Shown here: one piece after another, positions 1 to 30,156 of the stretch
Numbering within the stretch: the stretch's first letter is position 1
Layout: every line of letters begins with the position of its first letter
NCBI GenBank assembly: GCA_964583985.1
Contig: CAZOYD010000044.1
Span: forward strand, 1-30,156
Reading direction: 5' to 3'
DNA from: an uncultured archaeon
GTDB lineage: Archaea > Asgardarchaeota > Lokiarchaeia > Sigyniarchaeales > SOKP01
DNA length: 30,156 bases
The notes under the pieces: generated by a model
Databases searched by the model: none
Seen by the model: only the letters and a program-made list of their open reading frames with translations
Told to the model about the DNA's origin: nothing
Made by a program: the position numbers and the translations under genes

Positions 1-2
1 TT

Positions 3-185
3 TGTAAAATGTTAAAATCTAATGGAGAATATGGTTCAATTCCAATAATTCTGATATCAGCTGTAATTTCCGAGTGTGAAAAAGCTCAAGTGCTAGAAAA
101 CACGTTAGCAAACGACATAATCATAAAACCTATAGATAAGTTAAAAGACTTAGACTTAATGTTTAAATACGTCAAAGAATTTTAA
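3..185 (+). CDS. Response-regulator receiver (CheY-like) domain, C-terminal part, truncated by window edge
   Basis: Manual translation of frame 3: CKMLKSNGEYGSIPIILISAVISECEKAQVLENTLANDIIIKPIDKLKDLDLMFKYVKEF*. Shows the receiver beta4 'IPIILISA' and beta5 'DIIIKP' motifs, followed by an oligo-T tract. Not in the ORF track. Confidence 0.8.
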   Translation, partial: CKMLKSNGEYGSIPIILISAVISECEKAQVLENTLANDIIIKPIDKLKDLDLMFKYVKEF

Positions 186-202
186 TTTTTTTTCCTTTTT
201 TT
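186..202 (+). terminator. Oligo-T archaeal-type terminator
   Basis: T-rich run (T8 CC T7) directly after TAA 183-185. Confidence 0.5.
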
Positions 203-451
203 ATCAATTATATTTTAAATATGAGTCAAGAATAAATAATGCATTAACAATTATTATTCTGGGCTAAAAAAGACGTATCTATTTAAAAAATGAATATAAG
301 TTGCAGATCAACTCGATTGATACTAATTGTTGTAGCAATATCTATAATAATAAAAATGATTCCTGTAGGTTATTTTGGTTTTGTATTTGTTCGATTATAT
401 TTATACGGATTACCAAGACCTTGTGAAGAACAATAGTTCTCATAGAATTCG

Positions 452-1831
452 TTATAATTTAAACCGCATCACTTGTTCATCATCCCACATTTCATCGATA
501 TCTTCAAAACCATAGCGTTTATAGAATTTTCCCGGACCATTCTTTTCAGGATGGTAACTCCCATATAAATATTCTGCATTCGGTCGCGTTCTTACATAAT
601 TACAAAGCATATCTAAAGCCGCTTTTCCATATCCAAGGTTTTGATATTTTTGATCGATCATAAATCGCCATAGAAAATATCGTTCGGGACTATTTCCAAA
701 CCTTCCAGGATCTGCAAGCATAATGAAACCGACTGGTGTATCATCTGCATAAATTGCTTTGAAATATACATTTTCAGAATAATTTGCGAGCGCAATAGAT
801 CGTGCATTGGGTGCGACAAAATTTTTTTGCTCAGGTTTCACATCTAAATTCATCACATCGAATAAATTTTCACGTACGATAGGTCGCAAAGTTACTTTGG
901 GTGGAATTATTTCAATAGGAATAAAATTAATATTAGGAAGAATGACCTGTAATGAAGAATCAACTAAAATATTATAAACATGAATAAAAGTTGTAAAATC
1001 GATAGATAAAATACGCTTTAATGCTGCCCTTCCTAATTTCTGATCGATTATTTGCCACATATAAGAACCTAACACATAATAAGCTCTATTATTAACACCA
1101 AGATCCCAAGCTAAATCTCGGAGTGTTTCTTCAGAATCGGCATTCACTCGCGAAAAAATCAGATTTATTCGATCTAAAGCCTTTTTTACTTCTTCAGGAT
1201 CTTCGAGCATTAGATAATCACGTTCATTAGGAACGGGAAAAATTTTTTGACCAGTATAAGATACATAATTACAGATCCCCTCCCCTTGAAGACTTCGTAA
1301 AATGATAAAAAGAGCTTCAGATCCATAAGATCCTTTTGGATAATATTGCCGATACCAACTATGGCCACCATGAAAGACTTCATGTATAATTATATTTAGA
1401 ATTCGTATCGAATCAAAATTCCAATATGGATCTGCAACATTGACCACAACATCTTGCCATGCAAATGCATTACAGGGAATAAAGGCAGTAAAATCAACTG
1501 GAACATCCAATTCTGCATCTTCGGGTAAGAATGATTTAATATGTGGAATGGCTTCATCTAAAAATTTCTCTTTGGATTTAATAATACTCATTGCAGTCGT
1601 GTAGATTTTATGATTTACCCTTTCTGTATCAGAAAGTTTTGCCCAATCAAGTAATTTCTTTTTCCATACATTGTAATCAATTTCTTTATGAACAGAATCT
1701 GCCCATCCTTTGGTTAAAACCATAGGACGTTCTTTTTCCCAAAATTGGTTATAATCTTTCAAAATCTCATGAGGATGAAAGACAATTTTCTCTAATGTTT
1801 CACTATTGAATGTAATCGAAAATTGACTCAT
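452..1831 (-). CDS. Putative Zn-dependent protease (HExxH, DUF2268/DUF5700-like) fused to a C-terminal GNAT acetyltransferase (BltD/polyamine acetyltransferase-like)
   Basis: 'IIHEVFH' plus downstream 'LQGEGI' third ligand. The C-terminal ~150 aa has GNAT motif A 'FMIDQKYQNLGYG' and 'FYKRYGF'. Confidence 0.75.
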   Translation of the reverse strand: MSQFSITFNSETLEKIVFHPHEILKDYNQFWEKERPMVLTKGWADSVHKEIDYNVWKKKLLDWAKLSDTERVNHKIYTTAMSIIKSKEKFLDEAIPHIKSFLPEDAELDVPVDFTAFIPCNAFAWQDVVVNVADPYWNFDSIRILNIIIHEVFHGGHSWYRQYYPKGSYGSEALFIILRSLQGEGICNYVSYTGQKIFPVPNERDYLMLEDPEEVKKALDRINLIFSRVNADSEETLRDLAWDLGVNNRAYYVLGSYMWQIIDQKLGRAALKRILSIDFTTFIHVYNILVDSSLQVILPNINFIPIEIIPPKVTLRPIVRENLFDVMNLDVKPEQKNFVAPNARSIALANYSENVYFKAIYADDTPVGFIMLADPGRFGNSPERYFLWRFMIDQKYQNLGYGKAALDMLCNYVRTRPNAEYLYGSYHPEKNGPGKFYKRYGFEDIDEMWDDEQVMRFKL

Positions 1832-2119
1832 AATAAAATTTCACTAGATCCATATAAAATAGGCATATAAGTCCAATGTAAATAGCACATCTTTAATATA
1901 TAAAATATCGAAATAAAAAAAGTTTTTTGAAAAATTAATAATACATAAACTTGCTTTCTTTGCATTTTTTATAACCTTAAAATCGGTTGCAGTTCAAAAG
2001 AATTTTATAGCTTTTAAAAGAAATAAGGTATAATCTTCCCAATATATAATTAAATAATAAAAGATACAGTCTTATAATGGACTAGCACCTTCAGCAATAA
2101 AGAAAAGATTGATCGGATA

Positions 2120-2944
2120 AATATTTAAATAAAATATAAAAAGAATTATGATTATATGGAGTATATCATTTTCAGAGAACCAAATTCCTTGCTCCTAAAG
2201 TATTTCGGTAATGCTCAACATGTAATAAAGAAAATATAATCCTATTATTAAAATGAGAAAGATCCAGATAATTATAAGAGAAAAGTTTATTGAGCTCTTC
2301 TGCACTTGATATTTCCTAATATTGAAAATTAATAAGAATAGAATAGTAGGGGTCAAGAACAGTAGCATTAATTCGAATGAAATTAGAAATTGAATTGTTA
2401 TTATCATTCCGATTACCACGATGATGATATACAACAACAAGTTCCCAAATACGTATTTATTCATTGCGCTATTCCATTTTATTTTCTCATCCAAGGTTGC
2501 ATGGGCTAATAACATTGCGTTCACGCTTCCTACTGAGAAGATGAGGTAAAATATTTCCCATAAACTTGTTCATATACAGAAAGGTCTGCCTGCGTATTTG
2601 ATTTCGTAACTAAACGCTTGATAGCTAGTACCTGCTAAAATGACTCCAATTCCCCATAATATTAATGCAATTCCCCACCATAACACAAAATGTTGAGAAG
2701 GCTTTTTTCTTACAAGACGTCTCCCCATCGCTATTGTTAAGAAACCAAGCAAGTACACAAACAAAGTGGAGCTTGGTTGTGCAATGATCACGGTAAGAGA
2801 AAATATAATTATTTCAATGCATGGTTGACTTTCACACCACTCTAAGGGTGTAGTAATTGGAATATAGGGAATACTGCTGAGTTTATTGCAGCAGAATAGT
2901 AATACCGAAGCAACTAATAAAAAAGAAGCAACGATATACTCCAT
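2120..2944 (-). pseudogene. Multi-pass membrane protein interrupted by two in-frame stops (track ORFs 2570-2944 and 2195-2524 are one reading frame)
   Basis: The same frame continues across TGA 2570-2572 (FCI*TSLWEIFYLIFSVGSVNAMLL) and TAG 2195-2197 (TEIL*EQGIWFSENDILHIIIILF). The 3' boundary is approximate. Confidence 0.7.
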
Positions 2945-3171
2945 TTTTTTTTCAATTTATATCACCTTTTAACTAGAGTATCCAATAAAATTACTATTAA
3001 TCAAATCTTTTTTACTTGAAAAACATATAGGGATCTTAATTCCATTTAAATAATCGATAATTTTATTGCTATCTTGAAATCTTTAATTATAATTATCAAT
3101 ATGATACGTGTATTAAGATATCCTATTTGATATCATAACTTTATATTGGATAGTATTTTAAAATACTAGGC

Positions 3172-4191
3172 ATGATTCTATATGCAATTTTTTTCCTAAT
3201 ATTGGGTTTTCTTGGTTTATATATTGGTGCTAAATTTGTGATTATTGGACTTGAAAATATCGCAGATCGCCTTCATATTAGTCATATAGTGGTTGGTTTA
3301 ACGATATTAGCTATAGGTACAAGTTTACCCGAGATTGCGGTAAGCGTAATGGGTGGTTTTGATAAACTTTTAGGTATTGATCCCAATATTGATGGAATCG
3401 TTATTGGAAATAAAGTTGGGTCATTTTTGGTCCAGATCACTTTAATTATTGGAATTTTAGCTGTAAGTCAACCGATTTTTGTTAGTAAGTGGGAATTGAG
3501 GAGGGAAGGTCCAATGCTTTTTATCTCTGTCTTGATATTCCTTTTCTTTTCTTTAGATGGGATTCTTAATCAACTAGAAGCACTACTCATGATAATTATA
3601 TATGCAATATATTTATCAATAGTTATTTTGAGTGAGAAACGATTATCAAGAGTAAAACCTGATGTTAAAATCCTTAAAAAAGAGCGTTTAGATTCAGTAA
3701 GTTTTGACCCAATTGAAGTACCTCATCCAAATACATCAGTTTTAAAAGATATCAGTATTTTTATGATTGGACTAATTGTTTTATTGATAGCTGCAGAAAT
3801 TACATTATTATCAGCTCATGATATCTCAAAAGAATTTCATATTCCTGAAAATTTAATAGGACTAATAATCGTTGGATTTGGCACAAGTTTACCAGAATTA
3901 ATTGCAGATTTAACAGCTATACGGAGAGGTTCATTCGGACTTGCTATTGGAGATATTTTAGGGTCTAATATCTGTGATATTCTATTAGCTACAGGATCTG
4001 GTGCAATAATCGTGAATTTTAACGTCCCAGTAATAATCCTACTCTTTGATATTCCGGTTTTATTTTTAGCAATATTTATTGCTGTCTATTTCTTATGGAG
4101 TGAAAAAACTATGAAAAGATGGGAAGGAGTAGTATTAATTGGTTTCTATATAGGTTATGCGATTCTTAAATTACTATTTTTTCAAGTATAG
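3172..4191 (+). CDS. Calcium/sodium antiporter (CaCA, YrbG/NCX_Mj-like)
   Basis: Two alpha-repeat 'GTSLPE' motifs, 'GDILGSNICDI', about 10 hydrophobic segments. Confidence 0.93.
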   Translation: MILYAIFFLILGFLGLYIGAKFVIIGLENIADRLHISHIVVGLTILAIGTSLPEIAVSVMGGFDKLLGIDPNIDGIVIGNKVGSFLVQITLIIGILAVSQPIFVSKWELRREGPMLFISVLIFLFFSLDGILNQLEALLMIIIYAIYLSIVILSEKRLSRVKPDVKILKKERLDSVSFDPIEVPHPNTSVLKDISIFMIGLIVLLIAAEITLLSAHDISKEFHIPENLIGLIIVGFGTSLPELIADLTAIRRGSFGLAIGDILGSNICDILLATGSGAIIVNFNVPVIILLFDIPVLFLAIFIAVYFLWSEKTMKRWEGVVLIGFYIGYAILKLLFFQV

Positions 4192-4473
4192 ACAACTTAG
4201 AAAGAGTAAAAAGACTAAAAACTTGAAATAATATAAAAGATAAATAACTTCTCTTTAAGAAATAGAACCTCAGTTTAAGGAATAATAAAATAGAAAGGTT
4301 TTTGATTAAATTCATTGTCTTTATATTTGGCTTTAAATATAATTTTGTCAAAAACATAGAGCGTTTTTAAAAAAAATCTTGGATTAAAGCTTGGATTATT
4401 CATTTTCTCCCCGATATTATCATATTTACCTTTTATGCGATATTGCTTTAATAAATCTAAATTTTTTATTTAC

Positions 4474-4498
4474 ATTTGTGTTTAAATAAAACACAAAT
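4474..4498. terminator. Perfect 10-bp inverted repeat between convergent genes (candidate terminator hairpin)
   Basis: ATTTGTGTTT-AAATA-AAACACAAAT, about 50 nt past the stop of 4549-5847. Confidence 0.4.
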
Positions 4499-4548
4499 TG
4501 ATTTTCTATTACTAATTATCTATTTATAACAAGCTTGTATTGAATAAT

Positions 4549-5847
4549 TTAACTGAAGATAAAAGTGTAGATCATTGTATATCCCAAAATGAGAAGGAAG
4601 TGAAGCGTTGCGAATATTGACCCATTTTTAAGCAAGCGCCTGTAGTCTAGATTCACCACGTTATATTTTTTTGCTAAGGATAGTGTGAGAAGATCACATG
4701 CAGAACCCTGTGGTAAAAAATTTCCTGCCATGTTGACACCGCTTATGAATGCAATAATGATTGGGTTGGGAAAGAAGGAACCTTCAACTATTAAAGATGA
4801 AAAAATCGGAAGAAGCATGATGGTGACAGGAGTGCCTGCAAAAAATGCGGATAAGAGGGAGGAGATAACCAATGTTAGCAGAACGGCGAAATAGATGTTA
4901 TCACCTATCGCGCTTACTAAATTTGTTGAAATTAACTCTGAAAAACCAAAATAGGATAATGAATTCGCAAGAATGAACAAGATCGCAAAAATAATGATGA
5001 TCCTCCATGAGATTTCGCTTTTTAAATCAGAAAATTTAGTATTCTTCGAGTGAATAATGAGAAGGACAGCAGCAGATATAATTGTAACAAGAGCTGGTTG
5101 AAAACCAATAATCATGAATAAAAAAGTGGTAAAAATGGTGATTATAGTTATTATAAAGTATTTTTTATCTTGAATCACCATTTTCGGCTCTAACATCGAT
5201 AAAAGAACTTCCTTGTTTCTTTCAGTAGGTTTTTCTTCTTTTTTTAATATGAACTTATCAATTAAAAATATCGTCAAAATTAGTGCAATTAAAAATAATA
5301 GGCCCATATTAGCAAAATATTCACCAAAACCCCATCCAAATTCTTGACCAATTATCAGATTCTTTAAACTTGAGATAGGTGTGAGGATAGCACCGATATT
5401 GATTGTTATAGTCATTCCCATCATGTATGTACCAGCAGGTATCTCTAAAATTCGACAAGTTCTGTATATTAATGGAACCAGGATCAATGAAAGAGTTAAA
5501 TCCTCGATAAATGCAACTATGGTACCTGTAAAAATACAGATCATGTAAAAGAATAATCTATTATTTCCTTTCGTGATAAATATCAATTTTAAGGCGAGAT
5601 ATTCCAACACTCGATCATTAGTTGCGAAATAAATTATTATTTGTATAGCAAAAATAAAGATTAACGTGTTAAAATTGATAAATCCGAGAATTTCTAACTC
5701 ATCAAGATTCCATAGCGTTCGCATTGAAATTACGACAATAACCCCAATAATTAATGCAATAGGAAAATAATCTATCTTATTTTGTGAAAAAAAAGCCATC
5801 AGAATCCCAAATAAGACCAAGATCAATACAATTGCGATAGGGTTCAT
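4549..5847 (-). CDS. ArsB/NhaD/SLC13-family (ion transporter superfamily) permease
   Basis: Highly hydrophobic, with the duplicated hairpin motifs 'NIGAILTPISSLKN' and 'NMAGNFLPQGSACD'. Confidence 0.85.
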   Translation of the reverse strand: MNPIAIVLILVLFGILMAFFSQNKIDYFPIALIIGVIVVISMRTLWNLDELEILGFINFNTLIFIFAIQIIIYFATNDRVLEYLALKLIFITKGNNRLFFYMICIFTGTIVAFIEDLTLSLILVPLIYRTCRILEIPAGTYMMGMTITINIGAILTPISSLKNLIIGQEFGWGFGEYFANMGLLFLIALILTIFLIDKFILKKEEKPTERNKEVLLSMLEPKMVIQDKKYFIITIITIFTTFLFMIIGFQPALVTIISAAVLLIIHSKNTKFSDLKSEISWRIIIIFAILFILANSLSYFGFSELISTNLVSAIGDNIYFAVLLTLVISSLLSAFFAGTPVTIMLLPIFSSLIVEGSFFPNPIIIAFISGVNMAGNFLPQGSACDLLTLSLAKKYNVVNLDYRRLLKNGSIFATLHFLLILGYTMIYTFIFS

Positions 5848-6089
5848 TAGATAGAAAAAAATGGTTTTTGTTTTAAAAAAATTATCTTATTCGTTCAAAA
5901 ATTGACTAAATTCATTCATCAAGCTAAATTGATTCGATTGAAATAGCAGACGTTCATTATTAGAAAAATGGAGTTTATGATACAAAAATTCATATTGTGA
6001 TTATTGGAATTTGAGTTTTAAAGAAAATTGGTATAAAATCCGCCAGATCCAACATACCTAATCAAAGAAATAAAAAGATGCTTTCATCT

Positions 6090-6926
6090 TTAAAATCTAA
6101 AACCTGCTTTTTTCATTTGTTGAAATATTAGCTCACTCTGTTTGACCATCTCTTTAGTTGGATATCGCAATTTGAAAAGGAATTGCGCGTGATTTTGAAT
6201 TTCTAGACTTTTAATCCTCTTTTTTACCAATTTCATCCAATTTCCAGAATTTTGTTTATTCGCCTCAAGAACTTCAATGTAGGCTTTTTCTAGATACGCA
6301 TCGACATCCTCATCAAAATCTCCATATTTATAATTATAAGCTTTGATAATTTCATCATCATTTAAAGATCTGTATATCTCATCATGAATAATTATCTTTT
6401 TTTCTAATTTAGGAACCTTTTCTGGCTTAGATTCTGGATAACCGATTGAAAGAAGCATTAAGGGAAGAACATATTTGGGAATTGAAAAATATTCTCTAAT
6501 CTCATCCATAACTCCTTGAATTGATCCAATATAGACTGAACCGAGTTCAAAGCTCTCAGCAGTTATGACCACGTTTTGAGCTGCACATATTATATCCGCA
6601 TATCCAACTAAAAAATGCCCAAGTGAATGTTCGCCTTGAAAATCACTATTTGATAACTTAGCCCATCTTTTTACTCGATTGAAATCAAGACAAAATATCA
6701 TTGATAATGGTGAATTTTTGACCCAAGGTTGCGAACCGATTATTTTTGCAAGCTTTTCTCGCCGTTCTTTTTTTTTCACTGTGATAATCGAAAGAGGTTG
6801 AATGTTACCTCCAGAAGGTGCATTATTTGCAGCATCGAGAAGTTTTTCAATCACTTGCTCCGGAATCTCTTTATCTAAAAAGACCCGAACAGAACGACGA
6901 TTTATCATCAAATCATATACCGTCAT
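6090..6926 (-). CDS. Nitroreductase family (NfsA/Frp-like) FMN oxidoreductase
   Basis: 'NRRSVRVF', 'APSGGNIQP', 'AESFELGSVYIG', 'LSIGYP'. Confidence 0.92.
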   Translation of the reverse strand: MTVYDLMINRRSVRVFLDKEIPEQVIEKLLDAANNAPSGGNIQPLSIITVKKKERREKLAKIIGSQPWVKNSPLSMIFCLDFNRVKRWAKLSNSDFQGEHSLGHFLVGYADIICAAQNVVITAESFELGSVYIGSIQGVMDEIREYFSIPKYVLPLMLLSIGYPESKPEKVPKLEKKIIIHDEIYRSLNDDEIIKAYNYKYGDFDEDVDAYLEKAYIEVLEANKQNSGNWMKLVKKRIKSLEIQNHAQFLFKLRYPTKEMVKQSELIFQQMKKAGFRF

Positions 6927-7042
6927 ATATATGACTTAGGTTCCTAAAAATTTATAGCTTATTTCTTTAGAAAAATCTTTCAAATTTTAATTTAAAATAT
7001 CAGTTCGAAAACTTATTCAAAAACTCGTGTAGACATCTTAAG

Positions 7043-8446
7043 CTACTTTATTCGAACTCCTTGTTTTTTCAAGATATTTTGAACTTTTAAAATATCAACT
7101 GATCTACAATATACATCATCTTTTATAGACACGGCAGCTGCTACTCCAGCACCTTGACCCGTGACTGCACAACATACCATTTGACGAGTAGCGGCATGTG
7201 AAATCTTATCTCCTGAAACAGCACGTCCTACCACCAATAAATTCTCCACTTCTTGAGGAACGATGATGCCATAAGGCACGTGGAAATATCTTCCAGTGGT
7301 AGGCATGATGGCTATACCATGACCATCTATAAATTCTGGACAGATGCCAATTGTATCCTTAAATCGAGCTTCATTTCGCACATCATGCTCGGTGATATTA
7401 TATTCACCTACTATTTTTCTTGATTCTCTGGTACCCAAAGAAGCACCTATGGTTCTAAGGCGTGCCTTTTTAAACCCTGGTGTATACTTTTTTAATGCGT
7501 TTATTGCGAGCATGACACGTTTTCTACCTTCAATTTCTGCTTTAGTGAGATCCCATACATCTGTAGGATCTATATTTTTCATGTGTATTCCGTTTAAGGA
7601 ATTGATTTCTCCCGCATCAGTGTAGCAACTCCAATAACTCTCGATATTAACATCTTTAGGAATTTCTCCCGCTTCTTGAGCTTTTTTAAAAGGCTCTACA
7701 AGATAGGTTGTGAAAGCATCTTCTTCCTTTCCAGAAGTTTCCCCCCAATCTCCTATTTTATTTCGATTCAAATATACATACATCAAAAATTTGCCGATAT
7801 TAACCCCACTACAGCCAAAATTTACGGTAACTTCCATTAATTCATTTTTCGGGCTTTTTTTAAAGGGAGCGCCAGCAAGATATGCAATATCTGCATCTCC
7901 CGTTGCATCGATTACACGCTTAGCTAAAATTGCTTGTCTACCCGATTTACTTTCTGTAATGACACCCTTTATTATATTTTCTTCCATAATTACTTGAACA
8001 ACATTACAATGGAGTAACGGTCTAATACCGGCTTCTTGAATCAATTCATCAACTACACATTTGAACATTTCGGTATCTAATACTTCATAGGTAGAATTTC
8101 CTTCGATCATTAATCCTTCCTCTTCAAGTGTTTTTACCATTTCTTTATTTTTGATGTTTCCAAGTACATCAATTGTAGCATCCATTTTTTTAGATCTTTT
8201 TTCAAATTCCAGACCGATTCCTCCAGCATCGACAGTTTGAGCATAACGGTACCATGCAATCGTCCCAATCATTGCTTGAGTGATTACTCCTCCGAAACAA
8301 CCGTATCTTTCGACAATCATCACATCAGCACCAGTCCTAGCTGCACCTAACGCAGCAGAAATTCCAGCAGGTCCTCCACCGACCACTAGTACTTCTGTTT
8401 CTGCTATTACAGGTATCTCTCTTGAAGGTTCATCAATCATTCTCAT
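7043..8446 (-). CDS. FAD-dependent oxidoreductase (FAD_oxidored family)
   Basis: 'VLVVGGGPAG' Rossmann motif, 'IDATGDAD', 'RESRKIVG', 'ENLLVVGR', 'GQGAGVAAA'. Confidence 0.9.
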   Translation of the reverse strand: MRMIDEPSREIPVIAETEVLVVGGGPAGISAALGAARTGADVMIVERYGCFGGVITQAMIGTIAWYRYAQTVDAGGIGLEFEKRSKKMDATIDVLGNIKNKEMVKTLEEEGLMIEGNSTYEVLDTEMFKCVVDELIQEAGIRPLLHCNVVQVIMEENIIKGVITESKSGRQAILAKRVIDATGDADIAYLAGAPFKKSPKNELMEVTVNFGCSGVNIGKFLMYVYLNRNKIGDWGETSGKEEDAFTTYLVEPFKKAQEAGEIPKDVNIESYWSCYTDAGEINSLNGIHMKNIDPTDVWDLTKAEIEGRKRVMLAINALKKYTPGFKKARLRTIGASLGTRESRKIVGEYNITEHDVRNEARFKDTIGICPEFIDGHGIAIMPTTGRYFHVPYGIIVPQEVENLLVVGRAVSGDKISHAATRQMVCCAVTGQGAGVAAAVSIKDDVYCRSVDILKVQNILKKQGVRIK

Positions 8447-8661
8447 CTTTAATAGTCTAAAGCTAATTTATTAATTGAATATATGAATATAGAATATTAT
8501 TTTAAAATGCCTAGTATTAATGACAAAATATAGTAAATCTATTGTATTATTCAATTTTCTAAATTGACAGAATAAGCAAGTATATCGAATAGAGTTGATG
8601 AGAATCCTACGCGTAATGCGATTCTGAATAAAATGGTAAACGTAATAATAACAACATTAAT

Positions 8662-9183
8662 TTAAAACTCATTCCTGCACTTTATGCAAACGCGTTTTTT
8701 AGCATAAACTTTTGGAAAGAAACTTATAAGTTGGGATTTATCCTCAACCTCTCTGATTGCAAATCCTTGTGCTCCACAATTTGGACATTGTCTTTTCCTT
8801 ATTCCCGAATCAAAATTTACAATATCAACAGCTGGAACGGAAGGACTTACATTAACATTTGTCCCTATTGGATTTAATTCAACAGGAATATCAATATTTG
8901 GTGGGGGGTGAAGTTTTGGAGGTGGAATAGTATTTTGTATGGTTACTTTATGTGGTATTTCCTGGGGCGGTGCTGATGGTACAGAAATTGGGATTTCACT
9001 TACAACCCCTTGAGATTTTAATCGATTATTCTCTTCAATTAAACGATTTATAAGACTATCTTTTTCAGCAACGAGATTTTGATAATATTGCAATTGAGAT
9101 TCTAATTCTTGTATATGATCAGTAAAGAAATTAATGCGATCCTCCCAATCGGATAAGATCTCTTCCATATTACTCTGTACCAA
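8662..9183 (-). CDS. Hypothetical protein: N-terminal coiled coil, Pro-rich linker, C-terminal C4 zinc ribbon
   Basis: Heptad-like helix at about aa 5-57, 'PPPKLHPPP' linker, CPNC-x29-CIKC. TTG start. Confidence 0.8.
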   Translation of the reverse strand: MVQSNMEEILSDWEDRINFFTDHIQELESQLQYYQNLVAEKDSLINRLIEENNRLKSQGVVSEIPISVPSAPPQEIPHKVTIQNTIPPPKLHPPPNIDIPVELNPIGTNVNVSPSVPAVDIVNFDSGIRKRQCPNCGAQGFAIREVEDKSQLISFFPKVYAKKRVCIKCRNEF

Positions 9184-9374
9184 ATTTTTTTCACTATCCT
9201 ATTTACAAACATGTAATCGTTGTTATTAGTTTATTCCGACATAAATATAAGTGTTATTAAAAAACGTTTAATTACGGTCAATTGTGAATTACAATTACAA
9301 ATTAGCAGTATAATTCCTTTTTAAATCATTAAAAATTAGAAAAACTAATTTATTTTTATGAACATGTATGGCAA

Positions 9375-10301
9375 ATGGAACAAAATCAAGATATAATTAA
9401 GAATCTTTATAAAGAAATTGAGAATTTGGGATATAAAGCACGATTTATTGATGCTAAACACATTTCTGATTTGAGAAACGATATCCATCAACAACAAAAG
9501 CACATGTATCCGGAATTTTACGAAGAGTACAAATCATATTTTGAATTTAATCCTGAAGTAAATTTTGACTCTATAAAATCTATTATCGTATTTGCGGTTC
9601 CTGTACCACAGTATGAAGCCACGCTTAAATACAAGTCAAATCTCTTCTCTCTAATAATTCCACCAACATATCTTTACGGTCAGAAAATTATTGATGGGTT
9701 GGAAGAAATATTAAAGAATTTCTTAACGCCTAAAGGATATAGTGTAAATTATGCCCGTCTCCCTGTAAAAACATTAGCTGTGAGAAGTGGGCTAGCAAAA
9801 TACGGTAGAAATAATATAACATATGTTTCAGATATGGGAAGTTTCCATCGTTTGGTTCCATTCTATTCAGATGTTCCAATAAAAGAAGATAATTGGTTTG
9901 CGCGGGAAATGATGGAAATCTGTGCAACCTGTAATGCATGTATAAATGCCTGTCCTTCTGGAGCTATTACAAATAAGCGATTTCTCTTAAAAGTTGATAG
10001 GTGTCTTACATACCATAACGAACATCCTGCAAACATTTCTTTTCCAGAATGGATCAACCCTAGTTGGCATAATTGCCTTGTTGGTTGTTTGCATTGCCAA
10101 AAAATCTGTCCTATCAATAAAAAGGTTAAAGATTGGACTGAAAAAGGACCTTCATTTAATGAAAAGGAGACCAGCCTCCTCCTCCAAGAAAGAAAAAAAG
10201 ATAACCTTCCCAAGGAATTAATTGAAAAGCTGATTAAGTATGATTTAATGAATTATTTAGAAATTTTTCCAAGGAATTTACGCGTATTTTTAAAAGGATG
10301 A
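9375..10301 (+). CDS. Epoxyqueuosine reductase (QueG)/reductive-dehalogenase-like double 4Fe-4S protein
   Basis: 'KTLAVRSGLAKYGRNN', 'CATCNACINACP', 'RCLTY', 'GCLHCQKICP'. Confidence 0.8.
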   Translation: MEQNQDIIKNLYKEIENLGYKARFIDAKHISDLRNDIHQQQKHMYPEFYEEYKSYFEFNPEVNFDSIKSIIVFAVPVPQYEATLKYKSNLFSLIIPPTYLYGQKIIDGLEEILKNFLTPKGYSVNYARLPVKTLAVRSGLAKYGRNNITYVSDMGSFHRLVPFYSDVPIKEDNWFAREMMEICATCNACINACPSGAITNKRFLLKVDRCLTYHNEHPANISFPEWINPSWHNCLVGCLHCQKICPINKKVKDWTEKGPSFNEKETSLLLQERKKDNLPKELIEKLIKYDLMNYLEIFPRNLRVFLKG

Positions 10302-10411
10302 GAATCCATTACTCAAGTTATAAAAATTTTGTAGAAAAGTAATTTCGAGTTTTTTTCATTTTTGGAATTAAAATCTTAAAGAATTAATATCCCTTCAACA
10401 TTATAATAAAT

Positions 10412-11572
10412 ATGAATAGTTTTGAGCGCATTTGGACAGCAATTAACTTAGAGAAACCCGATAGAGTTCCCACTCACACAATAAATATCGATGGAAATGT
10501 GGCGGATCAAATATTGGGTAAACCTGAAAGAACTGCATATGACATTTTTGATGAATTACAAGAAAAACATCCTGATGATTGGGTTGATAAAATAAATGAA
10601 ATACTAGATGATATTGAAATTTCAGTCTTCGCAAAATGCCTAAGAGCTGGCCATGCATTAGGATTTGATGGTGTAGGAATTCAGTACATCCCATTTATTT
10701 TTGAAAGTTTAGAAGAAATGACGGATATTTTTGGTAAAAGGCATAAAGTTAGAAATATCGATGGAAATCCTTATCCTGATTATTATGGGGGATATATAAA
10801 GAATAGAGAAGATTGGGAAGCATATCCTAAACCAGATCTAAAAGAAGAATATCGAAAAGCAAAGAAATTCTATAAGGGCGTACTAAGAAAATGCCGTGAT
10901 ATTAAGGATGATATTTGCATTTTTGCTCAAAATGCTCTGACTTCGATCTTCCCGCCCGTGTGGCAGGGAATGGGCATGTCCTATTTTGCTCGTGCTTTAA
11001 AAAATGATCCTAAATTAATTGAAGAGAGATTTAGATTTACAACTGATTATGTTTTGACCGTTTTTAAAGCATATTCAGATTGTGGCGCGAAAATATTTCT
11101 TGAAGGTGGTGATATTGCACATAAAGGCGGTCCAATGATTAATCCTAAATATTTCGATAAATATCTCTTACCTCGTTATCAAGAAGTATCGGATGCAATT
11201 CATGGTTGGGGTGGAAAGTATATCTTGCATACGGATGGAGATGTTACGGATCTTTTGGATTTTATTGTAAATTCCAGATTTGACGGTCTTCAATGCTTGG
11301 AACTACCTTGGGTAGATCCTCATCTAATAAAAAAGAGAGTAGGAGACAAATTATGCCTTTCTGGAAATATTGACACGAGACATGTGCTAGTAAAAGGAAC
11401 TAAAGATGAGGTGGAGAAGGCCGTGAAAGATGCAATTTCCGCATTAGGAAAGGATGGTGGGTTCATGTTAAGTCCTTCCAATTTCCATCCAAGCATGTCA
11501 GTTGAGAGATTGAGATGGATGATTGAAGCCGGAAAAAAATATGGGACTTATCCCTTGAAAATTGATTTATAA
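10412..11572 (+). CDS. Uroporphyrinogen decarboxylase / MtaA-CmuA methyltransferase family protein
   Basis: 'PDRVP', 'GDIA...GPMINP', 'ILHTDG', 'LSGNID', 'GGFMLSPSN'. Confidence 0.88.
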   Translation: MNSFERIWTAINLEKPDRVPTHTINIDGNVADQILGKPERTAYDIFDELQEKHPDDWVDKINEILDDIEISVFAKCLRAGHALGFDGVGIQYIPFIFESLEEMTDIFGKRHKVRNIDGNPYPDYYGGYIKNREDWEAYPKPDLKEEYRKAKKFYKGVLRKCRDIKDDICIFAQNALTSIFPPVWQGMGMSYFARALKNDPKLIEERFRFTTDYVLTVFKAYSDCGAKIFLEGGDIAHKGGPMINPKYFDKYLLPRYQEVSDAIHGWGGKYILHTDGDVTDLLDFIVNSRFDGLQCLELPWVDPHLIKKRVGDKLCLSGNIDTRHVLVKGTKDEVEKAVKDAISALGKDGGFMLSPSNFHPSMSVERLRWMIEAGKKYGTYPLKIDL

Positions 11573-11588
11573 ATTAAGATAAAGGAGA

Positions 11589-12071
11589 TTGATTTTGAAA
11601 GACTTAAGCCAAGAAGTTAAAAAGATCATTAAATCTAACATGTGGATGGTAATTTCAACAGTTGATGAAAAAAACCAACCCCATTCATCGGTGGTCGTGT
11701 ATCAAAGTGATGGAGACATTCTTATTTTTCAAACGGGAATTGATACCATAAAAGCAAAGTCCATCAAAAGCAACAACAACGTATCAATAACAATCCCATT
11801 TAGGAAGAATTTCTTGCATAAACTCATTCCAGCACCTCCTGCAGAACTTCATTTCACGGCAAAAGCAGAATTAATTCCTTTTGAAAATGAAGAAGCAAGG
11901 AAAATATTTGCTAAATTTTTAAAACATTCAGAGAATGTTGAAAATCCTCAAGAAAGCACGTGGGTGAAGATTACACCCTCTAATACGATTTCTACGTATG
12001 GAGTTGGAATTAAGCTTCTTGATATGAGAAAACCGAACAAGGCAAGGAATCTTGTTAGATTAAACGAGTGA
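11589..12071 (+). CDS. Pyridoxamine 5'-phosphate oxidase-like flavin-binding protein
   Basis: 'VISTVDEKNQPHSSVV', 'KAKSIKSNNNVSI'. AGGAG RBS precedes TTG (11589 or 11595). Confidence 0.8.
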   Translation: MILKDLSQEVKKIIKSNMWMVISTVDEKNQPHSSVVVYQSDGDILIFQTGIDTIKAKSIKSNNNVSITIPFRKNFLHKLIPAPPAELHFTAKAELIPFENEEARKIFAKFLKHSENVENPQESTWVKITPSNTISTYGVGIKLLDMRKPNKARNLVRLNE

Positions 12072-12167
12072 TTTCAAAATAATTTACATTATAAACACAT
12101 CTTTAAATTAATGCTCTATCTTTATTATTTATAGATTGAATATATAAACCACATCCGGAGATTTAAA

Positions 12168-13364
12168 ATGCCTAAAGATTTAAAGGATCTTATTGAAAAG
12201 GTTGAAGAAGAACAAGAATCTAGGGCTTATTTGGAGAAAACCATCGAAAGCTTGAAAGCAGAAGTTGCTTCTTTAAAAAATAAATTGGAAGATCAAAAAC
12301 CATCATTTAAAATCGAACCTGTTAGACACGTCGAGGAACATGACGAATCTGAGGAAATTTCTATTCTAAAAAATTTGATTAATTCATTACGAAAAGAACT
12401 AGAACAAAAAGGTATCGAAAATAAAGAACTACAAAAACAATTAGAAGAGCTTAAAACTGAGTTTGTAAAAGTAAGGAATGAATTATTTGATTCAGGAAAG
12501 GATGAGATTATTATTAAAACCCAAAATTCATTGAATACTCTCCTTCAAGATTATGGAAGGTTAGAAAATGATAATAAAAACCTCAATAAAAAAATCTCGA
12601 GTTTGCAACAAGAAATTGAGCAGTATACTCTATTATCATCTGGTCTTCAGTCTGAAAGTTCCAACAAGGAGCAGTTAGAAAAGCAAGTTGGTAATTTTAA
12701 AGCTAAAATTTATGAATTAGAATCTAATAATCAATCACTCATTAGAGAACTTAAAAATCTACAATCTCAAGGAAATTCAAATAATCTCGAACAAATGATT
12801 GAGAAAGTAAAATCTAATAATCTTGAATTAGAGAAAGAAAACAAGATTTTAACCCAAAAATTAGAAGATCTAAAAAGAGAAAAGTTTAAAATGCAAAAAT
12901 ATGAATCTGAAATCTCCGATTTAAGAGCCCAAATCGAGCAACTGAAAAATGCCAATAAAAATTTAAAGGATAAGGATTCTATTTTACTTGCTAAAACAAT
13001 TAATGCTTTTAGTACTCAAGATCGAAAAGAATTAAGCATCCCTACACATGTGGAATCGCAAACTTCCATAAAATCAGGACCAATTCCTATTATGGAAGAA
13101 AATAATTTCATAGAAATGGGACTCCCTCATGAACACCAAGAGGTAGATACGCTGCAGTCAATGAATATCACAGAACGTGAGGAAATAGAAAGAATTCCTG
13201 AGATGACTGAAGATGGAGCTGTCACTCGAAAATGGCAATGTCCTAATTGCGGAAATACCAATAAATCTCAAATTCGAGAAAAAGATGATAAAACTCGAAT
13301 GATCTTTCCAGGTTTTTATACGAAGATATATATCTGCGGACAATGCGGAAAGGAATGGAGATAA
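12168..13364 (+). CDS. Long coiled-coil protein with C-terminal C4 zinc ribbon
   Basis: About 270 aa of E/K/L/Q heptads, an acidic linker, then CPNC-x28-CGQC-GKEWR. GGAG RBS upstream. Confidence 0.85.
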   Translation: MPKDLKDLIEKVEEEQESRAYLEKTIESLKAEVASLKNKLEDQKPSFKIEPVRHVEEHDESEEISILKNLINSLRKELEQKGIENKELQKQLEELKTEFVKVRNELFDSGKDEIIIKTQNSLNTLLQDYGRLENDNKNLNKKISSLQQEIEQYTLLSSGLQSESSNKEQLEKQVGNFKAKIYELESNNQSLIRELKNLQSQGNSNNLEQMIEKVKSNNLELEKENKILTQKLEDLKREKFKMQKYESEISDLRAQIEQLKNANKNLKDKDSILLAKTINAFSTQDRKELSIPTHVESQTSIKSGPIPIMEENNFIEMGLPHEHQEVDTLQSMNITEREEIERIPEMTEDGAVTRKWQCPNCGNTNKSQIREKDDKTRMIFPGFYTKIYICGQCGKEWR

Positions 13365-13402
13365 ATATAAAAATATGGAGTATTTTTTCTTAAATATAAA
13401 TA

Positions 13403-13876
13403 ATGCCATATTCGATTCCCTTTAATCGTACACCAATTAATCCCATTTCTAAATTTGCTGAAGTCAAACCCAGCACAATTCATGGTTCAGGTCTGTTTGC
13501 TAAGATATTTATTCCCAAAGGTACAATTTGGTGGCATGCGAGACCTCAAGATGTATTAATAATAAGTAAGGAACAATTCCAGACAATAAGCTCGTCTTAC
13601 AAAAATACGTTATTGGATAGTTATTTCAGAGCACTCCTTATTTATTCGTATTATGAAAGAGATTTGGGTGCTTTGATTTTCTGCTTGGATGATTCTAAAT
13701 TCGTTAACCATTCCGCAGAAGCTAATTCAGGAGCTACTGAAGATGAAAACGGATTTTGTTCGATCGCTCTGAAAGATATACAACCTGGAGAAGAAATTAC
13801 AGAAGATTACTCTAAATATACATTTTGTGAATGGTTACAAGAATATAGAGATTATTTTGATCCGTGTTGTTGGTGA
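13403..13876 (+). CDS. SET-domain protein (putative lysine methyltransferase)
   Basis: SET motif I 'IHGSGLFA', 'KFVNHS', and 'ALKDIQPGEEITEDY'. Confidence 0.9.
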   Translation: MPYSIPFNRTPINPISKFAEVKPSTIHGSGLFAKIFIPKGTIWWHARPQDVLIISKEQFQTISSSYKNTLLDSYFRALLIYSYYERDLGALIFCLDDSKFVNHSAEANSGATEDENGFCSIALKDIQPGEEITEDYSKYTFCEWLQEYRDYFDPCCW

Positions 13877-13890
13877 TAAGTTTAAGCAAT

Positions 13891-14652
13891 TTAATTTATG
13901 AATACCCCATCTAAAATTTGGTATATCTTGTCCGTCCTATCCGCTATATTAAAATCGTGAGTGACTATAATAATGGATTGCTCCTCCAATTCATTAATTG
14001 ATTTGAGATAATTAATGACTTTATCTCCAGTAGTCGTGTCAAGATCTCTCGTCGGTTCATCAGTCAGGAAAATACTCGGTCGATTGACGAGTGCTCTTGC
14101 TATAGCGACGCGTTGTTGCTGTCCTCCCGATAATTGGCTAGGTCTATGGTTCAAGTGTTTTTCTAATCCAACTTTATGTATTAGATCTAGAACTCTTTCT
14201 TTTCTCTCATTTTTTTTCATACCTACAGAAATTAATGGAAGTTCAATATTTTCACAACAAGTTAATACAGGAATTTGATTAAAAAAAATTGAAAAAATGC
14301 TAAATTTTGAATTACCAATAGCTCTTAGAAGTCCTAGCTCATAAATTTGGTCTTCCTTAGATATTTCCATGAGATTTTTAATGATTAGAACGCAAATAAT
14401 AAGAGATATTGCTGAGAAAACCATTAATATTCCTCTGAATAAATAAATCCAGTGATTTATATTTCCATATAAGGAAGGATCAATATGTTGCTGCAATGAA
14501 TAATCTAACGGATCAGTTGCTATATTTACTGAAAAAAAAATTCCAACCCCGAGGATAATTGAAATTTTCGTAAAAATATTGCGAATGGGTCTTTTTAGAA
14601 TAGTTTTATATGCAATTTTGATTTCAATAATCCGATTTGAAACCAGTCTCAT
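13891..14652 (-). pseudogene. Deletion chimera: FtsX/MacB-type permease N-terminal part fused in frame to the C-terminal half of a LolD-type ABC ATPase
   Basis: Permease motif 'ELGLLRAIG' runs directly into 'IPVLTCCENIELP...LSGGQQQRVAIARAL...LTDEPTRDLD...VTHD'. No Walker A. Confidence 0.75.
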
Positions 14653-14823
14653 GATTCGCTACAAAATGCACATTCAGATTATTATCAATATACCATTCTA
14701 TTAATTTAAGATTATATGATAAAAATTGCTTAATTCCGATTATCAAAGAGATTTACTTTAGTTTAAGTATATTATAAGACAGGAATATTGGTCCACACAT
14801 TATTTAAATAGCACCTAAAATTA

Positions 14824-15642
14824 ATGATTCTCATGTCATTAAAAGAAGAAATTAGTAGCATGGTTTTTTCTGGTAGTTCCACAATTTCAGATTTAATAAC
14901 GGAAAAAGCAATTATTACATCGGGAAGTTGCACTCTTCAAGGTAACCTTGAATGTAATGGTTTTCAGTCGTCTGGTGCGATGCATGGTAGAGGAACAATT
15001 ATAACTCATAAGAATTTTGCAAGTTCGGGAGCTTTAAATTTAGAAGGGGCAATTGAATGTGATAAAAACGCTAAATTTAGTGGCTCAGCAAATATTTATG
15101 GGAATATTATAATTAAAAGGACTTTCATTAATTCAGGCGTTTTGAATCTTTCTGGACCCTTAAAAGTTGGTTTAGAAGCACTTTCCAGTGGGCATACAAA
15201 ATGTGATAATCTCTTGGTTAACGGGCTATTGAGCGTATCAGGAAGTGTAAATGCACTTGAAATAAAAGCAGGAGATGGTATTAAATCATCTGGATCGCTT
15301 TCGGTGATGAAAGATATAGATTCTTCAAAATTTATCGACATCACTGGGAAACTAAAGGTAGGAGAGAATATTTATGGAGATACCGTTCTAATCGATTATG
15401 GTCGAAAAGAACGGATCTTGAAGTTTATTAAATTTAATTACATAGTAAATGGGAATATAAATGCCAAGAATTTAGTAAGTATTGACAGAACGTTAGTAAA
15501 AGGCGATATTAGAGGTCGTAGCATAATCATTGAGAAAAATTCACAAGTGAAAGGGAATATTTATTATGTTGATGATTATATCATTCACGACAAAGCAAAA
15601 ATAACAAAACCTCCCATTCAAATTAAATTTGAGGATTTATAA
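14824..15642 (+). CDS. Polymer-forming cytoskeletal (bactofilin-like, YhbE/YhbF type) beta-helix protein
   Basis: Repeats of about 17-18 aa, each with an SG turn (SGSCTLQGNLEC, SSGALNLEGAIEC, SGSANIYGNIII), ending 'VKGDIRGRSIIIEKNSQVKGNIYY'. Confidence 0.75.
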   Translation: MILMSLKEEISSMVFSGSSTISDLITEKAIITSGSCTLQGNLECNGFQSSGAMHGRGTIITHKNFASSGALNLEGAIECDKNAKFSGSANIYGNIIIKRTFINSGVLNLSGPLKVGLEALSSGHTKCDNLLVNGLLSVSGSVNALEIKAGDGIKSSGSLSVMKDIDSSKFIDITGKLKVGENIYGDTVLIDYGRKERILKFIKFNYIVNGNINAKNLVSIDRTLVKGDIRGRSIIIEKNSQVKGNIYYVDDYIIHDKAKITKPPIQIKFEDL

Positions 15643-15671
15643 ATTTCCCTTTTTGTTGAGATAAATAATTT

Positions 15672-16649
15672 TCACTTTTTGAATATTTTAGCTATAATTT
15701 GTTTAGCATTATCGTGATATTGGATCTCATAAGGAGGTAAGCTTAATTTCCTGAATAGTGTTCTTATGAAATTTTCAAGTTCAATCCCTAATCCCAAATT
15801 ACCTTCTATATAGTTTTCAATGTATTTCTCGACGTTCTTAATGAGTATATCCTTATCATACTCGTCGTAAACCTTTATTAAACCGAGTTGATCTAATTCA
15901 AGATCTTTTAATCTATTATAGATCAATTCAAACATTAACTTCAAAAATGCCTTCCTTATAATATCTTCATCCCTCTTACTTAACTCATAATTGTTATTTA
16001 ATGAATCTGACCTAAATTTTTCAATTTTTACCATTGTTTCCTTAAGTTCATCTGACAAATTTAAAGTCTCAATTTTATCCTCTAAGCCTTGCGTACTAGT
16101 CAATTCATTTAATTTATTGTAGTAATTATCAAAATTATAGCAAAATCGAATCAAAAACTTGAATGAATCAATTGAAAAATCTGAGACCCATTTTTTATAT
16201 AATTTTCCCCACTTGAATAGATTTAAACCTTCTAATGCGTCAAGTATTTTAATCTGAACAATATCCAAGTATTTTTTATTGAGTGTAGCTAATTCATTAA
16301 TGGGTTGTTTAATTGATTCAAATTCGTATTTAAACCACTTGTCATTCTCTTTAAACTCTTTTAAATGAAATCTTGAACTATCACCATTTAAAAATCTTTT
16401 TTTCCCTAGTTCTGCTGCAAATCTTAATATATAAAAACATTTTGGGCAAGTAGTTATCCAAGATTTTCTAACCACGTATTTTGGTTTGAGATATCCTTTA
16501 CTACTTTTCTGCTTCATAATCTTGAAGCTATGATGGTTATTTTCTATTACGTAATCAATTTTTTCTAAGTGATAATATGCCGGAATAAATTTATGGTTAC
16601 AAACTGGGCATTTAATTTTACTAGCAGATTTATAAACAGAGGAATCCAT
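15672..16649 (-). CDS. Hypothetical protein with widely spaced N-terminal CxxC pairs and a helical C-terminus
   Basis: CPVC ... CPKC about 50 aa apart. The track's GTG at 16658 lies within an AAGGTG RBS, so ATG 16649 is the likelier start. Confidence 0.7.
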   Translation of the reverse strand: MDSSVYKSASKIKCPVCNHKFIPAYYHLEKIDYVIENNHHSFKIMKQKSSKGYLKPKYVVRKSWITTCPKCFYILRFAAELGKKRFLNGDSSRFHLKEFKENDKWFKYEFESIKQPINELATLNKKYLDIVQIKILDALEGLNLFKWGKLYKKWVSDFSIDSFKFLIRFCYNFDNYYNKLNELTSTQGLEDKIETLNLSDELKETMVKIEKFRSDSLNNNYELSKRDEDIIRKAFLKLMFELIYNRLKDLELDQLGLIKVYDEYDKDILIKNVEKYIENYIEGNLGLGIELENFIRTLFRKLSLPPYEIQYHDNAKQIIAKIFKK

Positions 16650-16822
16650 TAAAAACACCTTTTAATTATTTACAAGAATTCCTAAAGTTTTGAATTATTA
16701 AAGAATTCGTATTATGAAAAAAAAAGGCGAATCTCTGCTTTTATTATTATTAAAAAGGTATTTGATAAGATAACAGATAATCTTTTAATCAATAAGGAAT
16801 GAAAAACAATAAGAAATGAAAG

Positions 16823-17452
16823 TTACTTCAAGTTTAAAATAAATTTACAGTCTGGATATCCAGTACAACCTAAAAATTTTCCAAATTTCCCCTCCTTAAC
16901 ACTCAAAGGATAACCGCATTCAGGACATAATAATGCAGCTTGATCTGCTCGATCAGGATTAAATCCAAATCGGCACTCGGGATAATTTTGGCATCCGAGA
17001 AACACTCCAAATTTTCCAGTTCTTTTTCGCAAACTTCCACCACATTCGGGGCATTTTATCGTTTTTTCCATTTTAACTTCAAGTTTAAATTTACAATCTT
17101 TATCACCAGTACATCGTAAGAATGTCCCTGTTTCATCACTCATTAATTCTAATTTTTCTCCACATTCGGGACAAAAAATATCTCGCTTGTCCTTTGATAC
17201 AGGATTATATAAAAAAGTACAATCTGGATATCCCGTGCATCCAAGGAAACGTCCCATTTTTCCTCCTTTCCATTTTAATTCTTTTCCACAATCTGGACAC
17301 TTTAATTTAGTTGGAGGGCTTAAATCAAATATAAATCGGCATTCTGGAAACTTAGTACATCCTAAAAATTTTCCATATTTTCCCTCCCTCTCCGCTAAAG
17401 GACTGCCACAATTTGGACATTTACTTGGAATATTATGATTTGCTTCATTCAT
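16823..17452 (-). CDS. Stand-alone topoisomerase DNA-binding C4 zinc-finger protein (five repeats, YrdD-like)
   Basis: Five repeats of the CPxCG..L....GK.G.FLGC..YP.C.F type, with the third divergent. Start placed at ATG 17452. Confidence 0.9.
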   Translation of the reverse strand: MNEANHNIPSKCPNCGSPLAEREGKYGKFLGCTKFPECRFIFDLSPPTKLKCPDCGKELKWKGGKMGRFLGCTGYPDCTFLYNPVSKDKRDIFCPECGEKLELMSDETGTFLRCTGDKDCKFKLEVKMEKTIKCPECGGSLRKRTGKFGVFLGCQNYPECRFGFNPDRADQAALLCPECGYPLSVKEGKFGKFLGCTGYPDCKFILNLK

Positions 17453-17495
17453 AAATTTCACTTAATCATTCTTTTATTACTAAGTATCATTTTTT

Positions 17496-18431
17496 TTATT
17501 TCAATTTAAATGATTCCATGCGTTTTATTAGCAGTGAAATACCTACTTCAATCATATCACGGATTTTGTTTTCAATTCCAAACATTAAATAATGAAGACC
17601 CATATGGTTGTAGAAGAATTCCATTCTCTCCTTGAGATCACAGTAATTATGAATTTTATAATTTTTAAATAATTGGTCCATAAATTCTTTACCTTCATCA
17701 TAGAAAAGTAAATCTATTACGGGATCATACACTTTTGTCTGTTCAAAATCAATAATGCCTGTTATTTGATAATTAGATGGGTTTACTAGTATATTACTTG
17801 AGTCAAAATCGCAATGTGCTATGCATGGATTGAAATTAAAATTCTCTTCATTATTTAAGAATGTTTCAAAGAGCTCATTGACCCATTTCTTTTGCTCTGC
17901 AGATAAAATTGGAATCACATTTTTTCTAACTTTATAATACCACTCTTTCCAGTGTTTTTTGTAAGTTTTCATAGAGAACTTAATTTCGGGAAAAATCTCT
18001 GATAATAGATTTTGTGAGTGAAGTTGATTAAGAAATCGACTAATTTGAGTTGTTATTTGACCTGTTTTTCTTCTGGAAATACTTTCAATACACTGAGAAA
18101 GAGAAATTCCCCTAATTTTCCTATAATCCAAATATAATTTTTCATTTTCATTGGATACAAAAATTTGTTCAGGAATTTCAAGATCAATATGATTTTTTAA
18201 TAAATTAAGAATTCTATTCTCATTTTTTATCATTTCTTTTCCTTTTTCATTTTGAAAATGTTTATCAAGAAATCTGAAAATGAATTCATCTCTCACATTA
18301 AAAACATTATAAGATCCGTGGTAGAGAAATGATACTTCTGAATTATCAAGGGTGGGAAACTTTTTTTTCAAGATATTAATAACTTCATTTAAGTCAATAT
18401 CTGGTGGATTATTTTCCTCGTAATATGTCAT
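17496..18431 (-). CDS. Aminoglycoside/choline phosphotransferase (APH) family kinase
   Basis: 'FIFRF', 'FLNQLHS', Brenner motif 'HCDFDSSNIL', 'GIIDFE'. Confidence 0.85.
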   Translation of the reverse strand: MTYYEENNPPDIDLNEVINILKKKFPTLDNSEVSFLYHGSYNVFNVRDEFIFRFLDKHFQNEKGKEMIKNENRILNLLKNHIDLEIPEQIFVSNENEKLYLDYRKIRGISLSQCIESISRRKTGQITTQISRFLNQLHSQNLLSEIFPEIKFSMKTYKKHWKEWYYKVRKNVIPILSAEQKKWVNELFETFLNNEENFNFNPCIAHCDFDSSNILVNPSNYQITGIIDFEQTKVYDPVIDLLFYDEGKEFMDQLFKNYKIHNYCDLKERMEFFYNHMGLHYLMFGIENKIRDMIEVGISLLIKRMESFKLK

Positions 18432-18504
18432 TGCTCGAATTAGAATCTTATAATGATATAGTATAAATTAACTTTATTAACTCTTTTAATTTTATTCTTA
18501 TAGG

Positions 18505-19224
18505 ATGGATGTTGAAAGCCTCTGGCAAAATTCTGATTGGACTCTCAGAGCACGAGAAGTATTAAATGCAATCGAACAATTTCCAAAAAATTCCAAATTA
18601 ATCTTGGTCTTAAGACACTCTCATAGGAACGAGCCTAAAGGCGAGGAAAAGCTCTATAAATTGGCTCTTACAGACCTAGGTCATGCCATGGCTAAAAGAT
18701 TTGGAGAAGGATTACCTCAAGAGAGACCCATACGTTTGTTTCATAGCGTAGTGGAGCGCTGTCAGGAGACGGCAGAAGATATTTTAGAGGGTTTTGAAAG
18801 AAAGTCAGGCAGAGGAATAATCAAGGGAGTTATAGAGCCACTCTTCTATGCTGGTACGGCTCCTAACTACTTTATAGAAGTTTTCAAGAATGATTCTCCA
18901 CTTCGATTCTTATATCGATGGGCAGCAGGCCATTTTTCTCCCAAAAATATCATGTCATTTCAAAAATATTCTGAACATGCTGCTAATATAATTTGGAATG
19001 GTCTCAAGAACGCCCCTGAAAGTAGTATTGACATTCATGTTACACATGACATCTTTCTAATCGCCTTACGCTATGGATGGTTTGGACTCCCTCCTAAGGA
19101 AGAGTGGGTACCATTCCTTGGAGGGTTTGCTTTTATAGTACATGATGAAAAGATAAAATTATTTGACAACAATGAATTTATAGAAATGGACACTCCCTAC
19201 TGGTGGAAAAATATAAATAAATGA
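18505..19224 (+). CDS. Histidine phosphatase superfamily protein
   Basis: 'LVLRHSHR', 'LTDLG', 'ERCQETA', 'HVTHD'. Confidence 0.85.
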   Translation: MDVESLWQNSDWTLRAREVLNAIEQFPKNSKLILVLRHSHRNEPKGEEKLYKLALTDLGHAMAKRFGEGLPQERPIRLFHSVVERCQETAEDILEGFERKSGRGIIKGVIEPLFYAGTAPNYFIEVFKNDSPLRFLYRWAAGHFSPKNIMSFQKYSEHAANIIWNGLKNAPESSIDIHVTHDIFLIALRYGWFGLPPKEEWVPFLGGFAFIVHDEKIKLFDNNEFIEMDTPYWWKNINK

Positions 19225-19243
19225 AAAAAGAAAGGAGAGAACT

Positions 19244-20047
19244 ATGCCAGTTATTGGAATTGATAATGAAATGTGTAATGGATGTAATATTTGCTTAACT
19301 ACATGTGTTGTTTTCCGACCTGACAAGGAAAATCATAAAGTAATTTTTAATGATCCTGATGGATTCTGTAATTCGTGTGGAAAATGTATTGCAAGATGTC
19401 CCCAAGATGCGATACTACACGACATAGATGACGATTCATATGAATTTGAGGGTGTTAATCACCTAGAAACGATCATATCCTATGATGCGATCTATAAATT
19501 TGTAAGAGCTCATCGCTCTGTTCGGTTATACAAGGATAAAAAAGTTGAAAAAGATAAACTCCAGAAAATGTTTGAAGTGATGAGATATGCTCCTACTGGT
19601 GGAAACTTACGTTCTGAACGATTTGTTGTTATATCTGATCCGCTGATAATTAAAAAACTTAATAATGCGGTAGTAGAGCAATTAAATAAAAATAAAGAAA
19701 TGCACGAACAATATGGAAAACTGTTTGAGCGTATCAGCAAAATTTTTAAAAGCCCCGTCTTTTTTGATGCTCCTCACATAGTGTTCGTCGAATCAGACGA
19801 GGATTCGGAGTTTGAAGCAAATAACATTGGAATAGTTATAACTTATGGGCGTTTAGCGGCTCAATCACTTGGATTAGGGACTTGTTGGAACGGTTGGACT
19901 CAAATCGCGATGCACGACAATCCGGAGATCAAAAAGATAGTCAATCTAACGGGAAAGAGAGTAGGCGTATATATGGTCGGTTATCCCGCTGTCAAGTTCT
20001 TTCGTGCACCCCCAAGATCACAAAAATCCATTCGAGGTTTAGAATAA
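19244..20047 (+). CDS. Nitroreductase with N-terminal 2x[4Fe-4S] ferredoxin domain
   Basis: 'CNGCNICLTTC', 'CNSCGKCIARCP', 'HRSVRLY', 'APTGGN', 'LGLGTCWNG', 'VGYP'. GGAG RBS. Confidence 0.92.
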   Translation: MPVIGIDNEMCNGCNICLTTCVVFRPDKENHKVIFNDPDGFCNSCGKCIARCPQDAILHDIDDDSYEFEGVNHLETIISYDAIYKFVRAHRSVRLYKDKKVEKDKLQKMFEVMRYAPTGGNLRSERFVVISDPLIIKKLNNAVVEQLNKNKEMHEQYGKLFERISKIFKSPVFFDAPHIVFVESDEDSEFEANNIGIVITYGRLAAQSLGLGTCWNGWTQIAMHDNPEIKKIVNLTGKRVGVYMVGYPAVKFFRAPPRSQKSIRGLE

Positions 20048-20196
20048 AAAGAAATTAAAAAAAATAATGAAAAAAAAAAGGGAAATTCCGAGAATAAAGA
20101 GAAAAACATCCTCATTTGGAGTTTTCCAAACCTTGTGTCTCTCCTGATATTTCCAAAATTTAATTGCTTACTAATTATACATAATTCTTAATATAA

Positions 20197-20448
20197 TTAA
20201 TCACGTCTTCGGTTTCGAAAACTCTTACGAGGTCCTTTTTCGACGACTTTCAAATTACTGGCTTGTGGACCTTTTTCGCCATCTGTAATTTCAAATTCGA
20301 CTTTGTCTCCTTCATAAATGACTTTAAATTCATCTTCTGGAGTTTGAATCACTGAAAAATGAACAAAAACATCAGAAGAGTCATCATCGCGCGTAATGAA
20401 ACCATATCCTTTACGTGCGTCAAACCATTTCACAATTCCACTTGTCAT
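20197..20448 (-). CDS. csp: Cold-shock protein (CspA family) with Arg-rich C-terminal tail
   Basis: 'GIVKWFD', RNP1 'KGYGFI', RNP2 'VFVHFS', 'KGPQA'. Confidence 0.95.
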
Positions 20449-20489
20449 GCCAAAAACCGGTGTTTCTTTGGTCTAATTCTAAAATACAT

Positions 20490-20511
20490 GTGATACAATT
20501 TTTCGTATCAC
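20490..20511 (-). promoter_or_regulatory. 7-bp inverted repeat in the probable csp 5' leader
   Basis: GTGATAC-N8-GTATCAC, lying between a TATA-like TTTTAAAA (about 20532-20539) and the csp ATG. Confidence 0.4.
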
Positions 20512-20629
20512 TATGATAATTATGTACAGCATTTTAAAAAAACTTTTCTAACCATAATTTCAGTTTAGAAATACATATGCAAAAAAGTTTTTATGAACCC
20601 CATCCAAATTAACATTAGATTTCATATAT

Positions 20630-20674
20630 AATTTCGAGCTGAGATTTTATCTCTTTCATGAGTTTCTCGAAATT
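20630..20674 (+). promoter_or_regulatory. Nested inverted repeat upstream of the MscS pair
   Basis: AATTTCGAG...CTCGAAATT (9 bp) encloses GAGAT-TTT-ATCTC. Confidence 0.4.
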
Positions 20675-20713
20675 GATTATAAAATCTGCTAAATATAGAT
20701 TTGAGGAAATCAA

Positions 20714-21655
20714 ATGAAAAATTATACAAAATATTTAATTTATTTATGCTTGTTGGTACCATTATCTATTTGGGTTTACTTTTATTCTCCATTACACGAT
20801 TTATCTGTTAACTTATTTCTTCTAATCGCTTTGATTTTTATTATTCGAAAACCATTAATAAGGCTTATAAATTTTTTCATAAAGAAGCGTTTCTATCGAG
20901 CAACTGTCTCTATAATTATCAATTTAATATGGAGTGTTTTCATTTTTTGGTTTATTGGTACAATAAACGTCCCCTTATTGGTAGCTATTCTGCCATTTTT
21001 GGTCATATCTATATCATTAAACTTGAGCAAGATAATCAATAATATAACGTCGGGGGGTTTTCTATTAGGATCAGGGCAATTTGAGGTTGGTGATTTAGTA
21101 GAAACAAATGGTATTCAAGGAATCGTACAAGAAATAACTTTAAATTATACCGTTATCAAACAATTCAATGGAATTTTTGCCATAATTCCAAACAGTAGTG
21201 TTTATGGTTCTTCAATTATTAAATTCACTCATAAAAAATATCAATCATATAGACGCGTGAAAAAGGAGGAATTTGAGAAGAAGGAGTTGTATAAACAATA
21301 CGTTAAAATGATTAACAAGTTATTGTCTTCAAACATCAAAACCACCAGATATATTAAATCCCTTGAATTACCTGGTTCTATTAGTCCAGAAGCTCTAAAT
21401 GATAAATTGATGAAAGTTTTTGATCGATATGAGAAGGCGTTTGGGATGCGACCTGAATATGTCATAGATAAAACGCGATATGGAGGCGTTCGCATTAACT
21501 TGTATGTTAATTCACCCAAACCAGAGTTGATATTGCAATTCATGGATTCTTTTTTGAGAGATTTAGCATATGAAATATATCAAGAAGCTATATTCAATGG
21601 ATGGGACAACTATCAATCTATAACAAATGATCAAAAGGGAGGTGTAGGAAAATAG
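20714..21655 (+). CDS. MscS-family mechanosensitive channel-like protein 1
   Basis: TM helices followed by the MscS beta domain 'FEVGDLVETNGIQGIVQEITLNYTVI...IIPNS'. Confidence 0.85.
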   Translation: MKNYTKYLIYLCLLVPLSIWVYFYSPLHDLSVNLFLLIALIFIIRKPLIRLINFFIKKRFYRATVSIIINLIWSVFIFWFIGTINVPLLVAILPFLVISISLNLSKIINNITSGGFLLGSGQFEVGDLVETNGIQGIVQEITLNYTVIKQFNGIFAIIPNSSVYGSSIIKFTHKKYQSYRRVKKEEFEKKELYKQYVKMINKLLSSNIKTTRYIKSLELPGSISPEALNDKLMKVFDRYEKAFGMRPEYVIDKTRYGGVRINLYVNSPKPELILQFMDSFLRDLAYEIYQEAIFNGWDNYQSITNDQKGGVGK

Positions 21656-22554
21656 CTCCTCTATTTTCAACAAATATAGAAGCCTTCTTATATCTCACTA
21701 TGATTGGTCTGATTTTATATGCAGTGAATTATGCTTTAAACATTCTTTTAAGTGGTATTTCTAAAATATCCATTAAAGGGAGGAATAAATTCATGTTTAT
21801 CATCCGATTAGTGTCGATTGTAAGCTTTATCTACTTGATAATCAATGGATTCCCTTCTTTCACTAGCATACCAACTGAATATACTGCAATCATTACGGGA
21901 TCAATAAGTACAGCACTAGCATTTGCTACAAGCGGTATATTTTCAAATTATATAGCTGGTTTATTGATTTGGATAATGGATCCTTTTGATATTGGAGAAT
22001 TCGTCAAAATTAAAGGACAAAAAGGCATAGTGAGATCAATCTCTTTAACACGAGTAGTTATCGAAACCTTTGATCGAATTATTGTTGAAGTTTCGAATTC
22101 TGAATTAGTTTCATCATTGATCTTTAACTATTCTATTGAACTCAAACGAAAAAAGAATTTTATGAGATTCAAGAATCAAATACGTAGTCCTCAAGAAATC
22201 GGAAATGCTCGCTTGGATATTGACGTGTTTGATGAAGAGATGAGGAAAGAATCTGAAGAAGATTTAAACCAATTCTATGCAAAAATGATGGAAAATGATA
22301 GTAATGTGGTTCATTCCTTCAATTTTAGGATGCAAGTACCTCAATATCAGTTTAGAATAAAAGTTGCCGAGATCGAAGAAGTCTGTCAAAAATATAAGGA
22401 AATTTTTGGAAAAAAACCCAGTTTTCATGTTGTTGATTTCTTTGGCGCTCAAATTGAACTTAAATTTCGAATTTTGACTTTAAGCGAAAATTCTCTGCTT
22501 TTGTATCAATCGAAATTGGTAGAAGACCTTTATAAGGTTATTCTGAAACAGTAA
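21652..22554 (+). CDS. MscS-family mechanosensitive channel-like protein 2 (start ATA 21652 proposed; first ATG 21700)
   Basis: 'ALAFATSGIFSNYIAGLLI...PFDIGEFVKI.GQKGIVRSISLTRV'. The frame is open from 21631 and a GGAGGTG RBS lies at 21638-21644. Confidence 0.85.
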   Translation: MAPLFSTNIEAFLYLTMIGLILYAVNYALNILLSGISKISIKGRNKFMFIIRLVSIVSFIYLIINGFPSFTSIPTEYTAIITGSISTALAFATSGIFSNYIAGLLIWIMDPFDIGEFVKIKGQKGIVRSISLTRVVIETFDRIIVEVSNSELVSSLIFNYSIELKRKKNFMRFKNQIRSPQEIGNARLDIDVFDEEMRKESEEDLNQFYAKMMENDSNVVHSFNFRMQVPQYQFRIKVAEIEEVCQKYKEIFGKKPSFHVVDFFGAQIELKFRILTLSENSLLLYQSKLVEDLYKVILKQ

Positions 22555-22577
22555 TCTTTTAAATTTTTCTTTTTTTT
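22555..22577 (+). terminator. Oligo-T terminator after the MscS pair
   Basis: T-rich tracts immediately after TAA 22554. Confidence 0.5.
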
Positions 22578-22745
22578 AATTAATCCAAAAATTAATCATA
22601 TTACAAGAGGTATATATAATAAAAGAGATTTTTAAATTTTGAATAGAATTCATATTAAATTGTAGTATCATTAGTTATTATTTAATCGATGATTTTGTAG
22701 CTATAAATGTGAGAAATTTTATGATTTTCAACTTTGGTGAATACA

Positions 22746-23294
22746 ATGGTTAAGTTAAATGATTTAACAGTCCCTCTCCTTGAAAAATTAGCCGAGGAGT
22801 GTAATATCCCTCTGAAAAAAGGTTCCAAAAAAAAGGAGAAGATAGAACTAATAAAAGCGGCTAACATTGACGAGTTGAAACTTCAAGAACTTATTCAAAA
22901 ATATCTAAATAATAAAACATCTGAAAAAAAACCAAAAGACGACTTGATTTCTGAATTAAAAGGAAGAATTCGATTACTCGAAGAACAAGTGAAATTTCTT
23001 ATGTCTAAGATTAGTGTATCAGAAATAAAATTAAGTGATAAAGAAAATCAAGAGATTATTACAATTACCAGTGATCTAAGAGATATAAAAAAGTTCATCA
23101 AATCAATAATTAAACCAGGCGAATCGATATCTATAGATGAGTTAATAGAGATAAGAGAGCTCCAAAAAATCCCCCTTATAACTCTAAAACATGCAATTTA
23201 TGATTTAATTGATGAGAGCATAATATCTTCCTCAGAAGGAAATTCAAGGCAAAATTTAGGCGGTAAAATCAAGATTATTACCAGAATAAAGTAA
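22746..23294 (+). CDS. Hypothetical protein: N-terminal helix-extended-loop-helix (Rho_N/SAP/LEM-like), coiled coil, probable C-terminal winged helix
   Basis: 'LNDLTVPLLEKLAEECNIPLKKGSKKKEKIELI', 'LISELKGRIRLLEEQVKFL', 'ISIDELIE...LKHAIYDLIDESII'. GGTGA RBS precedes ATG 22746. Confidence 0.7.
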   Translation: MVKLNDLTVPLLEKLAEECNIPLKKGSKKKEKIELIKAANIDELKLQELIQKYLNNKTSEKKPKDDLISELKGRIRLLEEQVKFLMSKISVSEIKLSDKENQEIITITSDLRDIKKFIKSIIKPGESISIDELIEIRELQKIPLITLKHAIYDLIDESIISSSEGNSRQNLGGKIKIITRIK

Positions 23295-23309
23295 TGAGAG
23301 TGAAATTTT

Positions 23310-24311
23310 ACGGGAGAATCCAAAGCAGATCAAAGTCATTACTCAATTGAGTTAAAATATGGTATTTGCACTTCTTGCAATAAGAAATCCAAGGTGGTAC
23401 AAAGAAAGATCTCTGGGGAATTTCATTGTCCAGAATGTTTTATAGAATCTGTTGAAAAATTGATTTATCAGACTGTAGTTCATTATCGAATGTTAAAACC
23501 AGAAGATAAGATCATAGTTGGCCTTTCGGGTGGAAAAGATTCGATAAGTCTTTTATATAACATGATACATATCAAGGAAAAAATAGGCAATTTTGAACCA
23601 ATAATTGCGCTTACAATTGATGAGGGCATTAGAGATTATCGAAAAAAGAGTATTGAATTTGCAAAACAATATTGTCAAGAATATAATATCCACCATGAGA
23701 TCGCTTCATTCAAGGAGCGTATAGGTAAGAATTTAGATGAAATCTTATTATTGAAAAGAGGAACTGATACGGAGCGGTACACGTGTAATTATTGTGCCAC
23801 TATTAGGAGGAGAATGCTTAATGAAGAAGCAAAAAATTTAGGCGGAACCGTTTTAGCACTTGGACATAATTTGACTGATGTTACCGAAACCTTTCTAATG
23901 AATGTGCTTTATAAACGCCATCAACTGATAGCTAATCAGTATCTCTTCAAAACAGAAACCGAAGAAGCGAAAAAACATTTCATTAAAAAAATAACGCCGC
24001 TAATAAAGATTCCTGAAGAAGAAATTTTCTTATATGCAAATTTGAAATATTTAAACTATTATCCCTCTCATTGTCCTTATAGAGAAGAAGATCCTATCCT
24101 AAGAAAGCGAGTTTTGGATTTTATCTTGAAGATAAAAACGATCCTTCCAGAAGTTGAATATAATTTATTTGAAAGTTTTCAACGAATGTCAGAAAAACTG
24201 TACAAAACTCTTCCTTATCAACAATTTCAAGAGTGCAATATTTGTGGTTATCCTTGTGGTAATTCGCAATTATGCACATATTGCACCTTAATTGAAAGTC
24301 TAAAAAGTTAA
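23310..24311 (+). CDS. tRNA 2-thiolation protein (TtuA/NcsA/Ctu1, TIGR00269-like); true start uncertain and upstream of the track's GTG 23394
   Basis: PP-loop 'SGGKDS', 'IDEGI', 'CNYC', 'GHNLTD', 'CPY', and C-terminal CNIC/CTYC. The first zinc-finger pair CTSC is encoded in frame at 23367-23378. Confidence 0.88.
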   Translation, partial: TGESKADQSHYSIELKYGICTSCNKKSKVVQRKISGEFHCPECFIESVEKLIYQTVVHYRMLKPEDKIIVGLSGGKDSISLLYNMIHIKEKIGNFEPIIALTIDEGIRDYRKKSIEFAKQYCQEYNIHHEIASFKERIGKNLDEILLLKRGTDTERYTCNYCATIRRRMLNEEAKNLGGTVLALGHNLTDVTETFLMNVLYKRHQLIANQYLFKTETEEAKKHFIKKITPLIKIPEEEIFLYANLKYLNYYPSHCPYREEDPILRKRVLDFILKIKTILPEVEYNLFESFQRMSEKLYKTLPYQQFQECNICGYPCGNSQLCTYCTLIESLKS

Positions 24312-25309
24312 AGAGATACTCCACAATATGGACACACCTTTACGTGAGGCTCAATATATTTCTGACAATAGGCGCATTGAATCTTTTGATTTTTGTCATC
24401 CCCTAAATCATAAAGAAACTCAGAAACATATTCGGGATTCACGATTAGATAATCCCCATCTATTACAAAATTGAATTTTTTTGCCCACTCAAAAATTTTC
24501 TTGGTAAATGCTTTTTCATCCATGTTCAACGCGATACGCATCATTTCTAATTTCAATCGCGTAGATACTAATATCATCGATTTAATTTGATCGAGTCTTT
24601 TTTTTTCTAAATCTTTTAATTCAAGCTGTTCAGATTCTTTATACATCTTCACTTGATTAAGTATTTCAATTAATTTGTCAATTTTGTTCTTATCGGGTAC
24701 CTGCCTCCCTAATTTTTCTCTCAATGGTATACATGTATAGATCTCCTTATTTTTCATCTCAATTTGCACCATTTTGGTGGACTGATGAAGGAATGGAATG
24801 ATATTTTTTATTTGTAAAATACTAATTACCTTTATTAATCCCTTATCATATGGTTTAAAAGATAAATAATCCTCTGTTAAAATAAAGATTCCAATCTCCA
24901 TATTTGCCTTCCAATTTAATATATTAGGTAAATTATTCCAAAAACCTCCAGTAATCTCATAAAAAATAGTTTTTTCTTTCTTCAAAACATTTCTAGCTAA
25001 GTGGCTAAAGAAAATTTGAGTTTCATATTTAGACACTAAGATTGCATCGTTCTTTTTTATCATAGCGTGAATGGAATACGTATTTTCGTGAACATCTTCT
25101 ATTTCAATAAAATGGAGAGTATGTCTACGTTTAAAATAGAACTTAGTTATATCAGATATTTTAATTTGATAAATAATTTTATCTTTTTCAGACTCAAAGG
25201 ATAACACTTGATCCGTTAATTTAAGAATTCCTCTTGATCTTTTTGAAACTAACGCCTTGTATGATGGGTTCCCCGAAGTAAAACTTCCATGTGATTCAAA
25301 ATAAATCAT
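24308..25309 (-). CDS. Hypothetical protein: two PH/GRAM-like repeats, a helical (winged-helix-like) domain and a C-terminal zinc ribbon
   Basis: Repeats 'GILKLTDQVLSFES...YQIKISDI' and 'GIFILTEDYLSFKP...VISILQI', then 'VSTRLKLEMMR..LNMD...IFEWAKKFNFVIDGDYL', then CAYC..CPYCG. Confidence 0.75.
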   Translation of the reverse strand: MIYFESHGSFTSGNPSYKALVSKRSRGILKLTDQVLSFESEKDKIIYQIKISDITKFYFKRRHTLHFIEIEDVHENTYSIHAMIKKNDAILVSKYETQIFFSHLARNVLKKEKTIFYEITGGFWNNLPNILNWKANMEIGIFILTEDYLSFKPYDKGLIKVISILQIKNIIPFLHQSTKMVQIEMKNKEIYTCIPLREKLGRQVPDKNKIDKLIEILNQVKMYKESEQLELKDLEKKRLDQIKSMILVSTRLKLEMMRIALNMDEKAFTKKIFEWAKKFNFVIDGDYLIVNPEYVSEFLYDLGDDKNQKIQCAYCQKYIEPHVKVCPYCGVSL

Positions 25310-25334
25310 ATTCCATGTGATTCAAAATAATTCA
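25285..25334. repeat. Tandem direct repeat, period 26 nt, spanning the start of 24308-25309
   Basis: TTCCATGTGATTCAAAATAA is exact at 25285-25304 and 25311-25330, extending to 24 nt with one mismatch. Confidence 0.85.
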
Positions 25335-25489
25335 GTAATATATAATTATTCTAAATATGTTAAAAATCATAAAGTCTTATGAGAATAAAAATTGAAAATA
25401 ATACATCGAATTGATAATGCCAGAAAATGTTGATGTGAAGTTCTGATAAAAAAATAAAGTTAAAGAAATATAAATATACTATTTAAAGG

Positions 25490-26287
25490 TCATTTATTAT
25501 ATCTATCAACTTTTATGAATGAATATGGTTCAAATTTTTCCGGTTCAGCTTCTGCAACAACTTCACCAGGTTGCATTTGACTGTTAGTTTTAAGATACAA
25601 GCAGCCAAGCACTCTCTCAATTACAATTTCATCCCAAGGGTCATCATCTGAATGGTTTAACCTGATTTCAAGATCTCCCAATGCCATTTCGCTAGATTGC
25701 ATCGTGATTTCTTCCCTAATCAAGCGAGGATTGTAGTCAAAATCTACATATTTTGGAGATCTAAAAAACTTAAAATTATATGTTATGCTTGCAGGTTTAC
25801 TAGGATTCAGCCCAAGTTCCATGCCAATTTTCAGAAAATCCTTAGCGTTTGGTTTATTATTGAGATTTGCTTTTGCTTCAATATATTTAACCCCATGGCG
25901 TTCTACCCACCCCTCAAATTTTTTTTCCTTCTTCTCAAAATGAATAGTGGACATCTTTTTTGGATAACCAAATACCTCTCTTCCACCGATCAGGGCCATA
26001 TCATTATCAACTGGCATGGCAAGGCAATACATTCCCGTGATATTATCAAATTCAGCAAATAAAAACAACGCTCCTTCTTTATACTTTACACCGAAATTAG
26101 TTCGTGGATAATTAGCGATAAATGCACATGCTACTGGATGTTTCGCGGGTTTTAGTGGAGCCGGTAATAATCTTTTGATAATTTGTGGTTTTGTTTCCCA
26201 ATACATCGATACAAATTCAGCATCATAAAAATCGAACGAATTTCTTTTTAGTTTTATTAGTTCTTCAGGCGTTTTTATAAATCCCAT
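25490..26287 (-). CDS. Acetoacetate decarboxylase family protein
   Basis: 'RLLPAPL', 'YKEGAL', Schiff-base Lys motif 'GREVFGYPKK'. Confidence 0.9.
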   Translation of the reverse strand: MGFIKTPEELIKLKRNSFDFYDAEFVSMYWETKPQIIKRLLPAPLKPAKHPVACAFIANYPRTNFGVKYKEGALFLFAEFDNITGMYCLAMPVDNDMALIGGREVFGYPKKMSTIHFEKKEKKFEGWVERHGVKYIEAKANLNNKPNAKDFLKIGMELGLNPSKPASITYNFKFFRSPKYVDFDYNPRLIREEITMQSSEMALGDLEIRLNHSDDDPWDEIVIERVLGCLYLKTNSQMQPGEVVAEAEPEKFEPYSFIKVDRYNK

Positions 26288-26405
26288 AAAATCACTTTTA
26301 AATCTTAATTTATGCTAATTTTATATAAGTACAAACTAATTTATTAATTATTATTATAGCACGGAATCTATATTATCATTATTAATTAAATAAATTGAAC
26401 TTGAA

Positions 26406-27932
26406 ATGTCGACCTTAGATAAAGCTTACAAAGAAATTGAGAGTGTGATCGGTTCCCAATATGTTACCGAAAAGGATTTCATGAAAGCAGCATATTCTCG
26501 TAACGTGGATCCGGCCTTTCCAGATAGATGGGCAGATATGATCGTGAGACCTGAATCAAGTGAAGAAATTTCTGCAATCGTACAAATTGCGAATAAATAC
26601 AAAATCCCCATGGTACCAAGAGGGGGTGGAGCAGATCTTGTTGGTGGCTCGGTAACTCAAGGAGGAATTCTCTTGGATCTCACTCGCATGAATAATATCC
26701 TTCAAGTAAATGAGGAAAATTTTTATTGTGAAGTGGACGCAGGAATAACGTGGGGTGCTTTAATTTCTAAGTTACATGAAAAGGGATTGACAACCGGAGT
26801 TCTTGGTCCTGGAAGTGGATTTTCTGCGACTATTGGTGGAGGTTTATCGAATAGTACTGCTGGATTTGGTTCTACTAAATATGGCGTGGTGCCTGATGTA
26901 TGCTTAGGCGTAGAAGTGGTACTTCCAAATCCTCAAGGAACTATCATACGTACAGGAGCAGCTGCAAACAAATATGCGGAACCATTCTGTCGATATGGTG
27001 TTGCTCCTGATTTTACTGGACTTTTTATGGGAGATGTTGGTACCATGGGCATCAAAACGAAAGCATTTCTGAAATTATTTCCCATCACTCCTTTTAAAGC
27101 ACAGAGATATTACATCCTTAATAAAAACGATTATAATAAAGTATATGAACTATTACATCGATTAAGAGCGGAAGTAAGAGACGGATTACACGACGTCTTG
27201 GTTGTTCCATTGATTACTATGCAGTTATTAGCAAGCATGGTTGAAAATAAACCCATCAAGAGACCACGTTTGAAAGGGCCTATCTTTTCTATCTTAGTTG
27301 AAGCGATGGATGAGAGAATTTTGGACATATATCTTGAACAAGTCGCTAATATAATGAAAGAGGATGCAAGAGAATTTGAGATGCAAGAAATAGATTTAGA
27401 TGCCATACTTTCAAGAGATTGGAAATTTAACTTGAAATATGCATATAATTATTTCAATAAATATATTTCAGTTGCTCCTCCTAAAATTTCATGTACCACT
27501 TGTCATAAGGTGCCAATATCAGCGATTCCCGATGTAGCTGAAAAAAGTAATCAATTTGACATTAAGTATAAAAGCGAGTTTCCCCTTGGGAGCATTTCTT
27601 TATTTGCTACTGTCATATTTCTCATGCCGAACGGTAATTGCGTGATAGTGGGGGGCTTTAATGCTGACAATATCGATGAACAACGAGAAACATCCATGAA
27701 AATGTGGCACAAGAAATTAAGACTTCAAGTCCGCTATGGTGGAGTGCATTACTGGCTTGGAGAGGCTATCTCACAATCCATAGTAGAAGCGGATGCGTAC
27801 ACTCCTGATTTTATACAATTTTTTAAAAATATGAAAAAATCCGTGGATCCGAACTTCCTCCTAAGCCCAAATAAATTTCACATGTATAATTACGAGGATG
27901 AGATGTCCCGTTATATCGTCAAAAAAGAGTAG
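26406..27932 (+). CDS. FAD-binding oxidoreductase (VAO/GlcD/D-2-hydroxyacid dehydrogenase-like)
   Basis: 'VRPES.EEI', 'PRGGG', 'LDLTRMN', 'ATIGG', 'GTMGIKT', 'KKSVDPNFLLSPNK'. Confidence 0.9.
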   Translation: MSTLDKAYKEIESVIGSQYVTEKDFMKAAYSRNVDPAFPDRWADMIVRPESSEEISAIVQIANKYKIPMVPRGGGADLVGGSVTQGGILLDLTRMNNILQVNEENFYCEVDAGITWGALISKLHEKGLTTGVLGPGSGFSATIGGGLSNSTAGFGSTKYGVVPDVCLGVEVVLPNPQGTIIRTGAAANKYAEPFCRYGVAPDFTGLFMGDVGTMGIKTKAFLKLFPITPFKAQRYYILNKNDYNKVYELLHRLRAEVRDGLHDVLVVPLITMQLLASMVENKPIKRPRLKGPIFSILVEAMDERILDIYLEQVANIMKEDAREFEMQEIDLDAILSRDWKFNLKYAYNYFNKYISVAPPKISCTTCHKVPISAIPDVAEKSNQFDIKYKSEFPLGSISLFATVIFLMPNGNCVIVGGFNADNIDEQRETSMKMWHKKLRLQVRYGGVHYWLGEAISQSIVEADAYTPDFIQFFKNMKKSVDPNFLLSPNKFHMYNYEDEMSRYIVKKE

Positions 27933-27942
27933 GGGTGAGAAC

Positions 27943-29157
27943 ATGGTTGAAATAAATTCAAAAGAGAAATTCAAACATCTAGAAAAACTCGGACCAATGA
28001 TTCTGCAATGTATTAGTTGTGGAGATTGCAGGGAAGCAACAGATTATTCCTCAGATCCTCCTAAATCGGGAGTATGTGTATCAAGGGATCATACAGTGGG
28101 TTTTGAGCCATTTTTCGGAAGAGGTAAGATGCAAATTATTCGATCTCTATGGCAAGGCAAGTTAGAACTGAGTAAAGATTTAGCTGAAGTAATTTACCAA
28201 TGTCCCACATGCAATGCTTGTTCTGAAGCTTGTGCCTATGATATGGATAACGCAACTATTTATGAAGCACTAAGAGCAGAGTTAGTAGATGCTGGGTGTG
28301 GATTAGAAGCCCACATACCAATGAACAATGCCCTGATAGATTTGTTAAATCCATATCAGCGAGATAACAAGGAAAAAGATAACTGGCTTCAAAACCTCGG
28401 TTTCAAGGTGAAAAGAGCTCAAGAAGATAAAGCAGATATTCTTTATTTTGTTGGGTGTACAGCCGCCTTGACTCCTGAAATTCAATCAGTAGCAATTAGT
28501 ACAGCTAAAGTTCTTCATAAACTTGGAGTGGATTTTGCAGTATTTGGAGACCAAGAAGTCTGTTGTGGGAGCGTAGCAAAAAGAACGGGCGATTTAAATG
28601 CTTTTAATTCTGTTGTATTGAAAAATTATGAATTGTTTAGAAATAGTGGCATTAAGAAGATTATCACGAGTTGCGCGGGTTGCTATCGAACTCTAAAAGT
28701 AGATTATAAAGATTATCTTGACGAACTTAATATTGAAGTCCTCCATACAATAGAATTTTTAAATGAATTTATTAAAGATAATGAGATTAATCTTAAGAAT
28801 TTAGAAATCGCTACTACTTATCATGATCCATGCCATACCGGAAGGAATGCAGGAACTTCGCCTCTGTATGAAGAACCGCGCAGATTGTTATCACAAATTA
28901 CGAATATTATTGAGATGAGAGCAATTAAGGAAAATGCAAAATGTTGTGGGGCCGGTGGAGGTGTAAAAAAAGGATTTCCAGAGTTAGCATTGGATATTGC
29001 TAAGAGTAGAATTAAAGAGGCTGAAGATACAGGAGCGAAATATCTCGTAAGCATTTGCCCTTTTTGTTATAGAAATCTCTTTGATGCAATTAAAGAGTCA
29101 GGTTCAAATCTTAAGATGGTTGATCTCATGGAATTGATAGATCAAGCAATTTCTTGA
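27943..29157 (+). CDS. Fe-S oxidoreductase (GlcF/HdrD-like: 4Fe-4S dicluster plus two CCG domains)
   Basis: 'CISCGDC', 'CPTCNACSEAC', 'YFVGC', 'CCGS', 'TSCAGC', 'YHDPCH', 'CCGAGGG', 'CPFC'. The GGGGTGA RBS places the start at ATG 27943. Confidence 0.92.
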   Translation: MVEINSKEKFKHLEKLGPMILQCISCGDCREATDYSSDPPKSGVCVSRDHTVGFEPFFGRGKMQIIRSLWQGKLELSKDLAEVIYQCPTCNACSEACAYDMDNATIYEALRAELVDAGCGLEAHIPMNNALIDLLNPYQRDNKEKDNWLQNLGFKVKRAQEDKADILYFVGCTAALTPEIQSVAISTAKVLHKLGVDFAVFGDQEVCCGSVAKRTGDLNAFNSVVLKNYELFRNSGIKKIITSCAGCYRTLKVDYKDYLDELNIEVLHTIEFLNEFIKDNEINLKNLEIATTYHDPCHTGRNAGTSPLYEEPRRLLSQITNIIEMRAIKENAKCCGAGGGVKKGFPELALDIAKSRIKEAEDTGAKYLVSICPFCYRNLFDAIKESGSNLKMVDLMELIDQAIS

Positions 29158-29163
29158 ATTATA
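29131..29163 (+). repeat. Direct repeat copy 1 (last codons and stop of the Fe-S gene)
   Basis: GAATTGATAGATCAAGCAATTTCTTGAATTATA, 32/33 identical to 29707-29739. Confidence 0.9.
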
Positions 29164-29302
29164 GGAAAAAATATTGTTATATTATCATTTTTGACAAAAT
29201 TGACAACATTTAAAAATTAAGAAATTGATAATAGGATGGTCTAATCTAACAAAAAGTATCGACTAAAAATTAACAACAAAAATTAATAGAGAGGTGAATT
29301 TT

Positions 29303-29629
29303 ATGCCATACATGTTTACGTACAATATCTTTCCTCCTGGTCAAGCAGAAAGTATTTCAAAAGTATATTTAAAGTATATTAAGGAAGACAGAGCTGCTTT
29401 GAGACCATTAGCAAAGGAAATTATACCTAACGCAGTAAAAGGAACAACTGATGGAATAAGCGTAATCAGTGTTTATGATGTAAAAGATGGTCAACTAGAA
29501 GAATGTTTGAAATTACAGCAAAAATTATTAATTAGGTACCACGAAATAGAAGGATATAGATATAGTATTGAAGTTCGATTTAAGGTTACTGAAGCAATAG
29601 AAATGTTAGGAATGAAGGTTCCAGAATAA
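29303..29629 (+). CDS. Small hypothetical alpha/beta protein (108 aa)
   Basis: GAGGTGA RBS at 29291-29297, ATG 29303, oligo-T tract at about 29647-29658. Confidence 0.75.
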   Translation: MPYMFTYNIFPPGQAESISKVYLKYIKEDRAALRPLAKEIIPNAVKGTTDGISVISVYDVKDGQLEECLKLQQKLLIRYHEIEGYRYSIEVRFKVTEAIEMLGMKVPE

Positions 29630-29706
29630 TTAAACAATTTATTAATATTTTTTTTTTTACAGTTCAATCCAATCGTTGAAATTCCTTACTGGAGAGAGTA
29701 ATTAAA

Positions 29707-29739
29707 GAATTGATAGATCGAGCAATTTCTTGAATTATA
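29707..29739 (+). repeat. Direct repeat copy 2 (intergenic)
   Basis: GAATTGATAGATCGAGCAATTTCTTGAATTATA. Both copies are followed shortly by AAAAAATATT. Confidence 0.9.
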
Positions 29740-29845
29740 AAAAAAATATTAACAATCCCAAAGAAGTTCCGATATCCATTACTTATTTTAAGTCAGAACA
29801 GTTAAAAATTGATTAGATAAATTAAAAAAAGAATTTAAAATTAAG

Positions 29846-30001
29846 TTATTTTACTTTCATGGGCGTTCCACAACACGTAAAGCCTTGATCCGCGCAAGCT
29901 CCTTCTTCATCGCCACAGTGGCATGCTTTTGAGACTTTCATTTCAAAACCGCATTCTTCACAAACAAGAACATCTCCTTTCTTAAGATCATTACATGACA
30001 T
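29846..30001 (-). CDS. 51-aa Cys-rich desulforedoxin-like metal-binding protein
   Basis: Manual translation: MSCNDLKKGDVLVCEECGFEMKVSKACHCGDEEGACADQGFTCCGTPMKVK*. GGTGA RBS upstream and T-tract downstream. Below the ORF-track cutoff. Confidence 0.85.
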   Translation of the reverse strand: MSCNDLKKGDVLVCEECGFEMKVSKACHCGDEEGACADQGFTCCGTPMKVK

Positions 30002-30156
30002 TATTGAGTTTTCACCATTATTTTTTAATGGTCATTAACTCAATTAAGTTTAAAAACATTTTGCATATAATCAATAAATACACAAGAGTAAATCCGTTTA
30101 CATTAATCCAAGTTTCGAAGTTTTTTGTTAGAAAAAGCAATAAAGAAACTCGCTAA

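Follow-up and report, generated by a model that had tools for sequence, protein, structure and literature searches.

The two genes P0001 and P0002 of the analyzed window (the whole stretch of 30,156 nucleotides of archaeal DNA) encode different coiled-coil proteins that share one C-terminal zinc ribbon, which sequence comparison identifies as the "Zn domain" already described for Loki gelsolins in 2022. We consider it fairly likely that this ribbon docks its carriers on the Lokiactin cytoskeleton, either directly or via an actin-associated partner. The observations reported here concern the family membership, architecture, copy number and taxonomic range of the ribbon, as well as the finding that carriers from L. 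ossiferum co-purify with Lokiactin; the last result may hold for P0001 and P0002 too.

Both open reading frames were checked and lie exactly where the initial annotation had placed them, ending in the sequences quoted there (Table 1). The start of P0001 is ambiguous, with a TTG at position 9183 giving 173 aa and an ATG at position 9168 giving 168 aa. The predicted build of a coiled coil followed by a disordered linker and a ribbon was confirmed for P0002 by an AF2 model, for which 10 orthologues were used as input, and for P0001 by composition and periodicity. The N-terminal region of P0001 shows a heptad a/d excess of 0.78, compared with 0.45 ± 0.11 in shuffled sequences (reached in 0 of 300 shuffles), and its linker (residues 59-128) is composed of 21% Pro and 67% Pro, Ser, Val, Ile and Asn taken together, with no heptad periodicity found in this segment. 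The rod of P0002 is modeled as helices 3-42, 62-106, 109-199 and 204-288 with pLDDT mostly between 80 and 96, and its heptad signal was reached in 1 of 300 shuffles; residues 286-352 have pLDDT below 50, and acidic residues (D+E, 22%) prevail over basic ones (K+R, 7%) in the linker at 289-352.

Table 1. Location and predicted architecture of P0001 and P0002 in the window.
Feature	Position	Strand	Description	Basis
P0001 gene	8662..9183	(-)	short coiled coil, Pro-rich linker and Zn-domain ribbon	ORF and translation
P0001 residues 1-58	9010..9183	(-)	coiled-coil helix	Pro/Gly absent, heptad periodicity
P0001 residues 59-128	8800..9009	(-)	Pro-rich linker, probably disordered	
P0001 residues 129-173	8665..8799	(-)	Zn-domain ribbon, coiled-coil ("...EF") subtype	
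P0002 gene	12168..13364	(+)	398 aa; long coiled-coil rod, acidic linker and Zn-domain ribbon	ORF
P0002 residues 3-288	12174..13031	(+)	rod of four long helices	AF2 model
P0002 residues 289-352	13032..13223	(+)	acidic disordered linker	
P0002 residues 353-398	13224..13361	(+)	Zn-domain ribbon, gelsolin-type ("...EWR") subtype	

The tails of the two proteins are 46% identical over 46 residues (BLASTP E 1e-9), and beyond them no significant similarity was found between P0001 and P0002, so both the shared ribbon and the dissimilarity of the arms stand as initially annotated. The same is true of the spacers between the Cys pairs, 29 residues in P0001 (CxxC-29-CxxC, pI 9.8) and 28 in P0002; the last Cys precedes the protein end by 2-3 residues in both. 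The profile HMM of the ribbon matches positions 8665-8808 (E 5.5e-23) and 13218-13361 (E 1.5e-22). In the AF2 model the P0002 ribbon (mean pLDDT 78) forms a zinc knuckle followed by a β-hairpin (369-380 / 383-390), with Tyr384, an invariant position, adjoining the turn. In the ribbon tree P0002 falls within the gelsolin-type clade (support 93/95) and P0001 outside it. A Pfam scan of both proteins gave no match to the gelsolin repeat (PF00626), and coiled-coil families match P0001 only below threshold. The coiled-coil matches of P0002, also all below threshold, appear compositional; an intermediate-filament or crescentin-type assignment (PF00038, PF19220) was rejected, PF00038 scoring 19.4 bits against a cut-off of 40.

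Judging from their conservation, P0001 and P0002 are real genes, since relatives of similar size align over the rod or the N-terminal part: those of P0002 have 404-441 aa and 41-55% identity along the full rod, and those of P0001 have 143-173 aa and share at most 57% identity in that N-terminal part. A query with the N-terminal part detected P0001 in 17 of 60 family genomes, and P0002 is present in 9 of the 10 genomes sampled from the genus; outside the ribbon, L. ossiferum lacks an orthologue of either protein. In three sister genomes the two orthologues are separated by 1.4-2 kb, and in three others they are on separate contigs. Since the linkage is partial and the orientation varies, an operon or a fixed two-gene pair was rejected. 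The genes beside them in the window are unrelated metabolic genes, and no cytoskeletal gene context was seen either in the window neighborhood or around free copies of the ribbon, for which no conserved neighborhood was detected in five other Asgard genomes.

The identity of the ribbon follows from direct comparison with known Zn domains. A profile of 14 ribbons matches Loki2DGel (PDB 7WHG_G, residues 284-333) with E 1.3e-14, the whole model being covered, and the ribbon of the L. ossiferum 2DGel is matched by P0002 with E 1.5e-13 (52% identity) and by P0001 with E 1.1e-8. The Zn domain of Akil et al. (2022; Commun Biol 5:890, PMC9433394) is always C-terminal, is carried by gelsolins and "unrelated multi-domain proteins", and also exists in free-standing forms; the examples given are Loki2DGel KKK44901.1 (construct of PDB 7WHG chain G), MKD1-2DGel and the free TFG08877.1. 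These authors described its Tyr-tipped loop, assigned no function to it and could not consistently detect it outside Loki (PMC9433394). The claim that the module was undescribed is therefore not upheld, the Zn domain having been published in 2022 (PMC9433394), and P0001 and P0002 add nothing new in kind, as both the domain and its modular spread are covered by that publication. The initial annotation would have been countered by a match to an already characterized domain; such a match exists with respect to description and not with respect to function. Among the papers after 2022 covered by the literature search, none names the Zn domain or gives it a function, and a 2026 motility paper never mentions zinc.

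The four Cys (two CxxC pairs) are invariant in the 14 aligned ribbons, including the copies in the window, and so is Tyr37 (ribbon-alignment numbering), located beside the turn of the hairpin 22-33 / 36-43 in the AF2 model; Pro12, Lys28 and Lys39 are each at least 90% conserved. The ribbon pI ranges between 7.9 and 9.8, and the Cys-pair spacer varies between 28 and 34 residues across members. These features describe a basic four-cysteine ribbon of ~45 residues with a long Tyr-tipped β-hairpin, predicted to bind zinc. Two sets of matches were set aside: PF24161, recurrent among the domains of the matches, is the CCDC39 model, which matches coiled coils generically and does not describe the ribbon, and the PDB sequence matches to PRDM9, Aart and ZNF568 are artefacts of C2H2 linkers, with scores that add up over the repeats.

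Seven further copies in the genome of the window were recovered with an HMM of the two tails (E 1e-6 to 1e-17), and thus the similarity of the tails is far beyond chance. After iteration, nine copies were found in this genome with E between 1e-19 and 1e-25, all C-terminal: coiled coils carry four, a two-domain gelsolin carries one, and the remaining four are short or free. The gelsolin is a paralogue on contig C6 with two Gelsolin repeats (PF00626, 99.9 bits) preceding the ribbon. Among the fetched relatives, the ribbon ends at most 2 residues from the C-terminus in 247 of 265; it follows a short or long coiled coil or a gelsolin, or has no partner, and proteins bearing two ribbons exist. No further informative partner emerged when long carriers, including multi-ribbon ones, were scanned against Pfam, and an aminotransferase-ribbon "fusion" located on a 1.2-kb contig is probably an artefact. 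The initially proposed portable module is thus borne out, being C-terminal on coiled-coil arms of very different lengths or on a two-domain gelsolin, or standing alone, and the suggested HMM survey of paralogs and range showed it to be spread across Asgard families. Every genome of the window's order contains between 4 and 16 copies. In many other Asgard families there is just one, a free ORF of 49-68 aa, and in the ribbon tree these free copies group with the 57-aa free copies of the window's genome and L. ossiferum. The tag probably originated as a free mini-protein of ~50 aa, of which many Asgard lineages have a single copy; in the order of the window, this free ribbon would have multiplied and become fused to the 3' ends of gelsolin and coiled-coil-rod genes. 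In the L. ossiferum whole-proteome table, one carrier outranks Lokiactin.

Eight carriers of L. ossiferum B-35 were mapped onto the public Lokiactin Co-IP table (bioRxiv 10.1101/2025.11.30.690169; full table, PRIDE PXD068820) by accession offset and monoisotopic mass. The Co-IP employed formaldehyde cross-linking and an antibody, with enrichment calculated over IgG. The highest log2 enrichments were observed for the 2DGel-Zn (3.97) and repeat-Zn (3.85) proteins, followed by the free 57 aa ribbon (2.53, adjusted p 0.004), cc404-Zn (2.10, adjusted p 0.001), cc330-Zn (1.91) and the free 62 aa ribbon (1.74); cc534-Zn (0.57) is not significant, and one of the eight carriers, of 39.85 kDa, is absent among the rows listed. 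The top 54 of ~569 proteins, a table size estimated from the adjusted p-values, include six of the seven detected carriers. Both free ribbons are among them; these proteins of 6.5 and 7.4 kDa contain no other domain. The hypergeometric P of this rank enrichment is 3.7e-6, or 3.3e-5 without the gelsolin, given the same estimated table size. Since cross-linking and an antibody were used, the enrichment of carriers may be indirect.

We propose that the ribbon is a portable docking tag placed at the C-terminal end of a flexible linker, and that carriers would be brought to Lokiactin by its binding either the filament or an actin-associated factor. Coiled coils usually dimerize, and if the rods do so, P0001 and P0002 would each present two ribbons. 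With their short and ~285-residue arms, respectively, they could act as spacers, cross-linkers or tethers of differing reach, and free ribbons could compete for the docking site of the carriers. The Zn domain of Loki2DGel did not co-sediment with rabbit F-actin (Akil et al., 2022; PMC9433394), and therefore direct filament binding may be absent. Lokiactin is present in Asgard families without the ribbon (f16, 18/22; f25, 5/5), and the actin system therefore does not generally require the ribbon. The co-occurrence of ribbon and Lokiactin across the phylum is not discriminating, because actin is nearly universal there. A stronger version of the proposal is tentative, and we hold it to be possible rather than probable: the Zn domain would represent a new, Asgard-specific class of actin-cytoskeleton docking modules that arose from a conserved microprotein of ~50 aa, its basic Tyr-tipped hairpin would bind Lokiactin filaments or a core actin-associated factor, and P0001 and P0002 would be bivalent cross-linkers or tethers whose reach is defined.

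The co-purification of carriers could also be explained by docking of the ribbon on a non-actin partner, for instance a hub protein, the membrane or the cell envelope, with the cross-linked cortex pulled down whole. The use of formaldehyde and the negative result with rabbit F-actin (PMC9433394) fit this explanation, as does the presence of two uncharacterized proteins, GNAMCCOK_00333 (log2 9.2) and GNAMCCOK_02751 (log2 7.7), that are more enriched than actin itself; a basic ribbon with an exposed aromatic tip would also suit binding to lipids or acidic proteins. We nonetheless regard it as rather unlikely: both free ribbons are enriched over IgG in the actin immunoprecipitation, in every genome of the order examined a genuine actin regulator carries the tag, and the fusion partners have no transmembrane or envelope domains. 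Considerably less probable is a scheme in which ribbons bind each other, so that coiled-coil carriers and free ribbons assemble on the ribbon of the gelsolin and reach actin only via its gelsolin domains. All carriers indeed have this module in common and co-purify with 2DGel-Zn; carriers tend to neighbor each other or the gelsolin gene (4.4 kb on contig C6 of the window's genome, 4.5 kb in L. ossiferum), and two-ribbon proteins are known. However, in many Asgard families the only copy is one free mini-protein, which would find no second carrier as a binding partner, and zinc ribbons are not known as typical homo-oligomerization modules.

A TFIIS/TFS-like or other nucleic-acid- or RNA-polymerase-binding ribbon, toward which the "QIRExDD...CG..WR" pattern of the initial annotation had pointed, is very improbable. 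The excised P0002 tail scores 21.7-22.1 bits on PF01096, just above the gathering cut-off of 21 bits, in at most fragmentary stretches, whereas the whole P0002 scores 15.9 bits and P0001 gives no match; only 4 of the 14 family members match this model (E <0.01). A Foldseek search with the ribbon model returned no match at E 0.001 (best E 0.21), the top weak rows being TFIIS domain III and Rpa12/Rpb9 (TM ~0.52-0.58). VIA Z values of 3.5 for TFIIS and 3.3 for TFS4 are equaled by NrdR (3.7), and a specific relation to TFIIS is not supported, as the whole proteins miss the PF01096 cut-off and NrdR or other ribbons rank at least as high as TFIIS in fold searches. The Cys-pair spacer of TFIIS is ~24 residues (1TFI), compared with 28-34 residues here. 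In the models, the E/D residues are positioned at the hairpin base, at the start of strand 1, and the turn is formed by Pro-Gly followed by Phe-Tyr, with the conserved Tyr at the tip; the earlier caveat that the acidic pair may not sit at the hairpin tip was therefore apt. Moreover, the partners of the ribbon are gelsolin and coiled coils, and its carriers co-purify with actin. By the structural scores, the echo of TFIIS appears to reflect only the common zinc-ribbon fold.

Docking on the Lokiactin cytoskeleton thus remains the preferred reading. A gelsolin, free mini-proteins and several abundant coiled-coil rods have this tag in common, and in each genome it singles out a small, definable set of candidate cytoskeleton-associated proteins, nine in that of the window. 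The question of the Zn-domain partner is now approachable, given that a cultured organism and an antibody exist and that the domain has 45 residues. If the stronger version is true, P0001 and P0002 would constitute a simple archaeal counterpart of the eukaryotic actin cross-linking rods.

The ribbons of the window agree with the Zn domain of Akil et al. in the (CxxC)2 ribbon, the strict C-terminal place after a flexible linker, the Tyr-tipped extended hairpin and the lineage. They differ in that the carriers are coiled-coil rods of previously undescribed orthologue groups, not gelsolins, and that the range is extended by a single free copy in many further Asgard families. With the TFIIS/TFS/Rpb9 ribbon (PF01096), the Zn domain shares the three-stranded four-Cys zinc-ribbon fold, and some members end in "CG..W", but its carriers have neither the TFIIS or Rpb9 N-terminal domains nor an acidic hairpin tip. 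The villin-type headpiece, a metal-free three-helix bundle that binds F-actin directly, is found on eukaryotic gelsolin-family proteins (villin, supervillin, dematin) and on other scaffolds. In contrast to this direct binding, the Zn domain was negative with rabbit F-actin (PMC9433394). Both are small autonomous C-terminal modules that are connected by a flexible linker to gelsolin repeats and occur on other scaffolds too; through the headpiece, its carrier is anchored to the actin cytoskeleton at a second point, and the Zn domain may be its functional analogue, not its homologue.

The C-terminal ribbon shared by P0001 (short coiled coil, proline-rich linker) and P0002 (long rod, acidic linker) is the Loki Zn domain of Akil et al. 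2022 (PMC9433394): a profile of 14 ribbons matched residues 284-333 of 7WHG chain G (Loki2DGel, a two-domain gelsolin) with E 1.3e-14, the full model being covered. The two genes are additional members of this published family. Contrary to the initial annotation, which took the module for a candidate undescribed one, the literature already covers the domain and its modularity as well as the question of its partner. Detection of the domain beyond Loki was not consistent in that study, and the domain is without a solved structure because its part of the 7WHG crystal has no density (PMC9433394). Our literature search found no papers after Akil et al. 2022 that name the Zn domain or assign it a function.

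The window (31.7% G+C) constitutes contig C44 of an assembly of 3.8 Mb in 138 contigs. Both annotated open reading frames and their C-terminal sequences were confirmed. The tails of P0001 and P0002 align over 46 residues with 46% identity (BLASTP E 1e-9), and significant similarity outside the tails is absent (BLASTP). Neither whole protein has a curated Pfam or NCBIfam match above the cut-off; the ribbons give scattered weak matches to many generic zinc-ribbon families. The genes flanking and separating the pair encode a nitroreductase, an FAD oxidoreductase, a 4Fe-4S protein, and URO-D-like, PNPOx-like, and SET-domain proteins. In three genomes of the genus, orthologues of P0001 and P0002 lie tail to tail, 1.4-2 kb apart, and in three others they are split over different contigs; an operon of the two was rejected in favor of loose synteny. 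The SET-domain gene begins 38 nt past the P0002 stop codon, and its co-transcription with P0002 is possible; a bactofilin-domain gene follows 1 kb beyond it. In the 253-aa frame on the opposite strand, a hydrophobic N-terminal part is joined to an ABC ATPase domain of which just the C-terminal half is present (PF00005 profile positions 68-136 of 137); the frame is probably a truncated ABC gene or a chimera.

Coordinates of features in the window and elsewhere in the same genome (G000)
Feature	Position	Strand	Length
P0001 gene	window 8662-9183	(-)	173 aa
P0002 gene	window 12168-13364	(+)	398 aa
SET-domain protein	window 13403-13876	(+)	157 aa
Partial ABC ATPase frame	window 13891-14652	(-)	253 aa
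Bactofilin-domain protein	window 14824-15642	(+)	272 aa
Ribbon protein with unassigned N-terminus	L006:2272-2757		162 aa
Homologue of GNAMCCOK_04980	L004:6025-6942
Open frame VYGKKYKCGQCGIGGT	L001:10568-10615 = C6:78083-78130	(-)	16 residues
Lokiactin paralogue (L022)	C1:25546-26688
Lokiactin paralogue (L023)	C116:686-1825

The proposed build proved correct: coiled coil, disordered linker, and ribbon, the coils being about 50 and 270 residues long. In the AF2 model of P0002 (nine orthologues in the input), helices span residues 3-42, 62-106, 109-199, and 204-288, mostly at pLDDT 80-96, and are followed by a disordered stretch (286-352, pLDDT <50) and the ribbon. Heptad periodicity is significant for residues 60-288 of P0002 (reached by 1/300 shuffles) and 1-58 of P0001 (0/300), and not significant in the same test for either linker. 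The P0001 linker contains 21% proline, that of P0002 22% D+E.

An HMM built from the two window tails was iterated to convergence against the genome translated in six frames; it found nine ribbon copies, each at the extreme C-terminus. Besides P0001 and P0002, they comprise two further coiled-coil proteins (304 and 306 aa), a protein of 106 aa with a short helix, a protein of 162 aa whose N-terminal part matches no Pfam family, two free ribbons (68 and 57 aa), and a protein of 338 aa in which two Gelsolin repeats (PF00626, 99.9 bits) and a linker precede the ribbon. The consensus reads RR.CP.CG, 3-5 residues, [IL].E..DK[ST]..[IVL], 4-8 residues, Y[AG]KK..C..CG..[FW]; four Cys and one Tyr are invariant, and Pro12, Lys28, and Lys39 are conserved at ≥90%. 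About 120 nt downstream of the gelsolin stop codon, the frame VYGKKYKCGQCGIGGT is a second copy of the end of the gelsolin ribbon (HMM E 8.9e-4) and looks like a relic of local duplication or recombination at the ribbon-coding 3' end.

Across the phylum, 248 of 399 genomes contain a match: all 152 genomes of the window's order (4-16 matches each), the sister orders of the class with 1-3 per genome, and many other Asgard families with exactly one; the phylum-wide search found none in some families, e.g., f16 (0/22 genomes) and f19 (0/19). The single copies are free frames of 49-68 aa with the complete signature. When 1.84 billion representative proteins were searched exhaustively with the profile, only 561 matched at E ≤1e-3. 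Source names are Promethearchaeota throughout (Loki-, Thor-, Hodarchaeota), and the ribbon is joined to short or long coiled coils or to gelsolin; it ends ≤2 residues from the C-terminus in 247 of 265 fetched relatives. Ten metagenomic relatives have two ribbons (P0123, P0003, P0124-P0129, P0131, P0132); in six two-ribbon relatives (484-586 aa) an internal one lies about 120-170 residues ahead of the C-terminal one, breaking the C-terminal-only rule. The ribbon tree (about 45 columns) is weakly resolved. Its sole supported clade (93/95) unites the P0002 ribbon, gelsolin ribbons, and free copies neighboring gelsolins; the P0001 ribbon falls outside, among ribbons of the '...EF' coiled-coil type. 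Free proteins of 57 aa cluster with single-copy proteins of other classes and are probably the ancestral orthologue.

Ca. Lokiarchaeum ossiferum B-35, of the same order, has eight carriers of the ribbon, with no orthologue of P0001 or P0002 beyond the ribbon. The preprint of a motility study of this organism (10.1101/2025.11.30.690169, published as PMC13716822) includes a Lokiactin Co-IP table, together with a key linking local tags to accessions; its authors do not comment on the carriers. Carriers were matched by accession offset and monoisotopic mass, which reproduced the table values for the known 2DGel.

Lokiactin Co-IP values of L. ossiferum ribbon carriers
Protein	Tag	log2	p	Adjusted p
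Lokiactin		4.44
2DGel-Zn	GNAMCCOK_04136	3.97		0.015
(EEADRKAK)n-Zn (assigned by mass and genome position only)	GNAMCCOK_05159	3.85	0.021	0.066
Free, 57 aa	GNAMCCOK_03900	2.53		0.004
Coiled coil, 404 aa	GNAMCCOK_04980	2.10		0.001
Coiled coil, 330 aa	GNAMCCOK_00612	1.91		0.012
Free, 62 aa	GNAMCCOK_04132	1.74		0.029
Coiled coil, 534 aa	GNAMCCOK_03553	0.57	not significant

Among the rows listed, six of the seven detected carriers fall within the top 54 non-contaminant rows. With about 569 tested proteins, as estimated from adjusted p-values, a hypergeometric test gives P 3.7e-6 (3.3e-5 with the gelsolin left out), and P is still ≤7e-4 under less favorable assumptions. The 341-aa carrier (UYP46080.1), whose N-terminal part has no Pfam match, was not found among those rows. 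GNAMCCOK_05159 (L014; at 6.034 Mb in L. ossiferum) has a rod of about 26 perfect tandem EEADRKAK copies ahead of the ribbon, and GNAMCCOK_04980 (L016) is among the 30 or so most abundant proteins of the whole-proteome table (mean 22.6 vs 21.7 for Lokiactin).

Both free ribbons are enriched although they have no other domain, which suggests that the association with Lokiactin is due to the ribbon itself; a caveat is that the cells were formaldehyde-fixed (10.1101/2025.11.30.690169). Several uncharacterised proteins rank above Lokiactin in the Co-IP table, namely GNAMCCOK_00333 (37.5 kDa, log2 9.2), _02751 (67 kDa, 7.7), _04250 (20.6 kDa, 5.1), and _04085 (56.4 kDa, 4.5), and are candidates for either the ribbon's partner or antibody cross-reaction. 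Of the 399 genomes in the phylum, 353 have Lokiactin, ribbon-less families included, a distribution compatible with an actin link yet not discriminating. The window's genome encodes two close Lokiactin paralogues (83% identical), with three further genes of the actin family. Sequence identity of the main Lokiactin is 96-99% throughout the family and 88-92% in comparison with the L. ossiferum family. The best-supported mechanism, which we consider reasonably likely, is that the ribbon serves as a C-terminal tag by which proteins dock, directly or indirectly, onto the Lokiactin cytoskeleton; the window would carry this tag on rods of two lengths. The portable interaction module on coiled-coil arms proposed initially is supported by the occurrence of the ribbon C-terminally on coiled coils, on gelsolin, or free; the novelty proposed with it does not hold, and a specific TFIIS likeness is not supported.

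The AF2 model of the ribbon (P0002 348-398, mean pLDDT 78), with which the full-length model agrees, consists of a zinc knuckle and a long beta-hairpin (strands 22-33 and 36-43 of the segment), the invariant Tyr lying beside the turn. Foldseek against the PDB gave no match at E ≤1e-3, the weak best rows being TFIIS domain III, Rpa12/Rpb9, ZifS, and Rpp21; VIA-align over 48,161 chains ranked NrdR (Z 3.7) ahead of TFIIS (3.5) and TFS4 (3.3). As modeled, the domain is a zinc ribbon of the classical kind, for which these searches gave no specific relative. Its two Cys pairs are separated by 28-34 residues in the family, a longer spacer than in TFIIS, and the E..D(D/K) residues sit where strand 1 begins, close to the predicted metal site and, as the initial annotation had cautioned, off the hairpin tip; the catalytic-hairpin analogy therefore fails.
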